Made by a program: the position numbers and the translations under genes
Shown here: piece after piece, positions 1 through 64,000 of the stretch
Numbering within the stretch: position 1 is the stretch's first letter
Layout: each line of letters opens with the position of its first letter
Notes under the pieces: model-generated
The model's input: the letters and a program-made list of their open reading frames with translations, nothing else
Told to the model about the DNA's origin: nothing
The model's database searches: none
IMG/VR virus record: IMGVR_UViG_3300038428_000280
Coordinates: 1 to 64,000 of that record
Source: a virus
Reading direction: 5' to 3' (one strand)
DNA length: 64,000 bases

Positions 1-421
1 CACTAAATTCTTCCCCAACAAAAAGTTCATGGGTATTTGGAATATTCCAATCTTCGTCATTAATACTTCCTTGCTTATTTTTTGTGTCTTGTTTGCGCCA
101 TTGAATTGGTATATAAAATTCATTGGGTAATTCGGTGTAACGAGCAGACACTTCATTTAAGTTTTGCATTCGATGCCTTACATACTGACGCATGACGAAT
201 ATTGGAAGTTTAATATTCACCGTAAGTTTTACCATTTCAAACGGAGAAGTATGCTTATTTTTCCAAAGGTAGTTTATGAGCTTTTGATCTTGTTCCTTAC
301 CTTTGGATGGAGATTTGTAGGAAATTCTAGCAGCTTCGCAGATTCTTTCATCAGAACCCATGTGGTCTATGTATCTTACATAGCCGTGGTCCAAAACATT
401 GACGGTGGTTCCTTTTTCCAT
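1..421 (-). CDS. thyX: Flavin-dependent thymidylate synthase ThyX (5' part; runs off window edge)
   Basis: Absent from ORF track. Manual translation gives MEKGTTVNVLDHGYVRYIDHMGSDERICEAARISY...HTSPFE...PIFVMRQYVRHRMQNLNEVSARY, with the ThyX RHR-x7-S-x-RY signature. Confidence 0.93.
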   Translation of the reverse strand, partial: MEKGTTVNVLDHGYVRYIDHMGSDERICEAARISYKSPSKGKEQDQKLINYLWKNKHTSPFEMVKLTVNIKLPIFVMRQYVRHRMQNLNEVSARYTELPNEFYIPIQWRKQDTKNKQGSINDEDWNIPNTHELFVGEEFS

Positions 422-427
422 TATTGA

Positions 428-456
428 ATTGTATCATCTACAATTCGGTTCGTCAA
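428..456 (-). promoter_or_regulatory. sigma70-type promoter, probably leaderless thyX mRNA
   Basis: TTGACG-17nt-TACAAT with extended -10 TG; ATG 6 nt downstream. Confidence 0.7.
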
Positions 457-457
457 T

Positions 458-661
458 TTATTCTAATTCTTTGGTTTCAAAGTAAACGTCTAGGAGATAC
501 ATCAAATCTTCTCCATTATCTCCGTCACCGCCACATTTAAAACAAAATGAATCACCGTTCTTGAAATCTAAATCGGCAATAAACTTGTAAAGTTCAATGG
601 ATTTTGGATGGTGTGGAATACCTTGTTCCCACCTTTTATTTATGTCTGTTTCTGCTGCCAT
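458..661 (-). CDS. Hypothetical protein
   Basis: 67-aa ORF packed in the operon; FKCGGDGDNGE motif. Confidence 0.65.
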   Translation of the reverse strand: MAAETDINKRWEQGIPHHPKSIELYKFIADLDFKNGDSFCFKCGGDGDNGEDLMYLLDVYFETKELE

Positions 662-1269
662 TTTTTAAGCCTTTTTAATTGTTTTTGAAAAGCCTTGAAT
701 TCGTTCCTCCATTTGGAATCCTCAAATTGCCATTCGGTTTGCCACACATGCTTTCGTCTTTTATCGTAATTCTCTAAATTGAATACTTCATCGGCTACTT
801 TTTTGCTGATAAATTTGCGAACAAATTCATCCAATGGTAACTTTTCTTTTTCTGCTGCAAGATATATCTCTCCAACAAGATGATGACATTCACGAAAAGA
901 CTGTGCAGGTGCTAGATAACGCCGTTTAAGGTCTGCATACTTATCTGACAAGTCATCGTTATCTTCTTCCATGTTAAGTATTTTATGCCACCTTGCTAAT
1001 TGCTTTTTAACTTGTTTTGTTCCCGGCGCTCCGACTATGTTTCTTCTTTCCATCGCCTTTTTCAAATCAAATACATCATAAACATCGGGACCAATGTATT
1101 TGTTGACAGATTGAAATTCTGCTAATGTGAGTTTATTGATTGGTTTACCAAGTTTTTCGGCCAATTCCAAACATTTTTTAGTTACATAATATGCTACCCT
1201 AAAAGATGTAGGAGGCGTATCCCTTGATATATCTCTAATTTTCCATACGGCCATAACATTTTCACTCAT
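640..1269 (-). CDS. Protein of two argininosuccinate lyase C-terminal-like domains (no catalytic core)
   Basis: SFRVAYYVT..LELAEKLGKPINKLTLAEFQ...DVYDVFDL..AMERRNIVGAPGTKQVKKQLARW and a second SFRECHHLVGEI..AAEKEKLPL copy resemble the ArgH C-terminal PFRxAHxxVG domain. Confidence 0.7.
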   Translation of the reverse strand: MSENVMAVWKIRDISRDTPPTSFRVAYYVTKKCLELAEKLGKPINKLTLAEFQSVNKYIGPDVYDVFDLKKAMERRNIVGAPGTKQVKKQLARWHKILNMEEDNDDLSDKYADLKRRYLAPAQSFRECHHLVGEIYLAAEKEKLPLDEFVRKFISKKVADEVFNLENYDKRRKHVWQTEWQFEDSKWRNEFKAFQKQLKRLKKWQQKQT

Positions 1270-1450
1270 ATTTTAAAAATCCTTTTCCTTTGCAGGTTGG
1301 ACATATTCTTTTAGTGATACTATTATCCTCAACATCATCATCCATTTCATCTAATAATGCAAGTGGCAACCCAACCGTTAAAAGCAAACTCATAGGGTCA
1401 AATATAACCCTTCTACCTTTACATCTAGGGCATATATAGCAATCACTCAT
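1262..1450 (-). CDS. Small DnaJ-type zinc finger protein
   Basis: CPRCKGRR and CPTCKGKG motifs. Confidence 0.65.
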   Translation of the reverse strand: MSDCYICPRCKGRRVIFDPMSLLLTVGLPLALLDEMDDDVEDNSITKRICPTCKGKGFLKYE

Positions 1451-2228
1451 ATTTTGGAATTATGTTAAGTAATTGTTCTTTGCTTTCAGTAAATTTCCAA
1501 GCCGGTTTGGATACCCAATGGGTTCTTTCAAAATCCACACAAGTCGTTGGACTAACTGCTGTCTCCAAATATTTTTCTTTTACAATCAATCTACCGAATT
1601 TCAATAATGGAATGATGTTTTCCCAATCGTATGAACCCCAACCACCATATTCTTTTAACATTTGAATCATTTCAATGGTTGATTTACCTTGCAGTTCTTT
1701 ATGAGAAAACACAGATTGAGCCAACATTGATATGCTGTTACGAGCACAATCCTGATTTCTCCAAATGAAGTAATTCATAACTTCAATTCGGTCAGGAATA
1801 GTGAACACACGGGCATCAAAATAGGCCAACTTAAAATCTGCCATTGTAGGTTGTGTTTCATAGTGTCTCATTCTTCTTAGATGATTAAACTCAGCAGTTA
1901 TGATTGAAGCTGACACCGAAGCCATTTTCTGAATATTTCCGTCAAACCAAGCAGAAGTGGTGGGTAGAGCAAAGTCTGTCACCAATACCGAGATTTCATC
2001 AGACTGGGTGTAGGCGAACACTGCCCCCTGTATATGGGGTAGCATAGCAATAATTGCACTGTCTATATCAGTAGATAAGTCGGTATCAAAAGGTTTCTGT
2101 AATCTTCTTGTGTAAGTATGAAACGCTTTACCGTCAAGTCTGATGATGGTATAAGTGCGTCTAGGAACAAAGTATCTTGTCCTATCCTCATATTGACTTT
2201 TCATCCGTTCGCCGAGTTCATCCTTCAT
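1443..2228 (-). CDS. tRNA(His) guanylyltransferase Thg1-like protein (3'-5' polymerase)
   Basis: RMKSQYE, IIRLDGKAFH, YTQSDEIS, FDARVF and WRNQDCARNS motifs. Confidence 0.92.
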   Translation of the reverse strand: MKDELGERMKSQYEDRTRYFVPRRTYTIIRLDGKAFHTYTRRLQKPFDTDLSTDIDSAIIAMLPHIQGAVFAYTQSDEISVLVTDFALPTTSAWFDGNIQKMASVSASIITAEFNHLRRMRHYETQPTMADFKLAYFDARVFTIPDRIEVMNYFIWRNQDCARNSISMLAQSVFSHKELQGKSTIEMIQMLKEYGGWGSYDWENIIPLLKFGRLIVKEKYLETAVSPTTCVDFERTHWVSKPAWKFTESKEQLLNIIPKYE

Positions 2229-2379
2229 AAAATGATTCTCTTTCTTTCCAATATTTTTTCAATGCTTCCATACCGCCATTCCACATTATATCAGCTTCTT
2301 CTTCCGTTAAACTCGTACAAAATACACAAGGCGCATTTGTATGACAAGTGCAACCTATTTTTTTTAATTCTTCGGTCAT
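2218..2379 (-). CDS. Small Cys-rich protein (53 aa, below ORF track cutoff)
   Basis: MTEELKKIGCTCHTNAPCVFC...; fills the gap between adjacent genes. Confidence 0.6.
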   Translation of the reverse strand: MTEELKKIGCTCHTNAPCVFCTSLTEEEADIMWNGGMEALKKYWKERESFYEG

Positions 2380-2382
2380 ACG

Positions 2383-3360
2383 TTATTTCATCCACCACTC
2401 AAATATACTTTTCTTTCCTTTTGACAGGGTGAGCGGTTTTCCGTATTCATTTTTGAAACAATCAAATGCGTTGATAGCTCTGCTCAACAGCGGTTCTTTA
2501 AGACACAATTCATCACACAACATCATATTTTTGTAACCAATGTCATACAACCATGCTAGTTCACTGAAATCAGCACAAGAAGGAACTGCATCAGTAATTG
2601 TTGATAACAATATTCTTGACCCCACAATGGCGTTGGGGTCATGTTGAATGATTGTTTTCACTGCCTTGAGGATTTCATGTGGTTTTTCAAGTTCCACATA
2701 CAAATCACCACGAGCTGCCACAAGATTGAGCGTTGGTTTCTTTACAAATTCCTTCTCAACGTATGCCAATCCTTTTTTATTTTCAATTTTCAAATTAATG
2801 ATACAATCTTTACCAACAAGACTGATAAATTCATCAACATCTTTCCTACATTCCACATAAGAAAGATAATAGTTTTTGAAACCAGCTTTCTTTACTTTTT
2901 CAATTTTTTGTAATTCCAATTCTGTAAACTGTTCACCACCAACAATTAAGCTTTCATCCCTAATGTGGATGGATTCACCATCTTTGACGTTGTATTTTGG
3001 TCCACCAAGAAACTTCAAACGAAATCCGTCTTCCGAAACTTCGTGTAACAACGCCACATCCGCACCGGCTTTAAATAACACAGGCGTTGGCGTATCAACC
3101 GTGATTGGATGGTTAAGCCTAATATCCAAATAATTGTCGTTTGGAATGACTTCCGTAATCCGAAGTTGGCGCCCCTTAACGTCAAAGAAAAGAGGCGTCT
3201 TGATTTTCATTGAATTAATCTTCGTCAGTTCTTCTTCCAATTCAGGATTGCTCATCATCGCCGAATTGAGTCGGATGGATGCAATTCTTGGGTCCGTCGA
3301 AAACCTTTTGAAGTGAGGAAATGACGGCCACAAAGTTACTGACAAATTAATGTCGGTCAT
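2383..3360 (-). CDS. Pyruvate kinase-like protein (barrel and B domain, no C-terminal domain)
   Basis: IRLNS, DVKGRQLRI, LSYVE, KIENKKG, ARGDLYVE and MLCDE motifs. Confidence 0.8.
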   Translation of the reverse strand: MTDINLSVTLWPSFPHFKRFSTDPRIASIRLNSAMMSNPELEEELTKINSMKIKTPLFFDVKGRQLRITEVIPNDNYLDIRLNHPITVDTPTPVLFKAGADVALLHEVSEDGFRLKFLGGPKYNVKDGESIHIRDESLIVGGEQFTELELQKIEKVKKAGFKNYYLSYVECRKDVDEFISLVGKDCIINLKIENKKGLAYVEKEFVKKPTLNLVAARGDLYVELEKPHEILKAVKTIIQHDPNAIVGSRILLSTITDAVPSCADFSELAWLYDIGYKNMMLCDELCLKEPLLSRAINAFDCFKNEYGKPLTLSKGKKSIFEWWMK

Positions 3361-3584
3361 AATATGTTAAGCGGAGATTTCTTTACACGGCCCACCAACT
3401 CATTTCCAATAGAATAACGGAATTCTTCGTCATCATCACATGTTATTTTAACTCCATGAATGGGTTTCAATTTTTCTTTTATCTTATTGACAGCTTTCCT
3501 AAAAGAAGCAGCTTTAATGCCGGTTGGAACAACCGCCATTGTAACAGTTCCATTGAAGTGCTGTTCCAATAAAATAAAAATCAT
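3357..3584 (-). CDS. Hypothetical protein
   Basis: ATGA-overlapped ORF. Confidence 0.6.
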   Translation of the reverse strand: MIFILLEQHFNGTVTMAVVPTGIKAASFRKAVNKIKEKLKPIHGVKITCDDDEEFRYSIGNELVGRVKKSPLNIL

Positions 3585-3585
3585 A

Positions 3586-4590
3586 TTATATCAAAGGTTT
3601 TACAGCAACAGATTTTGCTGATGATTTATCAGTCAGTTTTCTCATTACGGATTTACCCGTATGAGCCGACCGGGCTGCGTCGGGAATTTTATGAATGGTG
3701 CAAAGAGATTTGTAAACCATATCCACTTTATTAACACCATCCTTGTCTTTCAACTGTCTGTCTTCCAACTCCTGCTCAAAGTAAGCAATGCGTCCGGTCT
3801 CCTTGGCAAGAATACCAAAAATAACGTCAACCACACGTTCAGCCTTTGGCAGATTGGAAATATGATCTTCACCAAGAAGTTTTGCCCATGCAGCAGTGAT
3901 TCTTTTATCATCATCACTCAAAGAATTTCCGGAGGAACTTCCATAAGCTTTTCTGATAAGATATACGGAGTATTTATCCCTCAATTTTTTGAACACCGCT
4001 TCTGTGGTCAGAGTTTTTTGAATATTAATACTCAAAAGATGCTTGGCATGGTCGGGGTCAATAGTATCGTAGGGTTGTTCATCACCAATAAAAATTATTA
4101 TCGGTTTGATAGCCTTCGGAATATCAACTCGTTCATTGGCATATAGAGCAGCCAATTCATAGGTTTCGGTTGTCTGCCCACCGCCACCACCTTCTATAAC
4201 CAACTCTTTCAAGCGGTCTTTCAGTTTAAGACCTTTGGCAAAAGGACGAACCTGTAGAGGATATTTTTCATTACAATAGGCGTCACCAATGGCCATAAAA
4301 GCGATTTCAAAATCCTCACCCAAGTATTCCTTGCCTTCGTTCTCAAGGTAGGGAAGCTTTGAGAAAATGGTTGCCGGCCAATCGCCCATCGAACCTGTTT
4401 CGTCAATGACGATGATAAGGGGCGCAGAACTGTCTGTGGAAATGCGGTCAGGAATCAAATCCTTTGTTGCCTTTCCCGCCGATACGGCGTCATCATAACT
4501 TCTTCCAACATACGCATCGTATGTTCTGCGTGCGCTTGAAAAATCGTGGCCTGCCCACGGACCCGGACTATAATCACCTGATTCTGACAT
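3586..4590 (-). CDS. vWA domain protein
   Basis: MIDAS DETGSMG, GGGGGQTTETYELA and IFIGDE motifs; SD AGGA upstream. Confidence 0.82.
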   Translation of the reverse strand: MSESGDYSPGPWAGHDFSSARRTYDAYVGRSYDDAVSAGKATKDLIPDRISTDSSAPLIIVIDETGSMGDWPATIFSKLPYLENEGKEYLGEDFEIAFMAIGDAYCNEKYPLQVRPFAKGLKLKDRLKELVIEGGGGGQTTETYELAALYANERVDIPKAIKPIIIFIGDEQPYDTIDPDHAKHLLSINIQKTLTTEAVFKKLRDKYSVYLIRKAYGSSSGNSLSDDDKRITAAWAKLLGEDHISNLPKAERVVDVIFGILAKETGRIAYFEQELEDRQLKDKDGVNKVDMVYKSLCTIHKIPDAARSAHTGKSVMRKLTDKSSAKSVAVKPLI

Positions 4591-4617
4591 ATGTTTCCTT
4601 TTTGTTTATTTGTTAAA

Positions 4618-5160
4618 TTAATTGTTTAAAGCTTTCTTAATGACTGCATCAGCAACTTTCTGATAAACATTGGCTAATGCGTCATAAATTGCGGTCAAAG
4701 TGTCACCAGCAATATTCCAAATGAGACTCCACGGCCAATATGCAACCCAACCAATCAAACGTGATTTGTGTTCGTTGGGTTGAAGTTTCTTTTTATAATA
4801 CGCTTGTGGAGTAAGGGGTATTTCTTTACCATCCCTGTATTCATAACGTTCATTGGCCTCTTTGTATGGGTGTGTGGCAATGTATTCACGACAATATTTA
4901 AACCATCTGAATACAGACCACGCACCGCCAATTAAAACGTAAGCAGCAGCACAAATTAACACCAACTGCCAACAAGTGGCGGCTAGAACTATGCTCTTCC
5001 AAAAGAGGATAACACCAAGAATGGTGGCAAAAATGGAGAAGCCGTAGGTGTCACATTCAGTGGCTACGGTGTAAATGATAGAGAGGGTTAAAAGGCCAAG
5101 GAAAAATCCCAAGGCCGGGAACATGAAGAATCCGAGAATTGCTGTTAGTAATGCTTCCAT
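4618..5160 (-). CDS. Membrane protein
   Basis: Three to four hydrophobic segments; WVAYWPWS motif. Confidence 0.75.
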   Translation of the reverse strand: MEALLTAILGFFMFPALGFFLGLLTLSIIYTVATECDTYGFSIFATILGVILFWKSIVLAATCWQLVLICAAAYVLIGGAWSVFRWFKYCREYIATHPYKEANERYEYRDGKEIPLTPQAYYKKKLQPNEHKSRLIGWVAYWPWSLIWNIAGDTLTAIYDALANVYQKVADAVIKKALNN

Positions 5161-5191
5161 ATATGTTTAGTTTTCTGTTGTTTGTTGATTT

Positions 5192-5728
5192 TTATGATTT
5201 GACTGAATAGGTATTGTTAAAAATTTTCTTTCTTACCACCCAAACATCGGTTGGGTCGGAAGGATTTTGGCAAATAAAGTCACCAATCATACCCCATTGA
5301 GTATTCTTTCCAAACGGAGTGGTTTCACCCCAAAGACCAATAATGAAAAACTCCCATGCCTTATACATTTCATTATCAGGTGGTTTTACTGCATAACTTA
5401 CATCGTCATTTAATATTTGATTTGTAACTTCAAAACAATTTACAGCATTGTCAGGTCTTGGTTCACATATCATCCAACCGTCATTATCAATAGCAACAAC
5501 ATTATATTTTTGGAGAAGTTTCTTGGGCATTTGCTGCCAACAATCCATAGATTCTCCAATGCAAATAACTGACCCGTCTCCAAGGGGTTCTTTCCCTTCC
5601 AATGTGTCCACCAAAAATTTGCTGGTCACACTTCTATCAACCAACAAATTAATCAAAGGTTTTGCCTTGATGGATTTGGTTTTTGTGGCGACTTTCCAAT
5701 TATTGATTTTATTTGTGTCTATTCTCAT
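5192..5728 (-). CDS. PGDYG-like hypothetical protein
   Basis: Start moved to ATG 5728 (ATGA overlap). TLEG and GDFI..DVWVVRKKIFNNTY motifs. Confidence 0.6.
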   Translation of the reverse strand: MRIDTNKINNWKVATKTKSIKAKPLINLLVDRSVTSKFLVDTLEGKEPLGDGSVICIGESMDCWQQMPKKLLQKYNVVAIDNDGWMICEPRPDNAVNCFEVTNQILNDDVSYAVKPPDNEMYKAWEFFIIGLWGETTPFGKNTQWGMIGDFICQNPSDPTDVWVVRKKIFNNTYSVKS

Positions 5729-5901
5729 ATTCGCCTTAATGCGATTAAAATTATTGCTCCAATAAAATAAGCAGCTACATTGTGAAATACAAAAGCTCCT
5801 ATAACCGCTATCAAAAGAAGAGCCGCCACCGACCACCAATACCTTGTCATAATATCAAGGTTATCAAAGTATTGATTAAAAGAGTGAATGAGATTTTTCA
5901 T
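5725..5901 (-). CDS. Small membrane protein (58 aa)
   Basis: MKNLIHS...WWSVAALLLIAVIGAFVFHNVAAYFIGAIILIALRRI; two TM segments; ATGA overlap. Confidence 0.65.
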   Translation of the reverse strand: MKNLIHSFNQYFDNLDIMTRYWWSVAALLLIAVIGAFVFHNVAAYFIGAIILIALRRI

Positions 5902-5912
5902 GAGCTATTTTA

Positions 5913-6149
5913 TTAAATCAATCCGTTTAAGTGTAAAATTTCACATGGGTCACAAACTGTTTTTGGTGTGCACGTATAAGATTCCGGTAATGTATCCGTA
6001 GGTTCTCCACAGAATTTACAATAGAAATACATGGGTGAACCAGCATATAATGATGCGTTGTCAATTTGTTTTTTCTTGGAATTTGCCTTTTTTCTTTTAC
6101 TGAATTGCTTCATGGCAACTTTCAAATCAATATTCATAGTATTACTCAT
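5913..6149 (-). CDS. Zinc-ribbon hypothetical protein
   Basis: CKFC and CDPC motifs. Confidence 0.65.
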   Translation of the reverse strand: MSNTMNIDLKVAMKQFSKRKKANSKKKQIDNASLYAGSPMYFYCKFCGEPTDTLPESYTCTPKTVCDPCEILHLNGLI

Positions 6150-6150
6150 A

Positions 6151-7173
6151 TTAAATTCCTGTTATTGGTTTTAAATTGGAACGTCTGCGTCCAAATGCTT
6201 TTTCCCTAGCAGCAACGAATATGTCAACAACATCATCCTTTGGATATTGTGGGCGGTTATCAACACTGCGAGCAATCATTTTTTTGATAAAGTCGCAAAT
6301 TTCATCGGGAACATCAGTCGGAACAACCTTTCTTTCAACATAATCTGTTCCGCCTGAAAGAGCAAACACCATCGTCATTCCGATGGAATAGTAATCAGAT
6401 TCAGGTATAAGTGGTTTTCCTGAAACGGCTTCGGGTGCTGCGAAGAAAGGTGTATAACCTTTTGCTTCCGATTTACTTGTGGGTTTTACCATTGACAAAC
6501 CATAATCCACCAATACTGCCATGTGTTTGTCGGGTTGAACAATGACGTTTTGTGGTTTAATATCGCCGTGAACAACACCATTGCGGTGAAGATACATACA
6601 AGCATTCAAAATTCTTTCAGAAATCCAAGCAACGTGTTCGGGGTCAATTCTTCCAATTTTTGTCACCAATTGCTCAAGCGTTGGACCGGGAATGTAACTC
6701 ATTATTAGCAACACTCTACCGTCATCCATCTTGATTAAATCTCTCATTGCCGGGATGGCATAATGTCTTAAATCCCAAGTGGTTTTACATTCGTCAATCA
6801 ACATTTGGGTGTCTTGAAGAGAAACGTTTGAACAATCTTTAATACAAACCAATTCCCCAAGAATTGAATGTTCAGCCTTGTAGGTTCTTCCAAATCCACC
6901 TTCAGCAATTACACTCAAAAGCTTGTACGGGCCAATCATTTTACCAAGACCAACATTTTCACGATCATGGTCATAATTTGACCTTTTGGTTGGGTCGGAT
7001 AAAACATCAAAAGCTTCGTTTACGTCACGTGCGGTTAATCCTGTCGCACTTGCGCCCATGTCAGGATGATAAACTTTCATCAAACTATGATATGCCGCAG
7101 TAATGACTTCCGGCCTTGCTCTTGGATTTACCTCAAGCACAGCGTAGAAGTCTTTAAGTTTTGGGCCTTTCAT
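6151..7173 (-). CDS. J-domain / Ser-Thr protein kinase fusion
   Basis: N-terminal DFYAVLEV..YHPD..VNEAFDVLSDPTKRSNYD; kinase motifs EGGFGRTY, HGDIKPQN, DYG, APE. Confidence 0.9.
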   Translation of the reverse strand: MKGPKLKDFYAVLEVNPRARPEVITAAYHSLMKVYHPDMGASATGLTARDVNEAFDVLSDPTKRSNYDHDRENVGLGKMIGPYKLLSVIAEGGFGRTYKAEHSILGELVCIKDCSNVSLQDTQMLIDECKTTWDLRHYAIPAMRDLIKMDDGRVLLIMSYIPGPTLEQLVTKIGRIDPEHVAWISERILNACMYLHRNGVVHGDIKPQNVIVQPDKHMAVLVDYGLSMVKPTSKSEAKGYTPFFAAPEAVSGKPLIPESDYYSIGMTMVFALSGGTDYVERKVVPTDVPDEICDFIKKMIARSVDNRPQYPKDDVVDIFVAAREKAFGRRRSNLKPITGI

Positions 7174-7175
7174 TA

Positions 7176-7316
7176 TTATTCAAGTTCAGATATAAGATTT
7201 TCGAGAACCGAACCATTCCATTCACAAAAAGCATTAAGTAACATCAGGATGAAGGGAACAACTGTTATTACCGAGAAGACTATGATGATTAGGATTCCTG
7301 CGTGTTTAGCTTTCAT
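7176..7316 (-). CDS. Small membrane protein (46 aa)
   Basis: MKAKHAGILIIIVFSVITVVPFILMLL...; fills the intergenic gap. Confidence 0.55.
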   Translation of the reverse strand: MKAKHAGILIIIVFSVITVVPFILMLLNAFCEWNGSVLENLISELE

Positions 7317-7614
7317 GTTGTTCCAAATATTCGATTATCACGTTTCCATGACAGAGCAACGGTGCGCACCAGCAACCAAGTATTTGCCCTTTCAATGATA
7401 ACACTTTATCATGGAATTCAGGGTTTGTCAAGCGTTTATAAAAATCCTTTCTATATTCGCTTACACAATCTTTCCTATCGTGAACTCGATTGCAGATGTT
7501 ACAGTAACCAATTGGGTGAGGGTTTCCAAAAATTGTCCGGCGGTCAATCAAAACATCGTATTTTGGTCTTGGTTGGCCTTTCTTTTTTCGGATGTTAACC
7601 AAGGTTGTCGTCAT
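7306..7614 (-). CDS. DUF4326-like protein
   Basis: YDVLIDRRTIFGNP and LKGQILGCWCAPLLCHGNVI motifs. Confidence 0.82.
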   Translation of the reverse strand: MTTTLVNIRKKKGQPRPKYDVLIDRRTIFGNPHPIGYCNICNRVHDRKDCVSEYRKDFYKRLTNPEFHDKVLSLKGQILGCWCAPLLCHGNVIIEYLEQHES

Positions 7615-7852
7615 ATAATCCTAATTCTCCTTGAACTTTTTTTATGGTAAGAATTTTGTCAGGACATTGTTCTTTAACTTTCCTACAAATTTTCAATAAA
7701 TGTTCTCTTACCCAAGGTTTTTCTTCCATAAATTCTTTAAGTGATTCTATGATGGCATCATGTGGATTGACTCTATCAAGAAACAAATAAACAGCAAACT
7801 CACACGAGTTATAAATTTTTTCATCGGTTGTCATAATTTTCGTAATTGCCAT
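7595..7852 (-). CDS. Hypothetical protein
   Basis: Operon-packed ORF; the start may be the downstream ATG. Confidence 0.55.
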   Translation of the reverse strand: MAITKIMTTDEKIYNSCEFAVYLFLDRVNPHDAIIESLKEFMEEKPWVREHLLKICRKVKEQCPDKILTIKKVQGELGLYDDNLG

Positions 7853-8303
7853 GCCAAATATATTTTTGAGAATTTACCTTACCTACTTTATGCCATTGTT
7901 TCATGGTTTCTATCATAAATTCATTGGCATCCAATTCCCAAGGAAGGGTTAAATAAGTTTCGTAACGTTTCATGAAAAGATTTCCTATATGATTCCAATC
8001 CATAAAGTGTTCATCAACCTCTTCATCTTCTAATTTTCCATAATATTTTTCAAAATCAAAATTAAACATATCAGTAATATACTGATAATAATGACGTATT
8101 TCATGAAATAACACTCTTATCGTTTCTGATTCATCCAAATGCTGGTCAATTTTAATTGTATTTGGATATTGAAAATTACCATTTTCAATTAGTAAAACAC
8201 AAAAAGTAACTTTAAGGTCATACCCTTCAAGTTTTAATACATCTTCCAAACACCACCTAATAATATGGTCGTATTGCGGGAGATTGGAAGATAGACATTT
8301 CAC
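7821..8303 (-). CDS. Zincin-like HExxH metallopeptidase
   Basis: VLFHEIRHYYQ and PWELDAN motifs. Confidence 0.72.
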   Translation of the reverse strand: MKCLSSNLPQYDHIIRWCLEDVLKLEGYDLKVTFCVLLIENGNFQYPNTIKIDQHLDESETIRVLFHEIRHYYQYITDMFNFDFEKYYGKLEDEEVDEHFMDWNHIGNLFMKRYETYLTLPWELDANEFMIETMKQWHKVGKVNSQKYIWHGNYENYDNR

Positions 8304-8305
8304 AA

Positions 8306-8503
8306 TTAAAATGGCGTTGATATTAATTTGTTTGATTTAACGGGAAAACACATGAAGGGATAATCATCATAGATGTGTTCTATTTTTGGATAAATGATAT
8401 ATTCATCTGATGCCGCGCAATAACCCACCACACCCCCCTCCCCCTTTCCAAATCTTTCATCGTCAAATTGAACGATTTCGCCTTGTTCAAATTTATAGCT
8501 CAT
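8306..8503 (-). CDS. Small hypothetical protein (paralog of 12137..12370)
   Basis: GEIVQFD..GKGEGGVVG..YPFMC. Confidence 0.6.
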   Translation of the reverse strand: MSYKFEQGEIVQFDDERFGKGEGGVVGYCAASDEYIIYPKIEHIYDDYPFMCFPVKSNKLISTPF

Positions 8504-8904
8504 TTTGTATCTTCGAAAGCATTACCGACAATTTCAAAATATACTTCAGCAGCACCCAAGCCGGTTTCTTTGTGCGTCTTTAAGTTGTGGATTAAATAAG
8601 CAGCATTAGGAATATCATATCTAACAACCCCCTCAAATATATTATCGGGGAATTTTGCATCTATCTGTCTTACAATATCCCCTTCATAAATTTCCTTACC
8701 ATTTTTATCTTTTAGGCCTGTGTATTGTTGAACAATCATGTAATCCAATTCTTTAGTTTCACATGGATTTCCAAACAATCCATTATAATAGACCATAAAT
8801 TTTCCATTTGGAGTAATGTAATAATATCCCCACTCACCCCCATTTAGATTCAAAAATGAATTAGATGATGTATTCCAAACTCTAAACTTTATTTCTCTAT
8901 TCAT
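8500..8904 (-). CDS. YopX family protein
   Basis: MNREIKFRVW, QQYTGLKDKNGKEIYEGDIV and EIVGN motifs; start moved to ATG 8904. Confidence 0.88.
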   Translation of the reverse strand: MNREIKFRVWNTSSNSFLNLNGGEWGYYYITPNGKFMVYYNGLFGNPCETKELDYMIVQQYTGLKDKNGKEIYEGDIVRQIDAKFPDNIFEGVVRYDIPNAAYLIHNLKTHKETGLGAAEVYFEIVGNAFEDTK

Positions 8905-9425
8905 TTTACTTTCTCCAACCAATCTTTTCCTACCCAAAAACCATAGGGTAATTTGTAAATGTAAAGATATTCTTTTAATTTACGAAAGCCCTCAATTTTA
9001 ACAACCGACCCCTTTGGGATATATGTTTCCATATAATCATCCTTTACATCATACAGAAGTTTGACTTTTTGACCGATTTCAAAATCGCGCCTGTCGGATT
9101 TTGGTGCATTGTGTTCATGCATTGATTTTATCACCTTTAATTTTTCATGATAAACAACGCACATCACATTTAACAAATGACTTTTAACTTCTTCCGGCAA
9201 ATTTGAATCTTGGACTTGAGCCAATTTTTTCTCTTTGTGTAATGCCATTAAAGAAGCCAAGCCTGCATATCTATGATTCCAAGCATACACAAAATCCAAC
9301 AAATCTCTTGCATATTTGTGATAATAACGACTCACTTTTGGAATGAGTCTTGGATAGTGATTTTCCAAAATGTCAGCTAAATTTTCACTAGCTTTGCTTC
9401 CACCAAATGTATGAGGGTCAACCAT
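8901..9425 (-). CDS. Hypothetical protein
   Basis: 174-aa operon-packed ORF. Confidence 0.65.
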   Translation of the reverse strand: MVDPHTFGGSKASENLADILENHYPRLIPKVSRYYHKYARDLLDFVYAWNHRYAGLASLMALHKEKKLAQVQDSNLPEEVKSHLLNVMCVVYHEKLKVIKSMHEHNAPKSDRRDFEIGQKVKLLYDVKDDYMETYIPKGSVVKIEGFRKLKEYLYIYKLPYGFWVGKDWLEKVK

Positions 9426-9426
9426 A

Positions 9427-10260
9427 TTATATCGTTTGGTTATGATTACAATATTCCTGAAAGGCTATTTCCGAAACCCTTTTCACAATAGGAGCCTTTG
9501 GTGCAGCATAAGTTCCTGCTGAAGTGAAGGAATTGAGTTCCATTAACCAGTAATTTTGGTCGGAGTCTTCACAAATGTCAATCGTAAAAATCGGGTCAGG
9601 ATACCATCCAATATCAAGAATTTGTTTGCATAGTTGTGTGGCCTTTTCCGGCGCACTTGGAATATAGGTGCGTTGTCCCTGATAATAGTAAAGGGATGTT
9701 CCCAAGATTTCCTTTTGATTGGTGACAATGTACCGCCACTCCCCAACGATGTTTTTCGGGGTGGAGACGACAACCAAATCTTCATTCTTGGAATTGCACA
9801 ATACAGCATTATCCCAAAATCTATCAAAATCCTGTAAGTCTAACAGCTTGCCACTAAAGGACTTATCGCCTACATCAGGCCGAACATAAATTACAGCTTC
9901 CTTACCGAAAGTGTGGTAAAACCACCACTTGTTATGCTTTAATCCAGCAACAGTAGTGAATACGTGTTTATCATTGAACAAAAATTTTTGAAAATGGGGG
10001 TAGTACGTACTACAAAGATAGTTGTCATCCGTCATCCACCCTAACGGGTAGGCGGGTAATTCAGTTTTCAATTTTCTGAACAATTGAATTGAACCTTGAA
10101 ACACAACGCATTCATTTGGTTCAATCAAACCCTGTCTTAATTCAAAATGATTCCTAATATCAAGGACAATACATTCCATACCCTGATTTCGGATTTCCGC
10201 AATAAGGTCTTCGTAACCATTATCACCCACAAAATTTTCCACCAACCATTTTAGTTTCAT
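9427..10260 (-). CDS. ATP-grasp domain protein (DUF4343/R2K-like)
   Basis: YVRPD..KSFSG, EWRYIV, FTIDI and MELNSFTSAGTY motifs. Confidence 0.8.
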   Translation of the reverse strand: MKLKWLVENFVGDNGYEDLIAEIRNQGMECIVLDIRNHFELRQGLIEPNECVVFQGSIQLFRKLKTELPAYPLGWMTDDNYLCSTYYPHFQKFLFNDKHVFTTVAGLKHNKWWFYHTFGKEAVIYVRPDVGDKSFSGKLLDLQDFDRFWDNAVLCNSKNEDLVVVSTPKNIVGEWRYIVTNQKEILGTSLYYYQGQRTYIPSAPEKATQLCKQILDIGWYPDPIFTIDICEDSDQNYWLMELNSFTSAGTYAAPKAPIVKRVSEIAFQEYCNHNQTI

Positions 10261-10559
10261 AATTCAATCTGAACTATCACCAATTTTTTCTTTATCATGT
10301 ATGCTAATCCTTTGAGAAAGGCTTCAACGGTATGCTTGTCATCATTTGGCATTTCCATAGGAATACCATCCGATGCTCCCCCATTATACATTTCAACAAT
10401 CCTTTTATACACATCATCAAAAGTCAGTTTTTCTCCGCTGTGACCCCAAACGTGGACGCCAAAAGGAAGGTCTTTGGTGCTATCATATTTTCCAAAATAT
10501 TCATCACCACGATAGTTTCCATTTTCATCATGGGTGTTTCGGATAAAATAAATTTTCAT
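10257..10559 (-). CDS. Hypothetical protein
   Basis: ATGA-overlapped ORF. Confidence 0.6.
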   Translation of the reverse strand: MKIYFIRNTHDENGNYRGDEYFGKYDSTKDLPFGVHVWGHSGEKLTFDDVYKRIVEMYNGGASDGIPMEMPNDDKHTVEAFLKGLAYMIKKKLVIVQIEL

Positions 10560-10738
10560 AATTTACCTATGTCTTCAAAAATGGTTTTTATGTAATCGGT
10601 TTTTGTTTTTTCTTTGGCTCGCCTTATTAAAATTTCAAATATTTTGTTTTTACAGTCTTGAAATCCTCTTTCATAGTCTGTGGCTTTGTTGGCTGATACT
10701 AGAAAGTCCAAAGAAAATCGTTTGCTTAAATCACTCAT
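10556..10738 (-). CDS. Hypothetical protein
   Basis: ATGA-overlapped ORF; resembles the C-terminus of 46069..46359. Confidence 0.6.
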   Translation of the reverse strand: MSDLSKRFSLDFLVSANKATDYERGFQDCKNKIFEILIRRAKEKTKTDYIKTIFEDIGKL

Positions 10739-10938
10739 AATTTTTCATCTATCAATATTTGTGGAATTTTCATTGGCATAATATATCCCGGCGAAACACG
10801 GCAGTCAAACTCTAAATCAACCCTAATACATCCACAATATCTACACCATTTGACAACTTGTTCTGATTCGTCCCACGAATGGCGATGACGCAATACTATT
10901 ATCAAATCATGGTTTCCCTTTTTACAATCTTCTTTCAT
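10735..10938 (-). CDS. Hypothetical protein
   Basis: C..GNH and WCRYCG motifs. Confidence 0.6.
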   Translation of the reverse strand: MKEDCKKGNHDLIIVLRHRHSWDESEQVVKWCRYCGCIRVDLEFDCRVSPGYIMPMKIPQILIDEKL

Positions 10939-11327
10939 GATAAAAGTTCAAATGTTCCATCGTTGTTGTATTGTATTTTATAGGAAGTTATGCCTTTTTT
11001 ATTCAATTCTTTCATTTTCTTCCAATAATAAACATACGATTCAGCAAGTTCTTTGCAATTTCTTGGTTGTTTTTTTACATCACGCCATACCGTTGCAATA
11101 ATCAATCCGCTTATATCATCTGCATGGTCAATTCCATACTCTTTTTTAAACCACTTGACCAACTTTGATTTTTTGTTCCACAAAAACCATTCATTTCGTA
11201 TATGCATCCCAAAAGAAAAATGAACGCTGGACGAATTGGATTCACTCTTAATATAATTTAAATCTTCTTCATCAAGATGGTCTTTAATGATAGAAACGGC
11301 TTCATCCAAATTTGATGGCACTTTCAT
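10935..11327 (-). CDS. DUF6794-like protein
   Basis: PSNLDEA, HFSFGMHIRNEWFLW and GIDHADDISGLI motifs. Confidence 0.7.
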   Translation of the reverse strand: MKVPSNLDEAVSIIKDHLDEEDLNYIKSESNSSSVHFSFGMHIRNEWFLWNKKSKLVKWFKKEYGIDHADDISGLIIATVWRDVKKQPRNCKELAESYVYYWKKMKELNKKGITSYKIQYNNDGTFELLS

Positions 11328-12097
11328 ATTTTCAACGGACGCTTTTCAATGACTTCCTTGATTGAATCTTTCCATGCAATCTTGGTGTTGCCTTTTAATT
11401 CGTTGACCAACCACATGATATTTTCATCCCCTTGCCACTTGATGACTTCATCACAGGCAACGGCGATTTCAGGCGATGATTTCTTGACTCTAGCATTGAT
11501 TTTATTCATCTTACCAATCCAAATGGTATCGGTAACGTAGGATTCCATTTTTTTGAACATATCCAATGTTTCTTCAACGGTGCCCAACATGGGTTCCATG
11601 CTGACACTTGTGGAAAAGCCTTCGCTATAAGCATATTTCAAACAATTGAATCTTTCAGATATTGCGGGGGCACCCGGCTCCCAAAATTTCGCCCTCTCCT
11701 CAGAGGGGGTACCAATGGTGAATCTGAATAAAATATTGGCGGCCCAAGGTTTTAATTCTTTACACATTTCCATTACACAAACCATGTGGGGTTTGGAAAC
11801 AATCAAAACTTTATTGCCCTTTGACAATAAATTTTTCAATGCTTCCAAAGCATAAGGCAAATAATAGGGAGAAATGTCGTGAGTGGTGGGAAACATAATC
11901 CACCCATTCTTTTTGGAAACAGGAGGCATTTTGTCCTTGATTTTTTCAGTTGTCCACGCATCAGAAGATTCAACAAACCTGTATCTCAAAGCGTTGGTTC
12001 TAGCGTAACAATATCTGCAATTGTGAGAACAGCCTATTCCTATGTTATAATTTGAATCCGCCCATTCTCTCGTTCCTGTTTTTCTTTTGGTTGACAT
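11324..12097 (-). CDS. Radical SAM protein (spore photoproduct lyase-like / DUF5131-like)
   Basis: GCSHNCRYCYA CxxxCxxC motif, WEPGAP and SMEPML. Start moved to ATG 12097, just after a promoter. Confidence 0.8.
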   Translation of the reverse strand: MSTKRKTGTREWADSNYNIGIGCSHNCRYCYARTNALRYRFVESSDAWTTEKIKDKMPPVSKKNGWIMFPTTHDISPYYLPYALEALKNLLSKGNKVLIVSKPHMVCVMEMCKELKPWAANILFRFTIGTPSEERAKFWEPGAPAISERFNCLKYAYSEGFSTSVSMEPMLGTVEETLDMFKKMESYVTDTIWIGKMNKINARVKKSSPEIAVACDEVIKWQGDENIMWLVNELKGNTKIAWKDSIKEVIEKRPLKI

Positions 12098-12102
12098 ACT
12101 AC

Positions 12103-12130
12103 AGAATATCACCCTTTTAAAAAAAGTCAA
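12103..12130 (-). promoter_or_regulatory. sigma70-type promoter (leaderless)
   Basis: TTGACT-16nt-TATTCT; ATG 5 nt downstream. Confidence 0.6.
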
Positions 12131-12136
12131 GCCTTG

Positions 12137-12370
12137 TTATCCATCTACAGGAGAAGGTTTAATTTGACATTCAAAAACAGAAATACAAGAAAATGGATAA
12201 ATTTGTGGGTCAATTGGATATGGTTTGTCCAATTCTACTATCCAACTTCTCCCTATGCCCGGAAGGTCGTCGGTAGTTGCCCCATGAATTATGCCAAATC
12301 CTTTTATTTTTCCATCAAGGTCAAAATAGATTCTTTCACCTTCTTTATGTTTATATTTTTCTTCACTCAT
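12137..12370 (-). CDS. Small hypothetical protein (paralog of 8306..8503)
   Basis: Start MSEEKY; GERIYFD..KGFGII..YPFSC. Confidence 0.6.
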   Translation of the reverse strand: MSEEKYKHKEGERIYFDLDGKIKGFGIIHGATTDDLPGIGRSWIVELDKPYPIDPQIYPFSCISVFECQIKPSPVDG

Positions 12371-12371
12371 A

Positions 12372-13385
12372 TTATTTTCCTGTTGGTGGTGGTGCAAAAC
12401 CAAGAGGCCGGCCATCATACTCATAGTTTCTACTATTCAAAGTTGAGGTTGTTGCTCTCATCATTTCCTTTAAAGTTTCAACCGCTTCTTCAAACTTTTT
12501 CTCAAAACAACACACGGAAATAACAAGTTCAGCACAAGCAGCAAATGAAAATCCTTCGGAGGCCAAAACCCATTTTTCAATTTCATCATCAGAAACTTTT
12601 AATTTCTTTTCAAAATACATTTTTCTGACAGCGGGTGTGGGCATGTTGATTTGAATCACCCGGTCAAATCTTCTTGGCCTTGCCACCAATCGTTTGTCCA
12701 ATTTTTCAGGATAATTGGTGGTAGCGATGTTCAAAACCTTGTCAATCTGATTTTCGCCGTCCAACAACGTAAGGATTTCGTCTTCACCATGTTCATCAAC
12801 AATGGCATCAATATCTTCAAACAAGCACACAATGGGCCGGTTGGGTTCAACTTTTCTGAATTGGGATAATCCATCATTGAATATGGCTGGGTGGTTGTTG
12901 CATTGAAAAACAAGGCCGTCTTCCCTTACAATATCAGCAATAATCTGTTGGACAAGGCAGGTCTTGCCGGAACCTGCGGGGCCGTGTAACAAATACCCCC
13001 TACGGTGTAGGAAGCCATGTTCCAAAAATTTCTTACCTTTACCCCAAAAGGTGGTAATCTCAGCAAGAATTTTATCTGAAACCGAATCGGGAAATCTTAG
13101 AAGGTCATCAATGCATATATGCTTTTTTTGATAAATTATTCCGTGATATTGACTGACCGCAATACTATACACTCCACTTTGGAGTTTGGGAAAAGTAACT
13201 GAAACAGGCTTGTAAGTATTGGGGCCACAAACGGCCCATTGGACAAGAGAGATTGAATTCAATATGTCATTGTGTTCGTCTTTTTCAACAGCAGGCATGT
13301 CAGGTCGGCCACTACTTTTTGATTTCCTTGCTAAGTTAGCAGGTCTTGGGGCTGTTCCGAAAACTTCAAGATTCATTTCACTCAT
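12372..13385 (-). CDS. AAA+ ATPase
   Basis: RRGYLLHGPAGSGKT, FEDID, TTNYPEKLD and RPRRFD motifs. Confidence 0.9.
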   Translation of the reverse strand: MSEMNLEVFGTAPRPANLARKSKSSGRPDMPAVEKDEHNDILNSISLVQWAVCGPNTYKPVSVTFPKLQSGVYSIAVSQYHGIIYQKKHICIDDLLRFPDSVSDKILAEITTFWGKGKKFLEHGFLHRRGYLLHGPAGSGKTCLVQQIIADIVREDGLVFQCNNHPAIFNDGLSQFRKVEPNRPIVCLFEDIDAIVDEHGEDEILTLLDGENQIDKVLNIATTNYPEKLDKRLVARPRRFDRVIQINMPTPAVRKMYFEKKLKVSDDEIEKWVLASEGFSFAACAELVISVCCFEKKFEEAVETLKEMMRATTSTLNSRNYEYDGRPLGFAPPPTGK

Positions 13386-13394
13386 AATGCAAAG

Positions 13395-13422
13395 ATCCTA
13401 CACCAAATTGAAATAGAGTCAA
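13395..13422 (-). promoter_or_regulatory. sigma70-type promoter
   Basis: TTGACT-16nt-TAGGAT, immediately after the terminator. Confidence 0.55.
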
Positions 13423-13426
13423 TTTA

Positions 13427-13463
13427 TAAAAAAAAGGCGTGGAGATTTCTCACCACGCCTTTT
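13427..13463 (-). terminator. Intrinsic terminator after the DUF2828 gene
   Basis: AAAAGGCGTGG..CCACGCCTTTT stem with a long U tract on the minus strand. Confidence 0.85.
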
Positions 13464-13483
13464 CTGTAATCTACGATAATTTG

Positions 13484-15100
13484 TTAAATCACGATAGCGT
13501 TGTAACGCTTGTCGGTGATTGCCGACAACATCAAGTCCAACGGAGTCAAATACTTAGCCGAACAAATCTTCTTCAAGATTGAAGGATGGCTACCGCTGAC
13601 CAAAGCCACACCGGCATCGGAGAACTTGATTGGCACGTTATTCTGACGCGAATCCACCTGCCACCAAACAACGTTTGGAAGCTTGTAACCTGCGAGTTCA
13701 AACTTTTCCTTCATTACTTCAAAGTTGGTCTTGTCATTATCTGAACTAGCCATGTCAAATTGCATGTCTGAAATGATAAACAACATCGCAGGCATATCCT
13801 TTTGTGGAACATGATTTGCCACCGCAGTTTTTAGTATCAAATCAAAAGAGGCTTGAAGATTGGTGTTGCCATCCCAACCACCGTCATCCAAATTCTTCCA
13901 CTTTTCCAACAGATTGTTACCAATAAGTCGGTGGAAGCAAGGGTTCATTGAGAAAGTCATGAATACATCCTTGAAGGGACCAATATTTCTTTCAGCAAAG
14001 TAAATTGCCAAAGATACGGCTACATACAAAGGAAGACCGTGCATAGAACCGGATGTATCAGCAATAACCAATCCTTTGCCGTCGCCGTCAATAAAATTGG
14101 GAAGAGCCTTCCATTGCAAATCAGCCGCCTTCAATGAAGTTGCTGACTGAGCATTTTCCACAATAGTTCGGAGAATGTCATATGGAAATACGGCACTAGC
14201 GTTAATCTTGGCTTCGCCCTTTTCAACGCGGCTGAGGTATTCCTTGTAACTTTCATTGGCTCTCTTTTCAAAAGCCTTGCGATAATTCAAAGTTGCCTTT
14301 GAAGGAACTTGTTCAAAATTAATGTCATCCCATTGACGGGCGCACATTTTGACTTCCACAACATCAATGTATTTGCGAAGTTGTGAGAGGGTCTTGCGAT
14401 ACTTCTTGGAATTCCAACCAAGCCACTCGCGGAGCTTGCGAGCCAACGCAACGGATTCCTTTGAAGAAGTGTTTTCAGACTTCAGCCATTTGGCCAATAG
14501 TGAAACATTCTTCCCTATCTTCATGTTATGCCAATCGGTAGCCAATTGCGTAGTCATCGCAATCATGGCATCTTTTTCCAATTCGGTTCCGAAGAGGGTG
14601 TAAAGGTCGTCCCAACGTCCGTAAAGAGGAACGTTCAAAACGTTTTTACGAACAATGTCCGGATAATTACTAGCCAACCACTTTAGGATGGTGCGGAAAG
14701 TTTTGCGCTCGCCCTGTCCACCACGAATATCGCGGATATAGAACAAGGTCTTGAGGGCCAAGAGCTTGTCTTCGGCAAAAGCCTTGGTGAAAAGTTGAAC
14801 CACTTCGCTATCAGTGCGCTTACGCAAAGCACCTGCATTACCGAAGAAATCAAGAAGATTGCTAAGTGTGCTCTTGTAGGCAAGAGCTAGGTTTTCAGTG
14901 ACAGTAACATTGCTGGCATTTTCAAGGCCGGCCACAAGGGAATTTTTTCCGCTTGAACCAAACGGTGATACATACTCAGTATAGCAATTCTTTGCTATTT
15001 CTCTAAGTTGTTCATTGGATACTTTGTTAGGTCGTGATTCCTCATAACCAAATTGGGATGCCTTGACTGCCATTTTCTTGACTGATGCGTTCTTCTTCAT
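13484..15100 (-). CDS. TROVE/Ro60-like helical domain plus vWA protein (DUF2828-type)
   Basis: TENLALAYKST, LDFF, FYIRDIRGGQGER, YGRWDDL, LLAKW and VPSKA motifs; vWA DTSGSM, TNLQASFDLIL, ISDMQFD. Confidence 0.87.
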   Translation of the reverse strand: MKKNASVKKMAVKASQFGYEESRPNKVSNEQLREIAKNCYTEYVSPFGSSGKNSLVAGLENASNVTVTENLALAYKSTLSNLLDFFGNAGALRKRTDSEVVQLFTKAFAEDKLLALKTLFYIRDIRGGQGERKTFRTILKWLASNYPDIVRKNVLNVPLYGRWDDLYTLFGTELEKDAMIAMTTQLATDWHNMKIGKNVSLLAKWLKSENTSSKESVALARKLREWLGWNSKKYRKTLSQLRKYIDVVEVKMCARQWDDINFEQVPSKATLNYRKAFEKRANESYKEYLSRVEKGEAKINASAVFPYDILRTIVENAQSATSLKAADLQWKALPNFIDGDGKGLVIADTSGSMHGLPLYVAVSLAIYFAERNIGPFKDVFMTFSMNPCFHRLIGNNLLEKWKNLDDGGWDGNTNLQASFDLILKTAVANHVPQKDMPAMLFIISDMQFDMASSDNDKTNFEVMKEKFELAGYKLPNVVWWQVDSRQNNVPIKFSDAGVALVSGSHPSILKKICSAKYLTPLDLMLSAITDKRYNAIVI

Positions 15101-15119
15101 AACGGTTCCTTTTTGTTGC

Positions 15120-15288
15120 GAGATAGTTGTTTTTCCTATAATGGATTAATTGCTGTTCCTATCTCAAATTTTTATAAACTAGATTCGCTTTTTTGTCAAT
15201 TTTATTGCTGCACGAATCTAAAAATCTAGCTAGATGCCATTTTTGTTTTTCTTTTGAATGAAAAAAATTTTATTGCTGTTAGCATCTA
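15120..15288 (-). ncRNA. Array of three hairpins with a conserved CAGCAAU loop motif in the DUF2828 leader
   Basis: Units at 15231-15288, 15180-15220 and 15120-15165. Each has a perfect 7-8 bp stem, then CAGCAAT, then an A-rich loop. Confidence 0.75.
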
Positions 15289-15309
15289 AATCTTCTACTT
15301 GATGTTGAC

Positions 15310-15338
15310 ATCATATACTAACTTCGGGTCAGTGTCAA
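15310..15338 (-). promoter_or_regulatory. sigma70-type promoter for the hairpin array and DUF2828 gene
   Basis: TTGACA-17nt-TATGAT, inside the imperfect inverted repeat GATGTTGACA...TGTCAAGCATC. Confidence 0.75.
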
Positions 15339-15401
15339 GCATCTTTTCAATGTTCCGAATACCCATATATAGGGACGAAAAAGAAAAAGCGCAAAAAATT
15401 T

Positions 15402-15686
15402 TCAAATCTGAAAATTATTAATTTCTTCAATTAAATCATCCCAACACAGAAGACCACAACTATGATGGTCAATTGGGCATTCGTGATATTCAAATCCATC
15501 ACCTTTTGAATGAATAGTTTCACAATAAACTTCGCCATTTCTTAAAGAAATTCTTGGGGTCACGCCATCTTCTGAACGAAAATCACCAGCGGTGTAATTA
15601 TTAGCACATACCTTGTTCCAAGGGCAATTTTTTTCAAGACAGATTACCGCTTTACATTTGTCTTTTGGTTCTACATTTATTTTCAT
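15402..15686 (-). CDS. Cys-rich hypothetical protein
   Basis: 94 aa with multiple Cys; ATGA-type overlap. Confidence 0.6.
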   Translation of the reverse strand: MKINVEPKDKCKAVICLEKNCPWNKVCANNYTAGDFRSEDGVTPRISLRNGEVYCETIHSKGDGFEYHECPIDHHSCGLLCWDDLIEEINNFQI

Positions 15687-16051
15687 CTACCAAGATAAAT
15701 AAAAGGCTTCACAATATTATGTTCATCCATTGTGACAAATCCTTTTGCTATTGCCCATCTTATGGATGCGTCAAAGCCCCAATTACACGTTCCCCAGCGT
15801 TCACCACAATATTCGGCAGCTTCTCGCCATGCTCGGCTTTTACGAACAGGGTTGTAAGATAAACGACACACGTAATTGATAAATTTTATCGTTCTATCAG
15901 GATACGGTCTTCCTTCCCCCGGATGGGTTAACAATTCGTGTTCTTCCCACATTGTTAGGATTTTGGAAGTCTTTTGCTTGGTAGTAGTGATTGGTGTCAG
16001 CTTTCCTTCGTATTCTTCACCGTTAATGCTTGTTTTAATTTTAAGTTCCAT
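15683..16051 (-). CDS. Hypothetical protein
   Basis: 122-aa ORF downstream of a TTGACA promoter. Confidence 0.6.
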   Translation of the reverse strand: MELKIKTSINGEEYEGKLTPITTTKQKTSKILTMWEEHELLTHPGEGRPYPDRTIKFINYVCRLSYNPVRKSRAWREAAEYCGERWGTCNWGFDASIRWAIAKGFVTMDEHNIVKPFIYLGR

Positions 16052-16113
16052 AAGTATATTCCATTTTTGTTAGACAGGATATACCATTATTTTTAAATGT
16101 CAAGTCATAAAAA

Positions 16114-17220
16114 TCATCGGTTGACACCACTCAAAAAACGTTTTTTGGTTTCTTCAAAGGTCAGATGAGCCGCATCGTCGTAATACACCGATTTTGCAAT
16201 CAAACGATTTTCAGATTGCAGTTTTGTAAACCGTTTGATGGCTGACACCTTCCACTGTTCTATTTGTTTTTCCAAGTCTTTTAATTCCTGAATGGGTTTC
16301 AATTGGGATTCTTCTATTTTACATTGTAGAAAATCATTGCTGTTTTCATATAGGGAAACATAATGAACACCACGTTGAATTCCGTGATAAATCGTTTTAT
16401 AATCTATTCCCAAATCTTTGCAAATATTTCTCATCAACTCATCTTTATAACGATTGGGATTTACATCATCATCTTTTTTCACAGGTGCCGGATACTTAAT
16501 TTTCCAATCATTTAACACAATTTCCGGCAATTCTATGGGTACTTTCCCTGACGTTGTTCCTAAATTCTGCCAAAATTTTATACCGGTGTATTGGCAAAAA
16601 GACCCATAAAGACTTGTGGTGGTCACTCCAACAACCATGTCACCATATTTTTCCTTCCATGCGTTTCTAAAATAATCTGTTACCACAATTCTAGCCAATA
16701 ACTTGCCACCCAAACAATTATAACCGAATGGTTGAAGAGGCACAAGAACTTGTGCGTTCATCAAATTATTTATTCGTTTATTCTTGTATTTGTGGTCTTT
16801 GGACCACCCGATGAAATTATCTCTAGCCGATAAAGCACCAATGTCTCCAGCAATGGTTATCATACCAAGAAACTTACCATCATTACTATTTTCTACAAGA
16901 AATGACAATTTTCTGCCGGGGTAGTTATTTTGAAGTGCAGAAGATGTAAACAACATGAAATTTTTGTATATGCGATACAATTCTTCATCAGAATCGTTTA
17001 CAGGCAAGATTCTTATCTTTAGATTTTTTATTTCCTCTATGGTTTTTGGATTGGAAATCTTGTATTTGGAACGCAGAAAAGGCATGATTTCATTTATATG
17101 CCTCTGAATTTCATACCATTTGATTTTTAAAGTATATTCTTCCAGCGATAGGGATTTTAATTCTTGAATCGTCGCTAGTGTTTTATCTTCTTGTGGCTCT
17201 ATAAAATCAAACAAATTCAT
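16114..17220 (-). CDS. DUF4338 / DruA-like protein (GNAT-related, possible DNA modification)
   Basis: PGRKLSFLV, RDNFIGW, LVPLQPFGYNCLGGKLLA, TTTSLYG and QY motifs. Confidence 0.75.
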   Translation of the reverse strand: MNLFDFIEPQEDKTLATIQELKSLSLEEYTLKIKWYEIQRHINEIMPFLRSKYKISNPKTIEEIKNLKIRILPVNDSDEELYRIYKNFMLFTSSALQNNYPGRKLSFLVENSNDGKFLGMITIAGDIGALSARDNFIGWSKDHKYKNKRINNLMNAQVLVPLQPFGYNCLGGKLLARIVVTDYFRNAWKEKYGDMVVGVTTTSLYGSFCQYTGIKFWQNLGTTSGKVPIELPEIVLNDWKIKYPAPVKKDDDVNPNRYKDELMRNICKDLGIDYKTIYHGIQRGVHYVSLYENSNDFLQCKIEESQLKPIQELKDLEKQIEQWKVSAIKRFTKLQSENRLIAKSVYYDDAAHLTFEETKKRFLSGVNR

Positions 17221-17226
17221 ACTTCC

Positions 17227-17255
17227 ACAGTATCAAATAAAATATACAGGGTCAA
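17227..17255 (-). promoter_or_regulatory. sigma70-type promoter (leaderless)
   Basis: TTGACC-17nt-TACTGT; ATG 6 nt downstream. Confidence 0.55.
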
Positions 17256-17260
17256 GAAGA

Positions 17261-17833
17261 TTATATTTCTGTACCTTGAAAGTGTTTTTTGAGGGCAACC
17301 TTGAGGGCAACACGATTATAAGGATGGTCGCCAGCTAATAACATGGTTTCAATATCCTTCTCATTTTTGCCCATGTTTTTTAACATATTAACCGACCAAT
17401 CAGCCTTGCTTAATTCATGGTTATATTCACTTTTATTTTTGAAATTGGATGTGTCTGCTTTTGTAAAATCTTTTCCCCTGTGGACAAATTCGCCTTCGGG
17501 AGCATGTCCGGTTGCACGCTCCGAATAAACATCGTCAGGACCTTCGGGCGCTTCATAAGTGTTCGGAGCCACTCGTTTTATTAAACTATTGGCGTGAAGC
17601 ATGTCCAAGGCCCAAGATACATGTCCTTCCAAATCCCATCCATATTTCCCTTGGAATCTACTTCGTACCATACTGAGTAATTCCTTAAACGTAAAAGGTT
17701 CCAATGGATTTTCTGAGAGTATGTCAAGAAGATAGTCTTCGACATCCCGGCTTACTTTGTCGTCAGAGACTTTTTTATCTCTTGGAACTTCGATAGGCTT
17801 TTCAATTGGTTCGGCTAAGGCTAATGCTGGCAT
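17261..17833 (-). CDS. Hypothetical protein, possible winged-helix domain
   Basis: FTFKELL..VSWALDMLHANSLIKRV pattern; TATTTATA upstream. Confidence 0.6.
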   Translation of the reverse strand: MPALALAEPIEKPIEVPRDKKVSDDKVSRDVEDYLLDILSENPLEPFTFKELLSMVRSRFQGKYGWDLEGHVSWALDMLHANSLIKRVAPNTYEAPEGPDDVYSERATGHAPEGEFVHRGKDFTKADTSNFKNKSEYNHELSKADWSVNMLKNMGKNEKDIETMLLAGDHPYNRVALKVALKKHFQGTEI

Positions 17834-17844
17834 GATTATAAATA

Positions 17845-18144
17845 TTATGGAAAGAAATCAAAACACCAATCTTGAACGTGGTCACACGTTTTACAAACCC
17901 AACCGTTTTCAGTGGCAATCAATTCTCGATCCAAGCAAACAATTTTTTTCCATCCATCGCCACTTCTATCATAATCAGGTGGTTCCGGAATAAAGGTTCC
18001 ATCATCTTGTTTAACAAACCAAATGCCCAATTTATCCCTACAATGTCCACAAGTATATGGATGAAATTTTCCATTGTGTTGATATTCATTAAGCTTATCA
18101 ACAATCTCTTTGGACCACGGAGCTTGTATTACTTTCATTTCCAT
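17845..18144 (-). CDS. Hypothetical zinc-binding protein
   Basis: APW..LNEYQ..FHPYTC and GWVCKTCDHVQDW motifs. Confidence 0.65.
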   Translation of the reverse strand: MEMKVIQAPWSKEIVDKLNEYQHNGKFHPYTCGHCRDKLGIWFVKQDDGTFIPEPPDYDRSGDGWKKIVCLDRELIATENGWVCKTCDHVQDWCFDFFP

Positions 18145-18149
18145 ATTTT

Positions 18150-18866
18150 TTAAACGACAGCAACCGCAATCGGTGTGGTAGGAGATATTACTTTTTTACC
18201 ATTACTGTTTATATTGAAGAATAACGTCGCATCTTTGAATTGCTCTTCCTGAAGTTCTTCTACATTAATTCGAACTTCTTCAACCAATCCGTTTTCTTTC
18301 ATCTTTTCAAATGACTTATGAAGTCTTATTTTATCTTCACCATTAGATTTTAAATGCTCTACGTCAATGCCATGAGGATAATAGAAAACCTTAATATTGA
18401 TATACGGCAATTTGTGTTTCATCCAATCTTCGGTTTCTACCCAAACCAAAGCAAATACATCTTGATTAGATTTTGCTTTTGTGGTTATATCTCTTTTAAC
18501 AGAAGTCCCCTTTACTTCAACCTTGATATTACCGTTAACCACTATATCTGCACCACCTTCTGCGCCTTTTCTATGGCCCCTTAATTCAACGGAGTTTATA
18601 TAACTAATTCGTTTTAAAATCATTCGCCTATTTATAAGATGGCAAACCAAGGATTCGGTTGCTTCATTGGAAATGTTTGGTGATTTTTGGGGTATAAAGT
18701 GACCAATGTTCTGAAATCTTAATTCATTGATTTCAGATAAAAGTTCAGCAGGAAATGCTTTTCGCTCATTTATACATGTCACAAAATCTTCCAAAAGTCT
18801 TCGTAATTTCAGATTTGAAAATATCTCTGTGAGAGACCGACATTGTTTTTTTCTTTTAGTTGCCAT
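18150..18866 (-). CDS. PD-(D/E)xK restriction endonuclease-like protein
   Basis: E...GADIVVNGNIKVEVKG motif. Confidence 0.6.
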   Translation of the reverse strand: MATKRKKQCRSLTEIFSNLKLRRLLEDFVTCINERKAFPAELLSEINELRFQNIGHFIPQKSPNISNEATESLVCHLINRRMILKRISYINSVELRGHRKGAEGGADIVVNGNIKVEVKGTSVKRDITTKAKSNQDVFALVWVETEDWMKHKLPYINIKVFYYPHGIDVEHLKSNGEDKIRLHKSFEKMKENGLVEEVRINVEELQEEQFKDATLFFNINSNGKKVISPTTPIAVAVV

Positions 18867-18869
18867 ATT

Positions 18870-19163
18870 TTATTGGTTAAATTGATGTTTTATAGAAGGG
18901 TCATTAAACATTTTAATTAAATGTTCCGCCGATTCTCTACCCATTCTGCGCCAATCATTTAAACTTCTTGGCACACCACTGATGAAGTCAGGAAATTTTT
19001 CATCTGCATGATTGTTCAGATACACGGCCCAACATTCGCATTTATTTGATAATACATCCCCTTTATTCCTATGGGGTTTTCTCACACCTTTATATTTCGG
19101 ATGGAGTTTACACGTTTTTGAATGTAAATCAATAGGCAATTTAGTTTTAGAATTTATTAACAT
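18870..19163 (-). CDS. Hypothetical protein
   Basis: CKLHPKYKG..P..CECW; SD AAGGA. Confidence 0.6.
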   Translation of the reverse strand: MLINSKTKLPIDLHSKTCKLHPKYKGVRKPHRNKGDVLSNKCECWAVYLNNHADEKFPDFISGVPRSLNDWRRMGRESAEHLIKMFNDPSIKHQFNQ

Positions 19164-19180
19164 ATATTAATCCTTATTTT

Positions 19181-19432
19181 TTACCACACATGTTTGTCAG
19201 TTATTAATTTTTTTAATAATTCATGAAGATCATAGGAACATTTAGGTTCTTCACCACCAAAAGATGCTCCCAACTGAAATTTTCCATCAATAAATATCTC
19301 CAAGCGATGGCCACCATTTAATGAGTTGACCAAATCCAAATTGTGATTGGCATTGAATTTTCTTTCTTGGGTCTCGGTTTCACGTATGCGAAATCGACCG
19401 GAAGCGTTTTTCTGAAAATTCTGTTTCATCAT
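19181..19432 (-). CDS. Hypothetical protein
   Basis: Start moved to MMKQNF, directly downstream of the divergent promoter. Confidence 0.6.
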   Translation of the reverse strand: MMKQNFQKNASGRFRIRETETQERKFNANHNLDLVNSLNGGHRLEIFIDGKFQLGASFGGEEPKCSYDLHELLKKLITDKHVW

Positions 19433-19436
19433 GCGC

Positions 19437-19468
19437 TTGACTATATCATAGAATACTGATATTGTCAA
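19437..19468. promoter_or_regulatory. Overlapping bidirectional sigma70 promoter pair at a strand switch
   Basis: Plus TTGACT-17-TATTGT and minus TTGACA-17-TATAGT share the same 32 bp. Confidence 0.75.
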
Positions 19469-19478
19469 TGGAGATTTT

Positions 19479-19928
19479 ATGAAATTGGGATTCACAGGCA
19501 CAAGAAATGGCATGACCAAACTGCAAAAGGATACGGTGAGTAGATTAATTATTTCTGCTGGACCTACCGAAGCTCACATGGGCGATTGCATTGGAGCCGA
19601 CACGGATTTTTACTATTTGATTGAAAAAATTGTACCGTCCTGTAAGAAAATCGGTCATGTGCCCGACAAGGATAAAACGCGGTCAAAATTGAAGTATGAC
19701 GAAGAAAAAATGCCAAAGCCTTATTTGACAAGGGATCATGACATAGTTGATGAATCTGACATGATAATTGCCACACCAAAAGCGTTTTATGAAGAACTTC
19801 GTTCAGGTACTTGGGCAACAGTGAGATACGCAAAGAAAACCAATAAAAGGGTGATTCTTGTGTTTCCCAATGGAAGTCTCAAGGTTCTAAAGGAAAAAAT
19901 AATTAGACAAGGCTTGCTTTTTTTCTGA
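19479..19928 (+). CDS. SLOG / DprA-like Rossmann-fold protein
   Basis: MKLGFTGTRNG, HMGDCIGAD, RDHDIVD and RSGTWATVRYA motifs. Confidence 0.78.
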   Translation: MKLGFTGTRNGMTKLQKDTVSRLIISAGPTEAHMGDCIGADTDFYYLIEKIVPSCKKIGHVPDKDKTRSKLKYDEEKMPKPYLTRDHDIVDESDMIIATPKAFYEELRSGTWATVRYAKKTNKRVILVFPNGSLKVLKEKIIRQGLLFF

Positions 19929-19954
19929 ACTTGCGTATATTTATGGGTCAAGAC

Positions 19955-20028
19955 GCAGATGTGGTGTAGTGGCAGCCCACGACATTGCCAATGTTGAAGT
20001 GAGGGTTCGATTCCCTTCATCTGCTCCA
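19955..20028 (+). tRNA. tRNA-Gly(GCC)
   Basis: GCAGATG/CATCTGC acceptor stem, TTGCCAA loop, GGTTCGATTCC, encoded CCA. Confidence 0.93.
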
Positions 20029-20030
20029 AC

Positions 20031-20106
20031 GCGATATTGGTGTTTAACGGCAGCATGTGACCCCTCCAAGGTCGGGGTGAGAGTTCGAATCTCTCATATC
20101 GCTCCA
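20031..20106 (+). tRNA. tRNA-Gly(TCC) with C33
   Basis: GCGATAT/ATATCGC acceptor stem, TGACC-CCTCCAA-GGTCG anticodon arm, TTCGAAT T loop, TCCA end. Confidence 0.88.
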
Positions 20107-20116
20107 ATTTTAAACG

Positions 20117-20392
20117 ATGAATATTATACCTTCATGTCAATGTTTATCAGATTTCATGAAGGCTCAGATGGATGTGGTCTCTAAGCATTTAGATGAACAC
20201 AAATATCTTAGAAATATTCCCGGTAGGGAAGAGGCGTTGGCATCGTTTATAAACGATTATGGATGGTTAATAAGGGAATTGTATTGCACAAGAATTTGTG
20301 AAAAAAGGTCTGAATGTGAAATTGCACTACAATTAAGCAGTAGTGGAGACCTGTTACGAAATCATCAAAAAAATGATAAAATGCCCGGTTAG
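20117..20392 (+). CDS. Hypothetical protein inside the tRNA cluster
   Basis: 91-aa ORF (C.C...YC..IC..R..C); stop codon lies inside the next tRNA. Confidence 0.65.
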   Translation: MNIIPSCQCLSDFMKAQMDVVSKHLDEHKYLRNIPGREEALASFINDYGWLIRELYCTRICEKRSECEIALQLSSSGDLLRNHQKNDKMPG

Positions 20393-20475
20393 CACAGCGG
20401 CAAGTGCGGTGGTCTTATACACCATAAACCCTAGATTTGGGTAAGACGGGGGTTCGAGTCCCTCATCGGGCACCA
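20383..20475 (+). tRNA. tRNA-Ile(TAT) with long variable arm
   Basis: GCCCGGT/ATCGGGC acceptor stem, GTGGT-CTTATAC-ACCAT anticodon arm, 22-nt variable region, TTCGAGT, ACCA. Confidence 0.85.
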
Positions 20476-20507
20476 AAAATTTTATGGATGGTGAATAAAA
20501 AATTTAT

Positions 20508-20586
20508 CGCGGGGTAGAGAAGCCCGGCCTATCTTGTCATGCTCATAACGTGAAGAACGTTGGTTCGAATCCAACTCCCGCAACCA
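20508..20586 (+). tRNA. tRNA-Met(CAT), initiator-like (C1:A72 mismatch)
   Basis: CGCGGGG...TCCCGCA-ACCA; CTCATAA loop. Confidence 0.9.
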
Positions 20587-20590
20587 ATTT

Positions 20591-20700
20591 TGGGTGAAAC
20601 GCAAAGCGACTCACAAGGGGACGCAAAGCGACCTCGGAGTATTTTTAATAATACTTACTCTCAATCGAACACGTCATTTGGCCAATGAACTTTGATTGAG
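20591..20700 (+). ncRNA. Candidate structured RNA in a tRNA spacer
   Basis: Direct repeat ACGCAAAGCGAC (20599, 20621) in twin hairpins, plus stem CTCAATCGAA/TTTGATTGAG. Confidence 0.45.
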
Positions 20701-20704
20701 TTAT

Positions 20705-20789
20705 GCTACAGTGGCGGAACTGGCAGACGCGCTAGACTCAAAATCTAGTGGAGAAATCCGTGTGGGTTCGACTCCCACCTGTAGCACCA
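20705..20789 (+). tRNA. tRNA-Leu(CAA)
   Basis: GCTACAG/CTGTAGC acceptor stem, CTCAAAA loop, long variable arm, ACCA. Confidence 0.94.
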
Positions 20790-20802
20790 ATTTTGTCGTT
20801 GA

Positions 20803-20897
20803 TATTGGACACGTCCCGTGAAACATCGGGCCCCGCTGTAGGGGAGAAAAGTTGGCCACGACTAAGTGCTGCAGCATGATAGAGCCGAGTTCCAATA
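20803..20897 (+). ncRNA. Candidate GC-rich pseudoknotted RNA between the Leu tRNAs
   Basis: Closing stem TATTGGA/TCCAATA, three internal stems, loop GCTGTA(G) complementary to CTGCAGC. Confidence 0.55.
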
Positions 20898-20902
20898 CAA
20901 AA

Positions 20903-20987
20903 GCCACCGTGGCGGAAGTGGAAGACGCGACAGACTTAAAATCTGTTTCCTTCGGGAGTGGGGGTTCGATTCCCTCCGGTGGCACCA
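20903..20987 (+). tRNA. tRNA-Leu(TAA)
   Basis: GCCACCG/CGGTGGC acceptor stem, CTTAAAA loop, long variable arm, ACCA. Confidence 0.94.
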
Positions 20988-20991
20988 ATTT

Positions 20992-21192
20992 ATGTTACAA
21001 TTAACTTTATTTCAAAAAATCAGAAGTTGGATTAGATATTTATTTTGTGGTCCTGATTGGGAAGGACTCCACAATCACTTGAATGAGCATAATAGATTAG
21101 GGCTTCCCACCTGTTTTACTTATTTAAGAGAATTATACGACGCATATCACTGTCCCATCCCCGAAGAATACCGTCTAAGAAAATACGCTTGA
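20992..21192 (+). CDS. Hypothetical protein
   Basis: Start MLQLTLF right after the tRNA; the track start overlaps the tRNA. Confidence 0.55.
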   Translation: MLQLTLFQKIRSWIRYLFCGPDWEGLHNHLNEHNRLGLPTCFTYLRELYDAYHCPIPEEYRLRKYA

Positions 21193-21216
21193 CATTTTCT
21201 TTTTCTGTGATATGGT
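21189..21216 (+). promoter_or_regulatory. sigma70-type promoter
   Basis: TTGACA-16nt-TATGGT; leader contains two small hairpins and SD AAGGA. Confidence 0.55.
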
Positions 21217-21284
21217 TATGATTGTTCGGGCAATTCCGCCTGAATATAAAAGTCCTCAATTAGAGGCAATGTAAAAAGGAAAAT

Positions 21285-22181
21285 ATGAGAAAAAATGACT
21301 ACGAGCTGTCAGTCAAAGTTGACGGCAGCAAACTTCCGGAATATGGTTCCCACGGCAAAACTTACGTTCGTGGAGAAATAGGCAGGGAATTCACCCTCCA
21401 ATTCAGAAATAACACAGCCGACCGCGTTCTTGCACGCTTTAGCGTTGACGGATTGAGTGTCCTTGACGGTAAAAGTGCAGACCGAGATTCTAGTGGATAT
21501 ATTTGTGATGCTTATGCATCCATTGAAATTGCTGGTTGGCGAACATCACTTGATGAAGTCAGAAGGTTTGAATTTTCATCAAAGGGTAAGTCTTATGCTG
21601 GCAAAACCATCAGCAGTTCCAACTGCGGGGTAATTGGAGTTCAGGTTTTTTCGGAGAGACAACCCAAGATAAAAATTGTTGAGAAACACATTCATCATCA
21701 CCACGACCATTACCCTGAACCTGCGCCTTGGCCTTGGGATCCGTGGAAGCCTTGGAAAAAGCCGTATGACCCGTATCCTTGGAAACCAACTCCTATTTGG
21801 GGTAACGGTGATATTATTTGCCGGGATACTTTGAAGGATACCAGCGCAACATATTCTGCAAATGCTTCTTCCATGCTACGGTCATCAAAGGGAAGAGACA
21901 ATGGCAATGTCAGAAAAATGTCATTCGGTGGAGGTTGTTCTTGCTCATCACCTGATGAAGTAACCGATTACAATCTTGGAACCAAGTTTGGTGATGCTAA
22001 ATCCGACCATGTTAGAACTGTAAAGTTTGAAACAGGTTCATTGATTACCCAATTGGAAATCTACTACACCGACCGCGCAGGATTGGAAAATGCTGGAATA
22101 AATCTTGACAAAAGAACACCAGCGGTATCCGTTCATCCTCAAGCATTTAGTGGGTTTTGCCAACCGCCTGACGAAGATTAA
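21285..22181 (+). CDS. Hypothetical protein with His/Pro/Trp-rich linker
   Basis: FRNNT..RV...SVDGLSVLDG, GWR and NCGVIGV motifs; own promoter and terminator. Confidence 0.75.
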   Translation: MRKNDYELSVKVDGSKLPEYGSHGKTYVRGEIGREFTLQFRNNTADRVLARFSVDGLSVLDGKSADRDSSGYICDAYASIEIAGWRTSLDEVRRFEFSSKGKSYAGKTISSSNCGVIGVQVFSERQPKIKIVEKHIHHHHDHYPEPAPWPWDPWKPWKKPYDPYPWKPTPIWGNGDIICRDTLKDTSATYSANASSMLRSSKGRDNGNVRKMSFGGGCSCSSPDEVTDYNLGTKFGDAKSDHVRTVKFETGSLITQLEIYYTDRAGLENAGINLDKRTPAVSVHPQAFSGFCQPPDED

Positions 22182-22194
22182 GTTCTATTATTTC

Positions 22195-22231
22195 AAAAGG
22201 CCCGGTTCGAGTGATTGAACCGGGCTTTCTT
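22195..22231 (+). terminator. Intrinsic terminator
   Basis: GGCCCGGTTCGA-GTGA-TTGAACCGGGCT followed by TTCTT. Confidence 0.8.
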
Positions 22232-22232
22232 A

Positions 22233-22260
22233 TTGACTTTTATCTTCGATATGATATAAT
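22233..22260 (+). promoter_or_regulatory. sigma70-type promoter (near-leaderless)
   Basis: TTGACT-16nt-TATAAT; ATG 8 nt downstream. Confidence 0.7.
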
Positions 22261-22268
22261 ATACCCAA

Positions 22269-22859
22269 ATGAAACTCAACTGTAACAGTTTTTTTGACGG
22301 AGAATTTGAATATCTCAATCTAAATGAATTGTATCTAAAATATAGAAATCTTTTAACGGATACAAAAATTCCTTCGCAAATTCAATTTTTATTAAATCAA
22401 TTCCACAACAATACATTTGGTGGATATGCAGAAGATAGAAAGGATATTTGGAAAGGAACCTACTTGGATAAACATGGGAATTATATTCATTTGGGAGTTG
22501 ATATCAATGTCAGAGCAGGAACCAACATTCGATGCCCTTTTGATGCCAAAGTAATTGATATTTTTATTGATAGCGATACACAAATTGGTTGGGGCGGTAG
22601 AATAATTTTACAGCCAAGCGAATATTTACCATATTTGGTTTTAGCTCATATTGAACCGACATCTTTAGTCAATAAAAATTATTTTAAGAAAGGTGAAATT
22701 ATTGGTCAAGTTGGGACTTGGCCAGCCAATGGCAACACTTTTCAACATCTACATGTTCAACTTGTTAAAGATTTGGATATAAACAATTTTGACGGATATG
22801 GTTGTGTTGAAGATTTGTCAAACAATATTGACCCTTTCGAAATGGAGTTTAAAATATGA
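22269..22859 (+). CDS. M23 family peptidase-like protein
   Basis: HLGVD (HxxxD) and HLH zinc motifs. Confidence 0.78.
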   Translation: MKLNCNSFFDGEFEYLNLNELYLKYRNLLTDTKIPSQIQFLLNQFHNNTFGGYAEDRKDIWKGTYLDKHGNYIHLGVDINVRAGTNIRCPFDAKVIDIFIDSDTQIGWGGRIILQPSEYLPYLVLAHIEPTSLVNKNYFKKGEIIGQVGTWPANGNTFQHLHVQLVKDLDINNFDGYGCVEDLSNNIDPFEMEFKI

Positions 22860-23875
22860 CAAAATTAGCCACCCTAGAAAGAATTCATAGCATTCAACCC
22901 CACCCAAACAAGGAAGTGGAAAAACTTGAAATTGGCAAAGTAAAGGAATGGCCTGTCGTCATTCCAAAAGGCCAATTCAAGGATGGCGATCTTGTTGTTT
23001 TTATTCAAATTGATTCCATTTGCCCCAAAGAAAATCCCTACTTTGCCTTTCTTGAAAGACAAAAGTATAGAATTTGGAATGCTAAGTTTAAAGGAGCGCC
23101 TTCACAAGGTCTTGTGTGTCCTCTTTCTATTCTACCTAGAGGGGATTCATCCCTGAGAATAGAGGAAGGAGCAGATGTTACCGAACATCTTGGCATCACT
23201 AAATATGAAAAACCTCTTGATTTAAGTATTTGCGGCGATGCTAAAGGTGGATTTCCGACACACTTGATTCCTATTACCGATGAAGACAATTTACTCAATA
23301 ATCCTGAAACTCTTAATGAATTCATGGGAGAAGAATGTTATCTTACCGTAAAGGTTGACGGTTCTTCCATGACCATTATCCATGATAACGGTGAAGTTAG
23401 GGTTTGCAGTCGCAGATTGGAGCAAAAAGAAGGAACAGGATTTTGGAAGATTGCTGAACAATACGATTTGCCAAACAAACTTAAGGCTCAGATGGCGTTG
23501 AATATTGCCATTCAATCGGAAGCTTGTGGTGGAAAAATTCAGGGAAACCCATTGGGACTTTCCGAACCCTGTATGTTTGTCTTTAATGTCAAAGATATAA
23601 CTACAGGCAAGTGGTATGGTTGGGAAGAAATTAAATCCATTTGTTCATTGTTCAATATACCATCTGTGAGATTGGTTTGTGAACCTTTCATCTTTGATGA
23701 AACTTGGACCATTGCAAAACTTCAAGAAGAAGCAAATAAGGTGGTCTATGTGACTGCAAAAGGTGAAACAAAGAAAGGCGAAGGAGTGGTTCTTCGACCT
23801 ACTAAACCAAAATATTCAGCTATTCTTGGTAAACCACTGTCGGTTAAAATCTTAAATCAGGAGTATAAACAATGA
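22856..23875 (+). CDS. ATP-dependent RNA ligase (DRB0094-like)
   Basis: N-terminal KLATLERI..HPN..KLE..FKDGDLVVFIQIDS; motif I KVDGSS; CSR, IQGNPL and GEGVVLRP. Confidence 0.9.
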   Translation: MTKLATLERIHSIQPHPNKEVEKLEIGKVKEWPVVIPKGQFKDGDLVVFIQIDSICPKENPYFAFLERQKYRIWNAKFKGAPSQGLVCPLSILPRGDSSLRIEEGADVTEHLGITKYEKPLDLSICGDAKGGFPTHLIPITDEDNLLNNPETLNEFMGEECYLTVKVDGSSMTIIHDNGEVRVCSRRLEQKEGTGFWKIAEQYDLPNKLKAQMALNIAIQSEACGGKIQGNPLGLSEPCMFVFNVKDITTGKWYGWEEIKSICSLFNIPSVRLVCEPFIFDETWTIAKLQEEANKVVYVTAKGETKKGEGVVLRPTKPKYSAILGKPLSVKILNQEYKQ

Positions 23876-24405
23876 TTTCTCCATTCTTTTTTCATAGCAT
23901 GATTGATGAAGATTATGCTTGGGAACTTCAATTCTTTCAAAAATATAGGGATTTGAAGGATGGTCTCGACATATTCAACATTGAAATGAATTGGGATAAA
24001 TATATGGCTGACCATAATCCAAAATTCATTTTCAGTCTGAAATTGATTAACATCATTATTTTCGAGTTCATCATTTACAATATATGGCATACCGATAACT
24101 CCCGTTCACCTTACTTTGGAATGGATGATGTTGATGCACCCAATTACGAAAAAGACAATCATCCATCAACATCGGATGTTACCGTGATATTTCATTCGAG
24201 AAGAAATTTTTATCATGGGCAACCTATTTATTGGTATGAATTCAGGACTAAAATAGATGGTTTTGACTTCACGGATTTAATACCCCAACACTTTCTTAAC
24301 GTTCCATTTACAGTATTCTATGAATACGGTGGAACACACGAAGAAGCGTTAAAAGAATTGACAAGCGAAGGTTTTACGAATATAATAGAAGGCAATGAGC
24401 TATAA
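23872..24405 (+). CDS. Hypothetical protein
   Basis: ATGA-overlapped 177-aa ORF. Confidence 0.6.
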   Translation: MISPFFFHSMIDEDYAWELQFFQKYRDLKDGLDIFNIEMNWDKYMADHNPKFIFSLKLINIIIFEFIIYNIWHTDNSRSPYFGMDDVDAPNYEKDNHPSTSDVTVIFHSRRNFYHGQPIYWYEFRTKIDGFDFTDLIPQHFLNVPFTVFYEYGGTHEEALKELTSEGFTNIIEGNEL

Positions 24406-24745
24406 TTTATTTCTTGATGACAACCGCGACCCAAACAAGTTTCTTAACGATACAAAAACTTGGGTGATTGCACGTAATTATAATCAATTTGTAGATATAA
24501 TTACGAAACAGGGTTTACCTGATTTGATTTCATTTGACCATGATTTGTGTGATGTTGACCAAGGAAAGGTGGAGGATTTCAAGGAAAAAACAGGGTATGA
24601 TTGTGCCAAGTGGTTGATTGAATATTGCATGAAAACAAATCAATCGTTACCCAAATGGCAAATTCATACATTTAATCCAGCAGGCATGATAAATATTTAC
24701 GATATTTTATCTACATATAACAATAAGGAAGAGGTTTGTGAATGA
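24395..24745 (+). CDS. Cyclic-phosphate-processing receiver-like domain protein
   Basis: LFLDDNR, ISFDHDL, TGYDCAKWL and HTFNPAG motifs. Confidence 0.85.
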   Translation: MSYNLFLDDNRDPNKFLNDTKTWVIARNYNQFVDIITKQGLPDLISFDHDLCDVDQGKVEDFKEKTGYDCAKWLIEYCMKTNQSLPKWQIHTFNPAGMINIYDILSTYNNKEEVCE

Positions 24746-25220
24746 TATGGACGATTTAATAAAAAATATTGGTGATAAAAAGAAAGCTTTGATTATTCTT
24801 GTGGGTCCTCCTGCAAGTGGTAAATCAACTTGGGGTAAGAAATTTGCTTTGGATAATGGTGTGGTCTATGTTTCAACCGATGAAATCAGAAAAGAAATTG
24901 GCTCGGGAGAAGGCGACCAAACCGTGTCTGCTGTGGCTTTCGGTATTGCTCGTCGCAGAGTTTCAGCCGCTTTGAGTGCAGGTAAAAATGTAATGATTGA
25001 TGCCACCAACGTCAACAGAAAATCTCGTAAGGATTGGGTTAATTTGGGAAAAGGTCATTCATCGTATATTATTGCTGTCGCTTTTGAGGTTCCAAAAGCC
25101 GAACTTTTGAAAAGAGATGCGAAGCGTGAACGTCAAGTTGGACCGGAAGTTATTGACAGATTTATAAACAAATATGCCCGTCCAGCAGCAGACGAAGTGA
25201 ACAAGGTTATCATTAAATAA
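24738..25220 (+). CDS. Polynucleotide kinase-like P-loop kinase (AAA_33)
   Basis: GPPASGKST, STDEIR, IDATN and R..R.V..VI motifs. Confidence 0.87.
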   Translation: MNDMDDLIKNIGDKKKALIILVGPPASGKSTWGKKFALDNGVVYVSTDEIRKEIGSGEGDQTVSAVAFGIARRRVSAALSAGKNVMIDATNVNRKSRKDWVNLGKGHSSYIIAVAFEVPKAELLKRDAKRERQVGPEVIDRFINKYARPAADEVNKVIIK

Positions 25221-25225
25221 AAATT

Positions 25226-25558
25226 ATGACAAGCAAGAAAATTATCACTGAAATTTCAAAATTGGATGGATGGAAATGGCACAAAGGGAGTGAATTACGT
25301 TTTGGTCCACCAATTAAAGGTGAAAAAATTATAAAGCGAGGATGGCATCTAGGTAAAAGAGTAAGAGAAACTTTACCAGCCTATCTTACTGATAGAAATG
25401 CTGTTATAATGGTAATTAATAAACAAAATAAGATGGTTCAATTTGCAATTGACAATTTAATTCACGATAAACTTTATCCAAATCAGCCGACAATTTGTGC
25501 AACCGCACACCAACTTTGTGAAGCTCTTTTAAGGGTATTGGATAAATGGAAAGAATAA
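25226..25558 (+). CDS. Hypothetical protein (paralog of next gene)
   Basis: ITEISKLDGWKW...ATAHQLCEALLRVLDKWKE. Confidence 0.7.
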   Translation: MTSKKIITEISKLDGWKWHKGSELRFGPPIKGEKIIKRGWHLGKRVRETLPAYLTDRNAVIMVINKQNKMVQFAIDNLIHDKLYPNQPTICATAHQLCEALLRVLDKWKE

Positions 25559-25562
25559 AATT

Positions 25563-26006
25563 ATGAAAGAAATAGACATTCTTACTGAAATTGCAGCTTT
25601 AGATGGTGGAAAATGGCTTTATGCTCCAAAAGCCGAAACACCACACCGTTTTTGGTTGGATGATGATGCTTACGTTTCTCATGCCCAAGATTTTATTGAA
25701 TGGGATGGAGTAAAAGATATTCCCATCGGATGGGATTATTGCCATTTCAAAGATTACACAAAATCTTATGATGCAATTTTACCTGTAATTAAAAAGCTAA
25801 AGGATGAAAATCAATTTTCAAGCAATCCGGCCCATTATCCTACTTGGATGTTTTCTTCACATCTTCTTAAAATTTTAGGTCTTAAATTGTGGAACAATGG
25901 AGAACCGTTGAAGTCACCATGTAATCTTTGTCAAATAATTTTATCAGCAACTCCGCTTCAACTTTGTGAAGCTGTTTTAAGAGCGGTGAATAAGTGGAAG
26001 GAATAA
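25563..26006 (+). CDS. Hypothetical protein (paralog of previous gene)
   Basis: LTEIAALDGGKW...ATPLQLCEAVLRAVNKWKE. Confidence 0.7.
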   Translation: MKEIDILTEIAALDGGKWLYAPKAETPHRFWLDDDAYVSHAQDFIEWDGVKDIPIGWDYCHFKDYTKSYDAILPVIKKLKDENQFSSNPAHYPTWMFSSHLLKILGLKLWNNGEPLKSPCNLCQIILSATPLQLCEAVLRAVNKWKE

Positions 26007-26010
26007 CTTC

Positions 26011-26307
26011 ATGCATTTGGGTCATCTATCTGTTGAAGCATTTTTGAGAAAAGGTGAATATGACCAAGGTGATGTGGCCATAATTGATTACGATGATTTA
26101 TATGATTATTTGCATTCAGTAAAATTAAAACCAAATAAATCTGTAGAAGCACCACCCTATCAAGTCGCTTATGATTTTCCCCCATTGTTTAAATGTTTTT
26201 TTGGTCATAAATTTGAATGGAAAGTAACACCAATGGGTCAGTGGAGACAAGAAATTTGTAAAAAATGTGGTATAACAAGACACACCGAAAAACTAACAAA
26301 AATATGA
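26011..26307 (+). CDS. Hypothetical protein
   Basis: CFFGHKF..CKKCG motif. Confidence 0.6.
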   Translation: MHLGHLSVEAFLRKGEYDQGDVAIIDYDDLYDYLHSVKLKPNKSVEAPPYQVAYDFPPLFKCFFGHKFEWKVTPMGQWRQEICKKCGITRHTEKLTKI

Positions 26308-26813
26308 AAGATGAAATAATTGACATAGAAGCAGTAACCGTACCGGATAAAGAACCAACCGACAAAACATTAAAATTGATTGATGAACTAAACAATCAAC
26401 TTACCACCGAGAAAGGTGAATGGATTTATGTTAAAAACGTAGGGATTTGTTGGCATCCTTCTTTAGTTGAAAAACAGATGGGACATACTCCACAAATAGA
26501 AATGCCCTCCCCATCAACACCCCCTCTTCTATTAGAGGATATAGTCAAATGGGGTAACACAATAGATTTTGATAATATTCCACAAAATGCAGTGGTATTG
26601 GTTAAATTGGATATCAGTGACCCGTTTCGTGTTCAAATGATGCAACGGGTTATTGCCAAGCAGGTTCTTGAACCGAGAATCGAAAAGTTGAAAGAACGAC
26701 GCGTTTGTATTTTGTTTATGCAGGCGGGCGACGACATTTCAGTAATGCCCGAAGAAGATATGAAAAAAGCCGGTTGGGAAAAGAAGGAAAAGAGTATCAT
26801 TATTACACCTTAA
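26304..26813 (+). CDS. Hypothetical protein
   Basis: Start MKDEIID at an ATGA overlap. Confidence 0.65.
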   Translation: MKDEIIDIEAVTVPDKEPTDKTLKLIDELNNQLTTEKGEWIYVKNVGICWHPSLVEKQMGHTPQIEMPSPSTPPLLLEDIVKWGNTIDFDNIPQNAVVLVKLDISDPFRVQMMQRVIAKQVLEPRIEKLKERRVCILFMQAGDDISVMPEEDMKKAGWEKKEKSIIITP

Positions 26814-26816
26814 TTA

Positions 26817-27013
26817 TGGATGATTGTAATAAATATTTTATTTCTTGGAATGAGTTTTTGAAGGATGCTAAAGTTTGTAATGACCTTCAATTAACCCAAG
26901 AAGAGATAAATGAATTAATGGAATTCCATGAAAAATCAATTCAACAACGTGATAGAGATTGGTCATTGATATCGAATTGGGTTGTTGGAGCAGAGCCTAT
27001 TGGTGAGGCTTGA
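26817..27013 (+). CDS. Hypothetical protein
   Basis: Start MDDCNKY just after the previous stop. Confidence 0.55.
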
Positions 27014-27043
27014 CTTTTATAATTAGTGGAGTATCATCATAAA

Positions 27044-27250
27044 ATGAATGATGACGAGCCTAAATATCGCTGTGCTTGGTGTATAAGAGACACCCATACC
27101 AATCCATGCGAATTTTGTGGAAGCGATACTGTTCATGTCAAAGGAACGGTACACAATTGCCATTGGTCCATGTACACAATTAGCACGGTCAAATGTAAAT
27201 TGTGTGACAAAATCATCAGTTACGAAGATTATCTGAACGGGAAATTTTAA
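27044..27250 (+). CDS. Small zinc-finger protein
   Basis: CAWC, CEFC and CKLC motifs; ATG 6 nt after TTGACT-16-TATCAT (27010-27037). Confidence 0.6.
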   Translation: MNDDEPKYRCAWCIRDTHTNPCEFCGSDTVHVKGTVHNCHWSMYTISTVKCKLCDKIISYEDYLNGKF

Positions 27251-27252
27251 AT

Positions 27253-27630
27253 ATGAAAACAACATTGGAGAAATGGGCAGATAAAATAAGGAAATTACGG
27301 AAAAATCAACCCAAAGTGACTCTGAAAGAAGCTCAGGCACAAGCAGACCGGGTTATGAAAGTTGTTAGAGAAGCCAAAGGTATTAAACGGCTGGAACCAA
27401 GGGTTTATCATAAGACACCTTATGTTTTGGATGAAGACATAAAGAAACTGCATGGGGCCGCTTGGTTTAAAAAATTCGTCAAAGCTGCCGGCCCCGGCAA
27501 TACAATGATGATTATTCCAGCCAATGACCCGTCGCATAAAAAATCAAGGCAACAAATAGGTATGTATATGTGGGATTATGAAAGATTTGCTGATGTGGTT
27601 GATTTTAACAGACCCACATATTTCGATTAA
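27253..27630 (+). CDS. Hypothetical protein
   Basis: 125-aa basic ORF. Confidence 0.6.
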   Translation: MKTTLEKWADKIRKLRKNQPKVTLKEAQAQADRVMKVVREAKGIKRLEPRVYHKTPYVLDEDIKKLHGAAWFKKFVKAAGPGNTMMIIPANDPSHKKSRQQIGMYMWDYERFADVVDFNRPTYFD

Positions 27631-27681
27631 AAAATAACAACAAGTAGTAAAACGCATATGAGATAGAAGAACAATAACGAT

Positions 27682-28341
27682 ATGAACATTATCAACAGAA
27701 CGCAAGTCTTGAAGCTAAACAGCGCTTGGCAAGCTGTAGGTCAATCAACCGTGGGTAAAGCCTTGGTTGACTTGGCCGCAGGCAAGTGCGCTTTGGCTCT
27801 TGACATTGAATACGAAAAGGATGAAAAAGGTGAATACATCCTTGACGAAAATGGTTGGCCATCCGGTCAATCATGGCCTCGTCCGGTAACTTGGGAAGAG
27901 TGGATTACGTTACCTGTTCGCCCGTTTGATGATGTCATTCATTATGGTAATGGCCTCAAAACCATGAGAGCGCCTACGGTCATTATTGCTAAAAACTTTA
28001 GCAGAATGCCTCTTAAAAAATTCAAAGGCAAACCTTCCAAGGATGCTATTTGGATTCGTGATAACGGTACCGACCAATACACGGGCAGAAAATTGAAGCG
28101 TCATGAAGCTACGGTTGACCACATTCTCCCTCAATCGAGGGGTGGTCAAAATACTTGGGAAAACCTTGCCCTCACAGCCAAGGAAATTAATGCCAAGAAA
28201 GGTAACAAGCTTAACAGTGAAGTGGGTTTGAAATTGATTCGCGAGCCAAAGGCTCCAAGACCAATTCCATTGTCTCACTTGATTAGAGAAATCAAGCATC
28301 CTGATTGGAGACCACACCTTCCGCATTTGGTTGAAGATTAG
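27682..28341 (+). CDS. HNH endonuclease (McrA/HNH_5-like, zinc cysteines lost)
   Basis: VLKLN, RDNGTDQYTG and TVDHILPQSRGGQNTWENL...NAKKGN motifs. Confidence 0.85.
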   Translation: MNIINRTQVLKLNSAWQAVGQSTVGKALVDLAAGKCALALDIEYEKDEKGEYILDENGWPSGQSWPRPVTWEEWITLPVRPFDDVIHYGNGLKTMRAPTVIIAKNFSRMPLKKFKGKPSKDAIWIRDNGTDQYTGRKLKRHEATVDHILPQSRGGQNTWENLALTAKEINAKKGNKLNSEVGLKLIREPKAPRPIPLSHLIREIKHPDWRPHLPHLVED

Positions 28342-28822
28342 GAAAATTACTCTTTGGGGAATTAAAGTTAAAAAAGGACCCTCTGTTAACTATAATAGAG
28401 GGTTCTTTTTTTAAATATTTGATTGCAGATTCAAGAATTGATATATTATCTTTGAATAAGCCTATCCCAACATTACAACTATGACATAATAATCCTCTTA
28501 TTACATTAGTTTTATGGCAATGGTCAACGTATAATTGAGGCGAAATGGAATGTTTACTTTCTTTATTACCACATATAGCACAACATCCGTTTTGATTATT
28601 TAATAGGATGATATAATCTTCCATTGAAAGGTTGTGAACTTTTTTAAGACGACCTCTTCTTTTATGAATCTTTACTTTATCTTTATTATTGGCCTTCCAT
28701 AATTTAGACCTTAGTTTAGCACAAGATTTACAATATGGCCCTTTACCCATTTTGCCTGCACTTGGATTATTGTAAAATTCTTCCAAATTCTTTTTTATCT
28801 TACATTGTGCACACCTTTTCAT
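28292..28822 (-). CDS. Endonuclease VII-like (putative homing) endonuclease
   Basis: CAQC..K...F..CKSC; QNGCCAICG and VDHCHKTNVIRGLLCHSCNVGIG motifs. Confidence 0.85.
   Translation of the reverse strand: MKRCAQCKIKKNLEEFYNNPSAGKMGKGPYCKSCAKLRSKLWKANNKDKVKIHKRRGRLKKVHNLSMEDYIILLNNQNGCCAICGNKESKHSISPQLYVDHCHKTNVIRGLLCHSCNVGIGLFKDNISILESAIKYLKKEPSIIVNRGSFFNFNSPKSNFPNLQPNAEGVVSNQDA
28370..28412 (+). terminator. Intrinsic terminator of the plus-strand operon
   Basis: GGACCCTCTGTTA-ACTA-TAATAGAGGGTTC followed by T7. Confidence 0.75.
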
Positions 28823-28842
28823 TAATAGTAGTTATCGAAAGC

Positions 28843-28885
28843 AAAAAACAGGTCATCTTGCATTACACAAAAAGACCTGTTTTTT
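28843..28885 (-). terminator. Intrinsic terminator after the vWA gene
   Basis: AAAAAACAGGTC...GACCTGTTTTTT. Confidence 0.7.
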
Positions 28886-28899
28886 ATTAATTATCAAAA

Positions 28900-29589
28900 T
28901 TAAACAACTTTTGATGGAATTTTCTTTTTTGTTTTAGAAGCCGCTGTATCGGTGGTGTCCATAAACTTGAAACTTGCACCTTTCAAACTGCGATATGCGG
29001 TAGCGCTACGAGACAATGTATCGAAAGCAAGAGCTGTTCCCGCTGAATCGGCTACATAATCCAATGTGGTTCCTGCTTGATAGCCCATTGAACTGCCGAC
29101 TGCCCAAGAATCTTGGTTGGCTCCAATATAAGCAAAATCCCAACTATAAACCTTGGTTTGATGCTCAACCATTCCTTTTACCATTATGGAATCCATACGA
29201 ACCGCATCCCTGTTGTGCAGGTGGTCGTTGTCTTCGCCGTCGGTGATGGTCACAACCAAAACTTTTTCAGGTCGTTCCTCTTCCGGCATGGCTGACAAGC
29301 GAGCACCCATGTCATTGATGGTCTTGCCAAGAGAATCGTAAAGCGCTGTGCCGCCTCTTGGAATATAATTGTTTTTGTCCAATAGAGGAACCTGATACAA
29401 GTCAACGTCCTCAAACATTGTCTCATATTGCGTGTCAAATTTATAAGCAAAAACACGGCATTGACCGAGCTTTGCGTCCTGTTGTGATTTGATGAATGTA
29501 TTAAATCCACCAATCATGTCGCTGCAGATTGATTGCATTGAACCTGAACGGTCAATGACAAATATAATATATGTGAGTCCACTTTTCAT
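28900..29589 (-). CDS. vWA domain protein
   Basis: DRSGSM, PRGGTALYD, ITDGEDN and YIGANQD motifs. Confidence 0.88.
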   Translation of the reverse strand: MKSGLTYIIFVIDRSGSMQSICSDMIGGFNTFIKSQQDAKLGQCRVFAYKFDTQYETMFEDVDLYQVPLLDKNNYIPRGGTALYDSLGKTINDMGARLSAMPEEERPEKVLVVTITDGEDNDHLHNRDAVRMDSIMVKGMVEHQTKVYSWDFAYIGANQDSWAVGSSMGYQAGTTLDYVADSAGTALAFDTLSRSATAYRSLKGASFKFMDTTDTAASKTKKKIPSKVV

Positions 29590-29597
29590 AGATTACA

Positions 29598-30761
29598 TTA
29601 TATGACAGGATTGTAAGAAGTCAAGTCATTAGCAACCATTTTTTCAATCAAGCCGTTAAACGTGGTTTTTGGCTGCCAGCCCAATTCTTCTCTAATCTTA
29701 TCAGAATTGGCGCACAATACATCCACTTCGGCAGGACGATAGAATTTTGGATTTACTTTAACCAACGTAATCAATCCATTGGGCGTTATTCTTTGCATGA
29801 ACTTTTCATTCACTCCTGTATCATACCATTCGCCCTTTATTCCAACCATTTCAAAAGATTTTTCTACAAATTCACGAATTGTATGTTTTTCTCCACTACC
29901 AACAACGTAATCTTTTATATATGGAGCAACATTCTTTACATCTTTACACGTTTCTATTACTGCTGGATTAGATGGAAGCCACAGATAATTGCATTTGTCT
30001 TGATTCAACATTTTCCATACCGCATCCATCATGTCTTCAGCATTGGACCAATCTCGTTTAGCATCAAGGTTGCCCAATTCGATAGGAACAATTGGTGTGC
30101 CATTGTTGATATCGTTATAAATTTTAACTATGCCTTTTGTAATTTTTCTTGTGACAAATGCCTCACCGCGCCTTGATCCTTCATGATTGAACAACCAGCC
30201 TTGAACGGCGTAAATTCCATATGACTCCCTATAAACTTTTACTAATTGGCGAGCAGCGACTTTGGATGCTCCATAAGGACTTCTTGGCCTTAAAGGATGA
30301 TTTTCATCTTGTGGTTCATATACAACATTGCCAAACTCTTCCGAAGAGCCAGCATTGTAGAATCTGCAATCGGGTTTGAGACGTTTGATAGCTTCCAAAC
30401 AATCCAAAATTGCTGTGGAATTACATTCCCATGTTTGTCGAGCAAAATCCCAAGAAGAAGCCACAAAACTTTGAGCGGCAAAATTTATAAAATAATTCGG
30501 TTTTATACACTCCATAATTTTGTATATGGAATGAGAATCCGTCAAATCAAAATTGACTAATTGAAATCTTGACTCATTCTCAAGATGTTTGATGTTGGAA
30601 TGATTTTCTACACTTAAGCGTCTAGCGCCACCAACAACGGAGGCACTTGTTTCACTAAGGAGGTAATCAACCATCAGAGAACCGTCTTGTCCTGTAACGC
30701 CTGTAACGAATACTACTGTTCCTTCGGGACGTTTGATATCTTGAATATTATTGACTTTCAT
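29598..30761 (-). CDS. gmd: GDP-mannose 4,6-dehydratase
   Basis: TGVTGQDGS, AQSFVASSW, SSEEFG, PRSPYGASK, FNHE, FVTRKIT, LGNLDAKRDW and RPAEVD motifs. Confidence 0.95.
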   Translation of the reverse strand: MKVNNIQDIKRPEGTVVFVTGVTGQDGSLMVDYLLSETSASVVGGARRLSVENHSNIKHLENESRFQLVNFDLTDSHSIYKIMECIKPNYFINFAAQSFVASSWDFARQTWECNSTAILDCLEAIKRLKPDCRFYNAGSSEEFGNVVYEPQDENHPLRPRSPYGASKVAARQLVKVYRESYGIYAVQGWLFNHEGSRRGEAFVTRKITKGIVKIYNDINNGTPIVPIELGNLDAKRDWSNAEDMMDAVWKMLNQDKCNYLWLPSNPAVIETCKDVKNVAPYIKDYVVGSGEKHTIREFVEKSFEMVGIKGEWYDTGVNEKFMQRITPNGLITLVKVNPKFYRPAEVDVLCANSDKIREELGWQPKTTFNGLIEKMVANDLTSYNPVI

Positions 30762-30912
30762 AACCTATACGTATGTATAGGTTCACGTAGAATTTAATTA
30801 TAATTTGATGTATTTGTATGTGCGGTCATTAATATCATAATACCAATAACCACATACTTTACCTAATTCAGAACGAAGAGCTAAATTTTTCCACTCTTTC
30901 ATCCAATCGGAA

Positions 30913-31353
30913 TTAATCCAACTCATTGTTGCCATTGATTCCGTCTCTGAATTTTGAAAATCTTCTATGGAAGTCATCAAAATCTTCCTCCGTTAATCCT
31001 AATACATTTACGATTGCATTGATGATATAACAAGAGTGATATTTTCCTATATTTTTCTCTGCCAATTTTTTAGCGATGATGGAAGCAAAATAAGTTAACT
31101 CCATCAATCTTTTTTTCTCTTCGTTCTCTTCAAAACCACCAAGTATCAATCCGGGGATTTGCTTGGATCCAATATCAGATTGGGTTTCCTTAATGACCGC
31201 GTTTCTCAATAACTCTTTAAGTTTTTCAGCATCCACCTTTGCAGTTTTTAACTTTTCACGAAGTTTTTTAACATCCCTCGCGGCAACTTTTTTAGCTATG
31301 GAGAACGTGGTTAAAATGCCCTCTTTTGCCAAGATGTGGTTTACTGTTTGCAT
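30913..31353 (-). CDS. Hypothetical protein
   Basis: 146-aa ORF; TATTTATA upstream. Confidence 0.65.
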   Translation of the reverse strand: MQTVNHILAKEGILTTFSIAKKVAARDVKKLREKLKTAKVDAEKLKELLRNAVIKETQSDIGSKQIPGLILGGFEENEEKKRLMELTYFASIIAKKLAEKNIGKYHSCYIINAIVNVLGLTEEDFDDFHRRFSKFRDGINGNNELD

Positions 31354-31374
31354 TCTGCCTATAAATAGAATGAA

Positions 31375-32100
31375 TTAAAATCGAGCTTCGATTTTTCGGG
31401 AAGAACCCTGAATTCTGTCGGGGTCTGAAAAATTAAATTCTACCTTACCCCTTCGTATGTATCCACGTCCCGTAAGAAACATGCAATTATAGCACAAAAT
31501 TTCTATGTTTTCCAACAGATGATTTTTTTCATTACCATCTTTGAAACTTATCAGCAGAGGCATTTTTTTGTCTGTCAATCTGTGCTCATTGAATCCACAG
31601 TTTTCACATTCCGCTTTTTTTGTTCCGCTTCGAATGAGAAGGTCTTTAAGCCGGTAAATGGGATAATTTGGAAATTTGCCTTCAAGTATTTGATTGAGGG
31701 GATATTTGCCTTTATCGGGAGCCCAATATCTTTTTCTGTCCCCCTTGCCCCAAGGATTTGTTTTGAATAGGCTGTATGTTTTTGCCCATTTTTTATAGCA
31801 ATTATATCCGACATTGAGGTATTTAGCGCAGGCCGTAGCATTGTTACAATGTTCTTGAGCTTCCTTTATTTCCGATTCCAGCAAAGGTCTAGCGCCTCGT
31901 CCTTTGCGAAGTCTTCGGGGGTCAATCTTGATGATGCCTATGGATTTTAAATCTTCTTCGGGAAGCTGCAACTCTTCCAATACCGTTTTATTTTCAAGGT
32001 TTGCAATCTTTTTTTTAACTTCCTGTAACTCTCGGACCACGACTTCCAACACTTTATTTTCCGTTGGTGTCGGTGATGGATTGATTTGTTGTGTTTCCAT
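31375..32100 (-). CDS. HTH plus degenerate HNH-like protein
   Basis: ACAKYLNVGY..YKKWAK; CENCG and DGNEKNHLLENIEILCYNC motifs. Confidence 0.7.
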   Translation of the reverse strand: METQQINPSPTPTENKVLEVVVRELQEVKKKIANLENKTVLEELQLPEEDLKSIGIIKIDPRRLRKGRGARPLLESEIKEAQEHCNNATACAKYLNVGYNCYKKWAKTYSLFKTNPWGKGDRKRYWAPDKGKYPLNQILEGKFPNYPIYRLKDLLIRSGTKKAECENCGFNEHRLTDKKMPLLISFKDGNEKNHLLENIEILCYNCMFLTGRGYIRRGKVEFNFSDPDRIQGSSRKIEARF

Positions 32101-32443
32101 TTTCTCCTCTCAAACTTTCTTTTTGAAGGTCAATACCATGCATTCTCATGAAATTTAGACGAAGTATTTCAGCTTTTTCATGCAATCCAGCATTGATTAA
32201 AACACGATAAGTATTGTAACAAAAGTGTTTTTCCGGCTTTTTAAAATCCTTTTTCTCCCAACATTCAAGAATGACTGTGACTTTAAATCCCGGTGTATCT
32301 TTTCTTTTTTCGATAGCGCGAGTGGCGGCTTCGACGTAAATATCATCAAAGCTGTCTGAATCGATGTCAAATTCATCCATCCAAAAATTTGAACATTTTA
32401 CCACAACCGTTTTAAGTGTTGAAGTTTTTGTATCTTTTTTCAT
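32054..32443 (-). CDS. Hypothetical protein
   Basis: Start MKKDTK; EAATRAIE and VLINAG. Confidence 0.6.
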   Translation of the reverse strand: MKKDTKTSTLKTVVVKCSNFWMDEFDIDSDSFDDIYVEAATRAIEKRKDTPGFKVTVILECWEKKDFKKPEKHFCYNTYRVLINAGLHEKAEILRLNFMRMHGIDLQKESLRGENGNTTNQSITDTNGK

Positions 32444-32658
32444 AGTTTGTTTCCCCAACCGTCTATTCCTGCGCAATCATTACAAATCCCCTCAAAGGTT
32501 CGTTTTGGTTTGGAGCACCTACACGTTTCAGTTGTTCCGCATTTCAGGCACACCAAACGAAGGTCGTGTTTCATTCCATCCGGGTCATGTTCCCTTCGAA
32601 TTTCAAAAAACGTCTTGGGTTGTTCGTCTTCTTTTAATAGGGATTTTAGTTTGATCAT
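32440..32658 (-). CDS. Small Cys-rich protein with MIKLKSLLKE leader
   Basis: CLKCG..CRCS..CNDC motifs. Confidence 0.65.
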   Translation of the reverse strand: MIKLKSLLKEDEQPKTFFEIRREHDPDGMKHDLRLVCLKCGTTETCRCSKPKRTFEGICNDCAGIDGWGNKL

Positions 32659-32663
32659 AAATT

Positions 32664-32891
32664 TTAGGCCAAAAAACTCGTTGGATATTCCACTTCCATT
32701 CGCTGCTTCATTTTTTTCATGATGTTATGGATTCGAGGCAATCTTTTAACCCTTACATCATTGACATAAAAGGGTTCCATTATCCTTCCAAGATTTACAA
32801 TTCTATCATATTCTCTCAAAACACTATAGATTTCTTCGTACTCTTGGGCTGTCAGGCTACCTTCATCTTTTTTATTCGTCTTTTTTTTCAT
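32664..32891 (-). CDS. Hypothetical protein
   Basis: Operon-packed ORF. Confidence 0.55.
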   Translation of the reverse strand: MKKKTNKKDEGSLTAQEYEEIYSVLREYDRIVNLGRIMEPFYVNDVRVKRLPRIHNIMKKMKQRMEVEYPTSFLA

Positions 32892-34515
32892 AAGTCAAAT
32901 CTCCATCATTTAAAAGGTCAAGATTTTTAAGTTTTTCCTTGACGTTATCACAAACTTGTTCTTCGATTGTTCCCGCTACAAACATTATTTTCTGAACGCT
33001 TTTACTCTTTGCATTTTCCCGCCATACTCTACCTGTGGCCTGTCTCATTAACACGGCTGAATAACTTGGTGAAATCAATGTTAAACGCGGATTAAGACCA
33101 TCTATATCATGAAGGGAAAGACCAGCACCGCCACTAGCTATGTTCACTAAAATCACCTTCTCCTTACCAGCCTGAAAGTCATCCACATTCTTCTGACGTT
33201 CTTCATCCTTGGTTTTACCGTCAAAAATACACGAGATATTCAACCTTTTAGCTATGGCTTGAAGAGTTTCAGTAAAGTTAACAAAAACTACCACAGACAT
33301 GCCATTTTCCAATCCCTCTTCAATCATGTCTATAAATAGGGGGACCTTAATCAATTCAATATGTTGTCGTGCCCGCAAAATGGCGGTCAATTCACTAGCC
33401 TTGTCGGTTTTGGTCAATTGAGCTAGTTTCTTCAATTCCTTTTGCATTTCTGCATGACATTCATTTATTTTTTTGACATCCGCATCATCCATGTTATAAC
33501 ATTCAGCAATGATTTCAGATTCAGGAAAATTGGGAATGGTATCTCGGGTGAGTCTGACACCACGATTAATGAAAATATCCTTGTGTAATTTTTTCAAAAC
33601 TTTTTGTCTAAGCTTCATGTCGTCGGTAAATTCCAAACCAAAACGCCCTTTGTGGACTCCATGTTCATAACACCACTGATAATAAGCATTTGCACCTTTG
33701 AATAGTTTTAAACAAGTGCCGACGGTTCTAAGTTCGAGGGGATTGGTTGCATTAGTGGCCGAACAAAATAGCATTTTGTAATTTTGCTTGAGAGCTTCGA
33801 TACAAGTCTTTGAATTCTTGGTCTTCCAATTCTTTAATTTTTGTGACTCATCCCAAACAATCAACGTATCTTTCGGGATTTTCCATATAAATTTTCGTTT
33901 GTGTGTTTTTCTGTTTTCAACATAAGAGGCAAAGGGGGAATCGGTTTTACCTATTCGAATTTGTTCATAGTTTATAATACCCACCAATGAACTCTTCATT
34001 TTAAAATGGTCTGTCACCACACGCTTCCACGGTTCCATCACAGCCTTGGGACAAACTACAAGCATCTTCATTTTAAGTTCTCGGGCAACTGAACAAGCTA
34101 CGTAAGTTTTACCGACACCCACATCCGAACCATCAATGGCACAACCTGTCTTATTGATAGCTGTCACCAATTTGCTTACAGACTCAACTTGCCAAGGTCT
34201 AAGACCGTCTTCATTTTCAACCTTGTAGGGGGGTATCCAAAACTCTTCAGCCTCTATTGGAGGGGAGGGCGGGTCTTTAGCACCGATATTACTAAAATTT
34301 TCCGCACAAACTTTGGTTTCATAAAGGTACCAATCGTTATCAACCTTGGCTACGGAGAAACCTTCGCCCCACATTTTATATTTGGCATGATTCCAAAAAG
34401 TAAAAAAGGGCGGACGATATTCAACAGGAATTTTCCATGCACGGCGCCATACAAATTCGCCGTCTTTGTTTTCCCACTGATAGGGGTCACTCCATTCAAT
34501 ATCCAAGTTTATCAT
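32872..34515 (-). CDS. SNF2-like superfamily 2 helicase
   Basis: LRPWQ, DVGVGKT, DESQ, SAT, GGAGLSL and QATGRVWR motifs. Confidence 0.88.
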   Translation of the reverse strand: MINLDIEWSDPYQWENKDGEFVWRRAWKIPVEYRPPFFTFWNHAKYKMWGEGFSVAKVDNDWYLYETKVCAENFSNIGAKDPPSPPIEAEEFWIPPYKVENEDGLRPWQVESVSKLVTAINKTGCAIDGSDVGVGKTYVACSVARELKMKMLVVCPKAVMEPWKRVVTDHFKMKSSLVGIINYEQIRIGKTDSPFASYVENRKTHKRKFIWKIPKDTLIVWDESQKLKNWKTKNSKTCIEALKQNYKMLFCSATNATNPLELRTVGTCLKLFKGANAYYQWCYEHGVHKGRFGLEFTDDMKLRQKVLKKLHKDIFINRGVRLTRDTIPNFPESEIIAECYNMDDADVKKINECHAEMQKELKKLAQLTKTDKASELTAILRARQHIELIKVPLFIDMIEEGLENGMSVVVFVNFTETLQAIAKRLNISCIFDGKTKDEERQKNVDDFQAGKEKVILVNIASGGAGLSLHDIDGLNPRLTLISPSYSAVLMRQATGRVWRENAKSKSVQKIMFVAGTIEEQVCDNVKEKLKNLDLLNDGDLTYEKKDE

Positions 34516-34543
34516 TCTATAACAAATGACCTACACTTGTTGT

Positions 34544-34837
34544 TTAATCGCCGTATTCTTCTTTTTGGAAGGCGGTGGCGGTGTGAATATCAGTTTTTAC
34601 GTAGTTATTGTTTTTAATAACTCCAATGTTAAATTCTTCCGATAGAGCACGGGTTAGCATGACTCCGGCTGGGTCGTCATATCCATATCCTAAATCTATA
34701 AGATTTTGAACATATTGACTCCTTGACATTTTAAATGCCCTTGGAATCAAATAATTGAAATAATTGACAAGCTCCGGCACCGTATTAAAGGTGACATACC
34801 GACTTATCGTTGAATCTTGTATATAAAATTTACTCAT
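34544..34837 (-). CDS. Hypothetical protein
   Basis: 97-aa ORF. Confidence 0.65.
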   Translation of the reverse strand: MSKFYIQDSTISRYVTFNTVPELVNYFNYLIPRAFKMSRSQYVQNLIDLGYGYDDPAGVMLTRALSEEFNIGVIKNNNYVKTDIHTATAFQKEEYGD

Positions 34838-34912
34838 ATCACACTATATGTAGTGTCAATATTAGCATTATGTCTTAAGATTGTGTAAATTACAAGTTTT
34901 TATATTAAAAAC

Positions 34913-35872
34913 TTAATGGCTGCCACTTATACTTGATGTGGGGGTGGTATTAGTAGTGATAACTACTGTTGGAGGAGCTATACTTCCTGCTGTTGGTACT
35001 GCGGCAGTAGCTACAGTTGTTGCAACAGGTGCAACAGCTGCGGCTATAATTGAATTTTTCAAAGTAGTATATTCGGTTTCCAATGCTTTATATGCATCGT
35101 TGCTTACCAATTCAAGTTCATCTATACTTTTTGGAACAATATATTCAATAAGCTGTATAGCAATAGAACCAACTCTGCTGAATATACTAAATATGGATGC
35201 TGCAACAGGATTGGTAAACGAAAGTATTCTTAATACTGTGTAAGCAATACCTAAAAATAAGCCTACCCAAAAAATATGTTTACCAAAATTTACCAATCCT
35301 TTTACTACTGCACCCAATCCCCAATATGATGTATAAGAAGATAATTGACTTGATAATGTATCAGTTTTTAATGCAGTAGCATTAGCAAGTGTCATGTAAT
35401 CAGAAATTGCTTTATCTTTATTAGCTTCTAAATCCTTTTTCTGAGCTTGAAGGTCAGATATTTCTTTATCTTTATCTTCTAATTCTTTACTACCTTTTCC
35501 ATTTATTAAATCATCAGCTAAAGATTGAATTGATTTTTGGTCATTGAGATTTGGTAAACCAGCAATATTCTGAACTCTTTCATTCAATGTTTGAGCAGTT
35601 TTAACTGCTGGGTCATCGGTTACAGATTGATTCAAAGAATAGCCGACACCAAAAGATAATCCTGATATTTCATATAATTGGTCGCTGGTATTTTGTGCAA
35701 TGTCATTTTGGGCTAATGTAATCTTTTGTGCGGATTTTTGTTCTGCGGTTGCAGATTTACCAAAAATACCCTTAACCGTTGAACATCCTACCACCAATGA
35801 TGCGATGACCAATGAAATAGCTACTTGTTTTAATATTGAGGATTTAATGCTTTTCATAACTTTACCTTCCAT
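34913..35872 (-). CDS. Lipoprotein with coiled coil and C-terminal TM segments (spanin-like candidate)
   Basis: Signal peptide and lipobox VIASLVVG-C, coiled coil, hydrophobic IFWVGLFLGIAYTVL, Thr/Ala/Pro tail. Confidence 0.6.
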   Translation of the reverse strand: MEGKVMKSIKSSILKQVAISLVIASLVVGCSTVKGIFGKSATAEQKSAQKITLAQNDIAQNTSDQLYEISGLSFGVGYSLNQSVTDDPAVKTAQTLNERVQNIAGLPNLNDQKSIQSLADDLINGKGSKELEDKDKEISDLQAQKKDLEANKDKAISDYMTLANATALKTDTLSSQLSSYTSYWGLGAVVKGLVNFGKHIFWVGLFLGIAYTVLRILSFTNPVAASIFSIFSRVGSIAIQLIEYIVPKSIDELELVSNDAYKALETEYTTLKNSIIAAAVAPVATTVATAAVPTAGSIAPPTVVITTNTTPTSSISGSH

Positions 35873-35890
35873 AACAATCTATAAATAGGT

Positions 35891-36340
35891 TTAACCATTG
35901 AGAATCATCTTTTTCTTTGTTACATTTGTGTAAGGATAGTTTGAACTATTTATACCTATTTTTTCATAACCATAAGGTATTCTTTCTTCCAACGGACCGT
36001 CAACTATTCCCAACTTTTGTTTAAGAAATGCTAAAGCGGCTATGGGCGACATTCTTCCACAATTAAATCCGACAATGCCGTGTTTTTCACAAAAATCTTC
36101 CAATACCTTTACATCCTTTTCAGGCCATGTCTTTTTTGGGGTGGTATCTTCAATTTCACCATCATTCAATTGTTTTTTCTGAACCATTATTTTATATGGG
36201 TCAAAACCGTTATTTTGCTTAAGAGTGTCAATTTTTTTAGATATCACTTGATTAAAATCAGGAATGATACTCGTTTTTAAATCAGGATATTCTTCAAATC
36301 CTAGAGTCAATTGAGTTCCACTTTGATTGAAGTCGTTCAT
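35891..36340 (-). CDS. Hypothetical protein
   Basis: 149-aa ORF. Confidence 0.65.
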   Translation of the reverse strand: MNDFNQSGTQLTLGFEEYPDLKTSIIPDFNQVISKKIDTLKQNNGFDPYKIMVQKKQLNDGEIEDTTPKKTWPEKDVKVLEDFCEKHGIVGFNCGRMSPIAALAFLKQKLGIVDGPLEERIPYGYEKIGINSSNYPYTNVTKKKMILNG

Positions 36341-36345
36341 ATAAA

Positions 36346-37515
36346 TTATCCACTATAATCCATCTTTTTTGGTGGATATTCCTTGCCAATCAAATAAGTT
36401 CTCTCGACCATTTTCTTACTACTTTTTCGGTCTTTAGCTTTCTTTTGATCTTCCCAATCACGAAACATTATATTACCAAGTAAGTAAGCTTGTTTTTCCA
36501 TTTGACGCAGCCACGGGTTGTGCTGAGCATATTGTGGGTCTTCACCCCTTTTATCTATGTTCCTGCCACTTTTACTTGTTTGAAGTTTTTCGTTTTCGTG
36601 TTGCCAATGATGGACTATTTCATGAGCAAAAGAACGAAGAATGTCTTTTTGATGGCGGTCAGTTATGTACAAGTTAACGGTTCTTGTATCAGGGTCATAA
36701 TAGGCCGTCTTGCCCAAAATCTTGTTGGCGTTCTTTTCATCTGACAATAACTTTACCTTTGGCACAGTCTTTATTTTCAATTCATTTTGCAAATAAGAAA
36801 ATAATTGTGCCAAATGCGATTTAAACGTATCCATGTCTTCAGGCATCATACCTTCTATAAATAGTTGTCGATTACCCTTATTTTCACGTAAAGCTGTAGG
36901 ATTATGCCTTATTCTATTTGATGGTATTTTACTTTTGTCTTTTACGATTTTATTGGCTGATTGGTCAATTAAAGTGACACCTGACTTATTTGCACTATCT
37001 ATCAAAATGTCCCATTGTTTATCCGTTGGTGGTAACGTATAACCTATTAGCATCAACCCTTCTTGAACCAAAATTCGGACGAATCCCATGTCTTTTAAAG
37101 CTTTGGCCGAGCCTTCATGGCTCAGAGGTATGTCGTGGGTTTTTAAATAATTTTTAGCCCACAATTCATGACTATTACTACCTATGTAAGCATCCTCAAA
37201 CTTGCATTCCGGTGTCAACCAATAACCACCACTTGCAAGAATCCTAGATTCACCTGTCTCTTCCCAAAGACCTTTAAACAAATCTTTGGCACGGGTAGGA
37301 TAATCCACGGGTTGGACAAAATCCGCATTGTCGTTCTCTTCACAGGTTGGAGTGGTTACAAAAGTAGGTTTTACTTCGTAAGGAACAGAATCATCAAAAT
37401 AATCACTAAAACTAAGACCTTCTCGTATTCCCATGTGGGAACGATAAGCACTCAGCTTTTTTTGTGATTTTTTAATGCGCACATTGAAAAAATTACGGCT
37501 TTCTTTTATGGACAC
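36346..37515 (-). CDS. Putative virion protein with HExxH metallopeptidase domain
   Basis: GKTAYYDP, RHQKDILRSFAHEIVHHWQ and MEKQAY..GN motifs; start uncertain. Confidence 0.7.
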   Translation of the reverse strand: MSIKESRNFFNVRIKKSQKKLSAYRSHMGIREGLSFSDYFDDSVPYEVKPTFVTTPTCEENDNADFVQPVDYPTRAKDLFKGLWEETGESRILASGGYWLTPECKFEDAYIGSNSHELWAKNYLKTHDIPLSHEGSAKALKDMGFVRILVQEGLMLIGYTLPPTDKQWDILIDSANKSGVTLIDQSANKIVKDKSKIPSNRIRHNPTALRENKGNRQLFIEGMMPEDMDTFKSHLAQLFSYLQNELKIKTVPKVKLLSDEKNANKILGKTAYYDPDTRTVNLYITDRHQKDILRSFAHEIVHHWQHENEKLQTSKSGRNIDKRGEDPQYAQHNPWLRQMEKQAYLLGNIMFRDWEDQKKAKDRKSSKKMVERTYLIGKEYPPKKMDYSG

Positions 37516-39319
37516 CGCTAGTAGTTTTCTTTGGTTTCTGAAATTTTAGTTTTGGATTTTTCAAAGTGGTCTTTGGTTTCATTCCCTTTTGAATGGTTTT
37601 GGCCACCTTGCTCGGCTTTTTGGAAGCTTCATCCAAATCATCCGCCCATCTTTGTTTTCCTGATTGCGGAAGGTTTCCATGAGTAATGGTTCTGTAGGAA
37701 CTATGCTGAACCGCCTGTCCACCAGCTTCGTCCATTGCAGCTTCATCTTCTTGTTCTTCACCTTCACTTACTTCGGGGTCGTATTGGTTTGTTCTAGCAA
37801 ACATGTCAGGTTCAGAAGTCTTAGCTAATGTTGGCTGAACAACCTTATATGACGGTCCCATTTTCATGTCAACCGTAGCCTCGTCCATCTCTTCTGCGCC
37901 GGGATATTTTTGTGGGTCTAAAGCTTCATCCTCTTCCTTGTGGGATTTATAGCCTTTATTCTTCATCCACCATGCTAATGCATAGGGATTGGTAATCTTT
38001 TTCTTTTCAGCTTCTTCCACGCCTACAGTTTCTTCCTCTTCCTCCTTTTTGGGATTCCATCTTTTGGCACCACCAACAGAATGTTTCTTCATAGCCTTTA
38101 CCGTTCCTTCCCATCCCGGAGGCGCTACTTCTTCTATTGATTCGTCGTTTTTACTAAATTTACCGGCTTTAGCCATTCTAGCAAATGCTTTACGATGTGG
38201 AGTGCAGGTAGGCTTAGACATTGGTGTGCAATATCCTTTATGAGCAGGATTTACAGCCTTTTTTAGAAATTTTTTCTTTTCAGAAATCCTATCAATCTTT
38301 TCACGAAGACTCTTTAATTCAGACAATTCGGTTTCAGTCAGATTGCGTTGTGCATTGGCTAACGCAACATAACGTTCATTCATCATGCATTCTTCTTCGT
38401 CATCATACATTTCACTGATTTCAGGTTCATATTGATTGGTTCTAGCAAACATGTCAGGTTCGGAAGTTTTAGCCAAAATAGGTTGAACCACTTTATACGA
38501 AGGACCCATTTTCATGTCAACTGTTGCTTCATCCATTTCTTCCTTTTTATCCTTCTTCCCAAATGACCCTTTATTTTTACAAAATGCGCATTTGCATCCA
38601 GCCTTATGTCCACCTTCATTTAATTTAACCCATTTGCCACTCTCTTTGTCAAATCGGATTTCCTTCAAGACTTCTTTGACAATTTTACGGACTTGGGCCT
38701 TATTTTCATCCAATTTTGGAGTATTAGCAATGGTGCCCTTGGTGTTCAAACCACCCTGTTTTTGACCTTCACCCGGTGCAACGGCACCACCAACCGATTT
38801 GGAAGCCACCGAACCATCAGTTTTCTTACCACCTGCGGTTATAGTTTCCTTATCACCATCTTGACTGACAAGAAGACCACCTTTATCCTTGGCCACGCCA
38901 GCTTTTTCCGTACTACTGCCGGCTGCGGTCATACCTGATAACTCACCGGTGGCTGGGCCACCGAATCCCCGGCCAATTTGTATAACTTTACCGAGGCGAA
39001 TTGGTTGGCCATGATGAGGAACATTTAAAGCGCCGCCCAAAAGAGGCAAACCACCATTGTCATCATATTCACCACTGCCTTCTTCCTCTTCTTCATCTTC
39101 GCCGCAGTAACCACAATGTTCTTGAATCTTGGAATAGTAATGTGCATCGCTTTGCAAATTTTTACTTGCGATCTTGGCGGCAACAAATTCATCTTCGGTC
39201 TGTTTAATTTCAGCAAGGATGCCTTTTTGAAATTCTTTTGCGTCAACACCTTCCGGAATAAGATTTTGAATATCTTTCGCAGTTGCCTTTTTATTTTTGA
39301 AGAAATCTCGATAGTTCAT
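37493..39319 (-). CDS. Low-complexity putative internal head protein (DUF5661-like N-terminus, internal duplication)
   Basis: EFQKGILAE...A.KIA..NL..DAHYYSKI; many (I/L/M)xE sites; duplicated ~40-aa block. Confidence 0.65.
   Translation of the reverse strand: MNYRDFFKNKKATAKDIQNLIPEGVDAKEFQKGILAEIKQTEDEFVAAKIASKNLQSDAHYYSKIQEHCGYCGEDEEEEEGSGEYDDNGGLPLLGGALNVPHHGQPIRLGKVIQIGRGFGGPATGELSGMTAAGSSTEKAGVAKDKGGLLVSQDGDKETITAGGKKTDGSVASKSVGGAVAPGEGQKQGGLNTKGTIANTPKLDENKAQVRKIVKEVLKEIRFDKESGKWVKLNEGGHKAGCKCAFCKNKGSFGKKDKKEEMDEATVDMKMGPSYKVVQPILAKTSEPDMFARTNQYEPEISEMYDDEEECMMNERYVALANAQRNLTETELSELKSLREKIDRISEKKKFLKKAVNPAHKGYCTPMSKPTCTPHRKAFARMAKAGKFSKNDESIEEVAPPGWEGTVKAMKKHSVGGAKRWNPKKEEEEETVGVEEAEKKKITNPYALAWWMKNKGYKSHKEEDEALDPQKYPGAEEMDEATVDMKMGPSYKVVQPTLAKTSEPDMFARTNQYDPEVSEGEEQEDEAAMDEAGGQAVQHSSYRTITHGNLPQSGKQRWADDLDEASKKPSKVAKTIQKGMKPKTTLKNPKLKFQKPKKTTSGVHKRKP
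37772..38542 (-). repeat. Intragenic ~120-bp duplication (copies ~37772-37894 and ~38421-38542)
   Basis: Both copies encode EEMDEATVDMKMGPSYKVVQP.LAKTSEPDMFARTNQY.PE. Confidence 0.9.
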
Positions 39320-39364
39320 AGATGTATATAAATATTCGCTTATTTTGTTAAAACCGACAAAATA

Positions 39365-40132
39365 TTAAGATAGACTTAATTTCTTGACAGCCTTTCGTTT
39401 GTCATATAGGTCTTTGAAGATTTTATCAAGTTCCGGCGTATTGGCCACCGCCACGCTCTTCTGCTTTTCAGCAATCATTTCATCAAGAACCGCTTTTGTT
39501 TTGGAAAAAGTGGTTTCATCAACTTTCATTTTTTTATCATCAATGTTTAACATATGGAGCCTACTGTAATAATGGGGGTCTTCTTTCATGTTTTTCAATA
39601 CGGTTTGTTTAGCTATGGCTTTGTCTTTTTTGACCATTTGACTTAATTCGTATTGAAGCGCTGACATTATTTCATCAGGAGAAGGCGTTTGTTTCTTTCC
39701 CTGAAATAATTGGTCAACTTGTGGGTCAAATCGGGCATCGGGATTAAGAGGTCGTTCAGATTGTGCTTTATCCGCCGCACCAGCAGGACTCATGATTTGA
39801 TTGCCCATTTTTTGTCCAGCTACTCCTTCGCCACCATCGGTTTCTTTATCCTGAACAATTTTACCATCGGGATATCCTGTTATTGTCTTACTTCCTTGAC
39901 CATCTTTGTCAGGCCTGTCAGGCATAGAAGGAACAGCAGAGCCGGAACTTGTGTTGGGTTGAAAATGGTCTTGGGTTTTGTCGGATGAAGAGAACTTGGA
40001 TGGATTTTGCGTAATATTTCCACCGCCGGGAGTACCATACCCCGTTTGGTAATTCAATGTCCCGCTACCACCACCGGGTGCTCCATCTATAGCGTTTTCT
40101 CTAATGATTCTTTTAATGACTCTTTTTGCCAT
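39365..40132 (-). CDS. Putative virion protein with DUF5661-like domain
   Basis: EIMSALQYE...AKQTVLKNMKEDPHYYSRL; N-terminal KRIIRE. Confidence 0.6.
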   Translation of the reverse strand: MAKRVIKRIIRENAIDGAPGGGSGTLNYQTGYGTPGGGNITQNPSKFSSSDKTQDHFQPNTSSGSAVPSMPDRPDKDGQGSKTITGYPDGKIVQDKETDGGEGVAGQKMGNQIMSPAGAADKAQSERPLNPDARFDPQVDQLFQGKKQTPSPDEIMSALQYELSQMVKKDKAIAKQTVLKNMKEDPHYYSRLHMLNIDDKKMKVDETTFSKTKAVLDEMIAEKQKSVAVANTPELDKIFKDLYDKRKAVKKLSLS

Positions 40133-40181
40133 ATCATATAAATAGTATGGATAATAAAGAAACTATTATATATGACCGCAT

Positions 40182-40208
40182 AAAAAACCGACATCACAAG
40201 ATGCCGGT
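40182..40208 (-). terminator. Intrinsic terminator
   Basis: Minus strand ACCGGCATC-TTGT-GATGTCGGT-TTTTT. Confidence 0.8.
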
Positions 40209-40223
40209 CAAACAGAAACTTTC

Positions 40224-40311
40224 CTCAATTATTTGTTCGGGTCATTCTATGAAACAATCATGAACAAAATAAAGTTCAAATGTTTGAGGGTTATACTCAC
40301 AAATAATCGAG
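40224..40311 (-). ncRNA. Candidate multibranch structured RNA
   Basis: 13-bp closing stem CTCGATTATTTGT/ACAAATAATTGAG enclosing small hairpins, just before the terminator. Confidence 0.45.
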
Positions 40312-40336
40312 CTTATAATTTCGGTTGTATTTTAAA

Positions 40337-40474
40337 TCATTCTTCGTTTACAGGTATGGTAAATATCCACCTAAAAGGTTGATGAACTATCAAATCCACA
40401 GGCCAAGCAAAAACTGCAAAAAGCCAATTCGGAACCCATTTTCTTTTTATTGCTATCAGTTCGTAATTAGCCAT
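40337..40474 (-). CDS. Small hypothetical protein (45 aa)
   Basis: MANYELIAIKRKWVPNWLFAVFAWP... Confidence 0.45.
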   Translation of the reverse strand: MANYELIAIKRKWVPNWLFAVFAWPVDLIVHQPFRWIFTIPVNEE

Positions 40475-40477
40475 ATT

Positions 40478-40729
40478 TTAAAGGTATTGCGGTTCGTCCA
40501 CATAAATGTTTTCGGAAATCAATTCCAAATTTATTTCTTCTACACTAATTTTACCTGCTCTCAAATAAAATATCTTGTAATTACCACCACCCCTAATTTT
40601 TGAAAGTTGACATTGAACAGATCCTTCATTTGGTAAATCATAACAATTGCCTTCAACATAATTTTCACTTCTGTCCCATCTATCGTGTAGCTTTTTAGCA
40701 AAATGCTTTTTCCATTCGTGTATTCTCAT
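40478..40729 (-). CDS. Hypothetical protein
   Basis: Operon-packed ORF. Confidence 0.55.
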   Translation of the reverse strand: MRIHEWKKHFAKKLHDRWDRSENYVEGNCYDLPNEGSVQCQLSKIRGGGNYKIFYLRAGKISVEEINLELISENIYVDEPQYL

Positions 40730-40730
40730 A

Positions 40731-41297
40731 TTATCTAATTTCCGGTTTCAGTAACTTCCATCGGTCACTGTTTGTTTTTACAAACCCATTGTCTATGTGT
40801 TTAATCATGTCAATCACATCTTCAATGTTATCGTAAATGTATTTGTGAGGAACAACGCCCATAAGCCAAAGTGGGCATTTTGATTTGCCACCTTCCACCG
40901 ATAAAAACAACGGTTTCTTCTCACGAATGATTGTGGTTATTTCTTCAGCGCTACCCCACGAAGCTACGTCAGGAATAATGTGAGCAATGAAAAAATCACA
41001 AATGTCGCACAGTCTCAAATCATAACCACGAACATCCCACATGCGTTGTTGAACCAAATCATATTGACCTGTTTCCATCCAATGTTTCAGGTCGTCTCTA
41101 GCCGATTCATCTTCCGGTATATCGTGAACAAACGGTTTGTAATATGGGTCAAAGAATCTTATGCCACAGTATTTCAATTTTTGTTTAACGATTTCTCTCC
41201 AAGGCCGGCCATTTGCATACTGCATGTGGCCTATCAAATAACATCGTGTTCCACGAAGAATATGAACTTTTGGCGTGATCTTTTTTGCGACGGCCAT
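40731..41297 (-). CDS. Nucleoside 2-deoxyribosyltransferase-like protein
   Basis: YLIGHM..GRPWRE, FFDP, DLRLCDICD and SWGSAEEI motifs. Confidence 0.75.
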   Translation of the reverse strand: MAVAKKITPKVHILRGTRCYLIGHMQYANGRPWREIVKQKLKYCGIRFFDPYYKPFVHDIPEDESARDDLKHWMETGQYDLVQQRMWDVRGYDLRLCDICDFFIAHIIPDVASWGSAEEITTIIREKKPLFLSVEGGKSKCPLWLMGVVPHKYIYDNIEDVIDMIKHIDNGFVKTNSDRWKLLKPEIR

Positions 41298-41320
41298 AAC
41301 CTCTTTTTTAATAACAATTC

Positions 41321-41605
41321 TTATCCCTGATTTGAGCGAGCAACAATTTCCAAGGCTAAATCATATTTAGCCGTAAATTGAAGTATCTCCTTCATTTCCA
41401 ATACCGGAGCATACTCACAATAAATTTCAAGTGTATTTTTCATGTGCATAGGATGTTGTTGAACAATCTCTGCACGACGAAACCATTGCTTGTTTTTGGA
41501 ATTATCGTAAAATTCACCTAGAGCTAGTCTTAACCTGTCCGGCAATTGTTTATAATGATGCGGCAGCTCTATGTGATTGACCTGTTCGGTTGGTTGATTT
41601 TCCAT
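41321..41605 (-). CDS. Hypothetical protein (tandem paralog)
   Basis: LGEFYD..KNKQWFRRAE..HP.H..TLEIYC..YDLALEI. Confidence 0.7.
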   Translation of the reverse strand: MENQPTEQVNHIELPHHYKQLPDRLRLALGEFYDNSKNKQWFRRAEIVQQHPMHMKNTLEIYCEYAPVLEMKEILQFTAKYDLALEIVARSNQG

Positions 41606-41613
41606 AATTTTCC

Positions 41614-41862
41614 TTATTTTTTATTCGGGCGAATAATAATTTCCAATGCCAAATTATAAGTGGCTGCAAATTGAACTATTTCCTTTCTTTCCAAAGCCGG
41701 TTCAAAATCACAATAGACTTGAAGTGTAGGCTTTAAATGGTCAGGATGCATTTCCATCAACTCAGCTCTGTAAAACCACGGTCTATTTTTGTAGAGGTCG
41801 TAAAATTCACCAAGGATTCTTTTATGCTCTCTTCCTTCCGGTAACTTTCTTGGCAGTTCCAT
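41614..41862 (-). CDS. Hypothetical protein (tandem paralog)
   Basis: LGEFYD..KNRPWFYRAE..HP.H..TLQVYC..YNLALEI. Confidence 0.7.
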   Translation of the reverse strand: MELPRKLPEGREHKRILGEFYDLYKNRPWFYRAELMEMHPDHLKPTLQVYCDFEPALERKEIVQFAATYNLALEIIIRPNKK

Positions 41863-41870
41863 AATTTTTC

Positions 41871-42854
41871 TTATTTTAAATGTTTCAGTATCTTATACAT
41901 ACACGCTAAAAATGTTATATCTCTAACTTTTGGTATAACTAGCCCCGATTGATATATAGAATCAGCTAATTCATATATAATTAATGCTTCTTTTCCTTTG
42001 GCATATTCTTCCACCTTATCAAACAAATATCTATAAACCGTCTCCAATGACCCTGCATCAAATTCGGTGGTTATTTGACGAATTTCATTGAATACACCAG
42101 CTTTATTTGGTGTTTTTAGCAAATCAACTAATTTGTTCAGCATGTCCATTTCCACGGCATTTTCCTTGGAAATCTTGATTTTAAGAACTGTATTTCCCGT
42201 ATCATCCACTGTTTCGATGGTTGATTGTTGAGCAAAATTGATTACTTTTCTGATGTCAGGATAGTAAGTGTTGACAATGAAAACAATATCTTCCTGCGTA
42301 AATGACACCTTTTCATTTTGCAAAATTTCCACCAATCTAAGTGCTACTTCCTTTTTGGAGATTGGCTTGATTTCAAACGATTGCATCCTTGATGAAATCG
42401 GGTCAATCATTTTTTCCACATAATTACATGTTAGAATGAATCGTGTATGGGCTGAATAAGTCTCCAGCATGTTTCTAAGAATGCCTTGTGCATCCTGAGA
42501 CAATCTATCGGCTTCGTCAAGAATGATGACTTTAAGAGGATAAAATCCCGCTGATGAAGCATAATTCTTCATTTTGACTCTTACATCCTCGACACCATTT
42601 TGGTCTGATGCATTGATGTACATTGAATCACATTGGACATTATTTGTGAGAATTTTTGCCAAGGAAGTTTTACCCGTTCCAGCAGGGCCAAACAACAAAA
42701 TATGCTGAAAATCACCCTTTTTGATAAATTGGGAAAATTTCTCCTTTACACTGTCATTACCAATGAAAGCATCCATTGTAGTTGGTCTATATTTCTCCAC
42801 CCACAATGAATGGTCTCTCTTGGGGACTCTACTTTCTTCAACCAAAAAATCCAT
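41871..42854 (-). CDS. Clamp loader ATPase subunit (RFC small / T4 gp44-like)
   Basis: LWVEKYRP, GPAGTGKT, INASD, ILDEAD and FILTCN motifs. Confidence 0.93.
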   Translation of the reverse strand: MDFLVEESRVPKRDHSLWVEKYRPTTMDAFIGNDSVKEKFSQFIKKGDFQHILLFGPAGTGKTSLAKILTNNVQCDSMYINASDQNGVEDVRVKMKNYASSAGFYPLKVIILDEADRLSQDAQGILRNMLETYSAHTRFILTCNYVEKMIDPISSRMQSFEIKPISKKEVALRLVEILQNEKVSFTQEDIVFIVNTYYPDIRKVINFAQQSTIETVDDTGNTVLKIKISKENAVEMDMLNKLVDLLKTPNKAGVFNEIRQITTEFDAGSLETVYRYLFDKVEEYAKGKEALIIYELADSIYQSGLVIPKVRDITFLACMYKILKHLK

Positions 42855-42856
42855 AA

Positions 42857-43033
42857 TTAGATAAATTTGACCTTGCGAGTGCTAACTTTGGATTTCAAAA
42901 TTTTTCTAGCACGGGGAAGTTCCGCTGTGATTTCTTTTTTGGTGAGAACTTCCTTGAACCACGGCCCAATCCATTCACCGTGACTCTTGTAAAATAGACC
43001 GTAATAATTTTGTTGAGTTTGATTCGTTTTCAT
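42857..43033 (-). CDS. Small hypothetical protein (58 aa)
   Basis: MKTNQTQQNYYGLFYKSHGEWIGPW...; SD AAGGA. Confidence 0.55.
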   Translation of the reverse strand: MKTNQTQQNYYGLFYKSHGEWIGPWFKEVLTKKEITAELPRARKILKSKVSTRKVKFI

Positions 43034-43065
43034 GTTATTTCCTTTGTTTTAATTTATTGTTATTA

Positions 43066-43815
43066 TTAATCTTCCACTTCGGTTTTAACCAAATAATATT
43101 GACTCTTGAAACCGCTTGCATCAAAAGCTATTCCTGCCAAACCGGCTTCTGATACTCCAAGAACAGAGTCACTTACCTCACTATTTGCGGCAAAAATTTC
43201 CTTAAGATGTTTAGCATTGAAACTGATTGGATTCTTTACGGTATCCTTGCCCGCAGTCGTGGTGATTTCCAAGGCAATTCGGTCAGAGAGGTTCTTTTCC
43301 TTGTAACCCAAAATCATTTCCAATTTTTGTTTCTTCTTGTTCATAATGAGCGTGAACAACGCATCCTTGTCATCCACACCACTAAATGCTTTGTTAAAGG
43401 CGCCAACCAATTCTGCGTTACAAACGACCTCGACGGTGAACGGTGGAATCGTTTTCATGGTTGGTGCAGCTTCGACACCATCAACGCCCGCAGCAACATA
43501 TGTGACCACATATTTTCCATCATCCACAATTACCTTGCGAACCCTTGTCTTGTCGTTTTCATCCATGTCCAAGGTAAATGAAATATTATCGGAAAGAACA
43601 GGTAACATCCCTTTGAATTTGTTGGTGTCTTGAATGCCGATTTCAAGGCCTGTGAAAAACGCTCCCTTTTCCAACCGAACAGAATCAAACAACTTTCTGT
43701 CGGAACTCATCGCTCTCACCATTAAATCGTTGTTGTCGGCATACCATCTGACGCCTTCAACGATGCCACCCAAATGATATTTTTTAATAAATGTTTCAAT
43801 ATTTTTCTTTTCCAT
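43066..43815 (-). CDS. Sliding clamp (gp45/PCNA-like)
   Basis: About 250 aa, next to the clamp loader, ISFNAKHLKEI..VSEAGLA..F...YYLV C-terminus; SD GGAG before ATG 43815. Confidence 0.72.
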   Translation of the reverse strand: MEKKNIETFIKKYHLGGIVEGVRWYADNNDLMVRAMSSDRKLFDSVRLEKGAFFTGLEIGIQDTNKFKGMLPVLSDNISFTLDMDENDKTRVRKVIVDDGKYVVTYVAAGVDGVEAAPTMKTIPPFTVEVVCNAELVGAFNKAFSGVDDKDALFTLIMNKKKQKLEMILGYKEKNLSDRIALEITTTAGKDTVKNPISFNAKHLKEIFAANSEVSDSVLGVSEAGLAGIAFDASGFKSQYYLVKTEVED

Positions 43816-43845
43816 AGTTATATTCTCCAATGATTCTTCATCTTA

Positions 43846-44244
43846 TCACAGCTGTTGTATTTTGTCTATTTTTTTTAAAAGATTGGGCGTTTCAAAAATA
43901 TTTCCGATGATTTCAACGGTTCCTTCAATCATTCTTTGTGTAAACGACATACTTAATAATGCAGACCCACAATCAGCAATATACGCACCACGACAAAATT
44001 TTACTTCGGCTATTTTAGGAATAAATTCTGATTTGGCATGATTTGTTATTATATCACCTTCATAAATCTCTTTACCATTTTGGTCTTTGAAACCGGTATA
44101 TTGCATTACTTCACAATCTTCTGTCCATTCATCACCACACTCATATTGAATAGCATCCAATATGATGTCTTCATTACCAAACCAATTATAAATTTTCTTT
44201 TCTGATTTAACCCAAATTCTAAATCTTATTTCTCTATTATTCAT
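43846..44244 (-). CDS. YopX family protein
   Basis: REIRFRIW, MQYTGFKDQNGKEIYEGDI and EIIGNIFETP motifs. Confidence 0.88.
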   Translation of the reverse strand: MNNREIRFRIWVKSEKKIYNWFGNEDIILDAIQYECGDEWTEDCEVMQYTGFKDQNGKEIYEGDIITNHAKSEFIPKIAEVKFCRGAYIADCGSALLSMSFTQRMIEGTVEIIGNIFETPNLLKKIDKIQQL

Positions 44245-44786
44245 ATGAATGTATCCAAGGTTATCTTGGGTTTTACAGGTGCTTCGTCAGGAATGCACAA
44301 TTGAATAGCTACACCAAACTTTTCAGCAAAAGGTTTTAATTCAGCTTCAATAAGACATTTTAGTTCTGTTCTTTCAGGTGGTGGAGTAAAACCGATGACT
44401 TTTCCATACGGCCCCCGCCTTCCATTTTTTCCCCCAAGAAGAGGCATGTTCACAGATTTTATGTCATTTTCCAAAATGGCAAGTTTCAATGATTTGATTG
44501 ACGCATCAATCCATTCAAGGGTGCTCCAATACTTCCAATCATCCTTCACCGCCAAGCCAAGAAGATAGACATGATGTTCCAAATCAAAATATGTGTAACA
44601 ATCGCCGGGACGAATTCCATGTTTGGAACATTTCTCCTTGTAATCTTCAAACATCTTTGGATAACGTTTTTTGAACTCCAAAGCAATACCGGCACCCATA
44701 ACTCCCACACAGTTAATGGTATTTACGTAGGCATCAGCAGGAGTGTCAAAGATGGATTTGTAACTGATGATAAATCTTTCACCCAT
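44241..44786 (-). CDS. Macrodomain protein (DarG/Poa1-like)
   Basis: SIFDTPADAYVNTINCVGVMGAGIALEFKKRYP and MPLLGGKNG motifs. Confidence 0.87.
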   Translation of the reverse strand: MGERFIISYKSIFDTPADAYVNTINCVGVMGAGIALEFKKRYPKMFEDYKEKCSKHGIRPGDCYTYFDLEHHVYLLGLAVKDDWKYWSTLEWIDASIKSLKLAILENDIKSVNMPLLGGKNGRRGPYGKVIGFTPPPERTELKCLIEAELKPFAEKFGVAIQLCIPDEAPVKPKITLDTFI

Positions 44787-44797
44787 ATTATAAAATA

Positions 44798-45013
44798 TTA
44801 TTGAACTTCTCCTTCTTTGTACAGTTTATTTACAATGCGTTCTATTATTTTCTTTGACTCTTCCAATAATTCTTTTCTGTCAGGTGTTGAAGAGTCGTTA
44901 TTAATCAACAATGACAACGCATTAATATAGTTACCACCATACGGCGTAGGAACTAGCATAATACAACTTGGTTTTTGGTAATATTCAAAACCGAATATTT
45001 TTTCCTTATTCAT
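44798..45013 (-). CDS. Hypothetical protein
   Basis: 71-aa ORF. Confidence 0.55.
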   Translation of the reverse strand: MNKEKIFGFEYYQKPSCIMLVPTPYGGNYINALSLLINNDSSTPDRKELLEESKKIIERIVNKLYKEGEVQ

Positions 45014-45026
45014 AATTTATATATTT

Positions 45027-45824
45027 CTATCCGAAAAACGGATTTTCTTTTCTTTTATAAGAATCAACATTTTTTTTATTAATGTTGACTACACCCAAAT
45101 TAATTTTTGGAAATTCTTTAATGGTTTCATAACCGCCATCAACTTGTTTTTTCCATTCCAAATCTTTTTCTTTTGGATAGTCTATTGTCCATTTAACCGT
45201 TGATTTGTCAAGCATTTTCCTAGCCACCTTCGACAACGGCATAATGTACCTGAATTGTTTTCCCCTTATTCTAACGATGCCTTTCGTTTTCATAAAATCA
45301 CGGGTCAACCAAAATATTTTTTCCTTATTACAAAACTTAGCGTTTTCAACACAAAGGTTGTGTGCGGTTCTTGGATGAATCTTTTCACCATCAGGGCCAA
45401 TATAAATGTCTGTCCATATAAAGCCACCATATAAAAAATTGGCAGACTGATAAACATAACCACATTTTCCCACAATGCCATCTGCCCAAGTATATAAAAA
45501 CAATCTTTCCGGCAAATTTATTTTCATCCATTTGACTACTGCTGATAGCATTTGTGACTCGGAATTTTTTGGCATTTCAGGAAGCATACACATTTTGCCA
45601 ATTTCATAATAGTCCTTGGTGGTAAGTGCAGGAAAAAGTTTTCGAATGGTCGCAAGGGGTTGTGTTCCCCAACCAAGAGTCAGAACGCCAACCATTTTAT
45701 CTCCAATGAATACACCAAGATAATGTTTGGTAAGTCGGGGCATTACTTTTGAGTAATGATGTTCTTGAACTAATTCGGCTGCGGTGTATTTGTTTACTTT
45801 CTTGATTTTGAAATCAAATTTCAT
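45027..45824 (-). CDS. Mom-like (GNAT) adenine modification enzyme
   Basis: HHYS, EIGKMC..PKNSESQ and YTWAD..GKCGYVYQSANFLY.G motifs. Confidence 0.8.
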   Translation of the reverse strand: MKFDFKIKKVNKYTAAELVQEHHYSKVMPRLTKHYLGVFIGDKMVGVLTLGWGTQPLATIRKLFPALTTKDYYEIGKMCMLPEMPKNSESQMLSAVVKWMKINLPERLFLYTWADGIVGKCGYVYQSANFLYGGFIWTDIYIGPDGEKIHPRTAHNLCVENAKFCNKEKIFWLTRDFMKTKGIVRIRGKQFRYIMPLSKVARKMLDKSTVKWTIDYPKEKDLEWKKQVDGGYETIKEFPKINLGVVNINKKNVDSYKRKENPFFG

Positions 45825-45829
45825 GAAAA

Positions 45830-46072
45830 TTATTCGGCATCATAAAATCTATCACCATTAACATCTGTTATTGGTTTAACATCAGTTGGTAAAGATTCGT
45901 CCCACTCAAACTTTGGATGAAAGTCGCCATCACCATCTGCATATATTGTCACTTTGCGGGATGCTCCAATTCTGCCAAGATATGCCATGTATTTTAACAT
46001 AGCTAAAAAATGAGGAACCCACCTATCTTTCATGGTACATTTAATTGTAAAGGTTTTATCGGTGTCTTTCAT
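45830..46072 (-). CDS. Hypothetical protein
   Basis: RWVPHFLAMLKYM..G..GASR..ADGDGDF. Confidence 0.65.
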   Translation of the reverse strand: MKDTDKTFTIKCTMKDRWVPHFLAMLKYMAYLGRIGASRKVTIYADGDGDFHPKFEWDESLPTDVKPITDVNGDRFYDAE

Positions 46073-46359
46073 AATTTTTCTATCTTTTCAATAAATCGTT
46101 TATCACAAGACTCCCAAGATAAGTCACAATTTTGAATATCTTGTTTAAGAATAGTTAATACTCTTGATTTACAAAGTTGGAAAGCTATGGTATATCCGTT
46201 TTTAAGACCTAAAGAATAACCACTACTAAAAGCATTACTAACATTTTTCTCTTTTTTTAGATTGTCTTCATATTCACGCATTTCTGCTTCCGTGCATTTG
46301 CATACATCATAATGGTCCCAACAACGGGGACAGTGGCTATATGGTGTTCCTATAGACAT
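46069..46359 (-). CDS. Hypothetical protein
   Basis: CPRC..CKC motifs. Confidence 0.55.
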   Translation of the reverse strand: MSIGTPYSHCPRCWDHYDVCKCTEAEMREYEDNLKKEKNVSNAFSSGYSLGLKNGYTIAFQLCKSRVLTILKQDIQNCDLSWESCDKRFIEKIEKL

Positions 46360-46361
46360 AC

Positions 46362-46550
46362 TTACAATTTTTCAATTTTCGTGCTTTCACATTTTATATG
46401 GTTATAATAAAAATCGTTACCACAATAAAAGCATTGTATATTTTTAAAACTACTTACATTAGTAACAATATTTTCAATTTGTGTTGCGCCACACCAAGGG
46501 CATTCAACTTTTATCTTTTCCCATTTATTTTTAAATACAGCAACACTCAT
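46362..46550 (-). CDS. Zinc-ribbon protein
   Basis: CPWCG and CFYCG motifs. Confidence 0.6.
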   Translation of the reverse strand: MSVAVFKNKWEKIKVECPWCGATQIENIVTNVSSFKNIQCFYCGNDFYYNHIKCESTKIEKL

Positions 46551-46735
46551 TTTAATGTTTTTCCAATACTTGGATGGCTCTGAACTTCACTTGTAACAAG
46601 ATTGCGAACTTTTGAATTGATTCGTTCAAAAAATTCCTTACCCACACGGGTAAAACGTCCTGCTCGGTTGGCTTTAGCATAGTCCAAAGCAAGTTTTTTA
46701 ATAGCGGCTCGGTTGATGTACGGGGTTGTATTCAT
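46547..46735 (-). CDS. Putative minimal histone-fold protein
   Basis: INRAAIKKLA...RVGKEFFERINSKVRNLV...GKTLK matches a helix1 / RV / long helix2 / KT pattern. Confidence 0.55.
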   Translation of the reverse strand: MNTTPYINRAAIKKLALDYAKANRAGRFTRVGKEFFERINSKVRNLVTSEVQSHPSIGKTLK

Positions 46736-46743
46736 AATCGGTC

Positions 46744-46772
46744 ATTCTATCATAACCACCTATTTTAGTCAA
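46744..46772 (-). promoter_or_regulatory. sigma70-type promoter
   Basis: TTGACT-17nt-TAGAAT; ATG 8 nt downstream. Confidence 0.65.
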
Positions 46773-46791
46773 ATATTATTCGGTATTCATT

Positions 46792-46992
46792 TTAATTCTT
46801 GTTTATAAAAACTACACGGCATTCATCATTATGAATGACATACGTTCCCACTATCTTACCATCAGCGGGAAGTTCTTTCAGAGGAGTTTCTATATGTAAA
46901 ATAAACCATCCCTTAACTGAATTGTTGTCAGAGAATCTCTCTAATAAACAATAGGTATTATCTTCTTGTTCGGATTTTAAATATTCTTTCAT
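46792..46992 (-). CDS. Hypothetical protein
   Basis: ATGA overlap with the polB stop. Confidence 0.55.
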   Translation of the reverse strand: MKEYLKSEQEDNTYCLLERFSDNNSVKGWFILHIETPLKELPADGKIVGTYVIHNDECRVVFINKN

Positions 46993-49607
46993 GCTCCAAA
47001 ATCAAAAAACTGACTTGCTGTTTTCATCGCTGGATTTGGAAATGTCCACTTGAACACATCATAAATTCCATCGTTTTTGCCGTTTGCAAATTTTGATTTT
47101 AATTCTTGCTCGAACATCTTTTTTCTGTCCACCAACTGATTTACAAGGTCTATTATTTCATCAGGGTCGTTTCCATCACCTTTTAATGCCAAAGCATCAA
47201 GACCGTATTGGTTGGTTTGTAAATATACCCATTTGATTTTTTGGCCGTGATGAATGGGTTCAAAATCTCTTTCCAATCCCAATTTAATCAACAAATCATT
47301 ATACGCTAACGCGGCTTTGGCTTGAGCGGGAGTGGCCAATTCAAAATGAAATGGCAACCGACTGTCGGGGTTATAATTTTTGGTTCCGTCCTGACTTATA
47401 AATTTTACGGAAGTGTTCTTTGCTATATCAAGAACATCAAAAGTCTTCATATCTTCCCTAAATTTGAGAATCATGTCATCCAATTCTTTTTTGGGAACAT
47501 CGGTCAATAATTTTCTCAAAAAAGAATCCATAAACTTGCGAAATGAAGCTGGAAATGATGAACGCACCACGTCAATGCCCTTTACTTCCAACCTTGGTTG
47601 TTTCAATAAGGCACCTTCTTCATGAATAATCCACTGTGCATATCGTTTCTTAGCCAGCCAAAACGACGATTTACTGATAACTTCCTGTTTAGCATCAAAC
47701 GTGTGTTTATTCAAATTGAAAAAACGTTTAGCCATGACGTTATAGAACTGATTCACATAGCTCTGAACTTCGGTGGTGACGCTCATGATGGCTTTTGTCA
47801 TGTCATCCTCATTATTCAAATCTATGTTTGGAAATCTCTTCTTGATAATGGGAATTGAATCAACAAAACACGAATCGGTATCACTATAAATCACCCAATC
47901 ACCATCTTCAGCGGTGTCCAAAGCTTGTTTGTAATAAACATTTATTGCTTTTGCGGTAGTCTTGATGATATCCACACCGGTTGTAGTGACCGCTTCAGCA
48001 TTATCCACATCATAGAAACGAAACACAGGCAATCCCAAAACTCCATAAAATGAATTAAGCAAGATTTTCCAAACCGCTTGTCGTTGATTGTAGAAATTAT
48101 ATTGCTCCATGTCACCTGCCTTTTTGAATTCGGCAGCCTTCTTTCTCATGTCTTTGCGTTGTTTAAACCACAAATCCAACAATATTGGTATCACACCCCT
48201 TTTATCCTGCCTATAAAGCACCCCATTGGAAGATAACGAATAATTACATTTTTCAATCCATTCTCCAAATTCTTGTGGTGTATAATCAGCCTGACCCACC
48301 CGATAATTTGTCAATTCACCCTTTACGTGGGATTCAACCGAATAATTTTCCAGCTTACCCACCTTTGTTTCAGGTGATATATTCAAAGAAATGATGATAT
48401 TGGGATACATGGAAGTTAAATCAAGGTCAAAGACCCAATTATACCTTCCCGGCACGGGTTCTTTTACAAAAGCACCCGAAAAGCCTTCTTCTCCTTCTTC
48501 CAATCTGTCTTCATAATCCTGTCTTCCCTGTGAAGGTTTGTTTGGCGCAATCAAACCACCATTGCGTTTCAAATAAATCAGTGTGGCGCCATCGAGATAT
48601 CTTGATGACATATGAAAGTTATCGTAAGGAACATGGCCGACATGGCAAATGTTTCTAGCCAAATCAATAAATTTAAGTTTTCTGTCCAACGCTACAACAA
48701 TTTTAACGTCGGTCATGTTATATTCCAAAAACTTATTGATGTCTGCTTTATACAGGTCATTTAAATTACCGTGATACTGAATTTTACCTATACCTACCGT
48801 CTTTTGACCTATCGGACCAAGAGCATAAGTGGGTTCCATTTTTCCTGAGAATTTTTTGTATAACAAAATGTAATCAAGAACGGATATGCCACCCACGGTT
48901 AATTTTTTACTAAAACCGTTTACGTAGGCTGCACCGATGGGTGACAAGCACTTGGCCGCTTTTGCACCAAGACAATTTTTCAAACGAAGATAAAGATAAG
49001 GCATGTCAAAATAATCAACATTCCAACCTGTAACGATTGTGAACGCACACTCTTGCCATTTATCCATGAAACTTATCAAAAGATTGTCTTCATCGTCAAA
49101 CGACCTTGTAACAATTTTTACCTTCTGTCTTTCTTCATCAGTGGTAATCTTCCAATCCTTTGGCAACCAAGGTTCAACTTCCTCTTCCTTGGAATCTATT
49201 TTATGGTCTTTATCAAGAATAAACACATAACAGGTCTTGGTCAAATAATCAAATAATGAAATGCCTGTAATTTCCTTGTTGGCCGTTTCCATGTTGGGAA
49301 ACCCACCTTCGGTGGACACTTCAATATCAATAACTCCGACCTTATGTCCTTTGGATGGTTCGTCCGAATCCACATAGGTATCCATAAGAACTCTCGTTTC
49401 GGCTGGAACATCGGATTCAAACAATTCGGGGTCATTATCATTATAGTTGAATACTTTTACAAGTTCGTCGCCGTAAAGTGAACGTTCCGGTCCACCTACC
49501 TTTTTCTTGTATGCATATTTTGGATAATCAAATGAGGTATAACCTTTTTCGTCATCCCAAAGATGAACAACCCAATCCTTTTTATTTATGTATATATTCT
49601 GGTAAAT
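46989..49607 (-). CDS. Family B DNA polymerase (probable ATT start)
   Basis: Exonuclease DIEV, GWNVDYFD, YNMTDV; polymerase DLTSMYP, KILLNSFYG, YSDTDS, KKRYA. The frame is open for 61 more codons upstream of the track start (IYQNIY..HLWDD). Confidence 0.95.
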   Translation of the reverse strand: MYQNIYINKKDWVVHLWDDEKGYTSFDYPKYAYKKKVGGPERSLYGDELVKVFNYNDNDPELFESDVPAETRVLMDTYVDSDEPSKGHKVGVIDIEVSTEGGFPNMETANKEITGISLFDYLTKTCYVFILDKDHKIDSKEEEVEPWLPKDWKITTDEERQKVKIVTRSFDDEDNLLISFMDKWQECAFTIVTGWNVDYFDMPYLYLRLKNCLGAKAAKCLSPIGAAYVNGFSKKLTVGGISVLDYILLYKKFSGKMEPTYALGPIGQKTVGIGKIQYHGNLNDLYKADINKFLEYNMTDVKIVVALDRKLKFIDLARNICHVGHVPYDNFHMSSRYLDGATLIYLKRNGGLIAPNKPSQGRQDYEDRLEEGEEGFSGAFVKEPVPGRYNWVFDLDLTSMYPNIIISLNISPETKVGKLENYSVESHVKGELTNYRVGQADYTPQEFGEWIEKCNYSLSSNGVLYRQDKRGVIPILLDLWFKQRKDMRKKAAEFKKAGDMEQYNFYNQRQAVWKILLNSFYGVLGLPVFRFYDVDNAEAVTTTGVDIIKTTAKAINVYYKQALDTAEDGDWVIYSDTDSCFVDSIPIIKKRFPNIDLNNEDDMTKAIMSVTTEVQSYVNQFYNVMAKRFFNLNKHTFDAKQEVISKSSFWLAKKRYAQWIIHEEGALLKQPRLEVKGIDVVRSSFPASFRKFMDSFLRKLLTDVPKKELDDMILKFREDMKTFDVLDIAKNTSVKFISQDGTKNYNPDSRLPFHFELATPAQAKAALAYNDLLIKLGLERDFEPIHHGQKIKWVYLQTNQYGLDALALKGDGNDPDEIIDLVNQLVDRKKMFEQELKSKFANGKNDGIYDVFKWTFPNPAMKTASQFFDFGA

Positions 49608-49677
49608 AAAATCCCATCCTTCTTTCTTTTCTTGTGTTTCTTGTTTTTCTTTTTATCAACCACCAATATTCTTTTTT

Positions 49678-49992
49678 TCATAATTCATTCAAATATTTTA
49701 CAACTTCTTCGCCCAATTCTGCTAAATCTTTTCCTTCGTGAAAATATTCATCAAACAAAATAACAAAACCCTGTTCATTGAATTGTTTATATGATGGTAA
49801 ATCAACATGTGCTGAATTGTCATGAAAATCATCTTCATCACCTAATTCAAAATATACACTTCCGTTTTTTCTGAATTGACAGATAAATTGCCACTGTCCC
49901 AATTCTTGTTTTTTTGGAAATTTCCAAACAAATTCAATATATTCAGAATGAAAACTCTGATTGGATAAAAATTGGTTTTGAGGTATGTTCAT
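49678..49992 (-). CDS. Hypothetical protein
   Basis: Operon-packed ORF; start uncertain. Confidence 0.55.
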   Translation of the reverse strand: MNIPQNQFLSNQSFHSEYIEFVWKFPKKQELGQWQFICQFRKNGSVYFELGDEDDFHDNSAHVDLPSYKQFNEQGFVILFDEYFHEGKDLAELGEEVVKYLNEL

Positions 49993-50242
49993 AATCTTTT
50001 GCCTCTTCGGTTGCGGTTTTATTTAATTTGGTCATCAAATTTTTGAATACAACTTGTCCTTCGGGCGTCAATTTTGATTCATGTTTGGAAAGTTTCTGTA
50101 AAAGAACCTCATGCTTGAACCACAAAAGTTCTTTGAAACCTATATCTGTTTTTGGATTGGTCAATGGTTCCATTACATTGACCACATAAAGAAGAAGTTG
50201 AAGCTCTTCCTGCGTTAATGATTGAAGTTGACTAATTCTCAT
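49943..50242 (-). CDS. Hypothetical protein
   Basis: ATG 8 nt after TTGACT-16-TATAAT (50251-50278). Confidence 0.6.
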   Translation of the reverse strand: MRISQLQSLTQEELQLLLYVVNVMEPLTNPKTDIGFKELLWFKHEVLLQKLSKHESKLTPEGQVVFKNLMTKLNKTATEEAKDYEHTSKPIFIQSEFSF

Positions 50243-50250
50243 CGTCAATG

Positions 50251-50347
50251 ATTATACTCCGCCGCAAAAAGAAGTCAATTTATAATATTCGTGTCATTTT
50301 CTTTGGTTCTATAAATATTTGACAGATTATGCAAACACTGATAAAGT
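50251..50347. promoter_or_regulatory. Divergent sigma70 promoters at a strand switch
   Basis: Minus TTGACT-16-TATAAT (50278-50251); plus TTGACA-17-TAAAGT (50319-50347). Confidence 0.65.
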
Positions 50348-50353
50348 AAATTA

Positions 50354-51262
50354 ATGGAAAAAAATTTAACACCAACCAATGGCAAAAAACGGGTCAGTTT
50401 TTCCCAATTCTCCAATTGGTTTAATTGCCGACATAGATGGTATCTTGACCATGTAAAAGGACTACGCGAATTTGAGGATAATGTCAATACATGTTTTGGT
50501 ACAGCCATGCACGAAGCCGTTCAACTTTATATTGAGACTTTGTATAAAAAATCTGCAAAAGAAGCTGACACGCATAACCTTTATGAAGTATTCAAAACTG
50601 CTTTTGATAGAGAATTAAAAAACACAAAGGTTGTGGTTGAACCAAAAGACTACAAGGACTATTGTGACGATGGTGACAACATTATTGTTGCATTCACCAA
50701 TGTAACCAATCGTATCAAGCATTTTCCATCAGGCAAATATGAATTCATTTCCATTGAAGATGAAATCATCATGCCCATCAAAAACGATGTGGAATTTGTT
50801 TGTTACCTTGATGTGGTATTGAGAGAAAAGGCAACAGGCAGATACAAAATCATTGATATCAAAACGTCCACCAGCGGCTGGAATCACTATCAAAGGGATG
50901 ATGAAGCTAAAATCTCTCAAATTCTTCTCTATAAAGCATTTTTTAGTAGAAAATACAATGTTGATATTGACATGATTGACGTTGAATTTTTCATTTTAAG
51001 AAGAAAACTTTGGGAAAATTATGCTTATCCTCAAAGTCGAATTCAGACCTTCGTTCCAAAGAATAATCAGCGAGCGGTAGCGGGAGCCCTGAATAACTTC
51101 TCCGAATTTGTTACGGAATGTTTCACACCCAATGGCAAGTTTGTAGAAGATGCCAAAATTTATCTTAAAAATCCCGGTAAAGGAAAGAAAAATTGTCGTT
51201 ATTGCCCACACAAAGGCAAAAATTGTGATGCGGTTTCAGATATTCCAAAAGATGAGTTATGA
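50354..51262 (+). CDS. PD-(D/E)xK / Cas4-like exonuclease
   Basis: SFSQF...C, FGTAMHE, YLDVV..IIDIKTS, Q.LLY and C..CP...C motifs. Confidence 0.87.
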   Translation: MEKNLTPTNGKKRVSFSQFSNWFNCRHRWYLDHVKGLREFEDNVNTCFGTAMHEAVQLYIETLYKKSAKEADTHNLYEVFKTAFDRELKNTKVVVEPKDYKDYCDDGDNIIVAFTNVTNRIKHFPSGKYEFISIEDEIIMPIKNDVEFVCYLDVVLREKATGRYKIIDIKTSTSGWNHYQRDDEAKISQILLYKAFFSRKYNVDIDMIDVEFFILRRKLWENYAYPQSRIQTFVPKNNQRAVAGALNNFSEFVTECFTPNGKFVEDAKIYLKNPGKGKKNCRYCPHKGKNCDAVSDIPKDEL

Positions 51263-51498
51263 AATTTGAAACAAAATATGATGTAAATGAAATCCTTTGG
51301 CATATGCGTGATGGTAAAATCATACCAATGAAAATTACTGACATACAAATTCATTTTGACCCCGATTCAAAATACGAAAAACTGTCTATTCTTTATGGAA
51401 CAGACGATTATTGCGCTATTTATGAATCACAAGAAGGAAAAACGTGGTGGAAAACCCGCGAACAACTTGTAAATTATATTTTGAATCCACCATCTTAA
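51259..51498 (+). CDS. Hypothetical protein
   Basis: MKFETKYDV..W; ATGA overlap. Confidence 0.6.
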   Translation: MKFETKYDVNEILWHMRDGKIIPMKITDIQIHFDPDSKYEKLSILYGTDDYCAIYESQEGKTWWKTREQLVNYILNPPS

Positions 51499-51535
51499 TA
51501 TAAATAACATTTTTCTCAATCTACTTCATATATAA

Positions 51536-51557
51536 ACATGTAAACACTTTTACATGT
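51536..51557. promoter_or_regulatory. Palindromic operator-like site
   Basis: ACATGTAAA-CACT-TTTACATGT, 4 nt before the RHH-like gene. Confidence 0.55.
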
Positions 51558-51561
51558 ATAT

Positions 51562-51777
51562 ATGAAAACAAAAACAGCTACTACGGTAAAGATTGAAAAA
51601 AGCCTTTATGATAATTTTAAGATATTAGGCATTCAAAACAATCTTACTCTTCAAACATTCGTTGAAAAGTGCGTCAACCTTTATGTTGGTGACACTTCTT
51701 CTAGTTCCTCATTCAGAACTCTTGTGAACAATTTCGTTGTCCCTGTTCTAAGCGAAACCGGTTCATTCGGTTCTTAA
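51562..51777 (+). CDS. Ribbon-helix-helix-like DNA-binding protein
   Basis: TTVKIEKSLYDNFK..LTLQTFVEKCVNLY beta-alpha-alpha pattern. Confidence 0.65.
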   Translation: MKTKTATTVKIEKSLYDNFKILGIQNNLTLQTFVEKCVNLYVGDTSSSSSFRTLVNNFVVPVLSETGSFGS

Positions 51778-51790
51778 CTTCTGTTGTTCT

Positions 51791-52309
51791 ATGAAAAGCA
51801 AGAAACATAAAACCACACCTGAATCTCATATTAAAAGACAGTACCACTATAAAGTGGGTACAAAAAGAAAAACTATTAATATGACCGTCTCTAAAAAAGA
51901 TAAATTTACAGCATATGAACCCAAAACAGAAAATCGATTTATCGCTTCTATCAAAAATAAAAAAGGTGAAATCGTAATTCCTTCTTATGTTATCAATGCA
52001 ATAGATAGACCAAAACTTAGTATAAATTCTATTGGGGAAGTTGAATACGGTGCCCTTAGTATAATGTGTTATGACCCAATTGACCCAAGTACGACACATG
52101 CTATAATGAAGGCTATCACAACAAAAAACACTACATGGGATATAACTCTGAAAATTCTTGGACCAGTTGGAAATGTCGTAGAAGAATGGGAAATATCTGA
52201 TGCATCATTGGATGACGTTGATTGTAGTAATTTTGATTGGCAAAACACCGGAGACCCAGCCTATGTTCACTTGATAGTCAAACCGAAGAAAATTGTTTTA
52301 AAAAATTAA
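51791..52309 (+). CDS. Tail tube (T4 gp19-like) paralog
   Basis: YEPKTENRF, RP, YDPIDPS, LGPVGNVVEEW and FDW motifs; start probably ATG 51881. Confidence 0.7.
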   Translation: MKSKKHKTTPESHIKRQYHYKVGTKRKTINMTVSKKDKFTAYEPKTENRFIASIKNKKGEIVIPSYVINAIDRPKLSINSIGEVEYGALSIMCYDPIDPSTTHAIMKAITTKNTTWDITLKILGPVGNVVEEWEISDASLDDVDCSNFDWQNTGDPAYVHLIVKPKKIVLKN

Positions 52310-52312
52310 GTT

Positions 52313-53815
52313 ATGGATACTACAGCAATTAACAAAAAACCAAAAGGTTTATTACTATCAGACGACTTAAGAATGCATTCAGGAGTCGCTACAATGAGTA
52401 GAGAACTCGTTTTGGGAACAGTCAAGGCTTATGATTGGGTTCAGATTGCCGGTGCAATTCAACATCCTGAAAAAGGCAAAGTAATCAACATGGATGCGGC
52501 TACTGCGCAAATGACAGGCGTTAAAGACGCACACGTTACAATTTATCCTGTTGATGGTTATGGGAATGAGGAACTTTTGTTTGCTATTATGGATAGAGAA
52601 AAACCCGATTTCATTATGCATTTCACAGATCCAAGATTTTGGGGGTGGTTATATTCCCTAGAAAGGCAAATCAGGTCCAAAATACCACTCACATATTACA
52701 ACATTTGGGACGATGTACCATATCCGATGTATAACAGGCCATATTATGAATCCTGTGATTTATTGATGTCAATCAGCAAACAAACCTATAATATAAACAA
52801 ATGGGTATTGGGTCCTGATAAAATTTCCACCATAGATTCTCCAAATACCGATGGAAGAGCCGTATTGCATTACGTTCCGCATGGAATTAATAAGACCATT
52901 TTTTATCCCATTCCCGACGACGATGCCAATTTAAAGAAAAGAAAAAAAGAAATTTTCAACAACAAGAATTATGATTTTGTAATCTTTTACAATTCACGCA
53001 ATGTTCAGAGAAAAAGAACCAGCAATATTATGTTGGCCTACAAAGCCCTTTGTGACAATCTCACACCTGAGGAAGCGGCAAAATGTGTATTGGTATTACA
53101 CACCGAAGTCCGTCAGGATGCTGGAACAGATTTGATTGCAGTCAAGGAAGCGTTTTGTCCAAATTATGACGTTATCTTTTCCACATCAAAATATTCACCA
53201 CAAGATATGAACCTGTTGTATAACATGGCTGACGTTACCATTAACATATCATCCAATGAAGGATTTGGTCTTTCAACGGCTGAATCACTCATGAGTGGGA
53301 CGCCCATTATCGTAGCGGTGACGGGTGGCTTGCAGGATCAAATTGGGCAAACAAAGGACGATGGTTCGCCCATTGAATTTGATTTAAACTTCGGGTCAAA
53401 TAATGTAGGAAAGTATAAGAAGCATGGTGTTTGGGCGTATCCTGTTTATCCGCCAGTACAATGTATCCAAGGTTCCATACCAACGCCATATATTTTTGAT
53501 GATATGACACGTTGGGAAGATGCAGCCGAAGGCTTGATGTATTGGTATCTAGCCGGTCCTAAAAAAAGAGAATGGTGTGGTCAGCAAGGAAGAGAATGGG
53601 CATTGAAGGAAGGAGGTATCAATGCTGAAAACATGTGCGACCAATTTATCAAATGTATGAACTATACATTGGATAATTTTAAACCAGTAAAACCTTTCAG
53701 TATTTTCACCGAAAAGGATTATGTGGGCAACTTGATGCCGGGTGGTATGGGGTTTGAAATTCCAAAATTTGATAAAGATAAAATCAAACAAGAAATAGAA
53801 AAGATAAATATATGA
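52313..53815 (+). CDS. GT4-family glycosyltransferase
   Basis: LLSDDLRMHSGV, YVPHG, RNVQRK and SSNEGFGLSTAE motifs. Confidence 0.88.
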   Translation: MDTTAINKKPKGLLLSDDLRMHSGVATMSRELVLGTVKAYDWVQIAGAIQHPEKGKVINMDAATAQMTGVKDAHVTIYPVDGYGNEELLFAIMDREKPDFIMHFTDPRFWGWLYSLERQIRSKIPLTYYNIWDDVPYPMYNRPYYESCDLLMSISKQTYNINKWVLGPDKISTIDSPNTDGRAVLHYVPHGINKTIFYPIPDDDANLKKRKKEIFNNKNYDFVIFYNSRNVQRKRTSNIMLAYKALCDNLTPEEAAKCVLVLHTEVRQDAGTDLIAVKEAFCPNYDVIFSTSKYSPQDMNLLYNMADVTINISSNEGFGLSTAESLMSGTPIIVAVTGGLQDQIGQTKDDGSPIEFDLNFGSNNVGKYKKHGVWAYPVYPPVQCIQGSIPTPYIFDDMTRWEDAAEGLMYWYLAGPKKREWCGQQGREWALKEGGINAENMCDQFIKCMNYTLDNFKPVKPFSIFTEKDYVGNLMPGGMGFEIPKFDKDKIKQEIEKINI

Positions 53816-54012
53816 AAAAATCAAAATCAAAATCTATTTTGTTTATAGGTCTTGACAGCACTCGCTTCAAAAAAGAAGAAGATTATAAAAAATATGCTGA
53901 TAAGATTAATGAACAGTTTAGAGAAGGTACGGGAATTATCGACGAAAAATTACCTATTGTAGTTTATGATAAGTCATCCACAAGTATAGACCTTTTAGAA
54001 ATAAAATTATGA
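53812..54012 (+). CDS. Hypothetical protein
   Basis: ATGA overlaps at both ends. Confidence 0.55.
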   Translation: MKKSKSKSILFIGLDSTRFKKEEDYKKYADKINEQFREGTGIIDEKLPIVVYDKSSTSIDLLEIKL

Positions 54013-54494
54013 ACGAAAAAGAGCGAAAAGTAATGGCAGCTTGCATAACCGAAGCAAAAAATCAAAGAACCGAAGCATTAAAAAATGCTAAAGCAGCATT
54101 AGAAGAAGCATTTCCTGAACACAGTGCAACAATAAGTCAAAAGATAGAGGAAGATGGCGTCACCAAGAAAGACTTGGATGAAATGATTGATGAATTGGAA
54201 TCAGGTATTGCCACCACTACATCTACTACATCCACTGATGAAGAAGCAGAAACTAAAAAGCCATCGTTCTTTCAAAATTTATCTAGTTCTCTTCATCGAG
54301 GAAAAATTAATGAAAGAAACAACTTTAAAAATCGATTTAGACTATTGGCAGGAATAAATACCAGCCCGGCAGTAGCAAGATTGACGATAAAAGAAGGAGT
54401 GGTTGTTGATTTAACTGAAATACCAAAGTGGTATGATATTATTAGATATAAATTATGTGGATTTAAATATGAAGTGTTGGTAGAACAACTATAA
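54009..54494 (+). CDS. Hypothetical protein
   Basis: 161 aa; INE..RFRLLAGI motif. Confidence 0.6.
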   Translation: MNEKERKVMAACITEAKNQRTEALKNAKAALEEAFPEHSATISQKIEEDGVTKKDLDEMIDELESGIATTTSTTSTDEEAETKKPSFFQNLSSSLHRGKINERNNFKNRFRLLAGINTSPAVARLTIKEGVVVDLTEIPKWYDIIRYKLCGFKYEVLVEQL

Positions 54495-54533
54495 TAAGTT
54501 GAATAATCTAATGGTTACGATATAATAGGTTAC

Positions 54534-55235
54534 ATGAAAATACACGTCAAAGATTCAAAAGATTTAATTATACCTCAAGCCGCCACTCCACAATCCTCAG
54601 GCTATGATGTTATAGCCTTGGAAGACCCCAAAATTATAGGAGAACAGGATGGGGCAAATATTTGGAAATCAATAGATTACATAGAATACAAAACAGGATT
54701 GTTTATTGCTCCACAGCAGGAAATGGCAGCAGTATTTATAAGTTCCCACATTCAAAATTACCACACACTTATTTTTCCCCGTTCAAGTGTAAGAAAATAT
54801 AATTTGGTTTTGGCAAATAGCATTGGATTGATTGATAATGATTACAGAGGCGAATTGATTTTGTGTTTTAAATACATATGGCAACCGGATGATATGTTTC
54901 CATGCGTCGTTCCACTTGATGATGTCACGGGAAGAAAAACCTTGAGAGGACAAATCAATATAGATAAAATCTACAAGAAAGGGGACAAAATCGGTCAAGT
55001 TGTAGCCGAAGTCACCAATCCCATTGATTGGATGGTGGTGGCAGATTTAACAACTACCACAAGAGGAACGGGTGGGTTTGGTAGCACGACATCAACCATT
55101 ACAGAAAAAAAAATTGAATCGCCGAAAGAAGCTAGTAATTTAATTGACAAATGGAAGAAAACAGGAGCGTCGGAAATTCCCACTCCACAAAAATACGAAT
55201 CAATAATTAAGGAAAGAGAGAAAAAAATCGTATAA
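54534..55235 (+). CDS. dut: Trimeric dUTPase
   Basis: SSGYDV, PRSS, NSIGLIDNDYRGE, GDKIGQ and RGTGGFGST motifs. Confidence 0.93.
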   Translation: MKIHVKDSKDLIIPQAATPQSSGYDVIALEDPKIIGEQDGANIWKSIDYIEYKTGLFIAPQQEMAAVFISSHIQNYHTLIFPRSSVRKYNLVLANSIGLIDNDYRGELILCFKYIWQPDDMFPCVVPLDDVTGRKTLRGQINIDKIYKKGDKIGQVVAEVTNPIDWMVVADLTTTTRGTGGFGSTTSTITEKKIESPKEASNLIDKWKKTGASEIPTPQKYESIIKEREKKIV

Positions 55236-55454
55236 ATGAAAAAAATTATTGTACCCAAAGTTAACGAAGAATCAAAATTTTTCTGTGACCATCATCCTGA
55301 CAGAGAATGCTTCGGCCAATTAAAAATGAATTTTTGGTATGGAAGCCAACATGATATGACAGAAATTGAAATTCATTTATGTGATGAATGCGCAGATGAA
55401 TTGATTAACGAATTTAAAAATAAATTTGGAGCAAAAATAATAGATTCATTTTAA
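55236..55454 (+). CDS. Hypothetical protein
   Basis: CDHH..FWYGS.HD..HLCDEC. Confidence 0.6.
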   Translation: MKKIIVPKVNEESKFFCDHHPDRECFGQLKMNFWYGSQHDMTEIEIHLCDECADELINEFKNKFGAKIIDSF

Positions 55455-55474
55455 AAGAATCAAGAATAAATGAT

Positions 55475-56890
55475 ATGAGTAAACCATTGTGTATATTTCA
55501 GAGTCCGATGTGGACTCGTAGCGGATATGGCGATTTGGGAATGGCATTAGCCAAAAGTTTGTTGCGATATGACAAATATGACCTGATGATTGTTCCTACT
55601 CGTTGGGGTGGATGTAGTCGAAAATATTTGGAATCCGATATGACCGACCCCATAGAACAGGAATTATACAAAAGAATTGTCCGACAGCCCGTAAACAGGC
55701 AACCGGAATTGTTTATTCAATGTTCGATTCCCAACGAATTTCAACCACCCGCAAAATACAACATCGGCATCACTGCAGGTATAGAAACAACCGTGGCTAG
55801 ACCGGATTGGATTGAAGGCTTGAATCGAATGAACTTGAATCTTGTCACTTCAAATCATGCCAAAAAAGTGTTTGTGGAAGCCTCTTACCACAAGCAACCT
55901 GAACCCAATCAACCACCCCCACCTGAATTAAAATCTCTAAAACCTATGGAAGTGTTGTTTTGGGGCGCCGACCTGTCAATTTATGGCAACGACAAATCGT
56001 TTGAGCCAAGGGTTGAAGAAGAATTATATGCGGTCAAGGAAGACTTTTGTTTTCTTTTTGTTGGTCAGTGGACAAGCGGGGGATTGTTCAATGACAGAAA
56101 AGACATAGGAAATCTAATCAAATGCTTTTTGACGACCTTTTCCAATATGGGACTTAAAAAGAAACCAGCCTTGATTATCAAAACAAGTGGTGCAGCCATA
56201 TGCAACATGGACAAGCATGAAATGATTAATCGGCTAAAAGCAGTCAAAGGCATGGTGGCACAGGAAAGAAAAACCAACGACCTTCCCAATGTTTATATTT
56301 TGTATGGAGAACTGACTGAACCAGAAATGAATGCCCTTTATAATCATCCAAAGATTAAAGCACACATTTCCTTCACTCATGGTGAAGGTTTTGGTCATCC
56401 ATTATTACTTTCAACGTTAAGTGGTAAACCGCTGTTGGTTTCCAATTGGAGTGGTCATTTGGATTTTCTTGACCCAAAACTTTGTAAATTGTTACATGGT
56501 GATGTGAAACCACTTCCGTCTGATTGTGTCAATGAATGGTTGATTAAGGAGTCTTCATGGTTCACCGTGGATTACAATAAGGCAATGGAATCGATGAAAA
56601 ATTGTTTTCATTTTTACAGGCCACATCTTGAATTGGCAGAAGTTTTACGTAAAAGAAATGTCGAACAATTTTCCCTTCAAGCTATGGACAAAAGGTTTCA
56701 CGGTCTTTTGGATCAATATGTTCCCAAATTTGCTACCGAAACCAAATTGGTTCTACCCAAATTAAAAAGAGTAGTAAAAGATGCAGTCACAGGTGAATTG
56801 AGACCACCTACATGTAGTTATGCATCAACCTCTTCAGCGGAAACAAGTTCTAATAGCAGCAGTAGTAGTAATGTAACAAGTTCGGCATGA
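55475..56890 (+). CDS. GT4-family glycosyltransferase
   Basis: TRSGYG, GITAGIET, RKDIG and THGEGFGHPLL motifs. Confidence 0.88.
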   Translation: MSKPLCIFQSPMWTRSGYGDLGMALAKSLLRYDKYDLMIVPTRWGGCSRKYLESDMTDPIEQELYKRIVRQPVNRQPELFIQCSIPNEFQPPAKYNIGITAGIETTVARPDWIEGLNRMNLNLVTSNHAKKVFVEASYHKQPEPNQPPPPELKSLKPMEVLFWGADLSIYGNDKSFEPRVEEELYAVKEDFCFLFVGQWTSGGLFNDRKDIGNLIKCFLTTFSNMGLKKKPALIIKTSGAAICNMDKHEMINRLKAVKGMVAQERKTNDLPNVYILYGELTEPEMNALYNHPKIKAHISFTHGEGFGHPLLLSTLSGKPLLVSNWSGHLDFLDPKLCKLLHGDVKPLPSDCVNEWLIKESSWFTVDYNKAMESMKNCFHFYRPHLELAEVLRKRNVEQFSLQAMDKRFHGLLDQYVPKFATETKLVLPKLKRVVKDAVTGELRPPTCSYASTSSAETSSNSSSSSNVTSSA

Positions 56891-57843
56891 AAATTTCCTA
56901 TTTAATCACCGTTCACAATGAAACCGATACCTTAATCAAGCTTTTAGAACGATTGATAAACAACAAGTTTGATGAAGATGAAATGGTTGTGCTGGATGAT
57001 TTTTCAGACAATGCAGAAACGAAAAAAATTCTAACCCAAGCATCTGAAAAAATATCTATTTTCCAACACGCACTAAACAATGATTACGGTTCACATAAAA
57101 ATTTTGGTAATTCCAAATGTTTAGGCGATTGGATCTTTCAAATCGACGCGGATGAATTACCGTCTGAAACTTTGATTTTTAATATCAGAGATATTATATC
57201 GACGAATTTGAATGTTGAATTAATATACGTTTCAAGGATAAATGACTTTAAAGGTGTCACGGATGCTCATGCTAAACAATGGGGATGGAAACTTACTCCA
57301 TCACCATCTTGTAGTAACAGACCTATAGTAAATTGGCCGGATTATCAAAGCCGAATTTATAAGAGGATTCCAGACAGAATAAAATGGGATAGAAGATTGC
57401 ATGAAACCATTACTGGTCATAATGAATATGCGTTTCTACCTAAAGAAGAAGATTTAGCATTATACCATGATAAAACTATAGAAAAACAGATAGAAACCAA
57501 TTTAAAATATAACAAATTATTCACTTATGAAGAAAATATAGGCCATACAATTGGCGACTCTAAACCTAGAATATTGACGTTCTATTGGAATGTCAATGAC
57601 TTAAAAGAATATGGCACTTTACCAAAAATAGGTGATATATTAAATAATCATTCATCGTGGAAAAGATTATGGGAAATGTATTTTAAACAAGATTTTATGA
57701 AAGAAAATGATGTATTCAAAGTAGTTGAAATTATAGACTTGAGAACTATATCAGAGGAACAAATAAAAAATATACAAATGAAATACAATATCAATATAAA
57801 TAAAAACATGACGCATCTTCTAAGAGTGACACAAAACAAATAA
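56887..57843 (+). CDS. GT2-family glycosyltransferase
   Basis: ISYLITVHNE, LDDFS, WIFQIDADE and WPDYQ.R..HE motifs. Confidence 0.87.
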   Translation: MKISYLITVHNETDTLIKLLERLINNKFDEDEMVVLDDFSDNAETKKILTQASEKISIFQHALNNDYGSHKNFGNSKCLGDWIFQIDADELPSETLIFNIRDIISTNLNVELIYVSRINDFKGVTDAHAKQWGWKLTPSPSCSNRPIVNWPDYQSRIYKRIPDRIKWDRRLHETITGHNEYAFLPKEEDLALYHDKTIEKQIETNLKYNKLFTYEENIGHTIGDSKPRILTFYWNVNDLKEYGTLPKIGDILNNHSSWKRLWEMYFKQDFMKENDVFKVVEIIDLRTISEEQIKNIQMKYNININKNMTHLLRVTQNK

Positions 57844-57844
57844 T

Positions 57845-58444
57845 ATGAGTGAATGGAAAATTAAAAGGCAAGCCTACAGACCTTCGGTAAAACCGATTCA
57901 AAACAAGGAAAAAACGCTTAAGGAAATTTATGACGAGGTTTTGTTGTTGGGTTTTAACACTGACAAGGGTACGACTCATAGTTATATAGACACTTATTCA
58001 ACCTTGTTTGAACCTTATCGAAATGAACCAATCAATTTTTTGGAAATCGGAGCCGATTTTGGATATAGTCTTGCTTTATGGCGAGCCTATTTTGAAAAGG
58101 CAAACATTTATGGCATAGATAATAGGGATGTATTGCAATACGATGAGGATGTAAAAGTGACATTTTATGATGCCAATGACGCATCCATCATAAACAAATT
58201 TTATTCTGACATAGAATTTGATATAGTCGTGGATGATGCAAGCCACGAAGTTAATTATCAAGCCATGCGATTTCCAATTTATTTTCCAAAAATAAAAAAG
58301 GGTGGCATCTATGTCATAGAGGATGTTCAAGCCTTGGATACGGAAGGTCAACTATTAAAAAATCTTGACCCTAGTGCAGAAATAATAGACCTTAGAAAAG
58401 TAAAAGACAGATATGATGATGTATTGGTGATATACAGGAAATAA
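57845..58444 (+). CDS. Class I SAM-dependent (sugar O-) methyltransferase
   Basis: TDKGTTHSY, LEIG, DIVVDDASH and GGIYVIEDV motifs. Confidence 0.82.
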   Translation: MSEWKIKRQAYRPSVKPIQNKEKTLKEIYDEVLLLGFNTDKGTTHSYIDTYSTLFEPYRNEPINFLEIGADFGYSLALWRAYFEKANIYGIDNRDVLQYDEDVKVTFYDANDASIINKFYSDIEFDIVVDDASHEVNYQAMRFPIYFPKIKKGGIYVIEDVQALDTEGQLLKNLDPSAEIIDLRKVKDRYDDVLVIYRK

Positions 58445-58448
58445 ATTA

Positions 58449-59681
58449 ATGAAAGATTACAAACAATTAGATAAATGCCCAATAAGTCATTCCAAAAAAA
58501 GTATCACTTACTTTGATTTTGGAATGATTCCCTTGGTGAATAATCTAAACGACACCCAATCAGAGTCATTATCATGTCCAACTTATCCCTTAATTCTCAA
58601 TTACTATCCCCAAAGTAAATTATCAATGTTGTCTGTAGCTATTGACCCAAAATTATTATTTGACCATTATGTTTACAAATCAGGCACAAACAAACCATAC
58701 ATCGAACATTGTAAAAACATGTATGATTATCTGTCAAAATTTGTCACTATCAGACATGACGATACAGTTGTAGATATAGGTGGAAATGACGGAACACTTT
58801 TAAAAACATTTGTTGAAAAATCCAAGGTAAAAATCTCGCCCATTAACATTGACCCAAGTGAAAATTTAAGTGAGATAAGCAAAAATAATGGTATTTCTAC
58901 CTTAACCAAAAGATGGACTTATGGTTTGGCAAGTTCACCCTCTTTTGCAAGACAATGCAAAGTAATCACATCCACCAATGTATTTCAACACGTTGAAGAC
59001 ATAGGCGATTTTGCTTCGGGTGTTCATAACGCATTGACCAATGACGGTGTATGGTGTTTGGAATTTCCATATTGGAAAAAAGATTTGGAAACCATTCAAT
59101 ATGACCAAGTATATCACGAACACATATACTATTATTTGTTGACGCCCCTTAATGACCTCTTTTCACAAAAAGGATTGGAAATTATAGATGTGTCCGAACA
59201 AACCATTCACTGTGGAAGTCTTAGAATCATCAGTAGAATCGGAAGAAACAGAATGCCCAATCCTGCCGTGTCAAAATTCATAAAGGAAGAATTGATATTT
59301 GATGAGAATTTTTACACCAATTGGAGAGAAAAAGTCAAAACCCACATATTCGACAGCCGAACAATGTTACTTGACCTTAAAAAATCAGGTAAGAAAATAG
59401 CCGCATTTGGTGCAGCCGCCAAAGGATGTCTTTTTTTAAACGCGACCAATATAAACCACAAAACCATAGATTACATTGTTGATGATACGGACACCAAACA
59501 AAATAAATTTATGCCGGGTGTGGGAATACAAATAGTTGATAGAAACCGACTAATCAAAGACCCTCCTGATTACATCGTAATTCTTGCCCATAATTTTGCT
59601 GATTACATCACCGAATCTTTGCGGCCCATTTACAAGGGCAAGTTTATCAATATGTTTCCACAACCGACAATTTATGAATAA
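58449..59681 (+). CDS. NDP-sugar C-methyltransferase-like protein
   Basis: PLVN, LFDHYVYKSG, DIGGNDGTLL, YDQVYHEH..Y, HCGSLR, FGAAAKG and LAHNF motifs. Confidence 0.88.
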   Translation: MKDYKQLDKCPISHSKKSITYFDFGMIPLVNNLNDTQSESLSCPTYPLILNYYPQSKLSMLSVAIDPKLLFDHYVYKSGTNKPYIEHCKNMYDYLSKFVTIRHDDTVVDIGGNDGTLLKTFVEKSKVKISPINIDPSENLSEISKNNGISTLTKRWTYGLASSPSFARQCKVITSTNVFQHVEDIGDFASGVHNALTNDGVWCLEFPYWKKDLETIQYDQVYHEHIYYYLLTPLNDLFSQKGLEIIDVSEQTIHCGSLRIISRIGRNRMPNPAVSKFIKEELIFDENFYTNWREKVKTHIFDSRTMLLDLKKSGKKIAAFGAAAKGCLFLNATNINHKTIDYIVDDTDTKQNKFMPGVGIQIVDRNRLIKDPPDYIVILAHNFADYITESLRPIYKGKFINMFPQPTIYE

Positions 59682-60411
59682 AAGTTTGGTAGCCATTCTA
59701 CATTACAATACCATAAGTTATACCGATGCGTTGTATGAAATGTTAAAACCATATGAACATAATGATTATGATTTGGTTGTCATAAATAACGGTAGTGATG
59801 CAGGTAAAATAAGTAAATACACCACTTATAGTTCGGATATTAACACAGGTTACGGTGGTGGGCTGGATATGTCCCTGAAATTGTTTATTGACAGCCCGGA
59901 ATATGATTCGTTCACTCTTTTAAATTCAGATTTGATTATTCACGGATACAATTTCATTAGCACGTTAAGAAAATTACTTTTCTCAAACGAAACTTTGATG
60001 CTTGTATCTCCATGTGTAATACAACCGATACCCAATCAATGTTTTTGGAAACAAATGCACTGTTGGAATGCCACCGAATTGAGATATGTTCCATTTGTTG
60101 ATTTTCAGTGTGCATTGATGAAAAGAAAATTGGCGGAAAAAATTGGCGAATTTGGAAGTCATTATGGGTGGGTTCAGGATTTGATGACCGGCATTATTTG
60201 TGAGGATAACCAATGGAAAATCGCCGTTTGTGATTGGACACCAATTGTTCACATAGGAAATGCTACCGTTAAGGAAAATCCCCATCTGTCAAATTACAAT
60301 ATATTAGCGCAACAAGAAATGGACCAATATTTTATTGACAGAAATCTTGTAGAACGGGCTAATCAACTAAAATTAAAATCCATAAATTACAATTATGCAA
60401 CTCACACATAA
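59674..60411 (+). CDS. GT2-like glycosyltransferase
   Basis: AILHYN, INNGSD, NTGYGGG and LLNSD motifs; start moved to ATG 59674. Confidence 0.78.
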   Translation: MNKSLVAILHYNTISYTDALYEMLKPYEHNDYDLVVINNGSDAGKISKYTTYSSDINTGYGGGLDMSLKLFIDSPEYDSFTLLNSDLIIHGYNFISTLRKLLFSNETLMLVSPCVIQPIPNQCFWKQMHCWNATELRYVPFVDFQCALMKRKLAEKIGEFGSHYGWVQDLMTGIICEDNQWKIAVCDWTPIVHIGNATVKENPHLSNYNILAQQEMDQYFIDRNLVERANQLKLKSINYNYATHT

Positions 60412-61222
60412 AATAGTTCTATATTGTAAATCATTTAGTGGAGATGTCCACCGATGTAAAATTCTTCTTGATTCTGTACTCAAGCACAACAAGGATAACA
60501 TACCATTTTACATTTCGGTACCTTTGGAAGACATGCATTTGTTCAGTTCCATGTTCCCCAATGAAGTGCCTATCATATGCGATAATGATATAATCAAAAA
60601 TAATTTAGCTCAAAGTTGGAAAAATCAACAGATTGTCAAGATGATGTTTTGGAAAACGGGTCTTGCAGAAAATTATGTGGTGTTGGATTCTGATTCCTAT
60701 TTCATTAAAGATTTCCACATGAAAGATTTTTTGGTTAATTACGAAACACCACTCGATGATGCTATTCCATATACAGTAATGCACGAACAAAAAGACCTGT
60801 TTCAATGGACAGCAAAATACAAGGGCATTCTTGGCTTTGACCCACAACAATCATTTGCTGAATGTAGGCAACCAATCATGGATTTGTTTGACAGAAAGGG
60901 CAGACTCTATGATTTTGGGCCTGTACCTGTCATTTGGTCTTCAAAAGTTTGGCAAAGTTTGGAAGAAGAATATATTAAACCAAATAACTTGACTTTTGAG
61001 GGGATAATTAATACAATATCCAGCGAATTTACTTGGTATGGAGAATGGTTACTAATAAAAAAACCAATAGAACTATGGCCCATCGAACCCATGTTCAAAG
61101 TATTTCACTATAAATTGGAATACGAACAATTAAAAGCAATGGGATACACCGAAGAGCATTGGGCACAAAATTATTTGGGTGTAGTAATGCAATCTTCATC
61201 GGGATTACCAATTAAGTATTAA
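60395..61222 (+). CDS. GT-A-like protein (DUF6492-like)
   Basis: W..QQIVK, VLDSDSYF and SEFTWYG motifs. Confidence 0.7.
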   Translation: MQLTHKIVLYCKSFSGDVHRCKILLDSVLKHNKDNIPFYISVPLEDMHLFSSMFPNEVPIICDNDIIKNNLAQSWKNQQIVKMMFWKTGLAENYVVLDSDSYFIKDFHMKDFLVNYETPLDDAIPYTVMHEQKDLFQWTAKYKGILGFDPQQSFAECRQPIMDLFDRKGRLYDFGPVPVIWSSKVWQSLEEEYIKPNNLTFEGIINTISSEFTWYGEWLLIKKPIELWPIEPMFKVFHYKLEYEQLKAMGYTEEHWAQNYLGVVMQSSSGLPIKY

Positions 61223-61227
61223 ATATT

Positions 61228-61401
61228 ATGGAAACAATTACAAGAAGTCGAACTTTAAAATGCAAAAAATGTAAAGCAGAAAACGAATATTATGTTGTTG
61301 TTCGACCCGATGATTTTGTTCCTCTAAAAGTTTTTATATGTTGGTATTGTAAAGCAAAAAATACAATCAATGCAGAAACAGGAGAATATTATACATCTTA
61401 A
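61228..61401 (+). CDS. Small zinc-ribbon protein (57 aa)
   Basis: CKKCKAEN and CWYCKAKN; not in ORF track. Confidence 0.6.
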   Translation: METITRSRTLKCKKCKAENEYYVVVRPDDFVPLKVFICWYCKAKNTINAETGEYYTS

Positions 61402-61402
61402 T

Positions 61403-62272
61403 ATGGAAAATCCAATTACATTTTGTATATCAACATTCAACAATTTGAATTATCTCAAATTGGCGGTTAAGTCTGTAAGGAAATACTCTTATTTCAAGAA
61501 TGCTCCGTTTATTGTTTATTCAGAAAATTCCACGGATGGAACAAATGAATGGATTATAAATGAAGGAAAAAACATTCATCACATTGAACCGTATATTGAA
61601 AACAACATAATTACCAAAGGTATCGGCGGCGGCATGAATTTTTGCGCCAATAAGGTGAAGACCCCGTGGATTATGTTTCTTCATGCTGATTTCTTTGTAT
61701 CAAAAGATTGGGATATAAATGCTTTAAGAATTGCTGACAAAAACGGCGACATTCCTATTTGGGTATCCAGCTATAGAATTCAACCAAACATCTTTCATGA
61801 AGAAAGCAGGCCGGGCACCCTCGTCGTTCCCCCGGAAGAATTTGGCGAATACTATCACAACTTTGATGAAGAACATTTCATCAACTATGCAGAACAATTC
61901 TCAGCACTCAATGACACGGAAATAAGAAAGGGTGAAGGAGTGTCAGGATTGATAAGAAAAAGAGATTGGGATGCGGTGGGAGGAAATGATGATTTGTTTG
62001 CTCCTGCTTATTATGAAGATTATGACCTGTTTGTTCGTATGCAGTTAGCAGGGTATAAATTCGTGTTAACTGCTAGGTCGGTGGTCTATCATTTTGGTTC
62101 AAGGGCTAGCAGATTTCCGGATGACAATTTAACTCAAAGAAAACCGGAACTAGCCAACCATGAAAGAAACGGATTTCAAAAATGGATGAAAAAATGGGGC
62201 CAACCACCACAATTCGATAATGAAGGATTTATCATTCCAATTCAAGGAACAAACAATCCTATAAAAGTATAA
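61403..62272 (+). CDS. GT2-family glycosyltransferase
   Basis: ISTFNNLNYL, STDGT, FLHAD, VGGND..F.P.YYEDYD and VYHFGS motifs. Confidence 0.87.
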   Translation: MENPITFCISTFNNLNYLKLAVKSVRKYSYFKNAPFIVYSENSTDGTNEWIINEGKNIHHIEPYIENNIITKGIGGGMNFCANKVKTPWIMFLHADFFVSKDWDINALRIADKNGDIPIWVSSYRIQPNIFHEESRPGTLVVPPEEFGEYYHNFDEEHFINYAEQFSALNDTEIRKGEGVSGLIRKRDWDAVGGNDDLFAPAYYEDYDLFVRMQLAGYKFVLTARSVVYHFGSRASRFPDDNLTQRKPELANHERNGFQKWMKKWGQPPQFDNEGFIIPIQGTNNPIKV

Positions 62273-62277
62273 AATAC

Positions 62278-63621
62278 ATGCCGATTGTAAATTTCATAAG
62301 ATTAAACGAACCTTGGCGTGCCGACCCTTATTCGGACCCCAACTTGGGTATGCTTTATGTCATTGCTACCATGAGAAATCTTAAAATAAACGGTGAGCCT
62401 GTTCACGTTACTTTTACCGATATGGCGCATGAAAAGGAAATTTCATCTGCTGATGTGTTTGCACTATCTTCCTGTACTTTGGATTATCCTGAAACTGTCA
62501 GGATTGCTCAACGGATAAAAGACACATACAATAAACCCATTATTGTTGGTGGTCCACATTTTGATGCGATTTCTGAAATTGATTGGAAACAGGAATTGCC
62601 GAATATTCCAATCAATTACATTTGCCGGGGTGAAGGAGAAACCACCATTGAAGAAGCATTACAAAAGTCCCTGTCCAACCCCACGGAAAAGGCTATCATT
62701 ACACAAAAAGTTCCGTTACTTGATTTGGACACCGTTCCATTACCGGCAATAGATGTCTTGGATAAGGAAAAATATTTTAAGGAAGGTAGAGCCTTTGCCG
62801 GTAATATATTTAAAAAAGGAAATTCTGCCACAATGATGACAAGTCGGGGATGCCCATTTTTATGCAGTTTTTGCGCTTCTCCAGCACTGCACCATAAACG
62901 AGTCAGATTTAGAACCATAGAAAATATCAGAATGGAATTGGAGCTTCTTCAAAGAGATTACAATGTAACAGAAATCAGGTTTCAAGATGATTGTTTTACC
63001 ATCAATGACAGACGCTTTGAAGAGTTGACAGATTTATTGGAACACTCTCAAATTAATTACCGCTGCTCGATGAGAGTGGACCAAGTGGAGGACAAAACCC
63101 TTAAAAATTTATGGCGTGGTGGTTGCAGGGAAGTGGGATTTGGCATAGAATCAGCCGAAGACCATGTATTAAAACTCTTGAACAAAAAAACCACGGTGGA
63201 TTTAAACCGCAAAGGAATTTTTAAAACCAAAGAAGCAGGATTTCGAACAAGAGCTTTTATGATGACAGGACTTCCGGGCGAAACAAAAGATTCAGCCAAA
63301 GCAATGATCGATTTTCTTGAAGAAACCCAACCGGACGTGGTAACACTCACGTCATTCATGCCCTTGCCGGGTTCAGACATATACAACCATCCTGAAAAAT
63401 ATGGTGTTACCATTTTGGATAGAGATTGGAAAAACTATGATATTTCCATAAAATGGCAATCTCAGGTTCCTTTTGTTCATAGAATTTCCACTGCAACCAT
63501 TGAAGAAATGGAAGTCAACCGCGAATTGTTAAAGGAATATCTTTTCAATAAAAAGAAATCCAACATTTCCACCTACAACAAAGAATACACATCTGATGTA
63601 TTACACAAACATACCTTATGA
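62278..63621 (+). CDS. B12-binding radical SAM protein (class B methyltransferase-like)
   Basis: VGGPH, RGEGE, SRGCPFLCSFC, FQDDCFT, GIES and GLPGET motifs. Confidence 0.9.
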   Translation: MPIVNFIRLNEPWRADPYSDPNLGMLYVIATMRNLKINGEPVHVTFTDMAHEKEISSADVFALSSCTLDYPETVRIAQRIKDTYNKPIIVGGPHFDAISEIDWKQELPNIPINYICRGEGETTIEEALQKSLSNPTEKAIITQKVPLLDLDTVPLPAIDVLDKEKYFKEGRAFAGNIFKKGNSATMMTSRGCPFLCSFCASPALHHKRVRFRTIENIRMELELLQRDYNVTEIRFQDDCFTINDRRFEELTDLLEHSQINYRCSMRVDQVEDKTLKNLWRGGCREVGFGIESAEDHVLKLLNKKTTVDLNRKGIFKTKEAGFRTRAFMMTGLPGETKDSAKAMIDFLEETQPDVVTLTSFMPLPGSDIYNHPEKYGVTILDRDWKNYDISIKWQSQVPFVHRISTATIEEMEVNRELLKEYLFNKKKSNISTYNKEYTSDVLHKHTL

Positions 63622-64000
63622 AAGCCGTCATACTTGAAAAAATCAATGCACCTCTTATAGTTGATGAAGTCGAATTAACTCCTCTTGAAGTGGGACAAGT
63701 TTTGGTTAAAGTCCTTACAAGCGGATTATGTGGTTCTCAATTGCTTGAAATTGGTGGACACAAAGGCAATGCCAAATTCGTTCCTCATTTAATGGGACAT
63801 GAAGGTTGTGGTGAAGTGGTGGAAATTGGTGCAGGTGTGACTAGAATGAAACCGGGTGATAGGGTAGTCATGCATTGGATGAAAACAGAGGGAATAGAAT
63901 CCAATTTTCCACATTACAAATATAAAGATAAATTAATCTCAAGTGGTAAAGTAACCACCTTGAATGAATATTCAATAGTATCAGAAAATCGATTGACTGT
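63618..64000 (+). CDS. Zinc-dependent alcohol/polyol dehydrogenase (5' part; runs off window edge)
   Basis: MKAVILEK..GQVLVKV..SGLCGSQ..HLMGHEGCGEVVEIG..KPGDRVV. Confidence 0.88.
   Translation, partial: MKAVILEKINAPLIVDEVELTPLEVGQVLVKVLTSGLCGSQLLEIGGHKGNAKFVPHLMGHEGCGEVVEIGAGVTRMKPGDRVVMHWMKTEGIESNFPHYKYKDKLISSGKVTTLNEYSIVSENRLT

What the first reader, a model, noticed from the sequence alone, without database searches (positions are those of the whole stretch)
13484..15338. Ro/TROVE-like DUF2828-vWA protein co-transcribed with an array of three CAGCAAU hairpin RNAs
Seen in sequence: a self-contained unit made of a sigma70 promoter (TTGACA-17-TATGAT), a ~200-nt leader, the CDS and a strong terminator. 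The leader holds three tandem units, written on the sense strand: TAGATGC-TAACAGCAAT...-GCATCTA, TAGATTCG-TGCAGCAAT...-CGAATCTA and GAGATAG-GAACAGCAAT...-CTATCTC. Stem sequences differ but pair perfectly, which resembles covariation. The loop motif CAGCAAU sits 2-3 nt from each stem, and the loops are A-rich and vary in length. Established: TROVE+vWA (Ro60/Rsr) proteins bind Y RNAs encoded next to them and often sit near RNA-repair genes. Inference: the hairpins are either processed mini Y-like ligands or guides for the protein, or repeated binding sites for autoregulation. Either way this looks like a phage ribonucleoprotein system that I cannot assign to a known RNA family.
Basis: partly seen in the sequence, partly recalled or inferred. 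Interest (0 to 1): 0.88.

Follow-up and report, generated by a model that had tools for sequence, protein, structure and literature searches.

The report
Mini Y-like RNAs, phage Ro60-like gene
A large uncultured phage transcribes three small hairpin RNAs with one shared "handle" just ahead of a gene for a ring-shaped Ro60-like protein; the same RNA-gene pairing recurs in hundreds of phages, appears in no RNA catalogue or paper I could search, and the RNAs are probably the protein's partners.

Summary
The unit on the minus strand has a sigma70-type promoter (15338-15310), a ~200-nt leader with three hairpins (15291-15229, 15223-15178, 15168-15118), a 538-aa DUF2828+DUF7788 gene (15100-13484) and a strong terminator (13465-13428).

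The protein model has the Ro60 fold (TROVE-like ring plus vWA; Z 19.0 to Thermus phage phiLo Ro60), although Pfam TROVE does not match.

The hairpins belong to a real, strand-specific, covarying RNA family:
- An 8-10 bp handle joins the 5' and 3' ends, with near-invariant A-U and G-C pairs and a 3' G. CAGCAA follows the 5' arm, and the 3' side of the loop is A-rich.
- A model built from 43 copies found 120 matches in 83 homolog loci, all on the gene strand.
- It found only the three leader copies in this 85-kb record.
- In the reverse test, 32 of 39 contigs carrying the motif hold the gene.
- In relatives, the same handle lies flush between tRNAs or closes YrlA-like tRNA mimics.

No Rfam family or searched paper describes these RNAs. 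The most likely reading is Y-RNA-like ligands of the protein. Binding and expression are not shown.

This scan has noted the same pairing before on other DNA (87 notes, at least 83 genomes).

Novelty: no Rfam family matches.

In relatives the same module lies downstream of the gene (45 of 120 matches). In the closest complete relative it lies 130-150 kb away, flush between tRNA genes. In a mycobacteriophage it closes a YrlA-like tRNA mimic.

Not shown here: that the RNAs are made or cut out, or that the protein binds them. Nothing supports the word 'guides'.

The parts
15310..15338 (-). sigma70-type promoter, TTGACA-17-TATGAT; the predicted start of transcription is near 15303
   Evidence: 11 of 12 consensus matches. 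The promoter block is conserved in relatives L002 (84% protein identity) and L005 (71%) and absent in L004. No RNA data support it.
15229..15291 (-). handle RNA 1: 8-10 bp stem joining the ends, CAGCAAU after the 5' arm, 44-nt A/U-rich loop
   Evidence: R1 score 52.1 bits, E 7.6e-9. Fold -10.6 kcal/mol, z -2.5. An ortholog is present in L002, L004 and L005.
15178..15223 (-). handle RNA 2: 9-10 bp stem, CAGCAAU, 25-nt loop; the smallest of the three
   Evidence: R1 score 39.9 bits. Fold z -3.0. The orthologs in L004 and L005 carry compensatory changes (U-A to A-U, and G-C to A-U). It is deleted in L002.
15118..15168 (-). handle RNA 3: 8 bp stem, CAGCAAU, 32-nt loop; its 3' arm ends 18 nt before the ATG
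   Evidence: R1 score 45.4 bits. Fold z -3.2. The orthologs in L004 and L005 differ by two compensatory pair changes.
15101..15117 (-). spacer with a Shine-Dalgarno-like AAGGA, about 7 nt before the ATG; not covered by hairpin 3
   Evidence: Read from the sequence and conserved in the alignment.
13484..15100 (-). 538-aa DUF2828 + DUF7788 protein: Ro60-like helical-repeat ring plus a vWA domain with a DxSxS MIDAS motif (D348, S350, S352)
   Evidence: Pfam; PHROG 850 'RNA-binding protein', E 8e-142; invariant D348, S350, S352; model, pLDDT 75.4; Ro60 structures, Z 13.2-19.0.
13428..13465 (-). intrinsic terminator: GC-rich stem followed by eight U, starting 19 nt after the stop codon
   Evidence: -21.6 kcal/mol, z -7.07, 0 of 200 shuffles as good.

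Best explanation
The unit encodes a phage ribonucleoprotein of the Ro60/Y-RNA type, built from a different protein branch (DUF2828/DUF7788) and a different RNA family.

One promoter gives one transcript that carries three small handle RNAs followed by the mRNA of the ring protein.

Each RNA folds into an 8-10 bp stem that joins its two ends. The stem has near-invariant A-U and G-C pairs near its base and a 3' G. A single-stranded CAGCAA(U) follows the 5' arm, and the 3' side of the loop is A-rich.

I infer that host RNases cut the three RNAs out of the leader as species of about 45-62 nt. I also infer that the protein binds the handle plus CAGCAA, much as Ro60/Rsr binds the stem and 5'-proximal motif of Y RNAs. 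The variable loop would be the cargo. Here the loop is minimal; in relatives it is a hairpin or a whole tRNA-like body.

By analogy with Rsr-YrlA and with the RNA-repair genes nearby, the particle probably acts in RNA or tRNA surveillance, or in recruiting a nuclease, during infection.

Shown here: the anatomy, the covariation, the strand-specific co-occurrence and the fold. Inferred: transcription, processing, binding and biological role.
For: (1) Fold. The model matches phiLo Ro60 (9kop, Z 19.0, rmsd 4.6, 403 residues aligned), Xenopus Ro60 bound to RNA (1yvp, Z 15.2) and Deinococcus Rsr (2nvo, Z 13.7). The best vWA-only match scores 10.6. The MIDAS residues are invariant in 15 homologs.

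(2) RNA family.
- Model R1 gave 120 matches at E<=0.01 in 83 distinct homolog loci (521 kb, both strands), all on the gene strand.
- 47 of the 83 loci have a match at E<=0.01, and 71 of 83 have one at E<=5. Among the weaker matches the strands split 47 to 1.
- A plain scan for a stem of at least 8 bp next to CAGCA found 176 sites on the gene strand against 21 on the other. Five scrambled motifs gave 6-37 per strand.

(3) Covariation. 86.3% of cells are paired, against 64.8% shuffled and 31-39% slid. 9 of 10 pairs have changes on both sides, for example AU 56/UA 50 and CG 48/AU 42/GC 25. The outermost pair is U-G in 53 of 116 sequences, which works only on this strand.

(4) Specificity. The three leader copies are the only matches in the 85-kb record. 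The tRNA cluster at 19955-20987 has none.

(5) Reverse test. An exact handle pattern searched across all viral contigs hit 46 stretches on 39 contigs.
- 32 contigs hold a DUF2828 gene, and it lies on the same strand in 31 of 31 stretches.
- For comparison, 711 of 50,697 phage records (1.4%) hold a homolog.

(6) Trans-acting form in relatives.
- 45 of 120 copies lie downstream of the gene.
- In the 365-kb closest relative, copies sit 1-3 nt from the flanking tRNAs.
- A permuted handle sits inside tRNA-like bodies: 70 on the gene strand against 11 on the other, for stems of at least 6 bp.
- In Mycobacterium phage Lumos the handle closes a tRNA mimic that matches Rfam YrlA below threshold (39.3 bits against a gathering score of 69), right after the DUF2828 gene.

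(7) Range. In 80 loci from bacterial and archaeal assemblies there were 125 matches at E<=5, 123 of them on the gene strand, in 63 of 80 loci.

(8) Context in the window. A Thg1-like gene, an RNA ligase, an AAA_33 kinase and six tRNAs lie within 12 kb.
Against: - There is no expression or binding evidence of any kind. Everything rests on comparative sequence analysis and a predicted fold of middling confidence (pLDDT 75.4, pTM 0.65; residues 1-77 are not modelled).
- In this window the RNAs sit inside the 5' UTR with no terminator or tRNA beside them, so release as separate RNAs is not evident here.
- 12 of 83 homolog loci had no match within 2.5 kb, even at E<=5.
- One complete 250-kb phage genome carries a good copy (36.6 bits) but has no DUF2828 or TROVE gene.
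- Several loci are near-identical pairs, so the counts overstate independence.
- Alignment A3 was fitted to the model, which inflates the paired fraction.
- Co-occurrence does not prove direct binding. Another conserved factor could be the ligand.
Confidence: 0.68

Rival explanations
1. Cis-only autoregulation. The three hairpins are operator sites in the mRNA leader. The protein, or another factor, binds them to control translation or stability of its own message, and they are never released.
For: In this window, and in L002, L004 and L005, all copies lie in the 5' UTR between the promoter and the start codon. Upstream copies are the majority (75 of 120), at a median of 82 nt from the gene. 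RNA-binding proteins often regulate their own mRNA through a mimic of their ligand (established knowledge).
Against: - Hairpin 3 leaves the Shine-Dalgarno sequence and the ATG free.
- 45 of 120 copies lie downstream of the gene.
- In the closest complete relative, copies lie 130-150 kb away inside tRNA arrays.
- The handle also closes tRNA-like RNAs.
- A feedback role could still exist alongside a trans-acting role.
Confidence: 0.12
2. RNA-processing or stability punctuation of phage tRNA and early operons. The hairpins would be nuclease entry sites or protective ends, unrelated to the DUF2828 protein, which merely tends to lie in the same region.
For: In relatives many copies abut tRNA genes. 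One complete phage genome has a copy without the gene. Six fragmentary contigs show copies in tRNA arrays with no DUF2828 gene on the fragment.
Against: - In this record, the tRNA cluster has no copy and the DUF2828 leader has all three.
- 32 of 39 motif-bearing contigs hold the gene, against a 1.4% background.
- In two complete genomes, all 9 matches lie within about 5 kb of the gene.
- The six fragments are only 4-29% complete.
- Six invariant single-stranded letters and a handle whose sequence is conserved suggest a specific protein ligand rather than a generic nuclease site.
Confidence: 0.1
3. DNA-level elements: inverted repeats that act as protein-binding sites, or as replication or recombination signals.
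For: They are inverted repeats with a conserved core.
Against: - All 120 of 120 matches are on the gene strand.
- The outermost pair is U-G in 53 of 116 sequences, which would be a C-A mismatch on the other strand.
- The arms are 25-110 nt apart and vary freely in sequence while keeping their pairing.
- Copies are embedded in tRNA-like transcripts.
Confidence: 0.02

Closest known systems
Bacterial and phage Rsr (Ro60) with YrlA/YrlB Y RNAs (Chen et al. 2014, PMC4201824, passages read; Rfam RF02553)
   Same: - The protein is a ring-shaped helical-repeat plus vWA protein.
- The partner RNAs are encoded within a few kb on the same strand, often in several copies.
- Each RNA is closed by a stem that joins its 5' and 3' ends, with a short conserved motif near the 5' end.
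- Some members carry a tRNA-like body with the T arm before the D arm.
- RNA-repair genes lie nearby.
- The small window RNAs resemble YrlB, which has the motif but, as I recall and did not check in a call, lacks the tRNA-like body.
   Different: - The protein is DUF2828/DUF7788, not Pfam TROVE. It is only 11-15% identical to solved Ro60 structures.
- The motif is CAGCAA placed after a handle of conserved sequence, not the GNCGAAN0-1G described for YrlA.
- No window RNA matches RF02553 or RF00019.
- The three window RNAs have no tRNA-like domain and sit inside the mRNA leader.
Thermus phage phiLo Ro60 with Yrl1 and Yrl2 (PMC12135203, abstract and passages read; PDB 9KOP, 9L5Y)
   Same: This is the best structural match (Z 19.0 and 18.3). 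It is phage-encoded, with two Y-like RNAs just upstream of the gene. According to that paper the protein binds them and forms complexes with host PNPase.
   Different: phiLo Ro60 is reported as a canonical Ro60 homolog, and its RNAs carry a CGAA motif in a large bulge. The sequences are not alignable: a PDB sequence search with the window protein found nothing at E<=1.
Class I RNAs of dictyostelid social amoebae (Kjellin et al. 2021, PMC7919456, passages read)
   Same: - Length is 42-65 nt, and a short covarying stem joins the two ends.
- A conserved motif lies directly after the 5' arm. Its near-invariant C6, C9, A10 and A11 fit C-x-x-C-A-A.
- The rest of the loop is variable.
- The ends are conserved: AAG at the start and CUGU at the end, with the G pairing the C. 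The phage family has (A/U)AG at the start and CU(A/U)GU at the end, with the same G-C pair.
   Different: - They are eukaryotic, with their own promoter element.
- They are reported as absent outside Dictyostelia.
- The only shown binder is an RRM protein (Rnp1A).
- The 3' end differs by one nucleotide.
- The T at position 3 of the motif fits only 1 of the 3 window RNAs.
- I could not run either model on the other's sequences, and I could not check whether dictyostelids carry a DUF2828 protein.

Membership tests
DUF2828/DUF7788 protein family (Pfam PF11443 + PF25043; PHROG 850) | Matches to both Pfam models above their gathering scores | tested here: met
   141 bits (cut-off 29) and 142.7 bits (cut-off 27.1). 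PHROG 850, E 7.8e-142.
Ro60 / TROVE proteins | TROVE domain detectable by sequence (Pfam PF05731) | tested here: not met
   The Pfam scan at E<=0.01 lists only DUF2828 and DUF7788. A sequence search of PDB found nothing at E<=1.
Ro60 / TROVE proteins | Helical-repeat ring followed by a vWA domain (fold) | tested here: met
   The ten best structural matches are full-length Ro60 or Rsr (Z 13.2-19.0, 386-404 residues aligned, rmsd 4.5-5.4). The next, vWA-only matches score at most 10.6. The model is of middling confidence.
Ro60 / TROVE proteins | MIDAS motif (DxSxS) in the vWA domain | tested here: met
   D348, S350 and S352 are invariant in 15 homologs.
Ro60 / TROVE proteins | Binds Y RNA and misfolded RNA | not testable with these tools
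   No RNA-protein prediction or experiment was available.
Y RNA / YrlA (Rfam RF00019, RF02553) | Match to the covariance model at its gathering score | tested here: not met
   No match in the window at gathering score, and none at E<=1 in the leader locus L001. In phage Lumos the tRNA-like relative reaches 39.3 bits against a gathering score of 69.
Y RNA / YrlA (Rfam RF00019, RF02553) | Stem joining the 5' and 3' ends, with a conserved motif near the 5' end and a large loop | tested here: met
   The architecture is met. The motif itself differs: CAGCAA against the GNCGAAN0-1G described in PMC4201824.
Y RNA / YrlA (Rfam RF00019, RF02553) | Encoded within about 4 kb of the protein gene, on the same strand | tested here: met
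   In the window the RNAs lie 18-191 nt upstream on the same strand. In relatives, 120 of 120 matches are on the same strand.
Y RNA / YrlA (Rfam RF00019, RF02553) | tRNA-like domain in at least one RNA of each species | tested here: not met
   The window loops are 25-44 nt with no tRNA-like arms, and there is no permuted form in the window. Only about 25% of the genome is held. Relatives do have such forms.
Dictyostelid Class I RNAs | 42-65 nt, with a short covarying stem joining the ends | tested here: met
   The window RNAs are about 45-62 nt. Covariation is shown.
Dictyostelid Class I RNAs | 11-nt motif after the 5' arm with T3, C6, C9, A10 and A11; start AAG, end CUGU | tested here: inconclusive
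   C6, C9, A10 and A11 fit CAGCAA (90-100% conserved). T3 fits 1 of the 3 window RNAs. The start is (A/U)AG, and the end is CU(A/U)GU, one nucleotide longer. I compared only with the paper's text; its figures and supplements were not seen.
Dictyostelid Class I RNAs | Match to the published Class I covariance model; upstream DUSE promoter element | not tested
   Neither the published model nor amoeba genomes are at hand. A eukaryotic promoter element does not apply to a phage.

The most novel reading that the evidence does not exclude
The phage handle RNAs and the Class I RNAs of Dictyostelium would be one ancient RNA family. Class I RNAs are abundant, developmentally regulated, of unknown mechanism, and reported as unique to social amoebae. 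Under this reading, a DUF2828-type Ro60-like protein would be their missing common partner, and Ro60/Y-RNA-type particles would have a second, unrecognised branch shared by phages, bacteria and eukaryotes.
Probability: 0.12. Interest if true: 0.92.

Novelty: new variant of a known kind. Interest (0 to 1): 0.72.

Why it matters
Ro60 with its Y RNAs is a classic RNA-surveillance particle and a human autoantigen. Its bacterial and phage biology is still thinly understood.

If the reading is right, it adds three things:
- A second, much more widespread phage branch. Homologs occur in 711 of 50,697 phage records. These include easily grown Felixounavirus, Listeria, Staphylococcus, Enterococcus, Campylobacter and mycobacterial phages.
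- A protein family that still carries a DUF name.
- An RNA family that is missing from Rfam.

It would also give a simple rule for Y-like RNAs: a conserved handle for the protein, joined to a swappable body that ranges from nothing (as in this window) to a full tRNA mimic.

Together with the nearby RNA ligase, kinase, Thg1-like gene and tRNAs, it points to a testable role in the contest between phage and host over tRNA and RNA integrity.

The three RNAs here are about the smallest natural members (45-62 nt). That makes them good substrates for binding and structural work.

Tried and rejected
DNA similarity. blastn of the unit against 50,697 phage records found no match. Relatives were reachable only through the protein.

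Sequence search of PDB. Nothing at E<=1. Only fold comparison links the protein to Ro60.

Rfam.
- At gathering score, on the window: only six tRNAs.
- At E<=1, on the leader locus and seven rich relatives: nothing for the hairpins.
- The best hit over the leader was STnc40 at 35 bits against a gathering score of 45 (E 0.019), together with STnc400 at 26.6 bits against 80. I take both as chance.

Expression. No RNA holder is listed for window 13400-15400. The 14 runs listed are on record as DNA, or guessed to be DNA. Read laying was therefore not used. This says nothing about expression.

ESM Atlas. It returned only DUF2828 clusters, mostly viral.

Literature. I claim 'not in print' only for the library searched with these terms.
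- 'DUF2828': 5 papers, none on RNA or phage.
- 'DUF7788/PF11443/PF25043/phrog_850': 1 unrelated paper.
- 'TROVE + bacteriophage + noncoding RNA + tRNA-like' from 2019: 1 unrelated review.
- 'Ro60 + phage + Y RNA': 22 papers. I read passages of three of them.
- The supplementary tables of Chen et al. 2014 list 22 phages. I could not see them, and they may include phages that carry the DUF2828-type protein.

Limits of model R1. It was built from short-loop copies and under-scores long-loop members. At E<=0.01 it missed 36 of 83 loci. 24 of those have gene-strand matches at E<=5. I did not build a second model.

Whole-record searches scored only 150 of 168-669 candidates, so some copies may be missed.

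Not tried.
- Complex prediction, which handles proteins only.
- A search of amoeba genomes, which are not held.
- A check of whether dictyostelids have a DUF2828 protein. Earlier notes claim this; I have not verified it.

Considered and dropped.
- Terminator or attenuator: no U-tract follows the stems.
- Riboswitch: no Rfam match, and copies lie downstream of genes and among tRNAs.
Full report
WHAT IS THERE

The window is part of an 85,160-base IMG/VR virus record judged about 25% complete. Its closest relatives are complete phage genomes of up to 365 kb, so this is a fragment of a jumbo phage.

The unit lies on the minus strand:
- A sigma70-type promoter, TTGACA-17-TATGAT, at 15338-15310.
- A leader of about 200 nt.
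- A 538-aa ORF at 15100-13484, preceded by an AAGGA Shine-Dalgarno sequence.
- A GC-rich hairpin followed by eight U at 13465-13428 (-21.6 kcal/mol, z -7.1).

Their stems differ but pair perfectly, CAGCAAU begins 2-3 nt after each 5' arm, and the loops are A-rich.

THE PROTEIN

Pfam gives DUF2828 and DUF7788, with no TROVE match. PHROG 850 is labelled 'RNA-binding protein'.

An AlphaFold2 model built from 15 homologs has pLDDT 75.4, with residues 1-77 disordered. Its ten best matches in the PDB are all full-length Ro60 proteins:
- Thermus phage phiLo Ro60: Z 19.0, rmsd 4.6, 403 residues aligned.
- Xenopus Ro60 with RNA: Z 15.2.
- Human Ro60: Z 14.0.
- Deinococcus Rsr: Z 13.7.

The next matches cover only the vWA domain and score at most 10.6. 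The MIDAS residues D348, S350 and S352 are invariant.

So the protein has the Ro60 fold, but by sequence it belongs to a separate family. That family is large: more than 7,800 database hits and 711 of 50,697 phage records.

THE RNAS ARE A REAL FAMILY

The same hairpins lie upstream of homologs with 84%, 73% and 71% protein identity, and they carry compensatory changes between orthologous copies. The promoter is conserved in two of those three relatives. A homolog with 42% identity has four copies with quite different stems.

A plain scan of 83 distinct homolog loci for a stem of at least 8 bp next to CAGCA found 176 sites on the gene strand and 21 on the other. Five scrambled motifs gave 6-37 per strand.

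A covariance model, R1, built from 43 copies, gave these results:
- 120 matches at E<=0.01 in 521 kb, all on the gene strand.
- 75 matches upstream of the gene (median 82 nt), 45 downstream and none inside.
- 47 of 83 loci have a match at that threshold.
- In the other 36 loci, matches at E<=5 split 47 to 1 by strand and add 24 loci, giving 71 of 83.

Several loci are near-identical pairs, so these are not 83 independent observations.

Covariation:
- 86.3% of cells are paired, against 64.8% in shuffles and 31-39% with slid partners.
- 9 of 10 pairs change on both sides.
- The alignment was fitted to the model, which favours pairing. The slid controls and the many pair types per column (for example CG 48, AU 42, GC 25) argue that the helix is real.

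Consensus. At the 5' end the sequence is (A/U)(A/U)-A(96%)-G(99%)-R-Y and onward. CAGCAA follows at 100, 99, 100, 99, 96 and 90% conservation. Next comes a stretch almost free of G, then an A-rich 3' strand. The 3' end is C(99%)-U(96%)-(A/U)-G(99%)-U.

The outermost U-G pair (53 of 116 sequences) and the strand bias mean the element acts as RNA.

SPECIFICITY FOR THE GENE

In this record, R1 finds only the three leader copies. The six-tRNA cluster at 19955-20987 has none.

In two complete relatives, all 6 and all 3 matches lie within about 5 kb of the gene.

For a reverse test, I searched every viral contig for an exact form of the handle, without reference to the gene:
- It hit 46 stretches on 39 contigs.
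- 32 of the 39 contigs hold a DUF2828 gene.
- The gene is on the same strand in 31 of 31 stretches where it lies in the stored part.
- The background is 1.4% of phage records.
- Of the 7 contigs without the gene, 6 are fragments that are 4-29% complete; the three I checked for tRNA genes are tRNA-array stretches.
- The seventh is a complete 250-kb genome with no DUF2828 or TROVE gene. That is a genuine exception.

In 80 loci from bacterial and archaeal assemblies, 123 of 125 matches at E<=5 (46 of them at E<=0.01) are on the gene strand. 63 of the 80 loci have at least one.

FREE RNAS OR CIS SITES?

Here the copies are in the 5' UTR, which fits either reading. Relatives settle it in favour of a trans-acting module.
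- In the 365-kb closest relative, further copies lie 130-150 kb from the gene. They sit 1-3 nt from the flanking tRNA genes (Val and Pro; His and Lys), so ordinary tRNA processing would release them.
- In other phages, the handle is circularly permuted: 3' arm, tetraloop, 5' arm, then CAGCAA. This form is inserted into tRNA-like bodies. For stems of at least 6 bp there are 70 on the gene strand against 11 on the other.
- In Mycobacterium phage Lumos, the DUF2828 gene is annotated 'RNA-binding protein'; sister phages say 'Ro-like'. It is followed by a simple handle RNA, then a 131-nt RNA, then another simple handle RNA.
- The 131-nt RNA is closed by the same handle, and its inside matches Rfam YrlA below threshold (39.3 bits against 69), with T-like and D-like arms.

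This is the YrlA design of Chen et al. 2014, with the proposed Rsr-binding motif (GNCGAAN0-1G, passages read) replaced by the CAGCAA handle. It is the strongest argument that the handle is the protein's docking site.

A feedback role for the leader copies remains possible alongside this.

CONTEXT

The window carries the following:
- A Thg1-like gene at 1443-2228, 11.3 kb from the unit.
- Six tRNAs, 4.6 kb from the unit.
- An RNA ligase at 22856-23875, 7.5 kb from the unit.
- An AAA_33 kinase at 24738-25220, 9.4 kb from the unit.

In Listeria phage LP-048, an RtcB-like ligase lies 1.3 kb downstream of the homolog. This mirrors the rsr-rtcB neighbourhood of bacteria.

COMPARISON WITH WHAT IS KNOWN

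It works like Ro60/Rsr with Y RNAs. The nearest cases are Rsr-YrlA/YrlB and phiLo Ro60-Yrl1/2 (PMC4201824 and PMC12135203, passages read).

It is not a member of Pfam TROVE or of Rfam Y_RNA or YrlA; both were tested and not met.

No Rfam family and no paper in the searched library describes the RNA or links DUF2828 to RNA. A jumbo-phage survey mentions only 'ROT/TROVE' proteins in a few phages (PMC7824862, passage).

I therefore class it as a new variant of a known kind.

EARLIER NOTES OF THIS SCAN

The same pairing has been noted on other DNA 87 times, in at least 83 genomes. Follow-up agents reached the same reading. One later check kept the observation (90/100) but gave the bold reading 6/100.

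I re-derived everything above from my own calls.

The lead to Dictyostelium Class I RNAs came from those notes. I could test it only against the text of Kjellin et al. 2021. The size, the stem joining the ends, the motif position and its C-x-x-C-A-A core, the AAG start and the CUGU end all resemble the phage family. But the 3' end differs by one nucleotide, the reported binder is an RRM protein, and I could run no reciprocal model search or proteome check. I give shared ancestry about 12%.

WHAT IS NOT SHOWN

Transcription, processing, binding and function are not shown. No RNA run was listed for this DNA.

Noticed in passing
window 16114-17220 (-): A 368-aa protein about 1 kb upstream of the unit matches Pfam DruA (Druantia defence protein A), E 2.4e-26 and 93 bits. 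This is a defence-system family carried by a phage. Another note on this genome calls such genes DUF4338/DruA-like and proposes a role in DNA modification.
   Followed up: no
window 1443-2228 (-), 19955-20987 (+), 22856-23875 (+), 24738-25220 (+): A set of tRNA supply and RNA repair genes surrounds the unit: a Thg1-like enzyme, six tRNAs, an RNA ligase (PF09414) with an OB-fold domain, and an AAA_33 kinase.
   Followed up: partly
window 6151-7173 (-): A 340-aa protein combines an N-terminal DnaJ domain with a Ser/Thr protein kinase domain. This is an unusual fusion for a phage.
   Followed up: no
window 12372-13385 (-): The gene just downstream of the unit's terminator encodes an AAA ATPase with weak STAND/NACHT-like matches.
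   Followed up: no
window 20383-20475 (+) and 20803-20897 (+): ARAGORN calls a 93-nt tRNA-Ile (anticodon tat), which is long for that type. Neither contains the CAGCAA handle.
   Followed up: no
L028 4083-4202 and 4377-4488; L033 5841-5953 and 6101-6215: These are tRNA-like genes of 112-120 nt whose anticodon region is replaced by a circularly permuted handle plus CAGCAA (3' arm, tetraloop, 5' arm, motif). Rfam's tRNA model matches them, but ARAGORN does not call them.
   Followed up: partly
L130 4599-4650 (record G008, complete, 249,820 bases): A well-formed handle RNA (36.6 bits) lies in a complete phage genome that has no detectable DUF2828 or TROVE gene. Either its partner is too divergent to detect, or the RNA can work without it.
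   Followed up: partly
L224 1448-1999 (Listeria phage LP-048): A ROOL-like RNA just below Rfam's threshold (90 bits against 99.1, E 2.8e-17) lies 1 kb upstream of the DUF2828 gene. Two handle RNAs lie between it and the gene, and an RtcB-like ligase lies downstream.
   Followed up: no
L008 7114-7197: A skipping-rope RNA (RF02924, 75 bits) sits in the tRNA cluster downstream of a DUF2828 gene.
   Followed up: no
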